Positions 1 to 64,000 of a stretch of DNA of 64,000 nt are shown piece by piece. Position numbers and translations under genes: made by a program. Under the pieces are notes generated by a model. The model saw only the letters and a list, made by a program, of their open reading frames with translations. It was not told where the DNA came from and ran no database searches. Positions within the stretch are counted from its first letter, which is position 1; every line of letters begins with the position of its first letter. The stretch is from Thermoplasmata archaeon (GTDB lineage: Archaea > Thermoplasmatota > Thermoplasmata > RBG-16-68-12 > JAFNFQ01): assembly GCA_041489255.1 (NCBI GenBank), contig JBGPQV010000002.1:96001-160000 (forward strand), read 5' to 3'.

Positions 1-1
1 G

Positions 2-208
2 CTCGGCGTGAACTCGCCATCGGGACCCAAGAGGGTGGACTTCGTGCTCATGAACGTGGATGTGAGGACCGGAGCGCAGATGTTCCCCTGGGAACCCGCC
101 ATTGGCCTCAGCGAGCAGGCCCAAGCGAAGTTCAACGGGCTGCCTTACCAGAGGTTCTATGACGACGGATACACACAGATATACTGGGTGAACTGGGGCT
201 ACGCCTAG
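2..208 (+). CDS. 3' end of an unknown gene, truncated by the window start
   Basis: Frame is open from the window edge to TAG at 206-208; host-like codon usage. Confidence 0.6.
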   Translation, partial: LGVNSPSGPKRVDFVLMNVDVRTGAQMFPWEPAIGLSEQAQAKFNGLPYQRFYDDGYTQIYWVNWGYA

Positions 209-281
209 ATATCGGTCTCTCTGCGAATAGTCTTAAGAATATCAGCGGTTGTCTGTTCTGGCATAAAGGAGCAGTGCCTGC

Positions 282-1376
282 CTGCGCATCGCGATATTCC
301 ATGACTTCCTGAGGAGCCTCGGTGGCGGGGAGAACGTCTCCCTTTCCCTGGCCAAGGCCTTTGGCGGCGATCTGATCACGACAGACTTCGACGGCGAAGT
401 GCTAAGGCTGGCGGATGCGGGGAATGTCAAGGTGATTGACCTGGGTCGATTGGCCAGCACGCCGGTCCTTCGCCAGATACAGGCCTCCCTCCGCTTTGCC
501 GGCGCGGACTTCGACGATTACGACTTCTACTTCTTCTCGGGGAACTGGAGCAGATGCGCCGGCAAGTCTCACAGGCCGAACATCTTCTACTGCCATACGC
601 CGGTCCGAGCGTTCTACGATCTCAAGACGCGATATCTCAGCGAACTCCCGCCACCGCATAGGCTGCTGGCGAGGGCCTGGATCGCGGTACACAGCAGGTG
701 GGACCGTGAAACGATCGGCCACATGGATCAGATCGTGGCGAACAGCGAGAACGTGAAGGGCAGGATCAAGAGGTACTATGGGCGGGAATCGACCGTGGTC
801 AATCCGCCGGTCGCCACAGCGAAATTCCGATTCGACGAGGTCGGCGACTACTGGCTGTCGGTGAACCGCATTCGTCCCGAGAAAAGGATAGACCTGCAGA
901 TCGAGATCTTCAGGCGGCTGCCCGCAGAGAAGCTGCTGATTGTCGGGGATATCGCGCGAGAGGTGACAGCGCGCGCGGTCGTGTCGCAACTGAAAATCCC
1001 GCCAAATGTGCAATTGACCGGTGCCGTCCATCAGAAGAGGCTGGCCGACCTGTACGCGAAGTGCAAAGGCTTCATCACGACCGCGGTCGACGAGGATTTC
1101 GGCATGACCCCGGTGGAGGCGATGGCTTCGGGGAAGGCTGTTCTCGCGACTGACGAGGGCGGGTACCGCGAGACCGTTATTGATGGGTCTACGGGATGGC
1201 TACTCCCCATCGACGCCGACGCTTTCGCGAGCAAGATCAAGTCTCTCGATGAGGGAAGACTCAAAGCGATGAAGGACAAGTGCATCGCGCGAGCGCGGGA
1301 ATTCGATGAGGGGAGATTCATCGAGCGAATGAAAGAACTGATGATGTCGTCAATAGATAAGGAGAAATCCCGCTAG
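282..1376 (+). CDS. GT4-family (group 1) glycosyltransferase; probable CTG start at 282
   Basis: N-terminal LRIAIFHDFLRSLGGGE, YCHTP, RIRPEKR and EDFGMTPVEAMASG motifs; in-frame TAA at 264-266; AAGGAG RBS at 266-271. Confidence 0.9.
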   Translation: MRIAIFHDFLRSLGGGENVSLSLAKAFGGDLITTDFDGEVLRLADAGNVKVIDLGRLASTPVLRQIQASLRFAGADFDDYDFYFFSGNWSRCAGKSHRPNIFYCHTPVRAFYDLKTRYLSELPPPHRLLARAWIAVHSRWDRETIGHMDQIVANSENVKGRIKRYYGRESTVVNPPVATAKFRFDEVGDYWLSVNRIRPEKRIDLQIEIFRRLPAEKLLIVGDIAREVTARAVVSQLKIPPNVQLTGAVHQKRLADLYAKCKGFITTAVDEDFGMTPVEAMASGKAVLATDEGGYRETVIDGSTGWLLPIDADAFASKIKSLDEGRLKAMKDKCIARAREFDEGRFIERMKELMMSSIDKEKSR

Positions 1377-1759
1377 GCGTCATCGGATGGCGGGAAGCAT
1401 ATCTTACACTGCGAGTCGAGGCGGGAATACCGGTGATGGAATGCGCAGAACCTCTCGGTCCTGGTGATGTCCCTGCACAGTGCCTCTATCGCGGCTATCT
1501 GCTCCGGCCTCGGAAGGCCTTTGCTGATCTTGGCGGCGAGATCCTTCACGCCGTCCTCAATCTCGGGGAACATGCCGAGCAGCTCCTCGTCGACCGCCCT
1601 GCTGCGCGTGTTGTAATGGCTTATTGCTGCCTGCGTGATTCCCAGATGCCCCGCCACCTCGACCTGCTTCATGTGGTAGTCTCTCAGGAGGATCTGGGCG
1701 AGCCGCGCTCTAATCGCTGGGAGGAGCTTCGCCGCGACGAGTTCCGAAGGCTGCATCAT
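1373..1759 (-). CDS. Archaeal HTH transcriptional regulator (COG2522-like) with C-terminal Cys/His motif
   Basis: PSELVAAKLLPAIRARLA...QVEVAGHLGITQAAISHY HTH; C-terminal CAFHH..CKIC. Confidence 0.8.
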   Translation of the reverse strand: MMQPSELVAAKLLPAIRARLAQILLRDYHMKQVEVAGHLGITQAAISHYNTRSRAVDEELLGMFPEIEDGVKDLAAKISKGLPRPEQIAAIEALCRDITRTERFCAFHHRYSRLDSQCKICFPPSDDA

Positions 1760-1828
1760 GGGTTCTTATTCCCTTGTGCAATCAAGTCTGGTCTCGCTAT
1801 TTAACCGTGACGCCTTCGTGAGCCTCCA

Positions 1829-2323
1829 TCAATTCGCAAGGTCAGCGAAAGCAAGCAGGCGCGCCGAACCATCTATGAGGACTGCATCGACTCCGATTTC
1901 AAACCGTTGGCATGAAAGCAAGTCCAGGGACAGATGATCTGCGTCCAATCCTTGGGCAACTTCAGAATCAATTGCCATATCGTGATGCTGCCAAAAATGG
2001 AGTTCGCCTGTCCAATGTGCGACCATTGTCCTGCCTTCTTGAGCGATTATTACCGAATCACGTCTTAGATGGATTTCATATGGAGAACCGCCAACTTCTT
2101 TCGGGATTATCAGGGCAGCATCGCCATCGCACGCCACCACGAACTTGGTCTCTCCAGTCAAATCGAGAACGGCGTCTATGAAGCCTGCAATGCCGCGCGC
2201 GACATTTCCAATCTCTATCCTCCTGATGCTTTCCCTTTGACACGCGAAAAAGGCGGTCACCGACGACAGCAGCAGCATTGCACCCAGCGCAACTGCCATC
2301 TTCGACGAGAGCCATTCAAGCAT
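1829..2323 (-). CDS. Putative pilin-like / Tad-associated membrane-anchored protein
   Basis: N-terminal hydrophobic helix followed by a beta-rich domain; 3 bp from the upstream pilin-like gene. Confidence 0.5.
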   Translation of the reverse strand: MLEWLSSKMAVALGAMLLLSSVTAFFACQRESIRRIEIGNVARGIAGFIDAVLDLTGETKFVVACDGDAALIIPKEVGGSPYEIHLRRDSVIIAQEGRTMVAHWTGELHFWQHHDMAIDSEVAQGLDADHLSLDLLSCQRFEIGVDAVLIDGSARLLAFADLAN

Positions 2324-2326
2324 CGG

Positions 2327-2824
2327 TTATCCCACCCATACGACCACATCGATGCCGCTGACGCATTCGACATGCATCGAGTAACTGCCTTCGAAAAGCG
2401 TCAGGCCCCCGCCATCGGTTGAGCTGATGAGCACGGATGGGTTACGCACGGTCACGAGCTGCTCATCACCGCCGGAGAGTTTGTAGCGTATGAATCGGGA
2501 ATACGCATGGCCCGCCGAGTCTCCAAAGACAACGTACTCGATGCGGGTGAAAGTCCCGCCTTCGAACACAACATGTATTTCCTCCCCGCCAGAGCCAGCC
2601 TGCAGATACCTCTGTGCCGCCGTGAGCACACGCGCTATCTCCGCCCGAACTCGCTGATCTGTCTGGACATAGTCAACTGACGACCAGCCACTCATGACCG
2701 CCGGAACGACGAGCGCGATGGAAATTAAGGCAATCAGCAGCCTATACGGCATGCCCAGGAGCGCATTTCCATCGCGACGAATCGAATGTGAAAGACCTCT
2801 CGCATCGATGACAGCCATCGCCAT
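2327..2824 (-). CDS. Putative archaeal type IV pilin-like protein (class III signal peptide)
   Basis: RRDGNA followed by hydrophobic LLGMPYRLLIALISIALVVPAV. Confidence 0.55.
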   Translation of the reverse strand: MAMAVIDARGLSHSIRRDGNALLGMPYRLLIALISIALVVPAVMSGWSSVDYVQTDQRVRAEIARVLTAAQRYLQAGSGGEEIHVVFEGGTFTRIEYVVFGDSAGHAYSRFIRYKLSGGDEQLVTVRNPSVLISSTDGGGLTLFEGSYSMHVECVSGIDVVVWVG

Positions 2825-2955
2825 TCAGTTGTCCTCTGAAACCAAGGTGCTTGCGGGTGGAAACAGCAGGCAGAGGTGATACGCGGCATCTCGTCGAAGA
2901 TGGAAGACCGATAGTTTATTGTGCGTCGAGAAACAGATGCCCTCTCGGGAAAACC

Positions 2956-3156
2956 ATGATACCGACACCCAGACCGGGAAACATCCCTGAGTCGCCGGAA
3001 AAAACTGGCCCTCCGGGCAGAGGGACCGACCCGACGCCGCTCCTCTTCCAGTCCCTCGAGGACATCGAGGAGTTGAAGAAGGCGGTCAAGGCCCTGAATG
3101 AGAAGAACAAGGAACTCGAGAGGCGTCTGCAGGCGCTCGAGGAGCAGAGGATCTGA
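2956..3156 (+). CDS. Small Pro-rich / coiled-coil hypothetical protein
   Basis: Strong codon bias; heptad segment IEELKKAVKALNEKNKELERRLQALEE; start uncertain. Confidence 0.55.
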   Translation: MIPTPRPGNIPESPEKTGPPGRGTDPTPLLFQSLEDIEELKKAVKALNEKNKELERRLQALEEQRI

Positions 3157-3215
3157 CCGTCGATATCTGCGATGCCAAAAGCATTATCTCGCGGAGGGGT
3201 CATCAAGGGAAGGAT

Positions 3216-3749
3216 ATGGGCGAAGGGATGAACGCAGACGACCGACTCTCTCAGGAAATTGCGACAATGAAGCCAGCCCCCAAGACGCGTCGGGTTAGGA
3301 CCCTGTTGATGTTCCTATTCGCGGTCACGCTAGTTTCGATTCTTGTCGTGGCGGTGGCGTGGCACTACGCTATCTTGAACCTTGAGTCGCAAGAAAGACG
3401 CTGCGACGGGGGCTATATGTATCAGCCGCTGGCTTTTACTCTCATGCGGTCAAATGGGAATTGGACGGTGACGAGCACGTGCACTAACAAAGCCATCCAT
3501 CTGAGCGAGGTGACCATCACCATATTCGACTTGAATGGAGCGATTGCGAACTCGATGCATTCGGTGCTCCTCACGAATCTCACCCAAGCGAACTGGGCGA
3601 CATACTATGTGTTGTACGTGAAGGTGGGCAGTGAGGACTATGTGCGTCAGTCTGCGCAGTTAGTCATCGATGCGACACAGTACCACAGCAGATATCGGTT
3701 CCATTTGGCTACCTACGGCGGTATTCTCTACTCCTTTGTTCTCGACTGA
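3216..3749 (+). CDS. Membrane-anchored hypothetical protein with pilin-like beta domain
   Basis: Basic segment followed by one TM helix and a Thr/Asn-rich ectodomain. Confidence 0.6.
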   Translation: MGEGMNADDRLSQEIATMKPAPKTRRVRTLLMFLFAVTLVSILVVAVAWHYAILNLESQERRCDGGYMYQPLAFTLMRSNGNWTVTSTCTNKAIHLSEVTITIFDLNGAIANSMHSVLLTNLTQANWATYYVLYVKVGSEDYVRQSAQLVIDATQYHSRYRFHLATYGGILYSFVLD

Positions 3750-3848
3750 CAAAAGATTCCAATCAATGGGAGAATCGTGGATCTCTGCAGAGGCCGAGTT
3801 CGCTGAGTCAACATGTTTAAGGACTTCGCGAGCTTTGACTCGGGCCGC

Positions 3849-5138
3849 ATGCATCACGAGGAAATCCTCAGGGAATTGTATGCTCTGGAACGCTTCGGGA
3901 TGAAGCTCGGGCTCGCAAACATCACGGAGCTGCTTCATAGGATCGGAGGCCCGCACCTCAGATTCCCCGCCGCACATGTGACTGGAAGCAACGGGAAGGG
4001 CTCGGTCTGCGCTTTCATCGAATCTATTCTGAGGGAAGCCGGCTACAATGTCGGACTCTACACATCGCCGCACTTGATTCGTTTCAATGAGAGAATCAGG
4101 GTCGGCGGGCGGGAAATCCCGGATGAAGATGTCGCAAGACTCTACGAGTTCGTCAAACCGCATGCCGCCATAATGGCTGCGGAATCGAAGGCGAAGCAGC
4201 CGACCTTCTTCGAGATAACCACCGCCATGGCCTTCCAATACTTCGCGGAGAAGGAAGTGAAGCTCGCGGTTGTCGAGGTTGGGATGGGCGGCGGCATGGA
4301 CGCGACGAACGTGGTGCGCCCGGAGACCTGCGTGATCACTCGCGTGAGCCTTGAGCATACTGAACACCTGGGCAGGACGATCAGGAGGATTGCCAAGGAG
4401 AAATCGGGAATATTGAAACCGGGCGTGCCTGTCGTGACGTTGAACCAAGAGGCCCTCGCAACCATTGAGGAGAGAGCGAAGGAGCTCGGATGCCCTCTTA
4501 CCGTTGTTGGCCGCGAAGCGACCTACAGGCGCATTGGCGGGACTCTGGCGGGACAGACAATCGAGTACTCCGGGTCTTCGACGATCCAGGTCTCCACCGT
4601 GATGGCGGGAGCGCACCAGGTGGAGAATGTTGCACTCGCCTTGGCGGCGACAAGCGCCCTTGAGTCACGCGGGTGGAATGTAGGAGATGATGCGAAGCGC
4701 GTGGGCATCGCGAGGATGAGGTGGCCCGCGAGGTTCCAGCTGGTGCGCAGGACTCCACCGGTGCTGATCGATGGCGCTCACAACCCCGGTGGCGCGCAGT
4801 GCCTGCACGATTCGCTTACGGAATGCCTGCCGGGGAGACGCGTCGTGCTCGTGATGGGCATGCTGGCCGACAAAGACCTGACGTCATATGCAAACACGCT
4901 CGCGCCGCTGACTGCGCACTCTATTTCAACGAGACCGAAAAGCGAGCGCGCGTATCCTCCGGAAGAAGTGACTCTCACATTCAAGAAGCTGGGCATATCG
5001 TCTGAGGTGATCGAGGATGTCCCAGCCGCGATTCGGAGGGGTTTGGATCTGGCATCAAGAGATCGGCCCCTGCTCATCACCGGCTCGCTCTATCTTGCGG
5101 GAGAAGCCCTGCAGCATTTCCAGGAAGGAACCGTTTGA
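3849..5138 (+). CDS. folC: Folylpolyglutamate synthase / dihydrofolate synthase
   Basis: HVTGSNGKGS, YTSPHL, EVGMGGGMDATN, WPARFQ and DGAHNP motifs. Confidence 0.95.
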   Translation: MHHEEILRELYALERFGMKLGLANITELLHRIGGPHLRFPAAHVTGSNGKGSVCAFIESILREAGYNVGLYTSPHLIRFNERIRVGGREIPDEDVARLYEFVKPHAAIMAAESKAKQPTFFEITTAMAFQYFAEKEVKLAVVEVGMGGGMDATNVVRPETCVITRVSLEHTEHLGRTIRRIAKEKSGILKPGVPVVTLNQEALATIEERAKELGCPLTVVGREATYRRIGGTLAGQTIEYSGSSTIQVSTVMAGAHQVENVALALAATSALESRGWNVGDDAKRVGIARMRWPARFQLVRRTPPVLIDGAHNPGGAQCLHDSLTECLPGRRVVLVMGMLADKDLTSYANTLAPLTAHSISTRPKSERAYPPEEVTLTFKKLGISSEVIEDVPAAIRRGLDLASRDRPLLITGSLYLAGEALQHFQEGTV

Positions 5139-5800
5139 ACAGGAAGCAGCTCGATTCCTTGATGGAGGACCTTCGCCGCCGGTATCTCCACTACAGGCAG
5201 CATCAGACGGACACCGCCCTAGGCAAAATCACCGCGGAGACCGAGGACCCGTTCAAGGTGCTCATATCCACGATCCTCTCGCAGAGGACAAGGGATGAGA
5301 TGACGGACAAGGCCTCACATCAGCTTTTCGCGAAGTACCCTGATGCGAAGTCGATTACAGGAGCACCCCTTCCCGAGATCATTCGACTCATAAAGCCCGT
5401 GGGATTCTACAGGCAGAAGGCGGTCAGCGTCAGGGAAGTGAGTCGAATAATCCTCAGAGAATATGGCGGGAGAGTCCCGCCAGTCTTCGACGAGCTCCTC
5501 AAGTTGCCTCAGGTGGGGCCGAAGACCGCCAACTGCGTCCTCGTCTACGGGTTCGGCATTCCGCGGATACCCGTCGACACTCACGTCCATAGGATCACCA
5601 ATCGCCTGGGGCTCGTGAAGACGAAAACGCCGGACGAGACCGAAGCGGCTCTCATGAGAGTCGTGCCGATGGATTATTGGATCGACCTCAACGGCCTCCT
5701 TGTCCGCTTCGGGCAGAGCATATGCAGACCAATAGGGCCGAGGTGCAGCGAATGCAACTTCAGACGGTTCTGCTCGTACTACAAGACCGTCGTGAAATGA
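5135..5800 (+). CDS. nth: Endonuclease III (HhH-GPD, 4Fe-4S)
   Basis: LPQVGPKTA HhH, VDTHVHR, CRPIGPRCSECNFRRFC iron-sulfur motif. Confidence 0.95.
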   Translation: MNRKQLDSLMEDLRRRYLHYRQHQTDTALGKITAETEDPFKVLISTILSQRTRDEMTDKASHQLFAKYPDAKSITGAPLPEIIRLIKPVGFYRQKAVSVREVSRIILREYGGRVPPVFDELLKLPQVGPKTANCVLVYGFGIPRIPVDTHVHRITNRLGLVKTKTPDETEAALMRVVPMDYWIDLNGLLVRFGQSICRPIGPRCSECNFRRFCSYYKTVVK

Positions 5801-5815
5801 GACTCAGGCACTTGC

Positions 5816-8320
5816 CTATTGCTGATCCGGCGCGGACTCCTCGCCCACCGCCTTCTCTTCTTCCTTCTCGCTTACGATCTTCACGACTGCGGTGACGCGG
5901 TCCTTCTCCTTCAACCGCATGATACGGACGCCTTTCGCAGACCGCCCAGTCTTGCGGATCCCCTTGACCGGTATCCTGATGACCATGCCGCCGACGGTCG
6001 TGACGAGCAGCTCCTCTTCGGGGGAGACCTCGACGATGCTGACGACCTTGCTCTTCGCCAGCGTAATCTTTGTTGTCATGACGCCCTGACTGCCTCTTTT
6101 GGTCTTCCTGTATTCGGCGATGAGCGTCCTCTTGCCGAGCCCGTTCTCGAGCATCGTCAGGAGCTCTTTCGCGGGGTCTGTGGCCAAAGTCATCCCGACG
6201 ACCGCGTCGCCGCTCCTGAGCTTCATCCCCCGGACGCCGGCAGCGGTCCGCCCCATGGTCCGCACCTGACCCACGTCGAACCTGTTCGCGTATCCGCCAT
6301 TGGAAGCGAGGATGACTTCCTCGTTGCCTTCTGACAGGCGCGCGGCTATTAACTCGTCCCCGGGGAGTAGCTTGATCGCCTTGATTCCGCGGATCATCGG
6401 CCTCTTGAAAGCGCTCAGCCTCGTCCTCTTGATCTTCCCTTTCTTCGTCACGAAGAATATCGTGCGCTTCTCGTCAAACTCCTTGACTGGGATCATGGCC
6501 TGTATCCGCTCGTCCTTGTCGAGCCTGGGGAGGAGGTTGATTATCGGCCTGCCCTTCGCATGAGTCCCGCCGCTCGGTATCCTCCACGTCTTGAGCCAAT
6601 AGCACTTGCCCTTGCTGGAAAGGAAGAGGATGAAGTCGTGCGTCGAGGCGACGAAGAGGTTGACGACGTAGTCCTCCTCCTTCGTCTCCATGCCGATGCG
6701 GCCCTTCCCTCCGCGCCTCTGCTGGCGGTAGGTGTCAACGGTGAGGCGCTTGATGTAGCCCGTGTTGGTGATTGTGACGATGACCTCTTCCTCTGGGATG
6801 AGGTCCTCGATGTCCATCTCCTCGGCGTCGATCTGGATCTCCGACCGGCGCTCGTCCCCGTACTTGTCCTTGAGTTCGAAAAGCTCCTGCTTGATGATGT
6901 TGCGAATCTTCTCGCGGGAGGCGACGATCGAATGGAGCTCCTCGATCTTCTTCTTGAGAGCGCTCTGTTCGTCGCGAAGCGACTTGACCTCCAAGCCCGT
7001 CAGTTTCTGCAAGCGCAGTTCGAGTATCGCCTTCGACTGCTCCTCGCTCAGCAAGAACCGGTTCATCAGACCAGACCTTGCCTCGTCGGCGTCCCTCGAG
7101 CGTCTGATCAGCCGGACCACCTCGTCCAGGTGATCCACCGCGGTGATGAGCCCCTCGACTATGTGCTCTCTCTGCTGGGCCTTCGTGAGGTCGAACTGCG
7201 TCCTTCGCCTCACGACCTGCTCTCTGTAATCGACGTACGACTGGAGAGTCTCACGCAGAGTCAGGACCTTCGGCTCGCCGTTCACGAGGGCGAGGTTGAT
7301 GACTCCGAAGGTCGCCTCCATCTGCGTCCTCGCGTAGAGCTGGTTCAGCACGACATCCTCTATCGCGTCCTTCCTGAGTTCGAGGACGACTCGCATGCCT
7401 GACCTGTCGCTCTCGTCCCTGAGGTCCGTGACGCCATCGAGCTTCTTCTCCTTCGCGAGGAGGGCGATGCTCTCCACGAGCGCCGCCTTGTTGACCATGT
7501 AAGGAATCTCCGTTATGACGATGCGGGCCCTGTCCCGTCCTGCCTCCTCGAAGTGCGCCTTCGCCCTGAGGCAGATGAGGCCACGTCCGAAACGGTACGC
7601 CTCGTTCACGCCCTGGATGCCGTAGATGATGCCGCCTGTCGGGAAGTCGGGTCCCTTGATCGGCCCCGTCTCGGGATTGAACAGGTCTTCTATCTGAGCC
7701 TCCGGGTTTTCGATGAGGGCGACGAGGGCGTCGACGACCTCGGCAAGGTTATGCGGAGGGATGTTTGTGGCCATTCCAACCGCGATTCCGCTCGAGCCAT
7801 TCACAAGCAGATTGGGGAACTTGGCGGGGAGGATCGTCGGCTCCTTGAGTGTCCCGTCGAAGTTGTCCACCCAGTCGACGGTGTCTTTCTCGATGTCTTG
7901 GAGCAATTCCTCCGAGGTGCGCGACAAGCGGCACTCGGTGTACCTCATCGCGGCGGGAGGGTCGCCGTCAACGCTCCCGAAGTTGCCCTGACCATCGACG
8001 AGGAGGCTGCGCATCGAGAAGTCCTGGGCCAGGCGGACGAGTGCATCGTACACCGCCATGTCCCCGTGCGGGTGATATTTTCCGATTATTTCTCCAACCA
8101 CCCTCGCACACTTCTTATGCTGCGTCCCCGCGCCCATGCTTAGGTCATTCATGGCGTAGAGGATCCTCCGCTGCACGGGCTTCAATCCGTCCCTCAAGTC
8201 CGGCAGCGCCCTCCCGACGATCACGCTCATCGCGTAGTCGATGTAGGAGCGCTTCATCTCCTCCTCGATCGGCTGCGCGACGACTCGCTTGTGCGTTGCC
8301 TGCTCCGTCCCGTCCGGCAA
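5816..8320 (-). CDS. gyrA: DNA gyrase subunit A
   Basis: [23 protein letters not shown] active site, GyrA-box QRRGGKG. Confidence 0.98.
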
Positions 8321-8330
8321 GTTCAGACCT

Positions 8331-10229
<1,899 letters not shown>

Positions 10230-10460
10230 CTAGTTCGTGGCCTCTTTAATTGCAATCTGAGAGTCTTGCGGACCCATCCCGTCTATCATTTTCCATAAGA
10301 CCCCTTAGAATATAAAGGTTTTCGACCGTTCGTATATGGAGAAAAAGATGCATCGGAGGAGGGGCAAAAAGGGGGGGTGGTTATTTATATACTCAGGAGC
10401 CTCACGGAACGCCTGTTTTCAAGACCGATAACGTCCCGTGTCAGAGTCCCGTGGCATGTC

Positions 10461-11873
10461 TCATTTCAATTTCCAACGGACGCCCTCTTTCGCGTCCTCA
10501 AGCGTCACGCCGATCTCCTTCAGCTTGTCCCGAATGAGGTCAGAGACGGCGAAGTCCTTGCGCTTCCGCGCCTCCTCTCTGATCTGCACGAGGATGTCGA
10601 GAAGAGCGTCAGTCGGGACGAGCCCTTGCCTTCTGACCTTCTGGAACAGGCCGAGCACGTCGCCGAAGATGTCAATTTGCCCGAGGCAGCGCTGAGCGGC
10701 GGTCTTGCTCACACCATCCTCGAGGCTCCTGTTGATCTGGGAGGCGATGGTGAAGATGACTGCGATCGCCTCGCGGGTGTTGAAGTCGTCGTCCATCGCC
10801 TCCTCGAACTTCGTTTTCGCGGCGATGACCGCCGTGTCGAGCACGGCGTCAGCGGTCATCGGGCCGTCGGACCCTCTCTTCGCTGACTGACTCAGCAACT
10901 GGTAAGTGTCGATGAGCCTCTGATAGCTCCTCTTCGCCTCCTCCATCCCCTCGAGGCTGAAGTCGATCGGGCTGCGGTAGTGCGCGTTCAGCAAGAAGAA
11001 CCGCAGGACCTCGCCGTCGAAAAGCTTCAGCGCATCAGGCACTGCCCAGAAGTTGCCGAGCGACTTGTGCATCTCCTCCCCGCCGACCATGAGCATGCCG
11101 CCGTGCATCCAGTAACGGACGAACGGCTTGACTCCGGTGAGCGCCTCGGCCTGGGCGATCTCCGCCTCGTGGTGGGGGAACATGAGCTCGGTCGCGCCGC
11201 CATGTATGTCGTACTGCGGCCCGAAGATGCTCACCGTGATTGCGGTGTCCTCGATGTGCCAGCCCGGTCTGCCCTTGCCCCAGGGAGAGTCCCAAGCGGG
11301 CTCGCCGGGTTTCTGACTCTTCCAAAGTGCGAAGTCGGCGGGGCTGCGCTTTCTCTTGTCGACCTCGACACGTGCACCAGGCCTCAGTTCTTCCACGATC
11401 ATGCCCGAGAGCTTGCCCCAGCCGTCGAACTTGGTCACGTCGTAGAAGACGTCGCCGTCGACTGCATACGCGATGCCCTTCTTGATTAGGCCCTCTATCT
11501 GCCCGATGATCTCAGGGATGTAATCCGTCGCCCATGCGAAATGGTTCACCGCCGTGACATTGAGGGCTTCCATCACCGCCATGTATTCGACGATAAACTC
11601 CGCGACAAGGTCCCGCCAGTCCCGGCCAGAGTCGATCATCCTGGCGATGAGACGATCCTCGACATCGGTGACATTCTGTACGTAGAAGACTCGGTAGCCT
11701 TTGTGCCTCAGGTAGCGCGCGACCATGTCGAAGGTGACGTAAGTCTTCGCGTGGCCCATGTGCACGTGGTCGTACGGCGTGATGCCGCAGACGAACATGT
11801 TCACCCGACGGCCGTGGATCGTGACGAATTCTTCTTTCTGGCGGGTCAGGGTGTTGTATATCTTCAGGGGCAT
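10461..11873 (-). CDS. cysS: Cysteine--tRNA ligase
   Basis: [32 protein letters not shown]; KMSKS position reads EMHKS. Confidence 0.97.
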
Positions 11874-12236
11874 TCTGGCGGTCGAATGATTGCGGGCTGT
11901 ATAAAACTTCGTGGACTCCGCGACAATGGTCGCAACGATGCAGCGGGCATTTTATGGTGGCGGGAGAAGCCTCACTCCGAAGGACATGTAAGGCGATTCG
12001 CCTGAGGTCTGAGCGACGAGTCGTGTGCCTCTTGGTCAATTCGCGAAGGTCTGATGCGGACGATGAAAAGCTATTTACCCCAGGAAGTGCTCATATGATG
12101 AGGTCGGAGTCAGGGATGTGATTGCCGTTACGCTTCGAACGCAAAGGGGGCAAAGGACCCTGCTGACAGTCGGTGGGTCCTTGGCGGGGTCTGGAGCTGG
12201 CCCTGCCCGGGTTTCTCCGGGCTTGTGGTCCTTACT

Positions 12237-12280
12237 AACTCAACACCAACTCAACATCAACTCCACACCAAGTCCACCGG
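12237..12280. repeat. Four imperfect 11-bp tandem repeats (AACTCAACACC)
   Basis: Units start at 12237, 12248, 12259 and 12270. Confidence 0.7.
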
Positions 12281-12395
12281 TCATAAGGAAATACCACGCT
12301 CATGACCCGCTCCAACAAAGCACTGTGCCTGAAAGCACCCGCACGATTCACTCCACGGATGCCGCCCACACCAGGTTCAAGGAGATGACTCGAGC

Positions 12396-12971
12396 ATGAG
12401 GATCAACAACATCTTCGGCACGAAGTTCAAGGGCGCTATCGGCAAGGACATGATAGCGTCCTCGTGGAAAGGGAAAGAATACGTGAAGGCCTACACGCAT
12501 CCCAGCAACCCCCGGACGGAGGCCCAGCAGGAGCACAGGGGCATCTTCGCGAGGGCGGTGGAGACCTGGCACGAGCTCAAGCTGTGCCAGAGGGAATTCT
12601 ACAACAGGGTGGCGGTGGAGATGACCGGCTACAACCTCTTCATCAGCAGGTACATCGAGGCGGTCAAGAACGAGCGGGAGCCGGAGGTCCCCTCGATCGT
12701 GTCGTGGAAGCCCGAGGACGCGGGGCAGGCCCAAGGTTGCACATCGTTGGTCCTTCTCGGGCAGAGGCTGGTCTTCAGCCTGAGGTTGGGCGATGGCGCA
12801 GGGGAGATCGCGCTCACGCGCTCGGACGCGCCGTACGAGTTCGCGTTCAGGAGAGGCGGCGGCGAGGACAAGGTGCGTCTGTCCGCGGACGCCCTGATCC
12901 CCGGCGGATCGGTCACTCTGAGAAGCGATCAGGTGGGGATCGGGCTGGTCCTGTCTGTCAATTCGCCATGA
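12396..12971 (+). CDS. Hypothetical protein with a basic N-terminal domain (resembles DUF6266-like proteins)
   Basis: FKGAIG...SSWKGKEYVKAY..PSNPRTEAQQEHR...MTGYNLFISRY; AGGAG upstream; strong codon bias. Confidence 0.7.
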   Translation: MRINNIFGTKFKGAIGKDMIASSWKGKEYVKAYTHPSNPRTEAQQEHRGIFARAVETWHELKLCQREFYNRVAVEMTGYNLFISRYIEAVKNEREPEVPSIVSWKPEDAGQAQGCTSLVLLGQRLVFSLRLGDGAGEIALTRSDAPYEFAFRRGGGEDKVRLSADALIPGGSVTLRSDQVGIGLVLSVNSP

Positions 12972-13179
12972 ATGCGGTCGGTGGACAGGTCGTCATGGAA
13001 GCCGGACGCACTGGGAGTGTGGCAGAGTCGATGTTCAGCGCACCTGAGGTATCGGCGGAGCATGAGCACGAACATCAATAGAACCAAGACCCCCGCGCGA
13101 ACAAGCAGACGCACAAGTGAGTGCACCAAAGTCATTATAGTCGGGGAAGAGCGTCACCATCATCGGGAGGAAGAAGCAG

Positions 13180-16152
13180 ATGAGAGGGCTTTCTCGGGCA
13201 TGCCCGCGCAGGAATCGTCTCGCCGCCCTTCTCGTGCTGTTCCTCCTCTCGACAACCTTCTCGTCCTTCTTCTACGCCCAGTTTCCCGCCAGCGCATCTG
13301 ACGACAAACCTTCTCCTTCGAGCTGGAGCGTGACCGTCGTCGACCCAAAGGGCTTCTGGACACCGTCCATCGCGATTGACAAGGCCGGGCGGCCCCACAT
13401 CGTGTACCTTGCGGAGCCGAACGAGCTCAGGTACGCGAGCTGGATAGGCTCTTCCTGGCAGTTCGAGAAGGTGGACACATGGTCGATCATGGGCAACAAG
13501 GCGTCCCTGGCACTCGACTCGAACGACACCCCGCACATCGCTTATTACGACTGGGATGAGAGGGACCTCAAATACGCCTACAAGAATGGCACCATATGGA
13601 CTATCGAGGTTGTCGATGAATACGGCGATGTGGGACGGATGCCCAGCCTCGCCATCGACTCACACAACATTCCCCACATCTCCTACTACAACATGACCAA
13701 TCTGCCAATCAACGACGATTGCTCGCTTAAGTACGCCGTCAGGGATGGGAATCCATGGCGCGCAGAGACAGTCGTGGACAGCGATTTCTACGATTATGAC
13801 GAATCGGATACTTCGCTGAAACTCAACGCCACCGACGAACCCCGTATCGCCTACGCAGCCTATCAGATACTCTACTACGCGTCTTGGACTGGGTCGATAT
13901 GGCGAATTGAATCGGCTCCGAAGGATCCTGGGGATACAGGGAACTTCCCCTCTCTGGCTCTCGACTCGCGCGGTGACCCGCACATCGCCTACTTGAGAGA
14001 GTGGGACGTGGACCGATTGGACTACGCGACAAAGGGACTGTTGGGCTGGGTCACGCAGACCATAGATGCGGGGAGGGGTTACAGCCACGCAATAGCCCTC
14101 GACTCGCGGGACAGGCCTCACATAGCGTACACAACAGGCACGGTTGGCCCTGTTCCCCCCTATTACCTCTATTACGCTGAAATGAACGGTCCTTGGGTGT
14201 TGACCACCGTGGACGCCAGTGACGGCGTTGCCGGACCATTGTCCATCGCCATCGACGGCTGCGACGGGGTGCACATCGCCTACACCCGCAACTACTCCGG
14301 AGGCAACGAGCTCAAGTACGCCTACCTTCCGGGCCAGGACCTGACCCCGCCGAAGAGCACGGCGTCCTCACCCGGCCCCTACTGGCATAACGGGCCCGCG
14401 AGCGTCTCGGCCATCGCAAACGACTCCTGCTCCGGCGTCTCGAACGTCACCCTGTGGTACCGCCAGAGCGGCGACAACTCGACGTGGGGGCAGTGGACGC
14501 AGTACTCGACGCTGTCTTCCCAGCACTGGACGTGGTCTTTCACGTTCCCCGCGGGGGATGGGCACTACCAGTTCCACACGACCTCGTCTGACAACGCCGG
14601 GAACGAGGAGCCACCGCCGCTCTCCGCCGACGCCATCGCGGGCTACGACTCGACACCTCCCGTCTCCTCGGCCACGCCGATGCGCCCGTACTGGCAAGCC
14701 ACGCCCTCCGCCGTCGTCGACGCGACCGCCACGGACAGCCTGAGCGGGGTGGCAGAGGTCACCCTCCTCTACTCCCATGCTCCCCTCGACAACTCGACGT
14801 GGAGCCCTTGGATTTCGCTTGGGATGAAGACATCACAGCCGTGGTCCTGGCCGTTCCCCTTCCCGGACGGCGAGGGAAACTACAAGTTCCACACTATCGC
14901 ACGGGACGTGGCTGGCAACGTGGAAGGCGCCAAGACTACGGCGGAGGCGATTGCGGGCTATAGGTCGCCGCCCGATTACGTTCCTGATAGTCCTCTACCA
15001 TCATCCCAAGCGGTCGTTGGTCTCACCTTGTCCCTCAACCTATCCCTGAGCGTAAGGAACCTCGGAGGGGAGACGAACGAGACGGCCACCCTCGCCTTCT
15101 ACAACGACTCGACTCCCTCGTCACCGTTCCTCACCATCCAGGTGCCGCCAGTCCCGCCCGGGACTGCCTCTGGTCCCTTCTCCGCAGCATGGACATCCCC
15201 CGCCACGCCCTGCTCCTGCCGCGTCGTGGCGGACGTGGACTACGGGAACGACGTGGATGAGTCGAACGAGACGAACAATGTCTGCGCTTGGACGATAGAC
15301 GTGGTCAGTGGGCCTGTCACCTCCATCGTCGTAGGCGATCCACGCCACACCTCTCCCGCCTCGGTGACTTATGTGAAATCGTCCACGCCAATCGACTTCT
15401 CGTACACCGACCAGAGCGGTTTCGGGATCAGGAATACCACATACACGGTCGATGGCGGGACTCCTGTCAACTACACCGCCATTGGCACGTTATTCCTGGC
15501 GGGGGAAGGCATGCATACGATCGAGTGGCGGTCGCTCGACTGGGCGGGGAACCTCGAGGAGGTCAGCTCGAAGATGCTGACGGTGGATAACACTCCACCC
15601 GCCACGACAATCACCCAGAGCGAAGTGCAGGCCACGATTGAGACGTTCTTCACCCTCACCGCCGCGGACTCCGGCTGCGGTGTGAACGTCACGATGTACA
15701 GGATAGACGGCGGGAGCTGGATGGTCTACACCGGTGGATTCACCCTCGCCGAGGGGGAGCACACAATATACTACTACTCGATCGACAACCTGGGCAACGT
15801 CGAGCAGGAGAGGTCGCTGGTAGTCAAGCCGCCGGTCGAGATTGCGGTGAACTACAAGCCGGTCGTGGCGCTGGTGTTCGCAATCATCTTGCTCGTGGCG
15901 GGAGTGTGGTCATCGAAGAGGGGGCCGTGGAAGGGCGGAAAGGATCGGATGGCGGTGGTGAAGGCGCTCGCGATCACCTCGTTGCCCTTCGTTCTCCTCG
16001 AGGCCGCCACTGGCGTGGCGTCCCAAGTGACGGGATACCTCTCGGTACCGCCAGTCGTCGGAATCGGCTCGGGCGCCGACCTAGTCATCCTAATGGCGGG
16101 CTTGGCGGCGATTGTTCTCAGAGCGCACAAGAAGATTCCGATGCCGGAGTGA
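13180..16152 (+). CDS. Large surface protein: beta-propeller-type repeats, Ig-like domains, CARDB, C-terminal 3-TM module
   Basis: Signal peptide; repeated SLALDS..PHIAY units; DESNETNN CARDB motif; YxIDGG Ig repeats; three hydrophobic helices at the C-terminus. Confidence 0.85.
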   Translation: MRGLSRACPRRNRLAALLVLFLLSTTFSSFFYAQFPASASDDKPSPSSWSVTVVDPKGFWTPSIAIDKAGRPHIVYLAEPNELRYASWIGSSWQFEKVDTWSIMGNKASLALDSNDTPHIAYYDWDERDLKYAYKNGTIWTIEVVDEYGDVGRMPSLAIDSHNIPHISYYNMTNLPINDDCSLKYAVRDGNPWRAETVVDSDFYDYDESDTSLKLNATDEPRIAYAAYQILYYASWTGSIWRIESAPKDPGDTGNFPSLALDSRGDPHIAYLREWDVDRLDYATKGLLGWVTQTIDAGRGYSHAIALDSRDRPHIAYTTGTVGPVPPYYLYYAEMNGPWVLTTVDASDGVAGPLSIAIDGCDGVHIAYTRNYSGGNELKYAYLPGQDLTPPKSTASSPGPYWHNGPASVSAIANDSCSGVSNVTLWYRQSGDNSTWGQWTQYSTLSSQHWTWSFTFPAGDGHYQFHTTSSDNAGNEEPPPLSADAIAGYDSTPPVSSATPMRPYWQATPSAVVDATATDSLSGVAEVTLLYSHAPLDNSTWSPWISLGMKTSQPWSWPFPFPDGEGNYKFHTIARDVAGNVEGAKTTAEAIAGYRSPPDYVPDSPLPSSQAVVGLTLSLNLSLSVRNLGGETNETATLAFYNDSTPSSPFLTIQVPPVPPGTASGPFSAAWTSPATPCSCRVVADVDYGNDVDESNETNNVCAWTIDVVSGPVTSIVVGDPRHTSPASVTYVKSSTPIDFSYTDQSGFGIRNTTYTVDGGTPVNYTAIGTLFLAGEGMHTIEWRSLDWAGNLEEVSSKMLTVDNTPPATTITQSEVQATIETFFTLTAADSGCGVNVTMYRIDGGSWMVYTGGFTLAEGEHTIYYYSIDNLGNVEQERSLVVKPPVEIAVNYKPVVALVFAIILLVAGVWSSKRGPWKGGKDRMAVVKALAITSLPFVLLEAATGVASQVTGYLSVPPVVGIGSGADLVILMAGLAAIVLRAHKKIPMPE

Positions 16153-16158
16153 TCCTCC

Positions 16159-16350
16159 TCAGCATTCAGAATAGCCGCACGTATGACACTTGACGCAGCC
16201 CTCCTCGTACACGAGGGCGTTGCCGCACTCAGGGCATTCAGGGTTCAGCCCCTTCTTTACGATGACCTCGTAGTCCTCGCGGTGCTCCTTGTCCATCTCG
16301 TCGTCGGCGTGAATCGTCCCGTGCTCCTCGAAGGACTCGACCGACGGCTC
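16159..16350 (-). pseudogene. Orphan 3' fragment resembling the C-terminal Zn ribbon of class II ribonucleotide reductase (NrdJ)
   Basis: NPECPECGNALVYEEGCVKCHTCGYSEC-stop; host-like codon bias is lost upstream of about 16350. Confidence 0.6.
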
Positions 16351-16548
16351 GTATCTTGTTTGTGAATCTTGAGCGATGCGCTTATCTGGTGCAATCATGA
16401 GGCTTTCTTCTGGTGGAACTCGTCGCATGAGCTGCCGTACGGAATGTATGTACGATGGTTTCTTGCCCGCAGACGCTATCAAGGTTGATAGCCAGAAGTG
16501 TGAGGGCGCGGAGGATGTGTGAAGGCTCTCGCATCTGGAGGTGAACGA

Positions 16549-16938
16549 ATGAAGGGAAATCACAAAGGCGTGCGTGCGATGGTTGGTGTGCTAGGAGCCG
16601 TGGCAATTGTTCTCCTATTTGCCACGGGATTGGCGTTGGCGGGAAGCTTCACCGACGTATGGGTGAACTACGTCAGGGTAGGTGACAACAGCCCATGTCG
16701 CTTATACAATGGCGTTTACGTAAACGGAGTCTATACCCCGGACAATGCGTATGACGCGGTGATACGCTGGAAGTTGGATAGTGGCAGCTGGCACACTACC
16801 AGCATGTGGCAAGGAGGGAATGGTGCAATCGCCTTCGATTTCACAATGAACGAGACACCGACGGGGAGCAGCACACTGTATCTATGGGGTGACGAGACCT
16901 ACGGCAGCGACGGATATTGGAGCTGCTACCAAGTCTAA
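16549..16938 (+). CDS. Small secreted hypothetical protein
   Basis: Perfect GGAGGTGA RBS at 16537-16544; signal peptide ending LALA; lower GC than flanks. Confidence 0.75.
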   Translation: MKGNHKGVRAMVGVLGAVAIVLLFATGLALAGSFTDVWVNYVRVGDNSPCRLYNGVYVNGVYTPDNAYDAVIRWKLDSGSWHTTSMWQGGNGAIAFDFTMNETPTGSSTLYLWGDETYGSDGYWSCYQV

Positions 16939-17200
16939 TAGTGTGGAGTGCCGGCAATCTTTCAACCATTCCGACTCGGAAATTGGCCATGCTGAATATC
17001 GCGAAGAAGCAAGACTAATGTCTTATCATGACGTTTAGGAATCGACGGATGTGAGCCAAGTGAGTCAATGTCCTCCAAAGAGTGCGCCCAACACCGGTGC
17101 GGCCAACTCGTCAGGCACCCGATCTAATTATCACTCGGAGAGTTTACGGTTTCATTACGGAAAAAGCTCATCTAAATCGAGGCATCGGATTGATGACAAG

Positions 17201-20200
17201 ATGAGGGTGTCTTTGAGTCATCTGGTTGGCAAACGCAATCTGACATCATCAGGCATACACCAATCGGTGCGCCAACTTTACGCGTTTTCGTGCACCGCGC
17301 TCATCATCTTCGGAAGCATCTTGCTTGCGATGCCCATGGGAAAAGCAACCATATCATGGGCCACGGAAGTAATCGATCCGAGAGACACGAACTATCGGAG
17401 TGAGAATTCGTTCGTCTTGGATTCTTTGGGCAGACCTCACACGGTATACCATAGCAGCTCAGCGCTGATCTATGCCGTTAAAGACGGAGGCTCGTGGCAC
17501 TACTCGACAGTAGAGAGCAGCATTCCGGTGAACTCCTCAACGCAGAATGACCTGGCCTTGGACAGCTCTGGCACACCGTACGTTGCATACCGCAATTACA
17601 CCCACATCTGGCTCGCCAAGTCCGATGGAACGTATTGGTACAAGAGCGATGTCTACGACGGGCAACAGATCGGACGGGACGTCACCATCGCTCTGAACCG
17701 GAGCGGGTATCCCAGGATTGCCCATATTGAGGGCGATTCCAGCAATGTAACGCTCTACCTGTCTTCCTTGGTCGGAAACTTATGGGCAGCCGACCCGATT
17801 GAGAGCGGGTATGAAGCCGTCGCCGGCCCAATCGCCATCGATCGAAATGACAGAGTCCATGTAAGCTATTGGATGAATGGTGCGATGAAGCATGCCTATT
17901 ACGACGGCACCGGATGGAACATAACCACAATCTTCTACGCGCCCTCTTCCACCATGGCGCCTGGGGGGTTGGCTTTGGATGCACTGGGGTTTCCACAAGT
18001 TACATTCACGCAGCGCATTGGGCCGACGGCACGTATACTGTACGCCGGGTGGAATGGAACGTCGTGGTCCCTCGAGACCGTTGACTGCTGCGTGGTCGAC
18101 CACAGCTCTCTCGCCCTTGACCTGAGAAACGAGCCTCATATCAGCTACTGGAACCATAGCATGCTGGAGGAAAGCCTGATATACGCGTACAAGAACGGGA
18201 CCTCATGGGCAAAGGAGAGTGTGGAGCCCTGTTGGGGGTACACGGCCATAGGCGTCGACGCGATGATGCGCGTTCACATCGTCTACCTAGAAGTCGACGG
18301 GCATCACGTGAGATACGCTCTTCGAATCCCCGACAATCCTCTGCCTGTGTCCCGCGTCCGTCCGGTGAACCCGCATTGGTGGAACAGTGTACCGCTGTAC
18401 CTGCAGGTGGACGCCACCGATCTGAACGGTTCCGTAGACCGGGTCGACCTCTACTATCGGTTTGACGCCGGAGCGGGCTGGGGACCGTGGTCCCAATACG
18501 TGTTCAGCCGGTCTCCTCCGTGGATATTCCCGTTCGGCTGGCCCGACGGGGAAGGCAGGTACGAGTTCTACAGCCTCGCATTCGATGGACTGGAATGGGA
18601 GCTCAAGATCGAGGCTTCGGAGGCGTCCGCGGGCTACGACATCACCCCGCCAGTCTCTACAGCCCTTCCGATATCGCCCTACTGGCACTCCACCTCGCCG
18701 ATGAGCGTGGACGCCACCGCCACAGACAACCTCAGCGGGGTGGCTAACGTCACCCTCTTCTATTCCTATGCTCCTCTTGACAACTCGTCGTGGAGCGCGT
18801 GGACAGAGTTCAATACGAGGTACTCGCCGCCGTGGTCATGGTCTTTCCTCTTCCCAAACGGCAAAGGGAACTACAAGTTCCACACGATAGCAACTGATGT
18901 GGCAGGAAACAAGGAAGGCGCGAAGACGATCGCGGAGGCGGTTGCGGGGTACAACGGCACGCCTCCCATTGCGATGCCCGATTACGCGCCGATTAATGAA
19001 CAGCCCATCCCACCGGTCAGGATCGGCCTCTCTTCTCCAATCTCGCTGTCCCTGGTGGTCCACAACGGCGGCAACGCCACCGCCGAGACAGACACCACGC
19101 TCGCTTTCCACAACTCGACCACTCCCGCCACGCCATTCAAGACTTTCACCATCAATCCAATCGCCCCGGGCGGGAACTCCTCCAAGTTCACCGCCACTTG
19201 GACATCTCCCACCACGTCGGACACCTACCTCGTGTCCGCGAACGTCGAATATTGGAACAATGTGACGGAGTGGAACGAAACCAACAACGTGTTCACGTGG
19301 ACGATTGACGTCGTCACCGGTCCTATCACCTCCCTCGTCATCGGCTCTCCCAACTACACTTCCTCCGTCATGGCTACCTTCGTCAAGCCAACAACATCCC
19401 TCGATTTCAGCGTCCTCGACCAGAGCGGTCTCGGGATAAGGAACACCACATACAGAATCGATGGCGGGAGTCCTGTCAACTACACCGCCACCGGGACATT
19501 CAGCCTGTCCTCGGAAGGGGAGCATTATCTCGAATGGTTCTCCGAGGACTATGCGGGGAACGTCGAGAACGCCAGTTCCCTCATCATCAGAGTTGATGGC
19601 ACGGCGCCGACCACGACGCCATTAATCGGTGATCCGAAGTACCTCAACGGTAATGTTTTCGTGAACTCCTCCACCTCGATCTCCCTGCCCGCCATTGATG
19701 GCGGTCTCCTGCCGGTCGGCCTCAGCTACACGGGATACAGTGTCGACGGCGGCACGTGGAAGATCTACTCGTCCCCCTTCAACCTGACAACGGAGGGACT
19801 CCACACAATCGACTTCTTCTCCTCGGATAGACTATTGAACCTGGAGGCACAGAAGTCGATTATTGTCATCGTGGACAACACGCCGCCGGACACTTCGCTG
19901 CAGGTGAATGGACCAAAGTTCCAGTCCGCTGATCTGTATGTCGGTAATGGTATTGGTTTCAATCTCACGGCGATCGATGGCGGCATGAATCCCGTCGGTC
20001 TCGGAATGATCGAGTACAGAATTGATGGCGGTCTGTGGAACGTCTGCTCCTCAGATTTCACGCTGGCCAGCGCCACAGACGGTCCTCACGCAATCGATTA
20101 TCGATCCAAGGATCTCCTGGGGAATGTCGAGTCGGTCAAGAGCCTCCAAATCATCCTCGACAACAGCCCTCCCGCCACGACGATCCACCAGAGCGAGGAG

Positions 20201-20755
20201 CAGGCGACTACCGCCACAGTCTTCACCCTCACCGCCACCGATTCCGGATGCGGGGTGAACGTCACCAGATACAGGATAGACGGCGGGAGCTGGATCACGT
20301 ACTCGGGCGGCTTCACTCTACCTGAAGGTGAACACAACATCTCCTACTACTCGAACGACATGCTGAACAACACGGAAGCGGAGAGGTGGTTGCTGGTGAC
20401 CGTGGAGGGGACGACGACACCGCCGGTCGAGGTGACTGTGAACTACAAGCCGGTAGTGGCGGTGATGTTCGCGATCATCCTCCTCGTGGCGGGAGTCTGG
20501 TCCTCGAGGAGGAGGCCGTGGAAGGGCGGGAAGGAGAGGATTGCGGTGGTGAAGGCTTTCATGATCACATCGATGTCGTTCGTAATTGCGGAGGCAGCAA
20601 CCGGCATGGTGTCTTTCCTAACGGGGCAGCTGTCGGTACCGCCGCTGGTTGGAGTGGGCACTGCTGTTGACCTGACGATTCTCTTGGCTGGAGTAGTCAC
20701 CGCAATTCTCCGCACAGTGAGGACAAAACCATCGGGAGAGGGGAGAAGCGAGTAG
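17201..20755 (+). CDS. Large surface protein, paralog of 13180..16152 with extra Ig-like repeats
   Basis: Same architecture and near-identical C-terminal NYKPVVA...3-TM module; start uncertain (17051-17330). Confidence 0.85.
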   Translation: MRVSLSHLVGKRNLTSSGIHQSVRQLYAFSCTALIIFGSILLAMPMGKATISWATEVIDPRDTNYRSENSFVLDSLGRPHTVYHSSSALIYAVKDGGSWHYSTVESSIPVNSSTQNDLALDSSGTPYVAYRNYTHIWLAKSDGTYWYKSDVYDGQQIGRDVTIALNRSGYPRIAHIEGDSSNVTLYLSSLVGNLWAADPIESGYEAVAGPIAIDRNDRVHVSYWMNGAMKHAYYDGTGWNITTIFYAPSSTMAPGGLALDALGFPQVTFTQRIGPTARILYAGWNGTSWSLETVDCCVVDHSSLALDLRNEPHISYWNHSMLEESLIYAYKNGTSWAKESVEPCWGYTAIGVDAMMRVHIVYLEVDGHHVRYALRIPDNPLPVSRVRPVNPHWWNSVPLYLQVDATDLNGSVDRVDLYYRFDAGAGWGPWSQYVFSRSPPWIFPFGWPDGEGRYEFYSLAFDGLEWELKIEASEASAGYDITPPVSTALPISPYWHSTSPMSVDATATDNLSGVANVTLFYSYAPLDNSSWSAWTEFNTRYSPPWSWSFLFPNGKGNYKFHTIATDVAGNKEGAKTIAEAVAGYNGTPPIAMPDYAPINEQPIPPVRIGLSSPISLSLVVHNGGNATAETDTTLAFHNSTTPATPFKTFTINPIAPGGNSSKFTATWTSPTTSDTYLVSANVEYWNNVTEWNETNNVFTWTIDVVTGPITSLVIGSPNYTSSVMATFVKPTTSLDFSVLDQSGLGIRNTTYRIDGGSPVNYTATGTFSLSSEGEHYLEWFSEDYAGNVENASSLIIRVDGTAPTTTPLIGDPKYLNGNVFVNSSTSISLPAIDGGLLPVGLSYTGYSVDGGTWKIYSSPFNLTTEGLHTIDFFSSDRLLNLEAQKSIIVIVDNTPPDTSLQVNGPKFQSADLYVGNGIGFNLTAIDGGMNPVGLGMIEYRIDGGLWNVCSSDFTLASATDGPHAIDYRSKDLLGNVESVKSLQIILDNSPPATTIHQSEEQATTATVFTLTATDSGCGVNVTRYRIDGGSWITYSGGFTLPEGEHNISYYSNDMLNNTEAERWLLVTVEGTTTPPVEVTVNYKPVVAVMFAIILLVAGVWSSRRRPWKGGKERIAVVKAFMITSMSFVIAEAATGMVSFLTGQLSVPPLVGVGTAVDLTILLAGVVTAILRTVRTKPSGEGRSE

Positions 20756-20869
20756 GTCGAAGAAGCCATGACAGGCGTGAGCCCGTCGGATAACATTCTG
20801 ATCGAAAGTCGAAATCCACAGCGTGCGATTGAGCTTGCGGAATCCGATTTATCACAGTTCGGAGAAGCA

Positions 20870-20942
20870 TGCCCGGGGAGGGAGTTGAACCCCCAGGAAA
20901 CGGATCTGCAGTCCGTCACATTGGCCGCTCTGTCACCCGGGC
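20870..20942 (-). tRNA. tRNA-Cys(GCA), no encoded CCA, discriminator reads A
   Basis: Cloverleaf: GCCCGGG/CCCGGGC acceptor, ACGGA-CTGCAGA-TCCGT anticodon arm, GGGGG-TTCAACT-CCCTC T arm. Confidence 0.95.
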
Positions 20943-21003
20943 AGCGCGCGAACGATTGGCGGTACGATAGTTAACCTTTTTTATCTCAGGACGACCTCGT
21001 CCG

Positions 21004-22119
21004 TCAGAACAGGCTCTCCTTTGCGAAAAACATGTCCAGCGCCTTGATCGCCCCCTTCTTGTTGCCGTCGGCACCGACACCTGCCAGAGCCTCCGGGCCG
21101 CTCCATGACTCGAAGCTCGCCAGCGCGTCCCTCATCTGCCTCCTTAGGAATTCGTTCTCCTTCCCCTTCAGAACGAGCGCGATGAACGCGTAGTTGCCCT
21201 TCTCGATGAGTATGCGCGTGTCCCCGTGGTCTATCGCCCTGAGAGAATCGCTCGAAGAAGCGGGGAAGGATGTCTTCACGTAGCTCTGGATCACCGCCAA
21301 CGTCTTCGACAGCTTCTCGAAGTCGAAGCTCTTCGCGGAGAACAGCGACTTCGAGCCGATCAGAGTCCCGTCCTCCCGCATAAGGTTCACCGCCATGACC
21401 TCGTAGCGTCGACCTTCATAGCTCTTCAGCGCCTTCAGCCATCGATCCCACGTTTCAGGGAATGTCAGCGGCATCATCGCGCTCACAGGCAATATGAGCG
21501 CTATCGAGAATATGGGGAACGGCGAGGCATGTTCATTCCCGACGACTATGTCGGCCGCGAAGGCCATGCCGACGTAGATCGCGAACGAGAGCGTCAGCCA
21601 TAATGTCTTTCGGGCGAGTGACTTGTCGTTCAGACCGATTCTCTTCGAGGCCGCGTAGGTGTGCACGCAGCCCGCCATGAAGTAGAAGAGGGCGTACGCA
21701 TCGTAGATCGCAAGAGACTCCGGCTGTGAGACGAACCCCCAGCCCCAGGGGGTCCTCACCACATCGCTCATGCCCGGAATCCACGTGACCACGAGAACGA
21801 TGACGCTCATCGGCAAGAGCACCAGCCACCTTCTGTTCGGACTGCGGCGGAACGAGATTGTGAAGCAGACAAGGAACAGAACTGCCAGATTCAACTCACT
21901 CAGTCCAAGTCTGGCGGCGAACAGAACCAGGACCGGATCATCCGAGTTGTAGCAGAGGAAGTCATCGAGAGCGAAAAGGCCCAGACAGACGATGGAGAGC
22001 TCGAAGAAAATCTCAGTCCAAGTGTTGACGCGGCGCTTGAGCAGCAGGAAGACAAGCATCGAGAACAGCAGTCCTGCCGTGATGATCGGCATTCCCCTGA
22101 GGATGCCCTCTATGTTCAT
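21004..22119 (-). CDS. Multi-pass (about 7 TM) membrane protein with C-terminal longin/roadblock-like cytoplasmic domain
   Basis: N-terminal hydrophobic helices like HisKA_7TM sensors; tail EDGTLI...IQSYVKTSF...IDHGDTRILIEKGNYAFIALVLKG. Confidence 0.65.
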   Translation of the reverse strand: MNIEGILRGMPIITAGLLFSMLVFLLLKRRVNTWTEIFFELSIVCLGLFALDDFLCYNSDDPVLVLFAARLGLSELNLAVLFLVCFTISFRRSPNRRWLVLLPMSVIVLVVTWIPGMSDVVRTPWGWGFVSQPESLAIYDAYALFYFMAGCVHTYAASKRIGLNDKSLARKTLWLTLSFAIYVGMAFAADIVVGNEHASPFPIFSIALILPVSAMMPLTFPETWDRWLKALKSYEGRRYEVMAVNLMREDGTLIGSKSLFSAKSFDFEKLSKTLAVIQSYVKTSFPASSSDSLRAIDHGDTRILIEKGNYAFIALVLKGKENEFLRRQMRDALASFESWSGPEALAGVGADGNKKGAIKALDMFFAKESLF

Positions 22120-22280
22120 CGAATTCCCGCCTTGGATTATCGGCTGCCGACGAGCACCGAACCATGTGCCCTGATTAGGAGATAGTCATTTCGCCGTGGT
22201 TATCATTCTGCGAGTGGAACGACTCAGGGGGAATACGGAGAAGGGGCAACGTATATGCCGCCGTCCTCGAATCCCCTGTC

Positions 22281-23576
22281 ATGGCCTCGATCAAGACGAT
22301 CAACGATACTGTTCACGGCACGATTCGCCTGGAGGGAATCGTCTTGGACCTCCTTGAGACGTTGGAGATTCAGAGGTTGAACAGCATCAGGCAGCTAGGC
22401 CTCACATACCTGGTGTTCCCCGGGGCGAACCACTCGAGGATCGAGCACGTCATAGGCGTCTCGCACGTGGCGGGGCAGATCGCCGACGCTATCGACCTTC
22501 CCGGGGCGGAGAAGGACCTGGTCATGGCGGCGGGGCTCCTGCACGACGTCGGCCACGGGCCTTTCTCCCACACGCTCGAGCACGTGCTCAGCCACGAGAG
22601 CAGCCTGGACCACATGAAGCTGACTCAGCGGATAATCAAAGGGGACGAGGACAACGTCGTTCCTCAGGAGAGAGAGGAATTCCCAGATGTGCCGAGGATC
22701 TCTGAAGTGCTGAAGGCGCACGGACTGAAGCCCGCCGAGGTCGCCTCCCTCGTCGAGGGTGAGCCGGTCATGCACGGGCTCAGGGGGCTCGGCGAGCCTG
22801 CGAGGTCGCATCGGAAGCGATACCTCGCGCAGATAATCCACAGTACGGTCGACGCGGACCAGGTGGACTACCTGATGAGGGACGCGCACTACACGGGAGT
22901 CGCGCACGGGGCTTTCGACTTCAGGCGGCTGCTGCAGACGATGATGCTCAAGGACGGCAGGATGGTCATAGACAAGAAAGGGCTCCCCGCGCTGGAGGGG
23001 ATGCTGGTCGCGAGGGCGCTGATGTACTCCTCGGTCTACTTCCATAAGACTGTCAGGATCGCGGAACAGATGATTGCACGGGCGGTCGAGCGATCGGAGA
23101 AGCCCGTCAGGGAAGTGCAGAAGATGGTGGATGCCGAGCTGATCAACTGGCTCGTCGACCAAGGCGGGCTGCAGAGGGAGTTCGCCCTCCGCATCAAGTA
23201 CAGGAAGCTGTTCAAGCGCGCGTGGCACAGGGGACGGGACGACCTGTCGAAGGAGCAGTGCGACACGCTCCTCGAGCTGGCGGAGAGGGGGAAGAGGCGC
23301 AAGGCGGAGGACGCAATATGCCGCAGGGCGGGAATAGAGGAGGGCAGGGTCCTGATCGACGTGCCCGCGCCGGAGCTGCTGCTGAGCGAGCCGAGGATCG
23401 CGGCGGTGGACATCGACGTCGTGGACGAAGACAGGCTCGTGCCCTTCAGGAAGTCGAGCCCGCTGAGCAGGGCGCTTCAGCTTAGAGAGGTTTCGGACTG
23501 GGTGGTGATGGTCGCCGCGGATCCGAAATGGCTGGGAGAGGTCAGGGCTGCGGTGGACCGAGTGCTGTTCGCATGA
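22281..23576 (+). CDS. HD-domain phosphohydrolase (SAMHD1/dNTPase-like, COG1078)
   Basis: QRLNSIRQLG, PGANHSRIEH, LLHDVGHGPFSH, DADQVDYLMRD, VYFHKT. Confidence 0.92.
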   Translation: MASIKTINDTVHGTIRLEGIVLDLLETLEIQRLNSIRQLGLTYLVFPGANHSRIEHVIGVSHVAGQIADAIDLPGAEKDLVMAAGLLHDVGHGPFSHTLEHVLSHESSLDHMKLTQRIIKGDEDNVVPQEREEFPDVPRISEVLKAHGLKPAEVASLVEGEPVMHGLRGLGEPARSHRKRYLAQIIHSTVDADQVDYLMRDAHYTGVAHGAFDFRRLLQTMMLKDGRMVIDKKGLPALEGMLVARALMYSSVYFHKTVRIAEQMIARAVERSEKPVREVQKMVDAELINWLVDQGGLQREFALRIKYRKLFKRAWHRGRDDLSKEQCDTLLELAERGKRRKAEDAICRRAGIEEGRVLIDVPAPELLLSEPRIAAVDIDVVDEDRLVPFRKSSPLSRALQLREVSDWVVMVAADPKWLGEVRAAVDRVLFA

Positions 23577-23682
23577 AGGCGGCGGGGCTGATGCGACAGG
23601 TTTCTCCCTCACCTTTTATATATCAGACTAACGATACATCCGTAATCTGGGATGGGTATACCCAGCCGCGCAGGGTGAACGC

Positions 23683-24777
23683 ATGAAATCGATTATCGAA
23701 GACACGCTTTCTAGAGATGCTTCTGTCGTGCAGCCGGAGGACTCGAGGGTCGATCACGAGCTGGAGGACCTCCTCGCGAAGATGAGGACGAACATCAAGA
23801 TCATCGGGGTCGGCGGTGGCGGGAGCAACACCATCGCGCGAATCACCGAGGAGGGGATAGTCGGCGCGGAGCTCATAGCCGCGAACACCGACGCACAGCA
23901 CCTCTTCGCGATCAGGGTCCCGAGGAAGATACTCCTGGGCCGCAGGACGACTAAGGGCCTGGGTGCGGGCGCCCTTCCCCAGATAGGCGAGGAGGCTGCG
24001 AGAGAGGCGGAGGACGAACTCAAGGCGGCACTCCAGGGGGCCGACATGGTCTTCGTGACGTGCGGCCTCGGCGGGGGGACCGGCACGGGCAGCAGCGGCT
24101 ACATCTCGAAGATGGCGCGAGACCTGGGGGCGCTGACGATTGGCGTGGTAACGATGCCCTTCAAGGGAGAAGGCAGGCTCCGCATGGAGAGCGCTGAGTG
24201 GGGGCTGGAGCGCCTCAGGAACTCCGCGGACACCGTCATCACGATCCCGAACGACAGACTTCTCGATTTGGTGCCGCGCATGCCCCTCAATGCTGCATTC
24301 AGGTTCGCGGACGAGGTGCTGATGAGGTCGATCAAGGGCCTCACCGAGGTCATCACGAAGCCCGGCCTTGTCAACCTCGACTTCAACGACATCAAGACGA
24401 TCATGAAGGGAGCCGGAGTGGCGATGATAGGCCTGGGAGAGAGCGAGGCGATGGGGGAGGAGAGGGCGATAGAGGCGATCGACGAGGCGATCAACTCGCC
24501 CCTGCTCGATGTGGACATCAGCCAGGCAAACGGAGTCCTGGTGAACGTGATCGGCGGGAACGACATGACCGTGACGGAGGCCGAGCGCGTCGCCGAGGTG
24601 GTCCAGACGAAGGTCAGCCCGAACGCCAGGATAATCTGGGGCGCGACCGTCGATCCGACGCTGGAGCACAAGCTGCGCGTGATGCTGGTCGCCACGGGGG
24701 TCAAGAGCAAGCAGATCACGGGCCGCAGGGACATCCCGCCGACCTCGCAAAGGATGGGCATGGACGTCGTGAGATAG
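23683..24777 (+). CDS. ftsZ: Cell division protein FtsZ (copy 1)
   Basis: [28 protein letters not shown] motifs. Confidence 0.97.
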   Translation: MKSIIEDTLSRDASVVQPEDSRVDHELEDLLAKMRTNIKIIGVGGGGSNTIARITEEGIVGAELIAANTDAQHLFAIRVPRKILLGRRTTKGLGAGALPQIGEEAAREAEDELKAALQGADMVFVTCGLGGGTGTGSSGYISKMARDLGALTIGVVTMPFKGEGRLRMESAEWGLERLRNSADTVITIPNDRLLDLVPRMPLNAAFRFADEVLMRSIKGLTEVITKPGLVNLDFNDIKTIMKGAGVAMIGLGESEAMGEERAIEAIDEAINSPLLDVDISQANGVLVNVIGGNDMTVTEAERVAEVVQTKVSPNARIIWGATVDPTLEHKLRVMLVATGVKSKQITGRRDIPPTSQRMGMDVVR

Positions 24778-24841
24778 GAGTCTGGCCGTTCTGGGGCAGC
24801 CTCATCAGGCCAGCGCAGCCACTCAGGGCAGCAACCATTCC

Positions 24842-24855
24842 GAAAAGCTTTATAG
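24842..24855 (+). promoter_or_regulatory. BRE/TATA promoter of the second ftsZ-secE-spt5 unit
   Basis: GAAAAGCTTTATAG about 70 bp upstream of the ATG; GGAGG RBS. Confidence 0.6.
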
Positions 24856-24921
24856 AGACCCTTGGTTACGTCCACCTAAACCTGACCAGGGTTTGCCCGT
24901 GATTCAGATGGAGGCATCTCC

Positions 24922-26028
24922 ATGCAATCTATTATCAAAGAATCGTTAATCAGGGCCGAGGACAAACCGCATGCTCTCTCGGAGCCGCTCCAGATCGGAG
25001 GATTCGCGGCGGACGACGCCGAGCTGGAGAAGATACTCGCCAGTCTCAGGACGAACATCAAGATCGTCGGGGTCGGTGGCGGCGGGACGAACACAATCGA
25101 CCGCCTCGTGGAGGCGGGGATCGTCGGTGCCGAGCTGTATGCCTGCAACACGGACGCGCAGCACCTCCTCACGGTCCGCTCCCCCCATAAGATCCTCTTC
25201 GGGAGAAGGGTGACGCGGGGACTCGGGGCCGGCGCGCTGCCGCAGGTCGGCGAGGAGGCGGCGAGGGAATCTGACGAGGAGCTCAAGAAGGCGCTTCAGG
25301 GTGCTGACATGGTCTTTGTCACATGCGGGCTGGGCGGCGGGACGGGCACGGGCGGCGCTCCTGTCGTGGCGCAGATCGCGCACGAGCTGGGCGCCCTGAC
25401 CATAGCGATTTGCACGCTCCCGTTCAAGGCGGAGGGGATCATCCGCGCGGAGAACGCCGAGTACGGGCTGGAGAAGCTGCGCAACTTCGCGGACACAGTC
25501 ATCACCATACCAAACGACAAGCTGCTGGAGCTCGTGCCGAGGCTGGCGCTCAACGCTGCATTCAAGGTGGCGGACGAGGTCCTCATGAGGGCGATCAAAG
25601 GCATCACCGAGGTCATCACGAAGCCCGGCCTGGTCAACCTGGACTTCAACGACATAAGGACGATCATGAAGGGCGGGGGAGTCGCGATGATAGGCCTCGG
25701 CGAGGGCGAGGACGACAGGCGGGCCGAGGACGCGATAGAGGCCGCGATCAACTCCCCGCTGATCGACGTGGACATTAGCATCGCAAACGGCGCGCTGGTC
25801 AATGTGACCGGCGGCAACGACATGACTGTGACGGAGGCCGAGAAGTGCGCCGAGATAGTCCAGAGCAGAATCAGCCCCAACGCGAGGATCATCTGGGGAG
25901 CCGCGGTGGACCCTGCGCTGCAGCACAGGATGAGAGCGCTCGTCATCCTCACTGGTGTCAAGAGCAAGCAGATCTACGGCAGGGGCGAGAGGCCGCCTCA
26001 GGCCCCCGGGCTCGAGGTCGTGCGGTGA
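24922..26028 (+). CDS. ftsZ: Cell division protein FtsZ (copy 2, canonical ftsZ1 context)
   Basis: Same signature motifs; followed by secE and spt5. Confidence 0.97.
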
Positions 26029-26038
26029 GGAAATCGAG

Positions 26039-26278
26039 ATGAGCGGAATATTGGACAAGGGCTGGGAGACTCAGAGGCGCTTCGAGGAGAGGGCGAAGAG
26101 GGTCGGGAAGGGCAAGTACGGGCGCGTCCTGAAGATGGCGCGCAAGCCCACGACCGAGGAGTACGCCAAGGTCGTGACCGTGACTGGGCTCGGCCTGATA
26201 CTCATAGGAGCGCTCGGTTTCTTCATCTATCTCATGATGACCGCGTTCCCCAACTGGATCGGCGGCCTGTTCAAGTGA
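26039..26278 (+). CDS. secE: Protein translocase SecE / Sec61 gamma
   Basis: YGRVLKMARKPTTEEY plus one TM helix; conserved context. Confidence 0.93.
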   Translation: MSGILDKGWETQRRFEERAKRVGKGKYGRVLKMARKPTTEEYAKVVTVTGLGLILIGALGFFIYLMMTAFPNWIGGLFK

Positions 26279-26293
26279 GAGGAGTTCGGATCC

Positions 26294-27385
26294 ATGGGAC
26301 TATTTGACGACTTCGCAAAGAAGCCACAAGTGCCGCCTCCCGCGGAGAAGCCGCCGGAGAGGCCGGCTGTCGTCGCCCGCGTGTCCATCGATATGAAGGA
26401 AGAGAAGATGGACATGACGGCGGGGGTGGGGAGGGAGTTCCCCGTCGTCGTCATGAACTCGGGCACCGAGGACGACACCGTCAGGATCAAAGTGGACATG
26501 ATCTACAGCTACGAGACTCCGGACCCGCCCGAGTGGACCGTGAAGCTCGGGGGCGTGGAGGAGAAGGTCCGGGAGATAGGCACCTACGTCAGGCACCACC
26601 AGGAGGTCAAGACCCGAAAGGAGTTCGTGGACAGGCAGGTCAAGGAGCTCACGGACAAGGGTCAGCCGGTGCCGGAGGACTTGGCGAAGGAGCGCGACTC
26701 CCTCGCGGAGAAGTTCAGGGAGGCCGAGGAGGGCCTGTCGAGGTCGTTCATCCTGGTCAGCGGCGGGAGGAGGGAGCTGACTCTCTCGGTGACCTGCCCC
26801 AAGGGCGCCAGGTACGGGGACAGCCTCAACGTCGTGGTCAACGCGATATCGAAGAGCGACCCCGCGGCGAGGGACCACAAGAGCAGCGTGTTCATGGCGC
26901 GGCAGAGCGTGCTGGCCGTGAAGACGTCGATAGGGCACGAGAGGGCGGTGGCGGACTCGCTGTATTCCAAGGCGAAGGCCAGGGATATAGGCGTGTTCAG
27001 CATACTCGCTCCTGCGAACCTGAGGGGCTACCTCTTCATCGAGAGCATGAACCCCGACAGGCTGGAAGAGGCGGTCAGGGGGATCAGGCGCGCGCACGGC
27101 GTCGTCGGGCGGGGGAAGGGCGAGACGAAGGGCGACGAAGGGATCATCGCCATCAAGGACATGGACATCTACCTCGCGCCGAAGCCTATCGTGAGCGGCA
27201 TCATGGAGGGGGATATCGTCGAGCTGATCTCCGGGCCGTTCAAGGGCGAGAAGGCGAGGGTGCTGAGGATAGACGAGGCGAAGGAGGAGATCACCGTCGA
27301 GCTGTTCGAGGCGATGGTGCCGATACCTGTGACCGTCAGGGGGGACGCGGTCAGGGTGCTGCAGAAGGAGCAGGAGCAGAAGTAG
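26294..27385 (+). CDS. spt5: Transcription elongation factor Spt5 (NusG) with about 200-aa N-terminal extension
   Basis: NGN (LRGYLFIES) and KOW (GDIVELISGPFKGEKARV) domains in the C-terminal part. Confidence 0.92.
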   Translation: MGLFDDFAKKPQVPPPAEKPPERPAVVARVSIDMKEEKMDMTAGVGREFPVVVMNSGTEDDTVRIKVDMIYSYETPDPPEWTVKLGGVEEKVREIGTYVRHHQEVKTRKEFVDRQVKELTDKGQPVPEDLAKERDSLAEKFREAEEGLSRSFILVSGGRRELTLSVTCPKGARYGDSLNVVVNAISKSDPAARDHKSSVFMARQSVLAVKTSIGHERAVADSLYSKAKARDIGVFSILAPANLRGYLFIESMNPDRLEEAVRGIRRAHGVVGRGKGETKGDEGIIAIKDMDIYLAPKPIVSGIMEGDIVELISGPFKGEKARVLRIDEAKEEITVELFEAMVPIPVTVRGDAVRVLQKEQEQK

Positions 27386-27450
27386 GCTGTCAAGATCGCG
27401 ACCCCTGAGTGGGGAACTTTCATACACCTCCCCCAGAGAAGTTGATTTTC

Positions 27451-27806
27451 GCTTCATTTTTGTAGCAACTGATGACAGGTGACGAAGACGAGAAATCGAC
27501 AATCGTCGCGATGCCCAGGATCATCGTGTCCTACAATGTCGTGAGTAACAGGCGCGGCGAGAGCAGTCTGGTCTATCAGTACGTGTTTGGCCGGAAGGTC
27601 ACGAAGAAGGTCTCCGCCGGAAAGAGGGTTTATCGCTACCCCGGTCTGGTGGAAAGGCCCGACGTCGAAGCCCTCGGACAGTCGGTGCTGATGATGAAGG
27701 AGAAGGATGCCGAGGATTTCCACTCGTTCCTCTGGGGCCTGCGGGTCCCGCACACGATGACGAAGGTCTGGGTCGAGCCTTGAGTTGCTTCAAAATTGTA
27801 GCAACT
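27451..27806. repeat. 20-bp imperfect direct repeats flanking a small gene
   Basis: GCTTCATTTTTGTAGCAACT (27451-27470) versus GCTTCAAAATTGTAGCAACT (27787-27806), 17/20 identical. Confidence 0.75.
27472..27783 (+). CDS. Small hypothetical protein, possible Cas2/VapD/PaaX-like ferredoxin fold
   Basis: IIVSYNV...LGQSVLMM...FL pattern; start may be 27511. Confidence 0.6.
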   Translation: MTGDEDEKSTIVAMPRIIVSYNVVSNRRGESSLVYQYVFGRKVTKKVSAGKRVYRYPGLVERPDVEALGQSVLMMKEKDAEDFHSFLWGLRVPHTMTKVWVEP

Positions 27807-27921
27807 CGAAATCGGCATGGCTGAGGTCGACGCATCAGGTTCCCCCGCTCGATGGCTTCCAGGCCCAAGTGCAAAGACTTATCAAGCCCAGCCACATCCG
27901 CATATCTCCAAGGTTGAGACA

Positions 27922-28407
27922 ATGCCAGAACGCCTAGAGGTTCTAGTCGACGCCGGCAAAGCGACTCCAGGCGCGCCGCTCGGCCCCGCGCTCGGCCCGC
28001 TCGGCCTGAACATCCTGCAGGTGTGCAAGGACATCAACGAGAAGACGAAGGACTTCGAGGGGATGAAGGTCCCCATCATCCTGCTCATCGACACGAAGAC
28101 CAAGGAGTACACCATCGAGGTAGGCACGCCACCCGTGTCCGCGCTGATACTCAAAGAGGCGGGCGCGGAGAAGGGCTCCGGCGAGGCGGGCAAGACCATG
28201 GTGGGCACCATCTCGATGAAGTCAGTGATCAGCGTCGCCGAGATGAAGAAGGACTCGCTCCAGGGCAAGGACCTCAAGAGACGCGTCATGGAGGTCATCG
28301 GGACGTGCGTCTCCATGGGCGTCAAGGTCGAGGGCAAGAACCCCAAGGAAATCAACAAGGAGATCAAGGACGGGAAGTGGGACGCCCAGCTGGAGAAGGC
28401 GCAGTAG
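27922..28407 (+). CDS. rpl11: 50S ribosomal protein L11
   Basis: GKATPGAPLGPALGPLG, PPVSALI, IGTCVSMGV. Confidence 0.97.
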   Translation: MPERLEVLVDAGKATPGAPLGPALGPLGLNILQVCKDINEKTKDFEGMKVPIILLIDTKTKEYTIEVGTPPVSALILKEAGAEKGSGEAGKTMVGTISMKSVISVAEMKKDSLQGKDLKRRVMEVIGTCVSMGVKVEGKNPKEINKEIKDGKWDAQLEKAQ

Positions 28408-28526
28408 GCAGAGCGAATTCGCCAACCCCGGCTAAATATTCTTAAATAGACAGAAGGCGCATTCGAGCACAATTCCCGCAGGGAGGGGAAATCACGAGAG
28501 TCGCTTCTGGCCTCAGAGCTCTGCTT

Positions 28527-31500
28527 GTGTCCGGCGTCTTGCTCGCTTCGTTAATCGGCTTCGCCAAGAATGTCTCGAGCATGGACGTGCCGCCAGAGGT
28601 CGTCTCCGTCTCGCCGGGAGTCGACGCGACGAACGTCTCTGTCCTCGCGAACATCTCCGTCGTCTTCAACAAGCCGATGAACACGACGAGCGAGAAATGG
28701 AACATCACCCCATTCGTTCCTCTCAATTCCTCTTGGTGGGACACCTCGACGCTGAACCTTACGCACACGGTCCCGATGACGCCCGCGACCAGTTATGTGA
28801 TCTGGGTCACGGCGAACAACACGGCGGGCACCCCGCTGAGGCGCTACTACCACAAGTACACGTGGCGGTTCACGACAGACTGCGGGGGCACCTGCGTCGT
28901 TCAGACCTCGCCCGCCGACGGCGACAGGAACGTGGATCTCACCGCCGCAATCGTCGTCAAGCTGAGTCTCCCGGCGGACACGGCCGCCATCTCGTTCTCG
29001 ATCGTGCCGGTCGTTCCGGGCCTGACCTACACATGGGCGCCAGGGAACACCATGGTGACGCTGAACCACCCCATGCCTCTGGAGCGCTGCACGGCGTACA
29101 CGGTGACCGTCGGCGGAGTCGTTCCAGGTTCGGTCCCGAACCCGTGGACATTCACTACCGCCTGCCCCGGCGCCACCTTCATCGACGTCGCGGCGAGCAA
29201 GGGCTTCAACGGGATCGACGGCAGCTTCTATGCCTGGGGGGATTACAACCGCGACGGGAACGAGGACATTCTGATCGACGGCAAGAGGCTGCTCAGGAAC
29301 AACGGCCCGCCGAACTACGACTTCACCGAGGTGACCAGTCAAGCGGCCATCGGAGGAACAACGATCAACAACGGCGTCTGGGGCGACTACAACAACGACG
29401 GCTGGCTCGACTTCTACGCCCCCGGCGGTGGTTGGAGCACCAACGCAAACACGAAAGCTCCCTGGGACATACTCTGGATGAACAACGGCGACGGGACCTT
29501 CACCAACGTCACCGCCGCGGCGGGGACCGTCAAGGACATCTATCCCTCCGTTGCAGCGGGCTGGGGAGACTACGACAGAGACGGCTTCATAGACCTTTAT
29601 GTGGCGAACTACGAGAACGCCGGGATGACCTCAGGGTATCCCGACAGGCTCTGGCACAATGATGGCGATGGCACCTTCACGGACGTGACGAGTTCCGCCC
29701 GCATCCTCGACTCGGGACCGGTGAAGCCTGGGCGCGGAGTCGCCTGGGGCGACTACAACAACGACGGCTGGCTCGACGCCTACATCGGCAACTATCGCAT
29801 CACCGCCAACTACCTGTGGAAGAACCGGGGGAACGGTCAGTTCGTCGATGTCGCGGAGGACCTCAACGCGACCGGCTGGTATCAGACCGACAATCTCTGT
29901 TACGATTACACATTGCACGCAACATACGGGCGGCAGTATGCGCACACGATCGGGTCCGCCTGGGCCGACTTCGACAACGACGGAGACATCGACAATTTCA
30001 ACGCTAATCTGGCGCACAAGTCCGTCGGGAACACATCTATTCCCGGTCTCCCTTACGACATGCGCGGCTACATCACTGACGATTCACGTCTATTCAGAAA
30101 CGATGGCCCGCCGAACTACAACTTCACCGACGTCAGGGAGGCCGCAGGGATCAAGTTGAAACCCGTTGGCGGCACTACCGCTGACCTCGTCGACAGTCCG
30201 CTGGCGCCCTGTATCCACAATGCGTACAAAGGGGACGAACTGTTCAGCAACGTGATGTGGGCCGACTACGACCTCGATGGATGGCAGGACCTTTGGATAC
30301 CGCAAGTCTACAACATCAGCTACGCGTATTCGTTCCTCTATCACAACAATGGCGACGGTACGTTCTCCGATGTCACCACAGCCGCAAACGTCCGTGTTTG
30401 GGTCGACGGCTATGCCGGCGCTTGGGCAGACTACAACAACGACGGATTCCCGGATCTCGTCACGAGGGGGATCTACCCTGAATACAAGTCTCCCTACGCG
30501 CGCGCAATCCGGCTCTTCGAGAACCAGGGGAACACGAACTCGTGGCTGCAGGTGAAGCTGAATGGCTGCACCAGCAACGCCGCCGCAATCGGAGCCCGCG
30601 TCCTCGCCACGGCCAACGGCATGACCCAGATGAGGAACGTCGAGGCTGGCTCGGGCAGTCATTCCCAGATGAACTCCCTGGTGCAGGAGTTCGGGTTCGG
30701 CGACTATCACGGGACGGCAGACCTCCTGATCCGCTGGCCCAATAATAACACGCAGGCAGTGAATGCCGTGACCCTCAACCAGCTGCTGCGCGTGAACGAG
30801 CCAGGTTGCAACGTCCCCGCCAAGGTTCCCTATGTGTCCGCGGCGATCCCCGCCGGGCTCGGGGCAGATGTGGTCCTGAACTGGGAGAAGGCGATGGGCG
30901 ACGATCCCTGGGCAATGAACGTCACCGAGTATGCAATCTACTTCGGTCTCTCGTACGACCCCAGCGCAGTCTCATACAGCTTCCTGGGCAAGGTGCCTGC
31001 GGGGACGACGATCTTCACTCACCTCGGCGGTGGTGTCGGCGATCCTAGAACGTATTATTACTCGATACAGACGAACGGCACAGGCGGAACGATCCGCAGC
31101 GTCGCACAGGCGGTGAAGTTCGCCAAGCAACTCTCGCCCGGCGAGCAGCTTCTCTCGATACCGGTGCCGATCTCGAACTACTCTCTGGAGAGCGTCCTCA
31201 GGGGAGTCTCGTTCACCCACGTCCGAATCTACGACGGAGCCCTGCAAGATCCGTGGTTGTCCTACGCCCGAGGCCGCCAGTTCAACGACTGCGACACTTT
31301 CTCAACGTACCAAGCATTCTGGATCGATGTTGCGGGTGGACCCCTCCCGGTCTACTTCACGGTGGCGGGTCCGGTTCTGCCCGCAGCCACCATCCATCTG
31401 AGCGCCGGCTGGAACCTTGTCGGATACGCGTCGACCCTGTCCAGGGACGTCGCGAGCGCGGTTGCGGGACTCGGCGGCAACTTCAGGGCGATGGAGGGCT

Positions 31501-31625
31501 ACGACTCCTTCGCGGCGCCGTACTTCCTCAAACGGATGGGACCGACCGATCCAATGATCGGAGGCGAGGGCTACTGGATCTATGTAGGTTCAGTCGCTGA
31601 CTGGACGCTTTCGTTCGCACCGTGA
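28527..31625 (+). CDS. Secreted FG-GAP/VCBS-repeat protein with ASPIC/UnbV domain and N-terminal Ig-like domains
   Basis: Repeated WGDYNNDGWLD; SNAAAIGARV...FGFGD...IRWP; C-terminal GWNLVGY domain; true start may be upstream. Confidence 0.88.
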   Translation: MSGVLLASLIGFAKNVSSMDVPPEVVSVSPGVDATNVSVLANISVVFNKPMNTTSEKWNITPFVPLNSSWWDTSTLNLTHTVPMTPATSYVIWVTANNTAGTPLRRYYHKYTWRFTTDCGGTCVVQTSPADGDRNVDLTAAIVVKLSLPADTAAISFSIVPVVPGLTYTWAPGNTMVTLNHPMPLERCTAYTVTVGGVVPGSVPNPWTFTTACPGATFIDVAASKGFNGIDGSFYAWGDYNRDGNEDILIDGKRLLRNNGPPNYDFTEVTSQAAIGGTTINNGVWGDYNNDGWLDFYAPGGGWSTNANTKAPWDILWMNNGDGTFTNVTAAAGTVKDIYPSVAAGWGDYDRDGFIDLYVANYENAGMTSGYPDRLWHNDGDGTFTDVTSSARILDSGPVKPGRGVAWGDYNNDGWLDAYIGNYRITANYLWKNRGNGQFVDVAEDLNATGWYQTDNLCYDYTLHATYGRQYAHTIGSAWADFDNDGDIDNFNANLAHKSVGNTSIPGLPYDMRGYITDDSRLFRNDGPPNYNFTDVREAAGIKLKPVGGTTADLVDSPLAPCIHNAYKGDELFSNVMWADYDLDGWQDLWIPQVYNISYAYSFLYHNNGDGTFSDVTTAANVRVWVDGYAGAWADYNNDGFPDLVTRGIYPEYKSPYARAIRLFENQGNTNSWLQVKLNGCTSNAAAIGARVLATANGMTQMRNVEAGSGSHSQMNSLVQEFGFGDYHGTADLLIRWPNNNTQAVNAVTLNQLLRVNEPGCNVPAKVPYVSAAIPAGLGADVVLNWEKAMGDDPWAMNVTEYAIYFGLSYDPSAVSYSFLGKVPAGTTIFTHLGGGVGDPRTYYYSIQTNGTGGTIRSVAQAVKFAKQLSPGEQLLSIPVPISNYSLESVLRGVSFTHVRIYDGALQDPWLSYARGRQFNDCDTFSTYQAFWIDVAGGPLPVYFTVAGPVLPAATIHLSAGWNLVGYASTLSRDVASAVAGLGGNFRAMEGYDSFAAPYFLKRMGPTDPMIGGEGYWIYVGSVADWTLSFAP

Positions 31626-31812
31626 CCGATCCAGATTGAGCGAGAAAAGGGCAACTGTTCGATGCTCGTGCCAAATCCGATATATCTGCACGCCGGATTG
31701 CTTAATCAAGAAGGTTTGAGGAGGGGACGAGGTCCCACTGGCCTATCAAGCGCTGGCGATGGGCGGGGGAGTATCGCCATCCTCACTCCTTCCTAATTTC
31801 GGGTTGAGGAAC

Positions 31813-33609
31813 ATGAGGAGCTTGACGAGAGGATCGCTGGCCGTGCTGGTCGCGTTGGTGATGACCATCCAGGTGGGCGTCAGATCAATGCCGTCAGTCA
31901 CCGCGAATGGGAACGAGGGCCACATCTGGCTCGATTGCGATCCAGGAGCTAGGGCGCGCGGCGGCGGCTGGCAGGCCGGCGGAGTTGTATGCTTGCCCGG
32001 TCCGTACGAGCCCAACGCCGTCCTGGAGTTCGACCTGATCGTGATGAACAGGGGGAGCGACGACCTCGCAAGCCTCGAAGTATTCCTTGCAATACATGGG
32101 CCGGGCGTCGATGGTCCGCCGGAGAACCACCCCGAGTTCGAGACGACCACAGACGACATGGCCAGCGTTGCGGTCGAGACTCAGAGCTTCGTCATCGCCG
32201 ACTTCTCCAACACACTGGAGAACCCGTTCGATGAGATGTGGGGCGGCAGGCACTCGGTCTACGTCGGCGACGACGCCATCTGGACCGCATACATGCATGC
32301 ACCGGAGGTCCTGCTCGCCGGAGAGACAATCCGCCTGCATGTGACGGTAGTCCTCGGCCCGAACCCGAGCCCGCTCTTCGAGATTCATTTCGATGCATGG
32401 GACAAGGACACGAACGAGAAGACGCCGAATGGCCACGATGTAACGCTCATTTCAAGGGGTACCCAAGGCAACCAGCCGCCAGAGGCCTGCTTCGTGTTTA
32501 TTCCTGGCGATGTCGTCTATGAGGGCGACCTCGCCACCATGGACGCATCATGCTCAAGCGACCCTGACGGCAAGGACGACATCGTCAGCTATGAATGGGA
32601 CTTCGATGTCGATGTCGACAGTGACGGCGACGGCATCACGGACAACGACATCAACGCGGTCGGACCGTATGTGAATTTCATCTGGTTCGACGACTACAAG
32701 AGCACCGTCAAGCTCACCGTTGCCGATTCGAAGGGGAACGCTGACATCGCCTATGGTACCGTCACGATCTTGAACCTCCCGCCGGAGGGCAAGTTTGAGG
32801 GCGGACTTTTAGAAATCGAACTCTGCATCCGGATGGCTGGGAGCAAGTGGAGCAACGCCGAGGCCAAAGTCTGGGAGAACTACGACCCAGTCACGGGCAG
32901 GGGCGACAGGCTGCTTGCAGACATAGAAGTGGAACGCTGGCCGGGCCCGCCAGACCAGAACCCGACCTCCACAGGCGACAGTTGCGTGCCTCTGATTCTT
33001 GATGTGGCCGGGACTTACAACTATACCGCAGTGGTCACGTACGACCCGTTCCCCGACAATGGCGACGCGATCATGGGCGACCAGCCGAACAACGGCAAGG
33101 ACCCGAACAACAACGCGGGCAACCCCCTGTGGCTGATATGCAAGTTCCCTGACGGCACCGAGTGCAAGTGGCACCACACCTTCAACACGCAACAGTCGAT
33201 GATCAGGGACAGCAACCACTGGAACCATGTCGAACCTTGGCTCGTCCCGCTGAACTTCGGACTGGTGGCGGGCGCGCCCATGAAGTTCATGGCGAGCGCG
33301 ACCGACCCCGGCACCGACGACCTGACGTTCGATTGGGATTGGGGTGACGGCTCAACCGACAGCACGACCTACCTGTATGACGGCATCAGGGGACCCGACC
33401 CCACATACCCGCCAGGCAGCCCGTATGAGCCCTACGCGCCGCCTCTCGGCCTGAACGACCCTGCACCTCCTGTGTACGCAACGAACACAATGTTCCACAC
33501 CTACGCCACGCCGGGCGACTACACGGTCACGCTGACGATCACTGATGACGACGGCGGAGTCTGGACGTACCAGACGACCATGACGGTGGTCGACACCTTC
33601 TGCAAGTAG
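31813..33609 (+). CDS. Secreted PKD-domain protein
   Basis: Signal peptide; SDPDG..SYEWDFD, WDWGDG, GDYTVTLTITDDDGG. Confidence 0.85.
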   Translation: MRSLTRGSLAVLVALVMTIQVGVRSMPSVTANGNEGHIWLDCDPGARARGGGWQAGGVVCLPGPYEPNAVLEFDLIVMNRGSDDLASLEVFLAIHGPGVDGPPENHPEFETTTDDMASVAVETQSFVIADFSNTLENPFDEMWGGRHSVYVGDDAIWTAYMHAPEVLLAGETIRLHVTVVLGPNPSPLFEIHFDAWDKDTNEKTPNGHDVTLISRGTQGNQPPEACFVFIPGDVVYEGDLATMDASCSSDPDGKDDIVSYEWDFDVDVDSDGDGITDNDINAVGPYVNFIWFDDYKSTVKLTVADSKGNADIAYGTVTILNLPPEGKFEGGLLEIELCIRMAGSKWSNAEAKVWENYDPVTGRGDRLLADIEVERWPGPPDQNPTSTGDSCVPLILDVAGTYNYTAVVTYDPFPDNGDAIMGDQPNNGKDPNNNAGNPLWLICKFPDGTECKWHHTFNTQQSMIRDSNHWNHVEPWLVPLNFGLVAGAPMKFMASATDPGTDDLTFDWDWGDGSTDSTTYLYDGIRGPDPTYPPGSPYEPYAPPLGLNDPAPPVYATNTMFHTYATPGDYTVTLTITDDDGGVWTYQTTMTVVDTFCK

Positions 33610-33684
33610 AAGCACGAGCCTTTTCCCGGGCCGTCGCTGTTCCCCGCGAGCTGCCGTCGGCCTCTCGCGGCCACCGGAGGTCAG

Positions 33685-35823
33685 ATGACCCGCAAATCCA
33701 TAAATAGGCCATCCGAGAATCGAACAGCCGTGCAAGGCAGGGCGATTGCGCTGGCATTCCTGTTGGTCCTCGGGGCCTGCACCTTCCTGACGCCGAAAAG
33801 CGCTCTTGCGGCCCGAGCAGAGGTCAACGATGTCTTCCTGATGATAGACGATTACACCAACGACTCCATCGTGGACGCCTGGGCAGCTCTCAACTTTACC
33901 GAGGCCCCAATACCGCCGCCAAGCCAGGTGGACGACATCCTCTTCGAGTGGTTCGCGCCAAGCGGGGCGATGGTGAACCAGGAGACGGTGAATCCGAACG
34001 ACCAGGCGTGGGCCCCGAGCAGCTTCCGCGTGACGCACATCGGGCAGTGGATGATCAACGCCACGTACACCACGAACACGAGCGTTCACGAGAGCCTGAG
34101 CTTCAACGTCCTGCCCGAGGTCTGGGGTCCGGGACAGGTCATGCTTGGGCTGACGACGGTTGTCGGTAGGACCGGCGAGCTGACGATAGCTCCGGGAACC
34201 GATATCCGATTCCCGACTGGCGGAGCGTTGCGTGTTCAAGGGAAGATCACCGCGATCGGGACCGGCGGCCAGCCCATCGTCTTCACGTCGAACGAGTCCG
34301 CCCCCGTTGCGGGAGACTGGAACGTCATATCCTTCCTGGAGACAGCCGAGAACTCATCGCGCATATCTCAAGCCCGGTTGAGCTACTCCACCGGAGGGAT
34401 TAGGATCAAGGGCGCATCGCCTGCGGTGGACAACGTGACATTCTCGGACAACAATCAGAGCAGCATAGACGCCGAATACTCGATGTCTTCACTACGCGAC
34501 CTCACGATTGCGGGAGGCGCATACGGCATCGACCTCGCCGGCTGCACGATGAACATCACATCCGTCACGATAACCGGGGCCAACTACGGATTGAGGTTCC
34601 AGGGCGGCGGCGGGCTCGTCTCGGACGTCAACATCGCAGGGTCGGCTCAGACAGGATTGCTGGTCAACGGGGCAACGGTGTCAATCAGCGATTCCGCATT
34701 TGGCGACAACCGGATCGGGATTAGGGCGGACGCCTCGACGGTCACCGCCGAAGCAATCTCGAGCTCTCGTGACCGCATTGCGGTGCAGGCAGTGCAGGGC
34801 GCGAGCGTTTTCTTCTCGAACTCCTCGATAGTCGACGCGGGCCTGCGGCAATACTCGGCATCGGGCGCCTCGAGGATATTCGCACGCAACGTCCAGCTGA
34901 GCCCGCCGACACCGATCTTGAGGGATATCACGGACACGTCCCTGCTCGTCATCCAGAGCTATCTCTGGGTGACGACAAGATTGTTCGACACCGGCCTCGT
35001 GCTCTCCGGAGCGACTGTCGAGTTCTTCGAAGACTCGACCCTCGTCGGCACGCTGCTCACAGGGGCTGGCGGTGCAGCTGGGCCAATCGCGCTCACATAC
35101 GGCAGCTATGACGCCACGACTTTCATAAGGAAGACGACTGTCGTCTCGGTAGGCCTGACCGGTTACGCTTTCGCAAACAACAGCCGGATAGTGAACATGG
35201 CATCAAGTCATTCGGAGACATTCAACGGCAGCATCCACGACTACGACCGCGACGGGAATCCCGACTTCAACGACTCCGACGACGACAACGACGGTCTGAG
35301 CGACCTGGTCGAGCTCCAGATAGGCACCGACCCCCGCAACGCCGACACTGACGCCGACGGGATGCCGGATGGCTGGGAGTACGACCATGGGTTCGACCCG
35401 ACGAATCCCGCAGACGGCAACTGGGACGCTGACGGTGACGGGCTGTCCAACAAGCGCGAGTACCAGTACGGGACCGACCCGAACAACCCGGACAGCGACG
35501 GCGACGGCATGCCGGACGGCTGGGAGGTCAGGTACGGCCTGAACCCGCTTGACCCGACCGACGCGAGCAAAGACTCGGACTTCGACGACTACTCGAACCT
35601 CGATGAGTACCTGAAAGGGACGAATCCCCGGAGCGCGGAGTCCCGCCCGCCATACAACCCGAACCTCGGCCTCCTCGGGGCTGGAGACTATTGGCCCATC
35701 GCCTTGGTCCCCTTGGTCGGACTTGGATTGATGGTCGTCTTCGTCGTGCTGCTCTACCTCCTGTCGGTGCCGCGCAAGAGACGAGGAAAGTCACCGCCGC
35801 CCGAACTCGAAAAAGAGACCTAG
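33685..35823 (+). CDS. Surface protein: right-handed beta helix, TSP3-like Ca-binding repeats, C-terminal TM anchor
   Basis: PIVFTS...GDW beta-helix start; DxDxDGxxDxxE repeats; TM helix followed by RKRRGK. Confidence 0.85.
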   Translation: MTRKSINRPSENRTAVQGRAIALAFLLVLGACTFLTPKSALAARAEVNDVFLMIDDYTNDSIVDAWAALNFTEAPIPPPSQVDDILFEWFAPSGAMVNQETVNPNDQAWAPSSFRVTHIGQWMINATYTTNTSVHESLSFNVLPEVWGPGQVMLGLTTVVGRTGELTIAPGTDIRFPTGGALRVQGKITAIGTGGQPIVFTSNESAPVAGDWNVISFLETAENSSRISQARLSYSTGGIRIKGASPAVDNVTFSDNNQSSIDAEYSMSSLRDLTIAGGAYGIDLAGCTMNITSVTITGANYGLRFQGGGGLVSDVNIAGSAQTGLLVNGATVSISDSAFGDNRIGIRADASTVTAEAISSSRDRIAVQAVQGASVFFSNSSIVDAGLRQYSASGASRIFARNVQLSPPTPILRDITDTSLLVIQSYLWVTTRLFDTGLVLSGATVEFFEDSTLVGTLLTGAGGAAGPIALTYGSYDATTFIRKTTVVSVGLTGYAFANNSRIVNMASSHSETFNGSIHDYDRDGNPDFNDSDDDNDGLSDLVELQIGTDPRNADTDADGMPDGWEYDHGFDPTNPADGNWDADGDGLSNKREYQYGTDPNNPDSDGDGMPDGWEVRYGLNPLDPTDASKDSDFDDYSNLDEYLKGTNPRSAESRPPYNPNLGLLGAGDYWPIALVPLVGLGLMVVFVVLLYLLSVPRKRRGKSPPPELEKET

Positions 35824-36650
35824 GCGAACTCTTGGAGAAGACCCTCCACAGTGTCCGGCCCGGCCTTCTTCACTTTTGCGGCCAGTGAGTCAAGCAACTC
35901 ATGCAGTGTCGGCGTTTCGATGTCGTAGAGCACGCCCGTGTAGGGAGTCTCCGACCACGCGAGCTTGAGAGCCGCGAGCTTGTCTTTCTTGTCGTGCTCA
36001 GCGGGGACCTCCTTCGCGTTCTGCTTGAGCTCGGGGTAGGTGTTGTGGAATGTCACGCACGGGCTCAGGATCTGTACGAACGAGAATCCCTTGTGGATCA
36101 TCGCATTGAGCACGATCTGCCTCAGCTGGCGGGGGTTGCCGCTGAATCCTCGCGCGACGAACGTGGCTCCGACGGTTATCGCAAGAGCGGCGGGATCGAC
36201 GGGCGTCTCGATGCTCCCGTATGGCGTGGATTTCGTCGTGAGGCCGGGACCTGCCGTCGGCGACGCCTGCCCCCTCGTCATCCCGTAGACCCCGTTGTCC
36301 GTCATCACGTAGAGGATTTGCGGGTTGCGCTTCAGGGTGTGCAGGAAATGGTTGCCGCCAATCGCCAGGCCGTCTCCGTCACCGCCAACGGCGATGACCG
36401 TGAGCGCGGGATTCGCGACCTTCGCCCCAAGCGCGGCGGGAAGCGCACGTCCGTGGACCGTGTGCAGCCTGAACGACTTCAGGTAGCCGGGGAGCCTGCT
36501 CCCACAACCGATACCCGCCACGAGCACGACGTCCTGCGGTCTCGGTTTCGTGGTCTCCAGTGCCTTCGCAAGCGCGTCCAGGGCGGCGAAATTGCCGCAG
36601 CCCTCGCACCACACGGGCTTCAGTTCGCTCCTGAATCCGCCTTCAGCCAT
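35820..36650 (-). CDS. korB: 2-oxoacid:ferredoxin oxidoreductase beta subunit
   Basis: WCEGCG, GIGC, HGR, GGDGD, YGMTRGQ, SPC motifs; substrate not determinable. Confidence 0.93.
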   Translation of the reverse strand: MAEGGFRSELKPVWCEGCGNFAALDALAKALETTKPRPQDVVLVAGIGCGSRLPGYLKSFRLHTVHGRALPAALGAKVANPALTVIAVGGDGDGLAIGGNHFLHTLKRNPQILYVMTDNGVYGMTRGQASPTAGPGLTTKSTPYGSIETPVDPAALAITVGATFVARGFSGNPRQLRQIVLNAMIHKGFSFVQILSPCVTFHNTYPELKQNAKEVPAEHDKKDKLAALKLAWSETPYTGVLYDIETPTLHELLDSLAAKVKKAGPDTVEGLLQEFA

Positions 36651-38349
36651 CGCGAGTCACCCCCCTCAGATGATCTGCGATTTCCCCTGCTGTGAAAGGG
36701 AGCCCGATGTACTTGTCGATGGCCTTCGTCGATACGCCCAGCTCGGAACGGAGGAGTCTCGCGCACTGCCCCGTTCGATTGAGCTCCGCAACGAATACGT
36801 TCTTCTTCCATTCGAGGAACTTCATTATCGGATTCACGGGCAGAGGCCACAGCATCTTCAGCTGCATTCCGTGAACGGGCAGGCCTTCCTTCGCGAGCCT
36901 GTCCACCGCCTCCATTAGCGCACCCTCCGTCGACCCCCAGCCGATTAAGCCCGTCGGCGACTCCGGGTCTCCGAACATCCTGACGAACCTGTCCGCGTCG
37001 ACCTGAGCGAGCTTGCGGAACCTTTTCTCCGTCATCTCCGAACGGGTCTCCGGCGTGTACGAGGGGAAGCCTCTCTCGTCGTGCTCGATGCCCATCGCCG
37101 CGTACATCCCGTTCTGGCCGGGGATGGCCATCGGCGAGACTCCGGTCTCGGTGACCTTGAATCGCCGGTACTCCCCAAGCGCGGTTTCGTCGGGGATAAG
37201 CCGGTTTCTGACAGGAACCCGATCCATCTCGATGGCGGGCACCGCCTCCATCCTGTGCGACAATGCCAGATCCGCCAGCAGGATGACAGGCATCTGACAC
37301 TCCTCCGCGAGGTTGAACGCTTCAATCGTCATGTAGAAGCAATCCTCGACGCTGGACGGCGCGAGCACTATCCTCGGAGATTCCCCGTGGCTCGCGTGCA
37401 CCGCGAGAAGCAGGTCGGATTGCTCCGTCGCGGTCGGTATTCCAGTGCTCGGCCCGACGCGCTGCGAGTCGACGATGACGCAGGGGACCTCCGCCATGCT
37501 CGCGTAGCCGATCAGCTCCCCCATGAGCGAGAAACCCGGCCCGGACGTGGCCGTCATCGCCTTTGTCCCAGTGAATGACGCACCTATCACGGCTGCGAGG
37601 GCTGCCATCTCGTCCTCGACCTGCAGCACCCTCCCGCCGAACCGAGGGAGCGTCTCAGAGAGATATTCCAGGATCTCGGAGGCCGGGGTTATCGGATACC
37701 CGGCGAAGAACCTGCACCCCGCGGCTATCGCCCCGAGAGAGATCGCCTCGTTGCCGGAGAGAAGCATCCTTGGAGGAGCGGTGAGAGCGGGCGCGATCTG
37801 CTTGGAATGCCGCCAGCCTTTCTCCCCGCAGAAGTCCCAGCCCGCCTCGAACGCTCCGACGTTCATCTTCAGGGCCTCGTCCCTCTTCGCGTATCGTTCC
37901 TGGAGCAATCCCTGGATAACATCCTTGTTCACGCCGAGATATCGGGCGCATACTCCGAGGACCGCCATGTTCCTCCTATCCGCCCCGAAGCGCCGCGACA
38001 GCTCTGAAATTGGCGTGGGAAGGACACTCTTCGCGGCCTTCGCGAATTGGGCCGCCTCGGCATCGACGAGTACTACACCATCCGGGGTCAGGTCTCCCTG
38101 GTTGTTCTCCAGCTCCTTCTTGCTGAATACCGCCAGGAACTCAGGCCGGTCGCCCTGACTCAGGGCGGGGCCCGAGCATATCCTCGCCTGGTACATGACG
38201 CTCCCGCCGCGCACCTCCGTCGGGTACGAGCTGAATGTGAAGACGTTCAGACCGATCCTGACGCATGCCTTGATCAGCGTGTCTCCCAGGGTAATCACTC
38301 CATCGCCCGCCTCCCCTGCGAAGCGGACGACGATGTCGGTGTCTGCCAT
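36643..38349 (-). CDS. korA: 2-oxoacid:ferredoxin oxidoreductase alpha subunit (gamma-alpha fusion)
   Basis: EVRGG, AGYPITPASE, TATSGPG, QRVGPSTG. Confidence 0.93.
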   Translation of the reverse strand: MADTDIVVRFAGEAGDGVITLGDTLIKACVRIGLNVFTFSSYPTEVRGGSVMYQARICSGPALSQGDRPEFLAVFSKKELENNQGDLTPDGVVLVDAEAAQFAKAAKSVLPTPISELSRRFGADRRNMAVLGVCARYLGVNKDVIQGLLQERYAKRDEALKMNVGAFEAGWDFCGEKGWRHSKQIAPALTAPPRMLLSGNEAISLGAIAAGCRFFAGYPITPASEILEYLSETLPRFGGRVLQVEDEMAALAAVIGASFTGTKAMTATSGPGFSLMGELIGYASMAEVPCVIVDSQRVGPSTGIPTATEQSDLLLAVHASHGESPRIVLAPSSVEDCFYMTIEAFNLAEECQMPVILLADLALSHRMEAVPAIEMDRVPVRNRLIPDETALGEYRRFKVTETGVSPMAIPGQNGMYAAMGIEHDERGFPSYTPETRSEMTEKRFRKLAQVDADRFVRMFGDPESPTGLIGWGSTEGALMEAVDRLAKEGLPVHGMQLKMLWPLPVNPIMKFLEWKKNVFVAELNRTGQCARLLRSELGVSTKAIDKYIGLPFTAGEIADHLRGVTRDG

Positions 38350-38443
38350 CGACTCTCTCTCCGAGTGCGGGAAGTTGGACATTCTCATAAGACTATGCCG
38401 TCATCACAATCCGTATGGCCCCGAGACGAACCGGCTGGTGATT

Positions 38444-38950
38444 TCACTTCAGAAGGTCGACACGCGCAACTCTCTCCAGCACGAGATCGCAAGCCTTCTC
38501 CTTGCCGACGCACTCAATCTCTTCTTTGGCAATCCCGAAGTTGGCGAGCTTGGAGACATCTCCTTCGAGGACGCCGTCGTCCCTTTCGATGTCGAGAGAC
38601 TGGAAGACATCCGCCAATGTGGACTGTTCCGACACGACGACGGCCACGCGTGTGGTCGCTGCCTTGACCCCCATTTTCTCGATCGCGCTGGAGAGCTGCC
38701 TTTCTCCCGAGGCGTAGAGCATGACCTCGAGCATCTTCGTCGTTGCAGCATTCCTCCCTCGCTCGAACGCCCGAGAAGCATGCTCCAGCGCGCTCTCGAT
38801 GTGGACCTTGCCGAGAATCAAGTCAGCGTCCATGAGCAAGATCTCTATCCCGAGTTTGGCGGCAAGCGCCTTCGATTTTGAAAGCAGGTCATCAGCTTTC
38901 CCGGCAGGTATCCTGCCCCCGCCAATGCCCGCGCCCGCCACGTCTATCAC
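38444..38950 (-). CDS. cgi121: KEOPS complex subunit Cgi121
   Basis: HASRAFERGRN...EVMLYASGERQLSSAIEKMG...VLERVA; GTG start overlaps the upstream stop. Confidence 0.88.
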   Translation of the reverse strand: MIDVAGAGIGGGRIPAGKADDLLSKSKALAAKLGIEILLMDADLILGKVHIESALEHASRAFERGRNAATTKMLEVMLYASGERQLSSAIEKMGVKAATTRVAVVVSEQSTLADVFQSLDIERDDGVLEGDVSKLANFGIAKEEIECVGKEKACDLVLERVARVDLLK

Positions 38951-39336
38951 TTCGCCCCCATCTTTTCCCACGCGTCGTACAATCTCCTGATGTGCGGTAT
39001 CGTGATCGACCCGCCAACGACCAGCCCCACATTCACGAGCTCCTCCAGTTCCCTCTCGGTAATCCCCTCCGCCCTGCAGCGAAATAGGTGATAGAGTATG
39101 CAATCGTCGCACCGCAGCACCAGAGACGCCACGAGCCCCATCATCTCCTTCGTCTTGGCGGGGAGTGCCCCCTTCCGGTAGGCCTCGCTGTCGAGCGCGT
39201 AGAACCTCTTGATCTTCAGGCTCGCGTGCCTCATCACGAGCTCATTGAGCCTTTCCCGCTCTCTCTGGAACTCCTCGACCCGGTGCGCGTGCCTGCCCTT
39301 TCCCGCCTTTTCTTTCATCTCCCTTCCTCCGCTCAA
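38947..39336 (-). CDS. Carboxymuconolactone decarboxylase / AhpD-family protein
   Basis: GALPAKTKEMMGLVASLVLRCDDCILYH. Confidence 0.88.
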   Translation of the reverse strand: MSGGREMKEKAGKGRHAHRVEEFQRERERLNELVMRHASLKIKRFYALDSEAYRKGALPAKTKEMMGLVASLVLRCDDCILYHLFRCRAEGITERELEELVNVGLVVGGSITIPHIRRLYDAWEKMGAK

Positions 39337-41483
39337 TCGAAATCCGTGAGCCCGGACTGGCCGATGAGCGGCCCCTTCACCGCCTCCTCGCCAGCTCCGA
39401 GCTGCTCCTTGATCTTCCTGGCGACCGCGGGTCCTATGCTCGGTATCCTCGCGATGTCCCCCGCCTCCGCCTTCTGAAGGTCCCGCAGGGTCTTGTACCC
39501 TCGGGAGAACAGCGCCCTACCCCTCACCCGCCCGACGCCCCGCAGCTCCACCAGGGGCAGCAGCTCCTCCTTCACGCCGTACGTCTCCCGCAGCACGAGG
39601 CGGCTCACCGGCCTGACCCGCGCCTTGTTGAATATCCGCGCTAGCTCCTGCATCGAGTAGAGGAGCCACCTGGCCTGCTCGGTCATCCGCCTGATGTCAC
39701 CAGGCCCGATGCCGAACCTCTTGGTGATGTCGTTCTCCGGCCTCTCGTCCAGCCAGTCCTCAAGGAGCGCGGCGGTCTTGACCTCCGCCATCATGAAGTC
39801 GTAGTCGTCCACAGGGAAAGTCAGGCCCTCGAAGACTATCTTCTCGTCGACCCACTGGTAGTCTCCCCGCCGGAGGTAGAGCTTCGGCATGTCAGGCGTC
39901 GAGCAGGCCGCCCACAGGTGTGCAAAGTCGCTTTCGAGCTCGGTCTTGAGGTGGTCCCTCATCTTCACCGCGGACAGGGGGTCGATGTAGAGGTCGGAGG
40001 TCCTTTTGCCGAAGAGCGTCGCCCTGAGCGTGTCCTTGGCGGTGATGAAGCCCTCGCGCTCCAGGAAGCTGAGGACCGCCACGACCTTGTCCCTGATGTT
40101 CTCCACGTCCTCGCAGTGCGCGAAGAACGTGGAGCCGATGAAATCGAAAATCTCCTGCTCCGTCTTCGTATGCTCGGTTGCGATGCTCGCGAGGATGTGC
40201 ACCCTGAGCGCAGGTTCGGCCCCAAGCTTGGAGACTATCGCCTCCGGCTTGCTCAGGAAGTACGCATCAGTGAGTTCCTTGATGTCCTCCTCCTTCTTGG
40301 CGATGAGGATGGCCTCTCCGAACTTGTCATATCGCGGCCTCCCCGCGCGGCCGCACATCTGCTTGATCTCGAGCACGGGGATCGGCGCATTCCCATAGGT
40401 CACATCGAACCTGCTGAGATCCCTCACGACGACCCTTCTGGCGGGGAGGTTGATTCCACTTGCCAATGTCGGGGTTGCGACGATGCACTTAATCCTGCCT
40501 TTCTTGAAGTTCGTCTCCACCATCCGTCTCTGGTCGTTCGTCAGGCCGGCGTTGTGGAACGCGGCTCCGCCCTCGACGCACTTCGCGAGGCGCGCGACCA
40601 TCGATGTCGGCTCATCCTGCCGCTTCGAGAGATCATCCGCCATCTCGGCGAGTTTCTCCCGCTCCTTAGGCTCGATTGCCTGCTTCAGGCGGGAAGCCAG
40701 GCTCGTGGCGAGAGCCTCCGTCGATCTCCGGGTGTTCACGAAAATCAGGCACTGCCCGCCCTCTCTGACCGTGTCCAATACCAGGGCAAGGAGCTCCTCG
40801 CCCTCTGGCGGGACCGGCCTCGACGAGCCATCGGTGAAGTGGATTTTATCGTTCCAGCAGACTCCTTGTTTCAACGGGACAGGCCGCCACTCGCTCCTGA
40901 AATGCTCCGCCTCCAGCCACTTGGCGAGTTCGTCCGAGTTCCTGATGGTAGCCGACAGGGCGATGATCTGAGCGCGGGGGTTGACCTGCCTCATCTTGGC
41001 CAGGGTCACCTCGAGGGTCGGCCCTCGGTCGCCGTCGTTGATGAGATGCACCTCGTCTGCGACGACCGTGGTCAGCCTCTTCAGCCAGCTCGTCTTGTGT
41101 CGCAGGAGGGAGTCGGCCTTCTCCGAGGTCGCGATGATGATGTCGTATCGTTCCAGGGTCGGGTCAGGAGTGTCGAAGTCCCCGACGGCAATGCCCACCT
41201 TGATCCCGAGTGAGTCGAACTCCTTCAGGTCATCATACTTCTCTGACGCGAGGGCTCTAAGCGGGACGATGTAGAGCGCCTTCCCTCCCGCCATGACCGA
41301 CTTGACGGCAGCAAGGTAGGCGATGAGGGACTTGCCGGCGGCGGTGGGAATCGCCAAGACAATGTTCTTTCCCGCCAGAGCGGCACCAATCGATTCGGCC
41401 TGCGGCGGGTACAGCTCCTCGATTCCCTGCTTGGAGAGGATGGAGACAATCCTTTCATCGAGACCGAGGTCTGAGACCTTCAT
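39333..41483 (-). CDS. hel308: Ski2-like DNA helicase Hel308/Hjm
   Basis: LYPPQ, PTAAGKS, DEVH, LSAT, QMCGRAGRP, C-terminal HhH (GVGRVRGR). Confidence 0.95.
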   Translation of the reverse strand: MKVSDLGLDERIVSILSKQGIEELYPPQAESIGAALAGKNIVLAIPTAAGKSLIAYLAAVKSVMAGGKALYIVPLRALASEKYDDLKEFDSLGIKVGIAVGDFDTPDPTLERYDIIIATSEKADSLLRHKTSWLKRLTTVVADEVHLINDGDRGPTLEVTLAKMRQVNPRAQIIALSATIRNSDELAKWLEAEHFRSEWRPVPLKQGVCWNDKIHFTDGSSRPVPPEGEELLALVLDTVREGGQCLIFVNTRRSTEALATSLASRLKQAIEPKEREKLAEMADDLSKRQDEPTSMVARLAKCVEGGAAFHNAGLTNDQRRMVETNFKKGRIKCIVATPTLASGINLPARRVVVRDLSRFDVTYGNAPIPVLEIKQMCGRAGRPRYDKFGEAILIAKKEEDIKELTDAYFLSKPEAIVSKLGAEPALRVHILASIATEHTKTEQEIFDFIGSTFFAHCEDVENIRDKVVAVLSFLEREGFITAKDTLRATLFGKRTSDLYIDPLSAVKMRDHLKTELESDFAHLWAACSTPDMPKLYLRRGDYQWVDEKIVFEGLTFPVDDYDFMMAEVKTAALLEDWLDERPENDITKRFGIGPGDIRRMTEQARWLLYSMQELARIFNKARVRPVSRLVLRETYGVKEELLPLVELRGVGRVRGRALFSRGYKTLRDLQKAEAGDIARIPSIGPAVARKIKEQLGAGEEAVKGPLIGQSGLTDFD

Positions 41484-41568
41484 CTGGCGAGGGATTATGG
41501 CGGGTGTCAATAAAGGTTCTCGGTGGCGGGTGTGAAAGTGACCCCGCCATACGTGGAACATATCCCGC

Positions 41569-41892
41569 CACACTTGGCGCGCTTCACGCAACATGCAGCG
41601 CACAATCCGCAACACTCAGCGGGACTTACGCGACACTCAGCGCGCTTCCCGCCACATCCGCCGCATTTTCGGGAACATTCTGCGGGATTTGCGCAACATG
41701 TAGCGGACATCACGGAACATGTAGCAGGGTCCAAGAACATGTTGCGGGGTTTGCGAAACGTGTAGCGGGGATTCGGGAACATGTAGCGAGGTTCACGCAA
41801 CATGTAGCGAACTTCATGGAACATGCAGCGGGGTCCGAAAACATGTTGCGGTGTCTGCAGAACATGTTGCGCGGATTCGGCAAGACGTTGCG
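41569..41892. repeat. Intergenic array of 16 units with 21-bp (twice 20-bp) period; core AACATG(T/C)(A/T)GCG plus about 10 variable nt
   Basis: Cores at 41569, 41590, 41611, 41632, 41653, 41674, 41695, 41716, 41736, 41757, 41778, 41799, 41820, 41840, 41861, 41882. Confidence 0.9.
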
Positions 41893-41916
41893 TAAATCGC
41901 ATTATCATCGCACTTT

Positions 41917-44900
41917 TCATGCGACCGGAGGCTGCTCCTCCTCTTCCTCGGGCTGTTTCGGCTTCCTCTTCCTCAGGACAAAGAAGAACACAACCGCCAA
42001 GATCACGCCGACCAGCAGCACGACGCCGGAGATGACCGCGATGGAGCCAAGGTCGAGTCCCCAGCCGCCAGTCACGTGGATCTCATACATCTCAGTCGGC
42101 GCGCCGGCGGGCGCTTTCGCCACGTTCCCATAGATGTCCACCGCCTCGATGTAGTACTCCACCGTTCCGGGATTCTGGCCGACATTGTAGCTGATAAAGA
42201 ACCGGCCTTCGGGAATGTAAGTCTGTTCGATTGGAGGATTGAAGTAGGATGCGCCGATCGGCTTGACGTACAGCTTGACCACCGCGACGCCGGAGTCGTC
42301 AGTCGCCGTGCCTGTTATGACCACGGTATCCCTGGTCTTCATGTCCCCCGGCGGTGTATGTGTGATCAACGGCGGAATCATATCGGAGGCTATGAAGTCC
42401 ATCCAGGCGTACATCTCCGGGCGTGCTCCGCCGAGCAGATCGGTGAATCTCAAAGTCCCCGTCGTCCTGAGGACGGTGTTGAGCGGGAGGGTGGCGTTCA
42501 CTCTCGCTCCAATCACGATCTTCTCGAACCCCAGGGAAGACAGGTTACCGAGGTCCCACCACCGCTGCTGCCCGATTGTCCAATTAGGCGCGGGATCCGA
42601 AGAGACGAATTCGAGACCGGCGGGGAACACGTTGCTGACGTTTACAGCCCTGGCGGCGATCTGCCCGATGTTCCTCACCCAGATGCTGCAGCTGACATTC
42701 CAGCCCGGTTCCGCCCTGTTCTGGTCCGTCTCCATGTAGAAGGCCATGTACGGGCCGTGCGGGCCGGAAACCGGGTCTATCGGAGCCGTGGCGGCGTAGA
42801 TGTCCGGTCCGCCCGGGCGCCTCCAGTCCTGCCAGATCGCGGTGATATAGCCGAACGGGTTGAGAATTATGCGCGGCATGTAGTGGCTGTTCCCTGGCGG
42901 GTCGTCGTTCACGGGGAACGGATTGAATAGGGTCCGCCATGACGGTCCGTCCGCCCTCTGCAACACCTCGTCGACCGGCTGAAGGTTGCCTCCGGCTCCC
43001 GTGATCGCTGAGGTGCGTATGATCGGCTCTCCCCTCATGTAATGCCCGGTCATGTTCACATCGACGAACACGATCTTGTCGAGCGAGGAAAACGCCGCCA
43101 GAGGTGAGTCGAGCGGGGTCGCTGAAGTGCCGTTGTAGACGATGGTGTCCGCGTTATCATATACATCGACGGCTCCTTTGGTGACATTCAGGGCCACTCT
43201 GTTGAACGATACGTTGCCTGCGCCATTGTTCATGAAGGAGACGTTGAGGTCGCGGACATCCGGGACCGTAGTCACGCCCTGCGCGTACAGATCGACGCTC
43301 GCGTTCGTCCATACATCCCCTGTGTCCGACGGAGCGAACCAGGAGTTGTTCGCGCCGCGATCGAGTGACCAGTTCACGGTGCCTGTTCCCGTGTATGTGC
43401 TGTTCGCCCTGTATGTGATCTCCAGGCGGACGCTGGAAATCACATCCCCCGCATTCAATCCAGTCTTGGCTGGGTCGAAGGGCGACGTTGTGGCGCCATC
43501 TGTGTCGAACCCCTCAAGGGCGAGAGTCTTGCCAGGTCCGACACTCATCGAGAAGAGGTCGACAAAGTAGAGGAGAGAAATCTGCGCAAGAGTGTATCCC
43601 GTGGTGTCCCACGGCGCGATGAGATTCGGCTTCACTCCCGGGTATGTGTCGCGCGACCCGCTCATGACTATGTCCTCGTCTCTGTCCCAGGAGCCATTCA
43701 AGTTCGCATCGAAGTACCTCAGGTCGTCTCCTGTCAGGTCCTGCTGGAGGTTCGCCCTCCCCGGATTCATGACGCGGTCGGGGGAACCGTCGAGAATGCC
43801 TGGATCGAGGACATCGTTCCCGTTGTCGAGTATCGCAACTTCTCCCGGATCCAAAATTCCGTTGTAGCTTGACACATCGTCGATGAAATAGTTCGCACCC
43901 GATGTCGCGATTTTGGCGGGAAGGAAGGTCAACCCGCCATCCGTGGACTTTGCGACGTACACGGTATGTTTCGTGCTCCTGTCGTCCACCCAAGCGATAT
44001 AGATGAACTGCCCCGTCGGGTCGACCTGTATCCAGGGCTGCTGATGGGTCGTCCTGCTTGGCGCCATCACTATCGGCGAGGAATCGTTCACCGGCAGATT
44101 CATGCTGAAGTGCGTTCCGTCGTCCGAGTGCGCGTAGAAGATGTCCGTGCCCTCGTTCGGCTCGAAGCGTTCATCTTTCCAGGTGATGTGCAGCCGCCCG
44201 TTGGCGTCTATCGCGATCGAGGGCGAGCTCTGCACCTTGCCCGTGATGACGTCGTTCACCGGCGTGTTCGGTCCGAAAGTCCTCCCGCCATCGGTCGAGT
44301 TGGCGATGTAGACGTCGTCGTCTTCGACCTGGACGCCGCCCGGACGGTCGATCATGTCGCTGCGCCCATCCCGCCAAGTGACGTACACCTTGCCGCGCGG
44401 GTCTACGGCAACTCTCTGCTCGCTCCTAGTATTCACCGTGCTCGTTGACACGAGACTATGATTCGTCCACGTGTCCCCGCCATCATAGGAAGCAACGAGC
44501 CTGATGTCATTATAGTTCTCGCTGTAGGCAACGTAGATTGTGCCATTCGGCCCGACGGCCATGGAAGGCGCGTAGGCGGATATCCCCTCCATCGGCCCCT
44601 GGGCTATCCGCCTCGCGAAATGCGGCAGTCCGCTCGGCAGGGGGATCGACGTGAACATTATCACGTCGCCCTCCATCAATGCGCTCTCCTGCCATACGAC
44701 ATAAACCGTCTCGTTCCAGTACGCGATGTCGGGGGATTGTTGAATGGCGTCATTCATGGAAGGAACCGAGACCTGGACATGGCCCGTGAACGTCCCGCCG
44801 CTCCCGGGTGCGTGAGCGAACATTATCCGCCAATGCCCGGAGCTCTTGTCCTGCCAGGCAGCGTAGATTGTCCCGTCCCAGGCTACCGCCAATACCGGAA

Positions 44901-45030
44901 CGTTCCGGTCGAGATTCGTCTCGAGGTTGACACGGATGTTCGGCCTGAATGTCTCGCCTCTGGTTGAAGGCGCGAGCTGAACCGCGAACCCGACTACCAG
45001 CACCCCGACGACCAACGCTGCGAGTCTCAT
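41917..45030 (-). CDS. Surface protein with BNR/Asp-box (sialidase-like) propeller, DUF11-like domain and C-terminal TM anchor
   Basis: SYDGGDTW, STDGGRTF, STDGGLTF Asp boxes; signal peptide; TM helix followed by RKRK. Confidence 0.85.
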   Translation of the reverse strand: MRLAALVVGVLVVGFAVQLAPSTRGETFRPNIRVNLETNLDRNVPVLAVAWDGTIYAAWQDKSSGHWRIMFAHAPGSGGTFTGHVQVSVPSMNDAIQQSPDIAYWNETVYVVWQESALMEGDVIMFTSIPLPSGLPHFARRIAQGPMEGISAYAPSMAVGPNGTIYVAYSENYNDIRLVASYDGGDTWTNHSLVSTSTVNTRSEQRVAVDPRGKVYVTWRDGRSDMIDRPGGVQVEDDDVYIANSTDGGRTFGPNTPVNDVITGKVQSSPSIAIDANGRLHITWKDERFEPNEGTDIFYAHSDDGTHFSMNLPVNDSSPIVMAPSRTTHQQPWIQVDPTGQFIYIAWVDDRSTKHTVYVAKSTDGGLTFLPAKIATSGANYFIDDVSSYNGILDPGEVAILDNGNDVLDPGILDGSPDRVMNPGRANLQQDLTGDDLRYFDANLNGSWDRDEDIVMSGSRDTYPGVKPNLIAPWDTTGYTLAQISLLYFVDLFSMSVGPGKTLALEGFDTDGATTSPFDPAKTGLNAGDVISSVRLEITYRANSTYTGTGTVNWSLDRGANNSWFAPSDTGDVWTNASVDLYAQGVTTVPDVRDLNVSFMNNGAGNVSFNRVALNVTKGAVDVYDNADTIVYNGTSATPLDSPLAAFSSLDKIVFVDVNMTGHYMRGEPIIRTSAITGAGGNLQPVDEVLQRADGPSWRTLFNPFPVNDDPPGNSHYMPRIILNPFGYITAIWQDWRRPGGPDIYAATAPIDPVSGPHGPYMAFYMETDQNRAEPGWNVSCSIWVRNIGQIAARAVNVSNVFPAGLEFVSSDPAPNWTIGQQRWWDLGNLSSLGFEKIVIGARVNATLPLNTVLRTTGTLRFTDLLGGARPEMYAWMDFIASDMIPPLITHTPPGDMKTRDTVVITGTATDDSGVAVVKLYVKPIGASYFNPPIEQTYIPEGRFFISYNVGQNPGTVEYYIEAVDIYGNVAKAPAGAPTEMYEIHVTGGWGLDLGSIAVISGVVLLVGVILAVVFFFVLRKRKPKQPEEEEEQPPVA

Positions 45031-45104
45031 GGCGACATCGGAATGGCCCAAGGTATTATTAAATCGGATGCCGCGCTTACCCGCCGAAGGAGAGGTGAGG
45101 AGCC

Positions 45105-45638
45105 ATGGTCACCCAATCGAGGATATTCATCGCGAAGGACGGGAGGCGGGTCGTCATAAGGTCGATCAGATGGGAGGATCTAGATGGCGTGATCGAGTTC
45201 ATCAATTCCTTGGCAGACGAGGGTTTCGAGAGCACGCAGAGGGTGACGAGGAGCGAGGAGGCCGATTGGCTCGGGAGGAGACTTGCGCGAATGGAGAAAG
45301 GCGAGCTGATCGAGGCTGTCGCGGAGGTCGACGGGAAGGTCGTCGCGAACTCTGAGGTGGAAAAGAGGACCGGGGTGATGAGCCACCTCGGTTACCTCGG
45401 CATGGCGACAATGTCCGGGTATCGAGGAATCGGAATCGGGACGGAGCTCATGAAGACCTTGATCGAGGAGGTAAGGATGGCGGGACTCAGGGTGCTCGTC
45501 CTCGATCACTACGAGACGAACACGGTCGCCAAAAGACTGTACGAGAAGGTCGGGTTCAAGGAGGCGGGCAGGATTCCCAAGGCCATCCATAGAGACGGCA
45601 CCTACACCGACTTGGTCCGCATGGTCATGGAGCTCTAG
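45105..45638 (+). CDS. GNAT family N-acetyltransferase
   Basis: YRGIGIGTELM, N..AKRLYEKVGF. Confidence 0.92.
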   Translation: MVTQSRIFIAKDGRRVVIRSIRWEDLDGVIEFINSLADEGFESTQRVTRSEEADWLGRRLARMEKGELIEAVAEVDGKVVANSEVEKRTGVMSHLGYLGMATMSGYRGIGIGTELMKTLIEEVRMAGLRVLVLDHYETNTVAKRLYEKVGFKEAGRIPKAIHRDGTYTDLVRMVMEL

Positions 45639-45716
45639 CAAAAGAAGATATATCAGTAAAACCGCGCTCAGGAATCTACATCTAGTCGGGGCACCGCTAG
45701 GACCGCAGGGATTGCA

Positions 45717-48700
45717 TTGAGAGTCTCGAGCGCTATTGCGATTGGGCTAGTGATCATTGCAGCACAGGCCTTGATCCTGATTTCTTTGCCGCAGACTGCA
45801 TCTGCATATGCGTTTCATACGCCGATAGTCATCACAAGTGATTCAGGTTTTAATTCAAGTAATGGCGTCACCGGGGGAAGCGGCCTGCCCGGCAATCCCT
45901 ACATCATCGAGGGCTGGGAGATCAACACATCCGCATCGTATGGCATCTCGATCCAGAATACGAACGCATATTTCGTCATTCGCGGTGTCTATGTTCACGG
46001 CGGATACTGGAGTGGAATCTATATGTATATGGTCTCTGGCGGGCGTGTTGAGAACTCGACGATTTCTGACAATGACTACGGGCTGTATCTCTCATCGGTC
46101 ACGAATACCACCATTGCGGATAACCTGATCACCGGCAACTCATGCGGTATCGAGGCGGGCGGCTCGATAAATGTGACGATAGAGGGCAACGTCGTCACAT
46201 CCAACTTTGGACTTGGAGTCTTCGTCCATTCAGATTATTCGGTGATAAGAAACAACAACGTCACCTGGAATGGCGGCGAGGGCCTCTACTTGGACGGTGC
46301 CGCTTGGCTCACCGTGGAAGGCAATGAAGTGGCGAACAACTACGATGGAATAGTACTCGAGCACCGGATCAACAATTGCACGCTCTCGCACAACCGGATT
46401 ATCTCAAACCGAGTCGGCATCAGATATGACAATAACTCTCGCATGATTTCTCTCATCTACAACCTGATTCGTCAAAATACCCAAGATGGTCTGGAGATTC
46501 GTGGCGGCATTGAGAATCTCGTGGCGTACAACGAGATTTCCTACAACGCAGGCTATGGTGTCAGAATAATGGATCCGTTCAACTCCACAAACTTCCTGGT
46601 TCACCACAACAACTTCATCGGCAATTCGGTGCCCCAAGCGTACGATTACACCGGGATGTACGATCGCTGGGACGACGGCTGCTCCGTCGGCGGCAACTAC
46701 TGGTCCGACTACTCGGGAAGCGATGGTTTCGATTGCGTCTCCGGCATGGCGGGAAGCGACGGATACGGCGACACGCCATATGTGATAGACTCCGATTCGC
46801 AGGACAACTACCCCTTCATGCAGCCCTTGGATCTGTCCTTCAACAACACTCCGCCGACCGTGACTGTCACCAGTCCGAACGGAGGTGAGACTTGGACAGG
46901 GGGCAGCGTCTACAATATCACATGGTCGATGTACGACGACTTCGACTCGGATCTTTCGGTCTGGATTCAGTACTCCATCGATGCTGGGAGTAGCTGGGAA
47001 GACATCCCCGGCGCGCAGAACATCAACCTGCCTGTCGGAAACCAGACATTCCCCTGGACGGTGCCTTATGCTAACACGGACTACGCGCAGGTTAAGGTCG
47101 AAGTCATGGATTCCAGCGGCGCGACAGCTACTGACTATAGCGATGACTTCTTCACGATCTTCACAGACGCACCCTTCATCGTCGCCACAAATCCGACTGA
47201 TGGCGAGATTGACGTGCCCGTTACCGCCCCAATAGTGATCACATTCAGCGAGTCGATGAATACATCGAGCGTCACGGTCTCGGTCGTCCCCACTCAGCCA
47301 TTCACGCACAGTTGGTCGGCGGGTGACACGGTTCTCACTCTCGGTCACACGACTCCTTTCATGGACTGCACGATGTACACCGTCTCCGTCTACGGCCAGA
47401 ATTGGAACGGGGATAGCCTCGTCCCCGGCCCCGTGCCGAATCCGTTCAGCTTCACTGTGGGTTGCGGTGCGCAGTTCTGGGTCGCGCTCCAGAGTCCTGT
47501 CGGCGGGGAGGACTGGACGGGCGGCTGCCTCAAGACTATTGCTTGGAACGTCACGGACCAGGGAGGACCTCTCTTCAACCTCACGATCGACCTCTACTAC
47601 TCCGGCAATGGCGGGAGTTCTTGGACTGCCATTGCCTTGAATGTCACCGGGGCAAACGGCACCTACGATTGGTCAGTTCCCCTTATTGATTCAAGTATCG
47701 TAAAAGTGAAGGTGTGTGCGACGAAGCCAGGAGGCGGCACCGCCTGCGGAATGAGCGGGCTATTCACGATTGATGGAACACCGCCACAGGTAACGCAGAC
47801 GAGTCCTCAAAACGGGACCATCGACGTCCCAGTCGATGCGAACATCCAGGTCTATTGGAGCGAGCCGATGAACATCCAATACGGCGCCGTCTTCACCAGA
47901 CCGACGATTCTTGTCAATACGAGCTGGAATGCCTCGAGGACGATGTATCAGGTCGATCCCTTCAATCCGTTATCCCCCTGCACATGGTACACGTTCACCT
48001 TCGACTACTTCAGGGACGATAGCGATCCTGGCAACAACATGTCGTCGGCCTACGACTTGAGCTTCATGACGAAATGCCCCGGACCGCCATCGGTGACTCT
48101 CCAGCATCCCGTCGGCGACGAGTATATCGCGGGCGGCTCGACGTACACAGTCTCATGGACCGCCATCGACGACGAGACTCCGCTCGCCCAGATTGCCTTC
48201 ATCGTCAACTACACGAGCAGCGCCGGTTCAGGCCTGATCGTCGGACCAGTTCAGGGGATGACCAGCTTTGTCTGGAACGTCCCCGCCATAGACGTCACAG
48301 ACGCGGTCGTCAATATCAGCGCCACGGACGGCGACAGCATGACGGGCTGGGACGCGAGCGGGCCGTTCACGATCGACTCAACGCCGCCATCTCTGTCCAG
48401 CTACGGTCCGACCGGATGGAACGTTTCGGTGAACGCGAGCGTCGACGCGTTCTTCGACGAGCCTGTCAGCGCGATGCTTAACTTCGAAAAGGCGAGTTTC
48501 GGACTCCAAGATGTCGCGACGTCGGGTTGGATGCCTGTCACATGGCACATAGTGCCTTCAGGCTCGCCCTTCCCGCAAGAGTTCCACTTCGTACCCGATT
48601 CGCCTCTGGAGCAATGCGCATCCTATCATGCATATATCAACGGCACTTTCTTCGACAGGGCATCGTGGTATCTCACGAACCCGACTGACTGGATATTCCA

Positions 48701-50168
48701 CACAGTCTGCCCGCCAGGCGTGTCACTCCAAACCTTGTTAGGAGGGAAAGACTGGACCGGTGGTTCGGATCATACCGTCATTTGGTCGATGAGCGACGAG
48801 ATAGACGCGCAGCTGCAGGTCCGGGTCGACTACTCGAAGGACGGCGGGCTCGACGGCTACCCGTACAACGCCTACTCGGCGGTTCGAACCACCGGCGTCA
48901 TAGCGTTCGTCTGGACCGTTCCGCTCATCGACACCGCCAATGCGAGAATCAAGGTCACGGTGATGGACAGCTCCGGGCTGAGGACGGCTGCTGAGAGCCA
49001 AGCGTTCAAGATTGACTCGACGCCGCCGTCGATCCTGACGAGCGTGCCGAGCCAGGGAGGGCTTGGCTTCAAGTTGACCGATGATATCCAGGTCGTGTTC
49101 ACGGAGGAGGTCGTCAGGTCTACCGCTGAGCAGGCGTTCTCCATCACGCCGAATCCCGGGGGGCTCTCCTTCGCCTGGCAACGCCTCGGCTTGGGCAACG
49201 ACATGCTCATTGTCACCCACAAGCCTCTATCGTCGAAGACCGACTACACGATCTCATTCAGCACCGCCATCAGGGATGTGAGCGATCCCGGCAACAATCC
49301 GGCCGCCTCCTTGAACATCCACTTCTCCACGAAGCCGCCGCCCGACGTGAATCCCCCTGTCGCGAAGGCGGTCGGGCACAACCAGATACTGGTCGGCGAA
49401 CGGACGACATTCGATGGCAGTCAGTCCACGGGCAACATAGACTCCTACGTTTGGACGGTCAAGGACAACCAGAACAACATCGTCGACGTGCTCGTCGGGA
49501 TGATCGTCAACTACACCTTCACCAAGAACGGGCGGTACAGTGTCACCCTCGTCGTGACCGACGACGTCGGAAGGACGGGGACCGACAGCATCGAGATCGC
49601 CGTCACGAGCAACGACAACGCCGGCTCCTTGCTCATGCTCTCCGCAGCCCTGATGACCGCCGCCATCTTGGGCGGGACGGAGATAGGCCGGATGTCCCTG
49701 TTCATGCTCGTCGCGGTCCCCGTCTACAAGAGGAAGAACAAGGGCAAGGAGGACCCGGAGCTGCGCGGCATGATCAAGGGTTACATCCTCGTGCATCCGG
49801 GGGACACCTACACCGACATCAAGCGCAACCTCTCGTTGAATGACGGCGCGCTCACCTGGCACCTCATGAAGCTCGAGAAGGCCAGCCTCATCAAGTCAAT
49901 GATCCGCGGCTCGAGGAGACTGTACTTCCCGGCGAACATGCCGCTGCCCTTCGAGGACGGCGGGGACCTGCACGAGATCGAGAAGCGGATGCTGCACATG
50001 GTGAAGACAGACCCCGGGATGACCGTGAAGGTGCTGGCTGAGGAACTCGGGGTGTCGAGTCAACTGGCGCTCTACCACATGAGGAAGCTGTCACAGAGGG
50101 GGCTGGTCTCCCTTGAGAGACGAGGACTGCGTCTGAAGGCCTATCCTCCTTCAAAGCGCGCGACCTAG
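45717..50168 (+). CDS. Giant surface protein (NosD-like beta helix, Ig-like, PKD) fused via TM segment to tandem winged-HTH domains
   Basis: GGNYWSDY, SPNGGETW, PKD; TM then GGTEIGR; RGMIKGYILVHPG...LTWHLMKLE and LAEELGVSSQLALYHMRKL. Confidence 0.87.
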   Translation: MRVSSAIAIGLVIIAAQALILISLPQTASAYAFHTPIVITSDSGFNSSNGVTGGSGLPGNPYIIEGWEINTSASYGISIQNTNAYFVIRGVYVHGGYWSGIYMYMVSGGRVENSTISDNDYGLYLSSVTNTTIADNLITGNSCGIEAGGSINVTIEGNVVTSNFGLGVFVHSDYSVIRNNNVTWNGGEGLYLDGAAWLTVEGNEVANNYDGIVLEHRINNCTLSHNRIISNRVGIRYDNNSRMISLIYNLIRQNTQDGLEIRGGIENLVAYNEISYNAGYGVRIMDPFNSTNFLVHHNNFIGNSVPQAYDYTGMYDRWDDGCSVGGNYWSDYSGSDGFDCVSGMAGSDGYGDTPYVIDSDSQDNYPFMQPLDLSFNNTPPTVTVTSPNGGETWTGGSVYNITWSMYDDFDSDLSVWIQYSIDAGSSWEDIPGAQNINLPVGNQTFPWTVPYANTDYAQVKVEVMDSSGATATDYSDDFFTIFTDAPFIVATNPTDGEIDVPVTAPIVITFSESMNTSSVTVSVVPTQPFTHSWSAGDTVLTLGHTTPFMDCTMYTVSVYGQNWNGDSLVPGPVPNPFSFTVGCGAQFWVALQSPVGGEDWTGGCLKTIAWNVTDQGGPLFNLTIDLYYSGNGGSSWTAIALNVTGANGTYDWSVPLIDSSIVKVKVCATKPGGGTACGMSGLFTIDGTPPQVTQTSPQNGTIDVPVDANIQVYWSEPMNIQYGAVFTRPTILVNTSWNASRTMYQVDPFNPLSPCTWYTFTFDYFRDDSDPGNNMSSAYDLSFMTKCPGPPSVTLQHPVGDEYIAGGSTYTVSWTAIDDETPLAQIAFIVNYTSSAGSGLIVGPVQGMTSFVWNVPAIDVTDAVVNISATDGDSMTGWDASGPFTIDSTPPSLSSYGPTGWNVSVNASVDAFFDEPVSAMLNFEKASFGLQDVATSGWMPVTWHIVPSGSPFPQEFHFVPDSPLEQCASYHAYINGTFFDRASWYLTNPTDWIFHTVCPPGVSLQTLLGGKDWTGGSDHTVIWSMSDEIDAQLQVRVDYSKDGGLDGYPYNAYSAVRTTGVIAFVWTVPLIDTANARIKVTVMDSSGLRTAAESQAFKIDSTPPSILTSVPSQGGLGFKLTDDIQVVFTEEVVRSTAEQAFSITPNPGGLSFAWQRLGLGNDMLIVTHKPLSSKTDYTISFSTAIRDVSDPGNNPAASLNIHFSTKPPPDVNPPVAKAVGHNQILVGERTTFDGSQSTGNIDSYVWTVKDNQNNIVDVLVGMIVNYTFTKNGRYSVTLVVTDDVGRTGTDSIEIAVTSNDNAGSLLMLSAALMTAAILGGTEIGRMSLFMLVAVPVYKRKNKGKEDPELRGMIKGYILVHPGDTYTDIKRNLSLNDGALTWHLMKLEKASLIKSMIRGSRRLYFPANMPLPFEDGGDLHEIEKRMLHMVKTDPGMTVKVLAEELGVSSQLALYHMRKLSQRGLVSLERRGLRLKAYPPSKRAT

Positions 50169-50245
50169 ATACATTGAAATAAGCGTAAAAGGCGCGTACA
50201 GCAACTTACTTCTATCCAGCGCACCGTGAGTGCACCGGGATTGTC

Positions 50246-53200
50246 TTGAGGAAATCGGGAGCGCTCGAGATAGTCAGCATCGTCCTGGCGGTGCAACTAG
50301 TGCTTCTGCTCCCATCTCCGCGCGTCATGGGATGGATACCGGAGCCGTACGAGCTCTACGGGACCGCGCACGATGAGGTCGGGGTCGTTCTTCTCGACGG
50401 TGAGCCGATAAGGACGTTCATCGACGGCGTCGAGTACTCCAATAAGACCTCCGTGTACAGCCGCCCTGGATACTTCGACGGATATTTCGACGTCGACACC
50501 TACGGCAACTACAGGAGCAACCGCACAGTCCCCGGCACGCCGTGGATAAAGGAGGGCGGGGACGAGGGTGACGACATCATGTACTCTTGGGGGGACATGA
50601 GCAACAACACCCAGATCGGAGGAGCGAGCCAGCCGTGGAAGCAAGGGGTCGTCTTCAAGGAGAATCACACCTGGCAGACAGGTCTTCCGCCCGAGGCCGG
50701 GGATCTGACTACGGCGCCTGACAGATTGCAGCCGCCATCTGTCAAGATATTCAGCATCACCACGAACAGCACATTACCCCCTTACAACGACCACCTATGG
50801 CTCTGCAATGCGGGGCCTTATCCGGTAGACGCTTCGACGCTGTACATCCAGAAGGATATACCAGGAAGCTACGACGGCCCAATCGTCCAAGTGCCGTCCG
50901 GCACCATCGATCCCTACCAGCGCTACCACATCATCACGGGATCGCGGGATTACTTCGTCGAGACTGGCGACGCTGTGAAGCTCGTCTGGAAGAACAACGC
51001 CTCCGACCCCCAGGCTCCTTTTGGCGGTAGAGACATAGTCATTGACAGGGTCGAATTCAACGCGACCGTGGGCGGGACACTCGATTGGGAGCCGGGCAAC
51101 ACGATTATGAACGATGAGACCGCTCCAGACGTGGGCCGTCAGATCAACAGGTCTGCGACTTGCCGCGACACGAATTCGCGCGAGCGGGACTTTTTCCAGG
51201 ATAATGAGATAATAGAATATCCGAGGCCGCTTCCGCCGGATCCTGTCTGCATCGAAGGGTTGTGCAACTGGGACATCGGCAACCCAGCGCTCGATCATGT
51301 GCTCCGCAATATGAATTTCAGAATTAATTGGACACATCACGGCTGGTACGACGACCCTCAAGTTGCAGCGACGGTTTACATGCGGAATTCGACCGCAACG
51401 ACATGGACGGGCTCGACCGGACCCTCCCAGGAGATGACCTACAGCGGCTTACCCCTGCTCTGCGGCACCGACTATTGGATAGGTGTCATCACGAAGGCTA
51501 GCGGACCATTATTCAGTTATGTCACCGAGCTGAGGTTCCGAATAAACTGCTTGCCGACCGCGGTCAACCGCGTATGGCCGCTCAACGGTCAGTTCACCTC
51601 AGCCGAGAGTGGTCAACGCGTCTCGTGGTCAAACTCGACCGATTTTGATCTGGGCGACACGCTGGACTACACCTGGTGGGTCGATGACACGAATCCTATG
51701 ACCGCCCCTTATGTGAGCAATGGAACGACGATGAACAACTACTCAGACCCGTTCCAGACCAACGCGTCGACGACCTATTTCTGGTGCCTCAATGTGTCCG
51801 ACGGCTGGGGCGCGCCCGTGAGCAATTGCGCCAACCTGTGGGTGTTCATGACCGAGGGGCTGCCCGTGCCACCGACCGCCACCTTGCTGAAGGTCGATAG
51901 CCATGCTTCGGGCGAAGGATACTTGAACCGCGTACCAATCACCAACCCCGTCCGTGACCCTGTCTTCTCATGGCTATTCCTCCCGATGAGCAGGTTGCAG
52001 ACGGGCTTCCACATCGAAGTCCGGGACACTGCCGGCACCCTGATGTGGGGACTCAACACCTCTGGATCAGGGTCGACGGTTGAATACAACTCCGACGGCT
52101 CCGGCACTGCGCTGAGCGTCGGCACCTGCAACTACTTCCGAGTGAAGGTGCGGGATTACCTCACCCCGCAACTCTGGAGCGACTGGTCCACACCGCTGGA
52201 CTTCTGCATCAACACCCCGCCCCCGGTCCCGGATCCCCTCGCCCCGGCTGAGAACAGCACCCGCCTTCCGGGCTCCGCGATCATCTACTGGAGCGTGGTG
52301 AATGACACGGATACCGGCACTCCCGACACGGTCACCTATGAGTACTGCATAGATTCTGCCGCCTACCCGCCATACCCGACCTGCAACATCGCTCATGTCA
52401 CGGTAGGCGCCAACAATTCGAACGCATTCATAACGGCCAACGGCCTCATCTATCTCTGGGAAGTGAGGTCGTACGACTCATACGAGTACTCAGCCTGGAG
52501 TGCGGTCTGGAACTTCACCACCATAGTGCCGCCCGTTGCGGAGGCTGTTGGACCCGGCGAGGCGCTTGTGGGGAATATGGTAACATTCTACGGCAACGGT
52601 TCCCAGGGCAACATCTCGCAATACACTTGGACCATTAGAGACTATCAAGGCGCTATCGTCACTCGGCTGACAGGGGCCATCGTCAATTATGCATTCCAAG
52701 ACCCGGGAACCTATTCGGTCACCTTAACTGTCTATGATGATTCAACGGGTTTGAGCGGCAGTGACGCATTCTATGTGCTTGTGAAAAATGTGCCCAAGGA
52801 AGGCTTCGACTGGTTGTGGCTTCTCATCCTGCTCGCCATCCTTTTCATCATCGCTCCAGTCGGCGGGACCGAGATCGGGCGCGTCGCTCTATTGACTCTT
52901 TTGGTCGCTCCCATGCACGGCAGAAGGACGAAGGACAAGGATGAGGCGGAGACTCGGGGGATGATCCGCGGCTTCATCCTGGGCAATCCCGGGGAGTGCT
53001 ATACTTCCATCAGGCAGAACCTCGGGCTGAAGAACGGAACGCTGTCCTGGCACCTGATGAAGCTCGAGAAGGAGGGCATCATCAAGTCCAGGGTGCAGGG
53101 CACGAGGAGGAGGTACTACTCCAAGGGGGCGGCCATCCCCGCCGAGAACGGCGGAGAGCTGCGGGAGATCGAGAAGCGGCTCCTCGGGGCAGTCGAGGAG

Positions 53201-53362
53201 GATGTGGGCAGGTCTGTGAAAGAGCTGGCTGAAGAACTGGGGGTCTCCAGCCAGCTCGCCTTGTATCATATCAGGCGACTGTCGCAGAAGGGGTTCGTGG
53301 ATCTCGAGAGGAAGGGGTTGCGACTGCACGTGTACAAGACCCCGGAGAATCGCAACACCTAG
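50246..53362 (+). CDS. Large surface protein (lamin-tail/FN3-like/PKD) fused via TM segment to tandem winged-HTH domains
   Basis: Signal peptide; WSDWS and YSAWS FN3-like ends; PKD; TM then GGTEIGR; two HTH domains like those of the upstream gene. Confidence 0.87.
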   Translation: MRKSGALEIVSIVLAVQLVLLLPSPRVMGWIPEPYELYGTAHDEVGVVLLDGEPIRTFIDGVEYSNKTSVYSRPGYFDGYFDVDTYGNYRSNRTVPGTPWIKEGGDEGDDIMYSWGDMSNNTQIGGASQPWKQGVVFKENHTWQTGLPPEAGDLTTAPDRLQPPSVKIFSITTNSTLPPYNDHLWLCNAGPYPVDASTLYIQKDIPGSYDGPIVQVPSGTIDPYQRYHIITGSRDYFVETGDAVKLVWKNNASDPQAPFGGRDIVIDRVEFNATVGGTLDWEPGNTIMNDETAPDVGRQINRSATCRDTNSRERDFFQDNEIIEYPRPLPPDPVCIEGLCNWDIGNPALDHVLRNMNFRINWTHHGWYDDPQVAATVYMRNSTATTWTGSTGPSQEMTYSGLPLLCGTDYWIGVITKASGPLFSYVTELRFRINCLPTAVNRVWPLNGQFTSAESGQRVSWSNSTDFDLGDTLDYTWWVDDTNPMTAPYVSNGTTMNNYSDPFQTNASTTYFWCLNVSDGWGAPVSNCANLWVFMTEGLPVPPTATLLKVDSHASGEGYLNRVPITNPVRDPVFSWLFLPMSRLQTGFHIEVRDTAGTLMWGLNTSGSGSTVEYNSDGSGTALSVGTCNYFRVKVRDYLTPQLWSDWSTPLDFCINTPPPVPDPLAPAENSTRLPGSAIIYWSVVNDTDTGTPDTVTYEYCIDSAAYPPYPTCNIAHVTVGANNSNAFITANGLIYLWEVRSYDSYEYSAWSAVWNFTTIVPPVAEAVGPGEALVGNMVTFYGNGSQGNISQYTWTIRDYQGAIVTRLTGAIVNYAFQDPGTYSVTLTVYDDSTGLSGSDAFYVLVKNVPKEGFDWLWLLILLAILFIIAPVGGTEIGRVALLTLLVAPMHGRRTKDKDEAETRGMIRGFILGNPGECYTSIRQNLGLKNGTLSWHLMKLEKEGIIKSRVQGTRRRYYSKGAAIPAENGGELREIEKRLLGAVEEDVGRSVKELAEELGVSSQLALYHIRRLSQKGFVDLERKGLRLHVYKTPENRNT

Positions 53363-53432
53363 GCGTACCCATCAAGCTCGCGACCGAATGTGGACAAAGG
53401 GATTTAAGGTGAGGGTCGCTTAACGCTGCGGC

Positions 53433-54341
53433 ATGACAGACCTCGCCGTGAAGCTGGCGGGCCTGAGTCTGCGGAACCCGACCCTGCTCGCCTCCGGGAT
53501 ACTTGACGAGACTGGCGGTTCCCTTCTGCGCGTTTTCAAGAGCGGGGCTGGCGCAGTAGTGTCGAAGTCCATCTGTCTTCATCCTCGAGCGGGCTACAAG
53601 AATCCGACAATCGTGGAATTGGAGAACGGCATGATTAACGCGATGGGCCTGCCCAATCCAGGAGTCGAGGATTATGGCACTGAGATCACGAAGGCGGTGA
53701 AATCGGGTGTAATCCTCGTGGGCAGCGCCTTCGGGAAGGATGAGCACGAATACGCATCCGTGGCGAAGGAGTTTGAGAAGCACGGTGCCGCGGCGGTCGA
53801 ACTCAACCTCAGCTGCCCGCATGCAAAGGGCCTCGGTCTCGAGATCGCACAGAGCGCCGAGGCAGTCGAGGGATTCACACGAACGGTGAAGAACGCTGTG
53901 AGGATCCCGGTGATGCCCAAGCTGTCCCCGAACGTCACGAACGTGGCTAACCTCGGGCTGGCCGCCGAACGTGGCGGTGCCGATGCCGTCGTCGCAATCA
54001 ACACGGTCAAAGCGATAGCCATATCCGCGGAGCTGAGAACGCCGGTTCTTTCGAACAAGTACGGCGGATTGAGCGGCCCTGCAATCAAGCCGATCGGGCT
54101 CAGATGCGTCTATGACCTCTACGAGGCGGTGGACATCCCGATAATCGGGGTTGGCGGCGTCACCTCTGGTCTGGACGCCGTGGAGTATTTCATGGCGGGA
54201 GCGAGCGCAGTCCAGATAGGCACCGCTCTCAGGACGCGTGGATACAGCGCGTTCCGTCTGATCTGCAAGGAGATTCAGCAGTTCATGGAGAAAGAGGGAT
54301 TCAAGACTGTCGGGGAAATGGTCGGGCTTGCCCATGAGTAA
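53433..54341 (+). CDS. pyrD: Dihydroorotate dehydrogenase catalytic subunit (class 1B)
   Basis: LASG, NAMGLPNPG, ELNLSCPH, KLSPN, GGLSG. Confidence 0.96.
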   Translation: MTDLAVKLAGLSLRNPTLLASGILDETGGSLLRVFKSGAGAVVSKSICLHPRAGYKNPTIVELENGMINAMGLPNPGVEDYGTEITKAVKSGVILVGSAFGKDEHEYASVAKEFEKHGAAAVELNLSCPHAKGLGLEIAQSAEAVEGFTRTVKNAVRIPVMPKLSPNVTNVANLGLAAERGGADAVVAINTVKAIAISAELRTPVLSNKYGGLSGPAIKPIGLRCVYDLYEAVDIPIIGVGGVTSGLDAVEYFMAGASAVQIGTALRTRGYSAFRLICKEIQQFMEKEGFKTVGEMVGLAHE

Positions 54342-55113
54342 TCTCCACATCGTCAAGATAGAGAAGATCGCCGTCGAGTGCCACCACACCAAGACCTTCC
54401 GGTTCCGCGCTCCTTTCGAGGCGGAGCCCGGCCAGTTCGTCATGGTCTGGGTCCCCCGCCACGACGAGGTGCCGATGGCGCTCTCGTATATCGATGGCCT
54501 GAAAGGATTCACTTCTCACGCTCAAGGGGAAACGACGAACGCGCTCGCGGGTTTCGAGGCGGGCGATCGCCTGGGGATCCGGGGCCCGTTGGGCAACAGC
54601 TTCGACATCAGGGGTAAGAGGATCCTCTTCGTTGCCGGCGGTACAGGGATGGCTTCGGTGGTCGCCGCTATGGAAGCCGCCGCGAAAGATGGGAAGAAGG
54701 TCGTCACCGCGCTCGGAGCGAAGACCAAGGACGATCTCATCTTCGTGAAGCGCGCAGAGAAGGTCGGAGAGGTCCACGTGGCCACCGACGATGGCTCCGA
54801 GGGGTACGACGGCTTCGCGAGCACTCTTGCGGAGAGATTGCTGGAGTCGCACAAGTTCGACCAAATCATCACTTGCGGACCCGAAGCGATGATGAAGAAG
54901 GTCGTCGAAGCCGCGACGAAGAAAAGGATTCCGGTCCAGGCATCCGTCGAACGATTCATGAAATGCGGCATCGGGATCTGCGACGCTTGCGCCTTCGGCG
55001 ACAGGCTGGTCTGCGTCGACGGCCCTGTTTTCGATGGCGAGTATCTTGCTGTGTGCGAGGACTTCGGGCGCTACCGCCGAGACGAGAGCGGGCGCAGAGT
55101 ACCCATCAAGTAG
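54334..55113 (+). CDS. pyrK: Dihydroorotate dehydrogenase electron transfer subunit
   Basis: PGQFVMVW, RGPLGN, GGTG, CGP, MKCGIGICDAC...C. Confidence 0.95.
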   Translation: MSNLHIVKIEKIAVECHHTKTFRFRAPFEAEPGQFVMVWVPRHDEVPMALSYIDGLKGFTSHAQGETTNALAGFEAGDRLGIRGPLGNSFDIRGKRILFVAGGTGMASVVAAMEAAAKDGKKVVTALGAKTKDDLIFVKRAEKVGEVHVATDDGSEGYDGFASTLAERLLESHKFDQIITCGPEAMMKKVVEAATKKRIPVQASVERFMKCGIGICDACAFGDRLVCVDGPVFDGEYLAVCEDFGRYRRDESGRRVPIK

Positions 55114-55147
55114 CAAGGTTAAACTGCCTTCCGACGATTCCGCGTGC

Positions 55148-56779
55148 ATGCTCGACCAGGCAATGGATGCGCTCGCCGAGGAAATCGTGCGGTGGTATGC
55201 GCAGTGGAATCCCGTCTATGGCACGTATCTGGGCATACATGACTACGACCACATGCTGCCAGACTCCTCGCTATCTGCATTGAAAGAGGAGATCCGCCGC
55301 ACAAAGGAGTTCAAAGCGCGGCTCCAGGCCCTCAAACCGGAGGAGCTCTCGCCCGCCAGACAGATCGACAGGCGCAACCTCCTGAGCGCCGTGGAGCTGA
55401 ACCTGTTCGACGAGGAGGTGCTCCACAGGTCGGAGACGTACCCGGCGGCTCCGGGAGAATTCGGCACTTCCATAATGCTCCTGTACCAGAGGGATTTCGC
55501 GCCGCTGCCCGAGAGACTGAGGTGCATCTCATCTAGGTTTGCGGCGGCGCCCAAGTATCTGGGGGATGCGAGGGAGCGGCTCACCAAACCGGTCAAGCTC
55601 TGGACGACGATAGGGATCGAGTCCTGTTCGCAGCTCCAGGGCCTGCTCAAGATGATAGAGGGAATCGCCAGGGGCGCTCTGCCGCCTTCTGACATGGAAT
55701 CATTGGTCGACTCCTCTGCGAAAGCATCAATGGCGCTGAGCGACCACGAGAATTGGCTGAGGGAGGATGCGCTGCCGAAGGCGACAGACGATATCGGAAT
55801 AGGCGCACGCAACTTCGACAGGCTCATCAAGCTCAGGGGACTCGGTCTGACGGCGGACGATATCTACTCCCTGGGAAAGAAGTACCTCGCATCGGCGAAG
55901 AAGCATCTTGGAATCCTCGCCGAGCAGATCAGACCGGGGTCATCGGTCGGTGAGGTCAAGGAACTCGTGCAGTCGAAGCATCCGAAGGACTTCGCAGAAG
56001 CGCTGTCAATGACGGTGAAGGCGATGCACGAAGCGAAGGAGTTCGTTGCGAGGAAGGACTTGGCCACCTTCCCGCCAAAGGAGGAGCTGAAGGTAATCGA
56101 GACGCCCGAGTACCTGAGGCACGTGATGCCGATCGCCGCCTACATGCCCTCCGCTCCTTTTGACACGATTCAACAGGGCATCTACATGGTCACACCCGTG
56201 CAGGAGGACTCAAGCGAGCTGAAGAAGCACAGCTACGCGAAGAACTGGATAACCGCAATCCACGAGGGTTACCCGGGGCACCACCTGCACAACAGCTGCG
56301 CTGCCGTGAGAAAGTCGTATGCCAGGGCATACGTTTGGTCGATCGAGACCGTGGAGGGCTGGGCCCTGTACTGCGAGGAGATGATGCCCGAGTATGGGTT
56401 CCACAACGAGCCCGAGGTGAGGTTCTCGCAGACGCTCGACCTGATCTGGCGGGCCTGCAGGGTCATCATTGACGTGGACCTTCACCGCCGCAAGATGACA
56501 TTCGATCAAGCTGTCGACATGCTCATGGAAGAGGCAGGACTCGACAAGGCGACCGCGGCCTCGGAGGTCAAGAGGTACACCTACACCCCGGGATATCCGC
56601 TGTCCTACCTGATCGGCAAGCACATGATCATGGAGCTGAAGCAGCAGGCGAAAAAGGAGCTAGGGCCGAAGTACAGCGACAAGCTGTTCCACGACACCTT
56701 CCTCTACGCCGGCCTGATCCCGATGGCGCTCATCAAGGAAGTCTTCGAGCAGAAGTTCAGAGAGATGAAGTCCACCTGA
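55148..56779 (+). CDS. DUF885 family protein (putative metallopeptidase)
   Basis: HEGYPGHH, EGWALYCE, PGYPLSYLIG motifs. Confidence 0.88.
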   Translation: MLDQAMDALAEEIVRWYAQWNPVYGTYLGIHDYDHMLPDSSLSALKEEIRRTKEFKARLQALKPEELSPARQIDRRNLLSAVELNLFDEEVLHRSETYPAAPGEFGTSIMLLYQRDFAPLPERLRCISSRFAAAPKYLGDARERLTKPVKLWTTIGIESCSQLQGLLKMIEGIARGALPPSDMESLVDSSAKASMALSDHENWLREDALPKATDDIGIGARNFDRLIKLRGLGLTADDIYSLGKKYLASAKKHLGILAEQIRPGSSVGEVKELVQSKHPKDFAEALSMTVKAMHEAKEFVARKDLATFPPKEELKVIETPEYLRHVMPIAAYMPSAPFDTIQQGIYMVTPVQEDSSELKKHSYAKNWITAIHEGYPGHHLHNSCAAVRKSYARAYVWSIETVEGWALYCEEMMPEYGFHNEPEVRFSQTLDLIWRACRVIIDVDLHRRKMTFDQAVDMLMEEAGLDKATAASEVKRYTYTPGYPLSYLIGKHMIMELKQQAKKELGPKYSDKLFHDTFLYAGLIPMALIKEVFEQKFREMKST

Positions 56780-56829
56780 GGACGTGGTCCCGAGGCGGGA
56801 CTGCTCCCGCCATCAACCGGGATGCCGCT

Positions 56830-57099
56830 TCAGGGACTTAATCCCAACTGATCCTGCCCGGCGTCATTCCCTTCGTCGCCGTCGCAGCAGTGACATTGGC
56901 CATGGTTGCCGCCGCCACCGTATGTGCCGTTGTTTCCATCGTGCATTCCGCCGCCATTCCCCTGATCACCCATCATCGGGTGGTCGCTCATCATCTGGCC
57001 CCCGGACATGGCGACCGCCGTCGTGCCGACGCCCGCCACGGACAGAGCCGAAAGCAGGGCGATTACCGCAGTGTTCATTGTTGTGTCTCCTCGGCCCAC
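56830..57099 (-). CDS. Small secreted Met/Gly/His/Cys-rich protein
   Basis: Signal-like N-terminus; QMMSDHPMMG...MHDG...HGQCHCCD; start may be 57078. Confidence 0.55.
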   Translation of the reverse strand: MGRGDTTMNTAVIALLSALSVAGVGTTAVAMSGGQMMSDHPMMGDQGNGGGMHDGNNGTYGGGGNHGQCHCCDGDEGNDAGQDQLGLSP

Positions 57100-57130
57100 G
57101 GAACCCGCAGGCCTCAGGCATCATTATGGC

Positions 57131-57187
57131 TGAAACAGCTTATGACACTGACCTGAAACGAAGTGAAATGCATTTCAGAAGGATGAA
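57131..57187. promoter_or_regulatory. Candidate operator: TGAAA repeats and a perfect 14-bp palindrome
   Basis: TGAAA at 57131, 57154, 57164, 57183; TGAAATGCATTTCA at 57164-57177. Confidence 0.5.
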
Positions 57188-57188
57188 A

Positions 57189-57770
57189 TCAGGCGGGTTC
57201 TGAGGGTTTTGGCGGCATTGTCCTTAGGCGGATCTTGTTCGTCATGCCGTGCCTTTCGCGGGTCACGATCTCCTTGCCCTCGAGCTTGTCCAGCAGGCGC
57301 GTGACCTTCGCCTTGGAGAACGAGCCAGACGCCACGATGTCCTTCTGGAGCATCTCTCCGCCCCTTTCGCGGATGAGCGCGTAGAGGCGCTTCTCGTCTT
57401 CATCCAGCATCTTGAAGAACGCCGCCTCTTGATTGCGGGACACATGCGGAGCTTCCTGTTCGGGAACTGAAGGGACGGCGGACGAGACCGGATAAGTTGG
57501 GGCCATCGTTCCGACGGCTGGAGCCTGATTGATCGTGGGGACATCCTGGCGGGAAGACATCAGGAAGAAGACCACGGCTACCAAGACGACTCCCAATAGC
57601 AGGGTGACCGCAAGCCAGCCAATGCTGAAGCTTCCTCCCCCGCCGCCCATCATGCCTCCACCCATCATCCCGTTTGACATGAACATCGCGCCGGCGGAGC
57701 CTGCGAGAAGGAGTGCCACGAACACCGCCAGTATCACAAGGACAACGGTCATCTCTTGGCTTCTCGCCAT
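57189..57770 (-). CDS. Membrane-anchored HTH regulator (COG2512-like) with Met-Gly-rich loop
   Basis: Two TM helices around GMMGGGMMG; LQKDIV...SKAKVTRLLDKLE...RERHGMTN wHTH. Confidence 0.85.
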   Translation of the reverse strand: MARSQEMTVVLVILAVFVALLLAGSAGAMFMSNGMMGGGMMGGGGGSFSIGWLAVTLLLGVVLVAVVFFLMSSRQDVPTINQAPAVGTMAPTYPVSSAVPSVPEQEAPHVSRNQEAAFFKMLDEDEKRLYALIRERGGEMLQKDIVASGSFSKAKVTRLLDKLEGKEIVTRERHGMTNKIRLRTMPPKPSEPA

Positions 57771-57852
57771 CTGCTTTCGATCTCCTGCCGAGTGAGTGAC
57801 CTACTCAACGGCATTGTTTAATGTTTGGCAATTCTTGGCGGGATAAGCCATT

Positions 57853-58581
57853 CTAAATCAGGTCGCCCCGGAAGAACGCAGCTGTCCTGTCATCATCGAG
57901 GCGGCGGACCTCGTCAATCGGTCCGCTGCCCAGCACTTCTCCCTGATACAGGAACAGACAGCGCTTCGCGAGCCTCTGCGCCTGGAACGGGTTGTGCGAG
58001 ACCATGACGACCGTGCATCCTGACTTCTGGCGGTAAGTGGCCAGGGCAGACTCTAGCATTTTGATATTTGACGGGTCCAGGTTCGCTGTGAATTCGTCGA
58101 GGAACAGAACCTCGGGCTCGATCGCAATCGCGCGGGCGAACGCGACCCTCTGCGCTTCCCCGCCGGAAAGGGTGAAGGCCTTCCTACGCTCGAACCCCTC
58201 CAGACCAACATTCTTGAGGGCGGTGAGTACGCGGTCCCGGATCTCCTTTTCCTGCACTGCCCTCAATCGTAGACCGTAGGCAACGTTCCCAAGAACCGTG
58301 TCCCTGAACATCACTGACCTCTGGAGGAGCATGGTCATCTTCCTCCTCAGCGCCTGGCCGTCCTGGACGGACGATCCGGGGTCACCGAATCTGACCGCCC
58401 CCTGGTCCGGCTGCTCGAGGAGGTCCAGGATGCGGAGCAGCGTGCTCTTGCCGCTCCCGCTCGGGCCCATTATCGCGAATATCTCGCCCGCCTCGACCCT
58501 GAAATCCACTTTCGAGAGAACTGCAGAACCGCCGTATGACTTCGAGATTCCCGCCGCCTCGACCGCGATCCCCAAACTCAA
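57853..58581 (-). CDS. tupC: Tungstate ABC transporter ATPase
   Basis: GPSGSGKS, LSGGEAQR, LDEFTANLD; operon context. Confidence 0.85.
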   Translation of the reverse strand: MSLGIAVEAAGISKSYGGSAVLSKVDFRVEAGEIFAIMGPSGSGKSTLLRILDLLEQPDQGAVRFGDPGSSVQDGQALRRKMTMLLQRSVMFRDTVLGNVAYGLRLRAVQEKEIRDRVLTALKNVGLEGFERRKAFTLSGGEAQRVAFARAIAIEPEVLFLDEFTANLDPSNIKMLESALATYRQKSGCTVVMVSHNPFQAQRLAKRCLFLYQGEVLGSGPIDEVRRLDDDRTAAFFRGDLI

Positions 58582-59219
58582 CCCCTCTCCTGGATCTCCC
58601 TTATGACGAAGTACACGGCGAACGCGATGATCAACAGGATTCCCGCCAACAGGAATGAGGTGCCATAATCCGCCATCTGGGTGTGCTGCATGATCGCCGT
58701 TGTGATGACCTGCGTCGACCCCTCGATGTTACCTCCCACCGCCCAGACCGCGCCGACCTCGCTAATCGCCCTCCCGAAACCGACCATAACCGCCCCGAAG
58801 ATGCCGAACCTGGCCTCGTGCATCACCCTGGACATCAGCTGCCTATTGTTCGCACCCAAGGTCTTGATCGTGAGCCGGACGCTCTCGTCCACATCGGATA
58901 TGGAGGACATGGTGAGCCCGGTCACAAGTGGGAAGATGAGCACCGATTCGGCGATAACCATGCCTATCGGCGTCCATATCCAATCGAGGAAGCCAAGCGG
59001 ACCACTGCGCGAAAGCAGTGAGTAGACAATCAGGCCCACTACCACCGAGGGAAGCGCGAACAGTGTGTAGACGCCAGTCCTCAAGAGCCAGCTGCCGCGG
59101 AATCTCTTGATCGCAAGGAAAGCACCCAACGGCAGCGCCACGAGCGAGGTCAGTACCGTCGCTGTGACCGAAACGTATAGGGAAAGCGCGACGACCTGAG
59201 CGATGTCAAGTCCGCCCAA
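58578..59219 (-). CDS. tupB: Tungstate ABC transporter permease
   Basis: LSRSGPLG, FGRAISEVGA..VGGNI. Confidence 0.9.
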   Translation of the reverse strand: MGGLDIAQVVALSLYVSVTATVLTSLVALPLGAFLAIKRFRGSWLLRTGVYTLFALPSVVVGLIVYSLLSRSGPLGFLDWIWTPIGMVIAESVLIFPLVTGLTMSSISDVDESVRLTIKTLGANNRQLMSRVMHEARFGIFGAVMVGFGRAISEVGAVWAVGGNIEGSTQVITTAIMQHTQMADYGTSFLLAGILLIIAFAVYFVIREIQERG

Positions 59220-59238
59220 GCGAGTTGCCCTCCATCAT

Positions 59239-60111
59239 TCACGGCTCCGCGTTGGGAAAGAACAGCTGGTGGCCATTGGCGGTGTGGGATGCTATTAGGT
59301 CCTGCATCTCCGGGCTCACGATCCATTCGGCGAATATTACGGCGTACTTCACGTTGACGTTCAGGTTCTTGGCGGGATTGGCCGGAATCACGCTGTATTG
59401 GTTGAAGAACAGGGTATCGTTCCTGAAGAGCTCGACGAGGTCCAGCGCCTGAATCATCGAGAAGTACGTGCCCTCGTCTGTCAGCGTATAGGCATCACCC
59501 ATTCCGTTGGCCATGATGAGCGTATCCTCCATGCCCTTGCCGACCTTCAGATACCACGAGCCGAACTGATCCGGGTCCAAGCCTGCCAATCCCCATATCT
59601 GCAGCTCCTTGGCATAGGTCCCGGAGTTGTCCGATCTCGAGAGGAATCTGGATGTGGAGGAATTGTCCGCGACCTTCTCGAACGCCGCGGTGGCGTTCCA
59701 GGCAGTCGCGACGCCGGCTGGGTCGCTCGACGGACCTACTATCGCGAACTGATTGTACATCACCTGCCATTTGAACAAGCCATACCCTTGCTCCATGAAC
59801 GGCGCTTCCAAGGAGGGTGAGTGCGAGAGGACCACGTCCGCGTCGCCTCTTCTTGCGTAGTCCAGAGCCAAGCCCGATCCGACGGCGACGACGTCGACCT
59901 TGACACCGTACATCGACTTGAAGTCGGGAAGGATGAAGTCCAGCAGGCCAGAGTTCTGCGTGCTGGTTGTCGTTGCGAGGATCAGCTTCGATTCCGGCGG
60001 GGAGAAGATCCCTGAGATTGCTAGTCCCACCGCCACGAGGGCGATCACTACGAGTATCACCGCCAAGAAGAGCCATTTCGTCCTGTTCATGAAGGCCGCC
60101 CGCCTGGGCAT
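59239..60111 (-). CDS. tupA: Tungstate-binding protein
   Basis: LATTTSTQNSGLL (TTTS motif), GDADVVLSH, SRSDNSGT. Confidence 0.92.
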   Translation of the reverse strand: MPRRAAFMNRTKWLFLAVILVVIALVAVGLAISGIFSPPESKLILATTTSTQNSGLLDFILPDFKSMYGVKVDVVAVGSGLALDYARRGDADVVLSHSPSLEAPFMEQGYGLFKWQVMYNQFAIVGPSSDPAGVATAWNATAAFEKVADNSSTSRFLSRSDNSGTYAKELQIWGLAGLDPDQFGSWYLKVGKGMEDTLIMANGMGDAYTLTDEGTYFSMIQALDLVELFRNDTLFFNQYSVIPANPAKNLNVNVKYAVIFAEWIVSPEMQDLIASHTANGHQLFFPNAEP

Positions 60112-60220
60112 CGCCCTTCGCTAGTTAGACTTTATGACAACCCATGAGGGAAGCGCTCGGAACTAGGCCGGTTCTCGCAAAACTTAATAGAGGAAGTCAG
60201 GATACGAGGCGCGGTGGAAC

Positions 60221-60814
60221 ATGAAGAGCATTGACGCCCTCGTGAAGAAGGCGATGGATTACAAAAAGAAAGGCCTGAAGGAGGACGAGATAGCAGACGA
60301 GCTGCACCTCTCGAAGGACACGATCATCTGGCTGCTGACCCGCGGCCTGAAGGGCGGCGAGCCGCCTAAGGACGTCAAGATCGGCTGGCGCTCCATCGGT
60401 GTCATGGGCAACAGGATAGCGGCGATGGCTTCCTCCATGACCGACATCATCCTCGAGGAGACGGAGAAGAGCGGCAACGAGCCGCAGTGCGTCGCCGGCA
60501 TTGCGATCAACGGCATACCTTATGCCACATGCATATCCGAGGAGCTGGGGGGCGAGCTGGCGATATACAGGCCCCCGAGCGAGAGAGGGAAGGCGGGCGG
60601 TCATTTCTCCAGCAACTACGCCGCGGTTCAAAATAAAAAAGTGATCTTCGTTGATGACGTCGTGAGCACCGGTGAAACGATGAAGGGCGCGATAGCGGAC
60701 GCGCGAGCTTCCGGCGGCACTCCGATCCTCGCGGTCGTCTTGGTGAACAAGACGGGACAGGACGAACTGGACGGCGTCCCCCTGCGGGCACTCATCCGCG
60801 CCAGGTCAATCTAG
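60221..60814 (+). CDS. gfcR: Orotate phosphoribosyltransferase-like protein with N-terminal HTH (GfcR family)
   Basis: EIADELHLSKDTIIWLL HTH; FSSNYA; VDDVVSTG PRPP motif. Confidence 0.85.
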   Translation: MKSIDALVKKAMDYKKKGLKEDEIADELHLSKDTIIWLLTRGLKGGEPPKDVKIGWRSIGVMGNRIAAMASSMTDIILEETEKSGNEPQCVAGIAINGIPYATCISEELGGELAIYRPPSERGKAGGHFSSNYAAVQNKKVIFVDDVVSTGETMKGAIADARASGGTPILAVVLVNKTGQDELDGVPLRALIRARSI

Positions 60815-62424
60815 TGGTGCAGATGCACTGGTTCGACGAGCTCCTCGGGAATGCGGAGGAGTTCCTTCACGGGCGCGAGAGGGTCCTCTGCAACGCGGGC
60901 TTGAGCGTCTCCGGTCTGCAGCATGTAGGCCGTCTAAGAGGGGAAATCGCGCTCAACCACGCGATAGTCAGAGCATTGAGATTGAAAGGAAAGAAGGCCT
61001 CTCAGAACCTTGTACTATACACGCAGGACCAATGGAAAGGCAAGGAGGGACAGCTGGGCAGGTTCAAGGCCGGGGAAGGGGAGCAGTACATCGGTCGGAG
61101 GCTGATGGATGTCCCGGATCCGGAAGGCTGCCACAGGAACTGGGTGGAGCACTACTGGGTCGATTTCGGGGACCACCTGGACAGGTTCGCCCCCGGGATA
61201 AGCGTGATCAGCACGACGGAGGTCTACTCCCGCCAGGATATGAAGGACCTCGTCATCGAGCTCGTGAGCAAGAAGGAGGCCGTGCGGGAGGTGGTGAACA
61301 AGTACCGCAGCAGGAGACCCTACCCGTCGGACTGGATTCCATTTGAGGCTTATTGCGAGAAGTGCCAGCGCGTCGGCAGCGCGAAGACGCTGGAGCTCCT
61401 TCCCGATCACCGGGTGCGCTACGAGTGTGAGTGCGGCAACTCCGGGATCTCCCCCATCGAGAGGGGGAAGCTGAACTGGCGACTCGAATGGCCGGCCCTG
61501 TGGAAGGTCCTGAAGGTCGATGTCGAGCCTTTCGGGAAGGACCACGCCGCGCCTGGCGGGTCGAGGGACAGCTGCAAGGAAATCGCGCAGAAAATCATGG
61601 GGATGGAGGCGCCATTCCCGATCCCCTACGAGTGGGTCGGGCTGGGGCGGGGAGGGAAGGATCTCGGGGACATGGGCTCCTCCGACTTCATCGGTTTCAC
61701 TCCGAAACAATGGCTGGAAATCGGCGACCCGGAGGTCATCCGCTACATCTATTTCTTCAACCCGGTCTCGAGGCGGGTGGTCCTCGACTTGAGCAAGGTG
61801 GACTCATATCACGACCTCTACGATTCCGCCGAGAGGGCACATCATTCCGCGAAGAAGAATGAGGAAGAGGAGGTCGCGGCTCGGAGCTTCGAACTCGCGC
61901 TCGTCGAGAAGACGATGGAGGAGATGCCGTTCCAGCTCTCATACCGCCACGCGGCATACCTTTCGCAGATCTCACCGGCTGAGCACAAGGTGAGCTGGTG
62001 CATCCAGCGACTGAGGGACACCGGCATGCTCTCCCTGCCTCTCACGCCGTTCGAGGAGGGCAGGATAGAGAGAAGGCTGACGCACGCTATGAAATGGGTG
62101 GAGCTCTACTCCCCCGAGAACAAGGTCATGCTCCTTCAGGAAGTGACTCCGAAAGTAATCGAACAGCTCGACGAGAAAGACAGGGAAGCTCTCTCGATGT
62201 ATCTCGGAGCGGCGGTAAAGACTGAATGGCGGGAGGATGCAATCAAAGAGTCCATGGTTGCGCTCACAACGAGCGGGAAATTGCCGGTCGAGACTCCTCG
62301 CTTCTTCAGAGATCTGTATCTCGTGCTCCTCGGACAGGAAAGAGGCCCGCGCGCAGCGCCTTTCCTCGCGGTGCTGAAGAAGGAATGGGTCCTGGAGAGG
62401 CTGAAGGAGACGGCAAAGGCCTAG
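60814..62424 (+). CDS. lysS: Lysine--tRNA ligase, class I
   Basis: SGLQHVGRLRGE, GKLNWRLEWP, EPFGKDH, MGSS, GPRAAPFL. Confidence 0.95.
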   Translation: MVQMHWFDELLGNAEEFLHGRERVLCNAGLSVSGLQHVGRLRGEIALNHAIVRALRLKGKKASQNLVLYTQDQWKGKEGQLGRFKAGEGEQYIGRRLMDVPDPEGCHRNWVEHYWVDFGDHLDRFAPGISVISTTEVYSRQDMKDLVIELVSKKEAVREVVNKYRSRRPYPSDWIPFEAYCEKCQRVGSAKTLELLPDHRVRYECECGNSGISPIERGKLNWRLEWPALWKVLKVDVEPFGKDHAAPGGSRDSCKEIAQKIMGMEAPFPIPYEWVGLGRGGKDLGDMGSSDFIGFTPKQWLEIGDPEVIRYIYFFNPVSRRVVLDLSKVDSYHDLYDSAERAHHSAKKNEEEEVAARSFELALVEKTMEEMPFQLSYRHAAYLSQISPAEHKVSWCIQRLRDTGMLSLPLTPFEEGRIERRLTHAMKWVELYSPENKVMLLQEVTPKVIEQLDEKDREALSMYLGAAVKTEWREDAIKESMVALTTSGKLPVETPRFFRDLYLVLLGQERGPRAAPFLAVLKKEWVLERLKETAKA

Positions 62425-62443
62425 AACGCCGCGGTGGGTTTTG

Positions 62444-62516
62444 CGCCCTCCGACCTGCAAGCCAAGCCTTCGAGGTTCTGGGCCTCGCGACCGCAGTTCG
62501 AATCTGCTTGGGGCCA
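62444..62516 (+). pseudogene. Degenerate tRNA-Gln(CTG)
   Basis: Perfect anticodon arm CGAGG-TTCTGGG-CCTCG and GCAG-TTCGAAT-CTGC T arm, but acceptor 1:72 and 7:66 mismatches, a 49:65 mismatch and a D arm lacking U8 and the GG motif. Confidence 0.75.
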
Positions 62517-62635
62517 TACGTCTCCTCCGTCATGTTTTCAAGATCCCGCCCATGGTCGAGGTTGCCCTCCGAAGGGATGCCTCAGGAGGGAAATGCTTAA
62601 GGCAAGTGTAACACATGTACTACTTGAGTGAGGAA

Positions 62636-62866
62636 ATGGACACGACAATCCGCGAACTCGACGACGACCTCTACCGGCAGGCAAAGGCCAAGGCGGCCCT
62701 CATGGGTATCTCCATCGGACGCGCTATGAACGAGGCCATGCGGAAGTGGATCTCAGAAGGCAGCGAAGCCAAGAAGGGGAGCATCCTCGATCTGAAACCG
62801 GCGAGATTCGGGAAGGGAAGCGAGCATCTCAGCGAAGAAATCGACAAGGTCCTGTATGGGGAGTAA
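62636..62866 (+). CDS. Antitoxin (RHH-like, VapB-type)
   Basis: TTIRELDDDLYRQAKAKAA...SEEIDKVLYGE; precedes a PIN gene. Confidence 0.82.
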   Translation: MDTTIRELDDDLYRQAKAKAALMGISIGRAMNEAMRKWISEGSEAKKGSILDLKPARFGKGSEHLSEEIDKVLYGE

Positions 62867-62868
62867 GG

Positions 62869-63273
62869 ATGCTGCTGCTTGACACCAGCGTGATAGTCGC
62901 CTTCAGGAATGCCGATGACGTGAACCACGAGAGGAGCATGCGGGTGTTCGAGGACCTGGCGAACGGCAAATATGCGAACGGCCTCGTAAGCGAATTTGTG
63001 TTTCTTGAGACGGTGACAGTGCTGAAGAGGAAGTGTGGAGCGACGATCGCGGTTGAGACCGGCGAGGCACTTCTCGACTCGAAGGAGATCAAAGTCCTCC
63101 CATCTGGAGACTTATCCGATGCTTCCTGGAAGGAATTCGTGAACCTTTCGAAGACGAAGCTGAGCTTCGTCGATGCCTCCAATCTCGTTGCCATGCGGAT
63201 GTACGGGACCCGGGAGATAGCGACGTTCGACCAAGAGTACCGCAAAATCAAGGGGATAGAGGTCGTCGGATAG
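62869..63273 (+). CDS. vapC: PIN-domain toxin (VapC-type)
   Basis: LLDTSV, E, LSFVDA, IATFDQEY acidic catalytic set. Confidence 0.9.
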   Translation: MLLLDTSVIVAFRNADDVNHERSMRVFEDLANGKYANGLVSEFVFLETVTVLKRKCGATIAVETGEALLDSKEIKVLPSGDLSDASWKEFVNLSKTKLSFVDASNLVAMRMYGTREIATFDQEYRKIKGIEVVG

Positions 63274-63389
63274 ACCACGCGACCGTGTCCGGAGGGAGAA
63301 CGGCCTGCCACTCTCGGACCGTTTCTGGGCATCTACCTGCCAAGTCCCCGTCGAAAATGCTTATACGGAGACGCGGCTTGACGGAACGT

Positions 63390-63460
63390 AGCCCCGTGGT
63401 GTAATGGCAGCATAAGAGGCTCTGGACCTCTTGGCATCGGTTCGAATCCGGTCGGGGCTG
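63390..63460 (+). tRNA. tRNA-Gln(CTG), A1:U72, discriminator G73
   Basis: AGCCCCG/CGGGGCT acceptor, AGAGG-CTCTGGA-CCTCT anticodon arm, ATCGG-TTCGAAT-CCGGT T arm; TATA-like AAAATGCTTATA about 25 bp upstream. Confidence 0.95.
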
Positions 63461-63489
63461 CCTGTCCATCCGAGATTCGGTGAAGAAGA

Positions 63490-64000
<511 letters not shown>

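Follow-up and report, generated by a model that had tools for sequence, protein, structure and literature searches.

The window, a 64,000-nucleotide stretch of a Thermoplasmata genome (positions 96001–160000 of contig C2 of assembly G000; 2.74 Mb, 96.5% complete), ends in a run of features that starts with the gene for the class I lysyl-tRNA synthetase and leads, by way of a fragment of a tRNA gene and a toxin–antitoxin pair, to a working tRNA-Gln(CUG) and the 5' part of glnS. We compared the site across 41 genomes of one Thermoplasmata order (G000–G040, families f1–f7; G000 and its same-genus relative G001 make up f1). The lysS gene is present in all 41, and its position to the left of tRNA-Gln(CUG) is conserved in the order. 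In window coordinates, the features at the site are:

60814–62424, + strand: lysS, class I lysyl-tRNA synthetase (LysRS; Pfam PF01921, E 5.2e-85)
62430–62436, + strand: deletion junction, from pairwise alignments against G001 (93 nt missing)
62436–62460, + strand: right-half remnant (25 nt) of a D-loop intron, matched in alignment by the 3' half of the G001 intron (33 nt)
62461–62516, + strand: 3' exon of a native tRNA-Gln(CUG), 56 nt (52/56 identical to G001)
62615–62866, + strand: ribbon-helix-helix (RHH) antitoxin, vapB-like (Pfam PF22513, E 2.3e-4, below the curated cut-off; also in G001)
62869–63273, + strand: PIN-domain toxin, vapC-like (Pfam PF01850, E 1.9e-13; also in G001)
63390–63460, + strand: working tRNA-Gln(CUG) of the short-D-loop type, with G73 (Rfam, 59.7 bits; ARAGORN)
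63490–64000, + strand: 5' part of glnS, bacterial-type glutaminyl-tRNA synthetase (GlnRS; TIGR00440, 692 bits, over cut-off; Pfam PF00749)

The glnS gene extends past the end of the window; its product is 561 amino acids long in all, and is 63–69% identical to bacterial GlnRS. The vapBC-like pair (62615–63273) separates the tRNA fragment from the working tRNA in both G000 and G001; in the other families no such pair was seen here. Other neighbours comprise a phosphoribosyltransferase, parts of an ABC transporter, a MarR-like protein and a ferredoxin-like protein.

The stretch that first drew attention, 62444–62516, starts 20 bases past the lysS stop (62424). Reading the 3' exon (62461–62516) in its 5' to 3' direction, we see the rest of a D loop, the 3' strand of the D stem, the anticodon arm, the variable region, the T arm, the 3' acceptor strand and A73. 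The anticodon arm (62471–62487) has a 5-bp stem (CGAGG/CCTCG) and a 7-nt loop, with CTG at 62478–62480; the T arm (62492–62508) carries a canonical TTCGAAT loop on a stem of four pairs and one C·T mismatch; and 62509–62515 represents the would-be 3' acceptor strand, followed by an A at 62516 (A73). The 27 nt to the 5' side of the anticodon arm form no D arm, and a 5' strand for the acceptor stem is likewise missing from them: the anticodon and T arms of a tRNA are present in the remnant, the acceptor stem and D arm of a functional one are not, the 5' exon being absent. An earlier note on this DNA had described a perfect CUG anticodon arm, a near-intact T arm and A73, next to a ‘broken’ acceptor stem and D arm—a description confirmed both by our reading and by the lack of a match to the Rfam tRNA model. 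Acceptor stem and D arm are indeed absent as stems, but what stands in their place is not decayed stem sequence, rather the right half of an intron followed by the 3' D-stem strand.

The Rfam tRNA model (RF00005; gathering score 29 bits) gives no match to the remnant at E ≤ 10, whether within 1301 nt or within 111 nt of sequence. Standard ARAGORN makes no call here either, reporting just a tRNA-Cys and the tRNA-Gln(CUG), the latter at 63390–63462, in the whole window. In intron mode the same program does return a ‘tRNA-Gly(acc)’ with a 38-nt intron at 62388–62516; this is an artefact, in which D arm and variable arm are forced and which recognises only the T arm and the 3' strand of the acceptor, and we rejected it because the same mode gives many implausible long-intron calls elsewhere. 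Several G000 tRNAs, for example, are called with introns of 589–1941 nt (such as tRNA-Leu(cag) at C2:120133–120812, window 24133–24812); these, too, are probably artefacts. Other Rfam matches near the site at E ≤ 10 (THF, bxd_2 and others) lie at chance level, far below their gathering scores.

The make-up of the fragment becomes apparent from a comparison with G001, the same-genus relative, whose LysRS is 93% identical to that of G000. Downstream of its lysS, G001 has a full tRNA-Gln(CUG), scoring 34.1 bits with the Rfam model, above the gathering score, over model positions 1–71; the Rfam alignment places a 39-nt insertion in its D loop, and a single pair, A1·C72, is non-standard. By inspection, the insertion represents a 33-nt intron between G18 and G19, with a bulge-helix-bulge formed from a 4-bp central helix, two 3-nt flanking bulges and an inner hairpin; the minimum-energy fold of the gene reproduces the central helix, the 5' bulge (3 nt) and the intron hairpin. 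Bulge-helix-bulge introns outside the canonical position are known from tRNA genes of Archaea, and the G001 gene, with its 33-nt D-loop intron, is of this sort; G000 differs in that the motif is destroyed, with the 3' half alone remaining.

The sequence of G000 aligns to that of G001 on both sides of a 93-nt gap; lost within it are a promoter-like A/T box, the entire 5' exon and the left intron half. The box is found, at the same spacing to the tRNA start, in G001 and at all six aligned loci of genus g8 (family f4); it is absent from G000. In G001 we see two imperfect direct repeats of ~16 nt, into which the ends of the gap fall. The deletion probably occurred between these short repeats, an arrangement that suggests slippage or illegitimate recombination. 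Within the 3' exon, the two genomes differ at 4 of 56 positions (62465, 62492, 62508 and 62509): at the last three G000 departs from the state of all relatives, with the T stem and the first acceptor pair broken as a result, and at 62465 it is G001 that departs. The working tRNA-Gln genes of the two genomes are identical to each other throughout (71/71 for the glnS-linked CUG gene, 73/73 for the UUG gene). The remnant resembles tRNA pseudogenes and truncated tRNA remnants in general, in its homology to a working tRNA at an orthologous site (52/56 to G001, with intact f4 orthologs also 3' of lysS), in its disabling lesions (the 93-nt deletion and the three stem-breaking substitutions) and in the presence of a working gene of the same anticodon in the genome; it differs from them in that the lesion cuts through a D-loop intron, one half of which is preserved, and in that the loss can be tied to a change of aminoacylation pathway. 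Judged from the alignments, it is a truncated gene and not the product of decay by point mutation.

The truncated form is also present in contigs from all four of the other sediment runs compared (region 62000–63600), none of them with an insertion at the junction. These contigs differ from G000 at 0, at 4 and, for two of them, at 43–45 positions (over 650–830 nt); the latter two therefore come from diverged populations, which are 5–7% diverged, still carry the remnant, and show further acceptor-strand changes at 62510, 62515 and 62516. Both diverged populations (runs X6 and X8) carry a T rather than a C at 62515, so the A1·C72 state that G000 shares with G001 does not extend to every truncated copy. 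As a separate observation, the other sediment populations differ at 19–23 positions within the ~110 nt of 62259–62367, at the 3' end of lysS, far more densely than in the flanks; this may be a local divergence or recombination hot spot in the LysRS C-terminus.

Across the order, tRNA-Gln genes were found via a shared 5' motif (92 matches, with sequences read by eye; six non-tRNA matches and one tRNA cut by a contig end, G026 C51, were left out of the counts), and two kinds can be told apart. In the ‘native’ kind the D loop is 9 nt long and the T stem of the GGCAG type, and introns are frequent; in the ‘glnS-linked’ kind the D loop has 7 nt and the T stem is of the CCGG type. The latter kind is the immediate upstream neighbour of glnS, as seen in 18 of the 19 genomes that hold a match to glnS or a fragment of it (two rows of the typing corrected by eye). 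Its acceptor stem is archaeal, and it looks like a diverged archaeal tRNA-Gln, not a bacterial one. We also considered, and dropped, the co-transfer of a bacterial tRNA with glnS: the tRNA-Gln genes near bacterial glnS are unlike the glnS-linked archaeal type, and fall within the flanks of bacterial glnS at 5 of 77 loci, at one of them directly upstream.

The last 36 nt of the remnant match G001 at 33 of 36 positions and the native CUG genes of other families at 27–31; the corresponding figure for the glnS-linked type is 20–24 of 36. The matches being higher to the native than to the glnS-linked kind, the remnant is thus of the native kind. The order of genes differs by family as follows:

f4: lysS, native CUG (with a 37/38 intron; in some genomes also a D-loop intron)
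f3: lysS, glnS-linked CUG, glnS, native CUG with a D-loop intron; native UUG elsewhere
G022 and G033 (f7): as in f3, the native CUG without an intron
f2: lysS, glnS-linked CUG, glnS, UUG of the glnS-linked kind; no native kind
f1: lysS, native CUG, vapBC, glnS-linked CUG, glnS

An intact tRNA-Gln(CUG) lies directly 3' of lysS at 8 of the 9 f4 loci examined, its arm sequences the same as those of the remnant, as the earlier note had predicted for relatives lacking glnS; the remnant sits where f4 has its only tRNA-Gln(CUG). The orthologs in f3 and f4 carry D-loop and/or 37/38 introns. Every native CUG gene in genomes without glnS has the 37/38 intron together with C32, and every one in genomes with glnS lacks the intron and has T32, a split that holds even inside a single genus (g7). 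Recombination may thus have moved the glnS block about within the order, with a native-type copy on board; the remnant could go back either to the gene resident at this site or to a native-type one carried along with the block.

Two of these layouts merit a remark of their own. In f2 (G002, G008, G013, G018, G023 and G027; e.g. G002:C44:42353-44206), the CUG gene upstream of glnS and the UUG gene downstream, both of the short-D-loop type, are near-identical outside the anticodon region, and the glnS-linked tRNA seems to have been the source from which the two isoacceptors were rebuilt. In f3 (e.g. G003:C8:6210-8230), G005, G022 and G033, where GlnRS occurs together with GatE, glnS lies between two tRNA-Gln(CUG) genes that differ from each other; these may represent natural parallel pathways for one codon.

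GlnRS scores over the NCBIfam cut-off in 17 of the 41 genomes (f1 2/2, f2 6/6, f3 6/8, f5 1/1, f7 2/10, f4 0/10 and f6 0/4), the remaining two f3 genomes holding glnS fragments. Matches to GatE are seen in f3 (8/8), f4 (8/10), f5 (1/1), f6 (4/4) and f7 (10/10); none was found in f1 (0/2) or f2 (0/6). In G000, GlnRS is present and neither GatE nor GatD was found (for GatD, nothing above the cut-off), leaving GlnRS as the only route to Gln-tRNA; in f4, which is without GlnRS, the native CUG tRNA must serve the GatDE route. In a quick tree of LysRS, f1 clusters with f4 and f6, whereas f2 joins f3; the GatE losses in f1 and f2 therefore look independent. In a quick tree of GlnRS (SH-aLRT only), the Thermoplasmata sequences form one clade (SH-aLRT 100) among bacterial GlnRS, within which each family is monophyletic; the order of the families is not resolved by this tree, which would fit a single old acquisition followed by losses as well as spread within the order. 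From this single clade of monophyletic families we take glnS to be old in this order; the gene and its tRNA are, by the same reckoning, old and widespread, and they coexist with the native CUG tRNA in the GatE-keeping f3, f5 and two f7 genomes.

The set of tRNA genes varies with the set of enzymes. Genomes with GatE and no glnS (f4, f6 and most of f7) have the native type only; those with both (f3, f5, G022 and G033) keep a native-type CUG beside glnS in 10 of 11 cases. In f2 the native type is found in 0 of 6 genomes, and in f1 the G001 copy carries the A1·C72 mismatch and the G000 copy is truncated. A native tRNA-Gln(UUG) survives in f1. Both working f1 tRNA-Gln genes have G73 (window 63460; G000:C7:18591), A73 is found in every other tRNA-Gln gene read across the order, and the remnant keeps A73. 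In another Thermoplasmatales MAG, a tRNA-Gln(CUG) situated 2.4 kb from glnS (L139:17-90) likewise has G73.

We put at roughly four in five the probability that 62436–62516 is a dead, 5'-truncated native tRNA-Gln(CUG), rendered dispensable by a switch from GatDE to GlnRS. On this reading, a native tRNA-Gln(CUG) with a D-loop intron sat directly after lysS; as the alignments show, a deletion of 93 nt took its promoter-like box, 5' exon and left intron half, and three later substitutions broke the T stem and acceptor strand. The gene would have become dispensable through the reading of CAG by a second, glnS-linked, short-D-loop tRNA-Gln(CUG) some 0.9 kb downstream (its first base 874 nt past the remnant), and also through the loss of GatDE in f1; what is left would be the last trace of a switch from the indirect (ND-GluRS plus GatDE) to the direct (GlnRS) route to Gln-tRNA. 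Because GlnRS is the sole route in G000 and CAG is read by the glnS-linked tRNA, a native CUG gene would be redundant there; and because promoter and 5' exon are missing, the remnant is presumably silent and without function today. The C72 (A1·C72) shared by G000 and G001, the G73 of the working f1 genes and the A73 of the remnant fit a release from the constraint imposed by GatDE and an adaptation to GlnRS.

As to timing, the earlier note had proposed an ancestral, GatDE-pathway tRNA-Gln that turned into a pseudogene once glnS had arrived. The native identity of the gene stands, as does a GlnRS unaccompanied by GatD or GatE; its cause of death we would revise. Because glnS is old and coexists with the native CUG gene where GatE is kept, we tie the decay to the loss of GatDE and not to the arrival of glnS as such, a view supported by two lineages (f1 and f2) and by single-gene quick trees; these lineages represent the only two GatE-loss events, the kin within each not being independent. 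In counterpoint, the native UUG gene has been kept in f1; being of the native type is thus in itself no bar to use by this GlnRS. The full-length copy of G001 may also still work, in which event redundancy alone has not forced loss.

This last consideration leads to the alternative of a neutral loss, in which one of two redundant tRNA-Gln(CUG) genes disappeared without any link to the exchange of GatDE for GlnRS, and which thus differs from the reading just given only in cause. Chance can remove one of two genes of the same anticodon in any genome, and a deletion between short repeats needs no selection; a native-type tRNA-Gln(UUG) does still serve in f1. Consistent with such a loss, also, two GatE-keeping f3 genomes show mismatches in the acceptor stem of their native CUG genes, at position 71 or 72 (G009:C115:40572 and G024:C106:5234); taken on their own, these may reflect an early relaxation of constraint even with GatE kept. 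A neutral process does not account well, however, for the native type always being the copy lost or damaged in both GatE-less lineages (f1 and 6/6 f2), never the glnS-linked type, nor for its retention in all but one of the 11 genomes that have GatE as well as glnS. We consider it unlikely.

Split and permuted tRNA genes occur in some archaea, and a remnant that has a perfect anticodon arm and persists in populations 5–7% diverged might be taken for the 3' half, still at work, of a split tRNA joined in trans, or for a tRNA-like element at the 3' end of lysS mRNA that acts as a processing signal. A split gene calls for a 5' half, and, in keeping with the earlier note's suggestion, we looked for one, or for an intact copy elsewhere, in the 96.5% complete G000 assembly, finding neither: the 5'-end pattern common to the tRNA-Gln genes of the order matches only the two working genes, and BLAST of the segment missing relative to G001 gives only chance matches of 12–17 nt (E ≥ 0.22). 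The changes in the T stem and acceptor are, moreover, compensated by no partner; the folding energy of the remnant is no better than that of shuffled sequences (z +0.99); and the additional acceptor-strand changes of the diverged populations also count against this explanation, which we hold to be very improbable.

Partial tRNA copies also arise at the att sites of archaeal and bacterial mobile elements, and the remnant is like these in being a fragment from the 3' side of a tRNA that points the same way as an intact tRNA-Gln at a distance of 0.9 kb, a toxin–antitoxin pair lying in between, as might be left by the integration of a vapBC cassette into tRNA-Gln. Such repeats are near-identical, whereas the arms of the remnant differ from those of the intact tRNA-Gln(CUG), with no more than 72% identity between the two over 50 nt; the intact gene has the fragment on its upstream and not its downstream side; none of the neighbours tested is an integrase, the only genes between remnant and intact tRNA being those for the RHH and PIN proteins; G001, the sister genome, has vapBC plus the full-length gene at the site; and the remnant contains intron sequence. 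With no identical intact copy in evidence either, the earlier note's judgement that this is not a simple att duplication holds good, and a scar of integration is highly improbable. That the resemblance to a tRNA arises by chance, as the lack of a match to any tRNA model might suggest, we regard as next to impossible, given that 52/56 positions agree with a validated tRNA in the orthologous place in G001 and up to 31/36 with orthologs in other families.

Returning to the truncated native gene as the reading we favour, it may be asked how far the two kinds of tRNA-Gln belong to separate systems. A possible, and to our minds still doubtful, extension would have two pathways running in parallel in this order, GlnRS with the short-D-loop CUG tRNA and ND-GluRS/GatDE with the native CUG tRNA, the tRNAs being largely private to their pathway. 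Within this tentative scheme, f3, f5 and part of f7 would be caught with both systems; f2 would have completed the switch with both isoacceptors rebuilt from the new type; and f1 would have completed it with its native UUG tRNA retuned to G73 and its native CUG gene left to die. If this is true, the remnant would be a dated marker of the switch from the indirect to the direct route in Archaea, where the reviews cited below have it not taking place, and would bear out the idea of tRNA-Gln identity as a barrier to it.

The players at this locus—a bacterial-type GlnRS, GatDE, A73 against G73, A1:U72 and features of the D loop—are those around which the question of direct and indirect Gln-tRNA formation has been framed. 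Passages of PMC9499178 describe GatDE as reading the D loop and A1:U72 of tRNA-Gln, contrast the A73 of archaeal with the G73 of bacterial tRNA-Gln, and cite the proposal (Tumbula et al. 2000) that peculiar features of archaeal tRNA-Gln kept GlnRS out of Archaea. All known archaea are said, in the reviews PMC9499178 and PMC3439900, to lack GlnRS, for the reason that archaeal tRNA-Gln is incompatible with it; here, by contrast, 17 of 41 genomes have one, and two families are without a detected GatE. The literature searched (subscription journals lay outside its coverage) yielded no description of this system, only passing mentions in gene lists for other archaea: a preprint (10.1101/2024.07.04.601786) mentions a GlnRS gene beside cox genes in Heimdallarchaeia, and PMC13140500 has an entry ‘GlnRS’, with a KEGG number, for Pyrodictiaceae.

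Taken alone, the remnant is just a small tRNA pseudogene, and truncated tRNA genes are nothing out of the ordinary; it matters for what it is evidence of. What is unusual is an archaeon in which GatDE has been exchanged for a bacterial-type GlnRS and the set of tRNA-Gln genes reshaped. Together with its intact orthologs in G001 and in GatDE-using relatives, the remnant points to a lineage that has replaced the universal archaeal ND-GluRS plus GatDE route by GlnRS. The locus offers natural substrates with which to test the idea of incompatibility, namely the GlnRS-linked type, natives with A73, a native retuned to G73 and an abandoned native gene; and synthetase/tRNA pairs that are naturally separate for one amino acid are of interest to genetic-code engineering.
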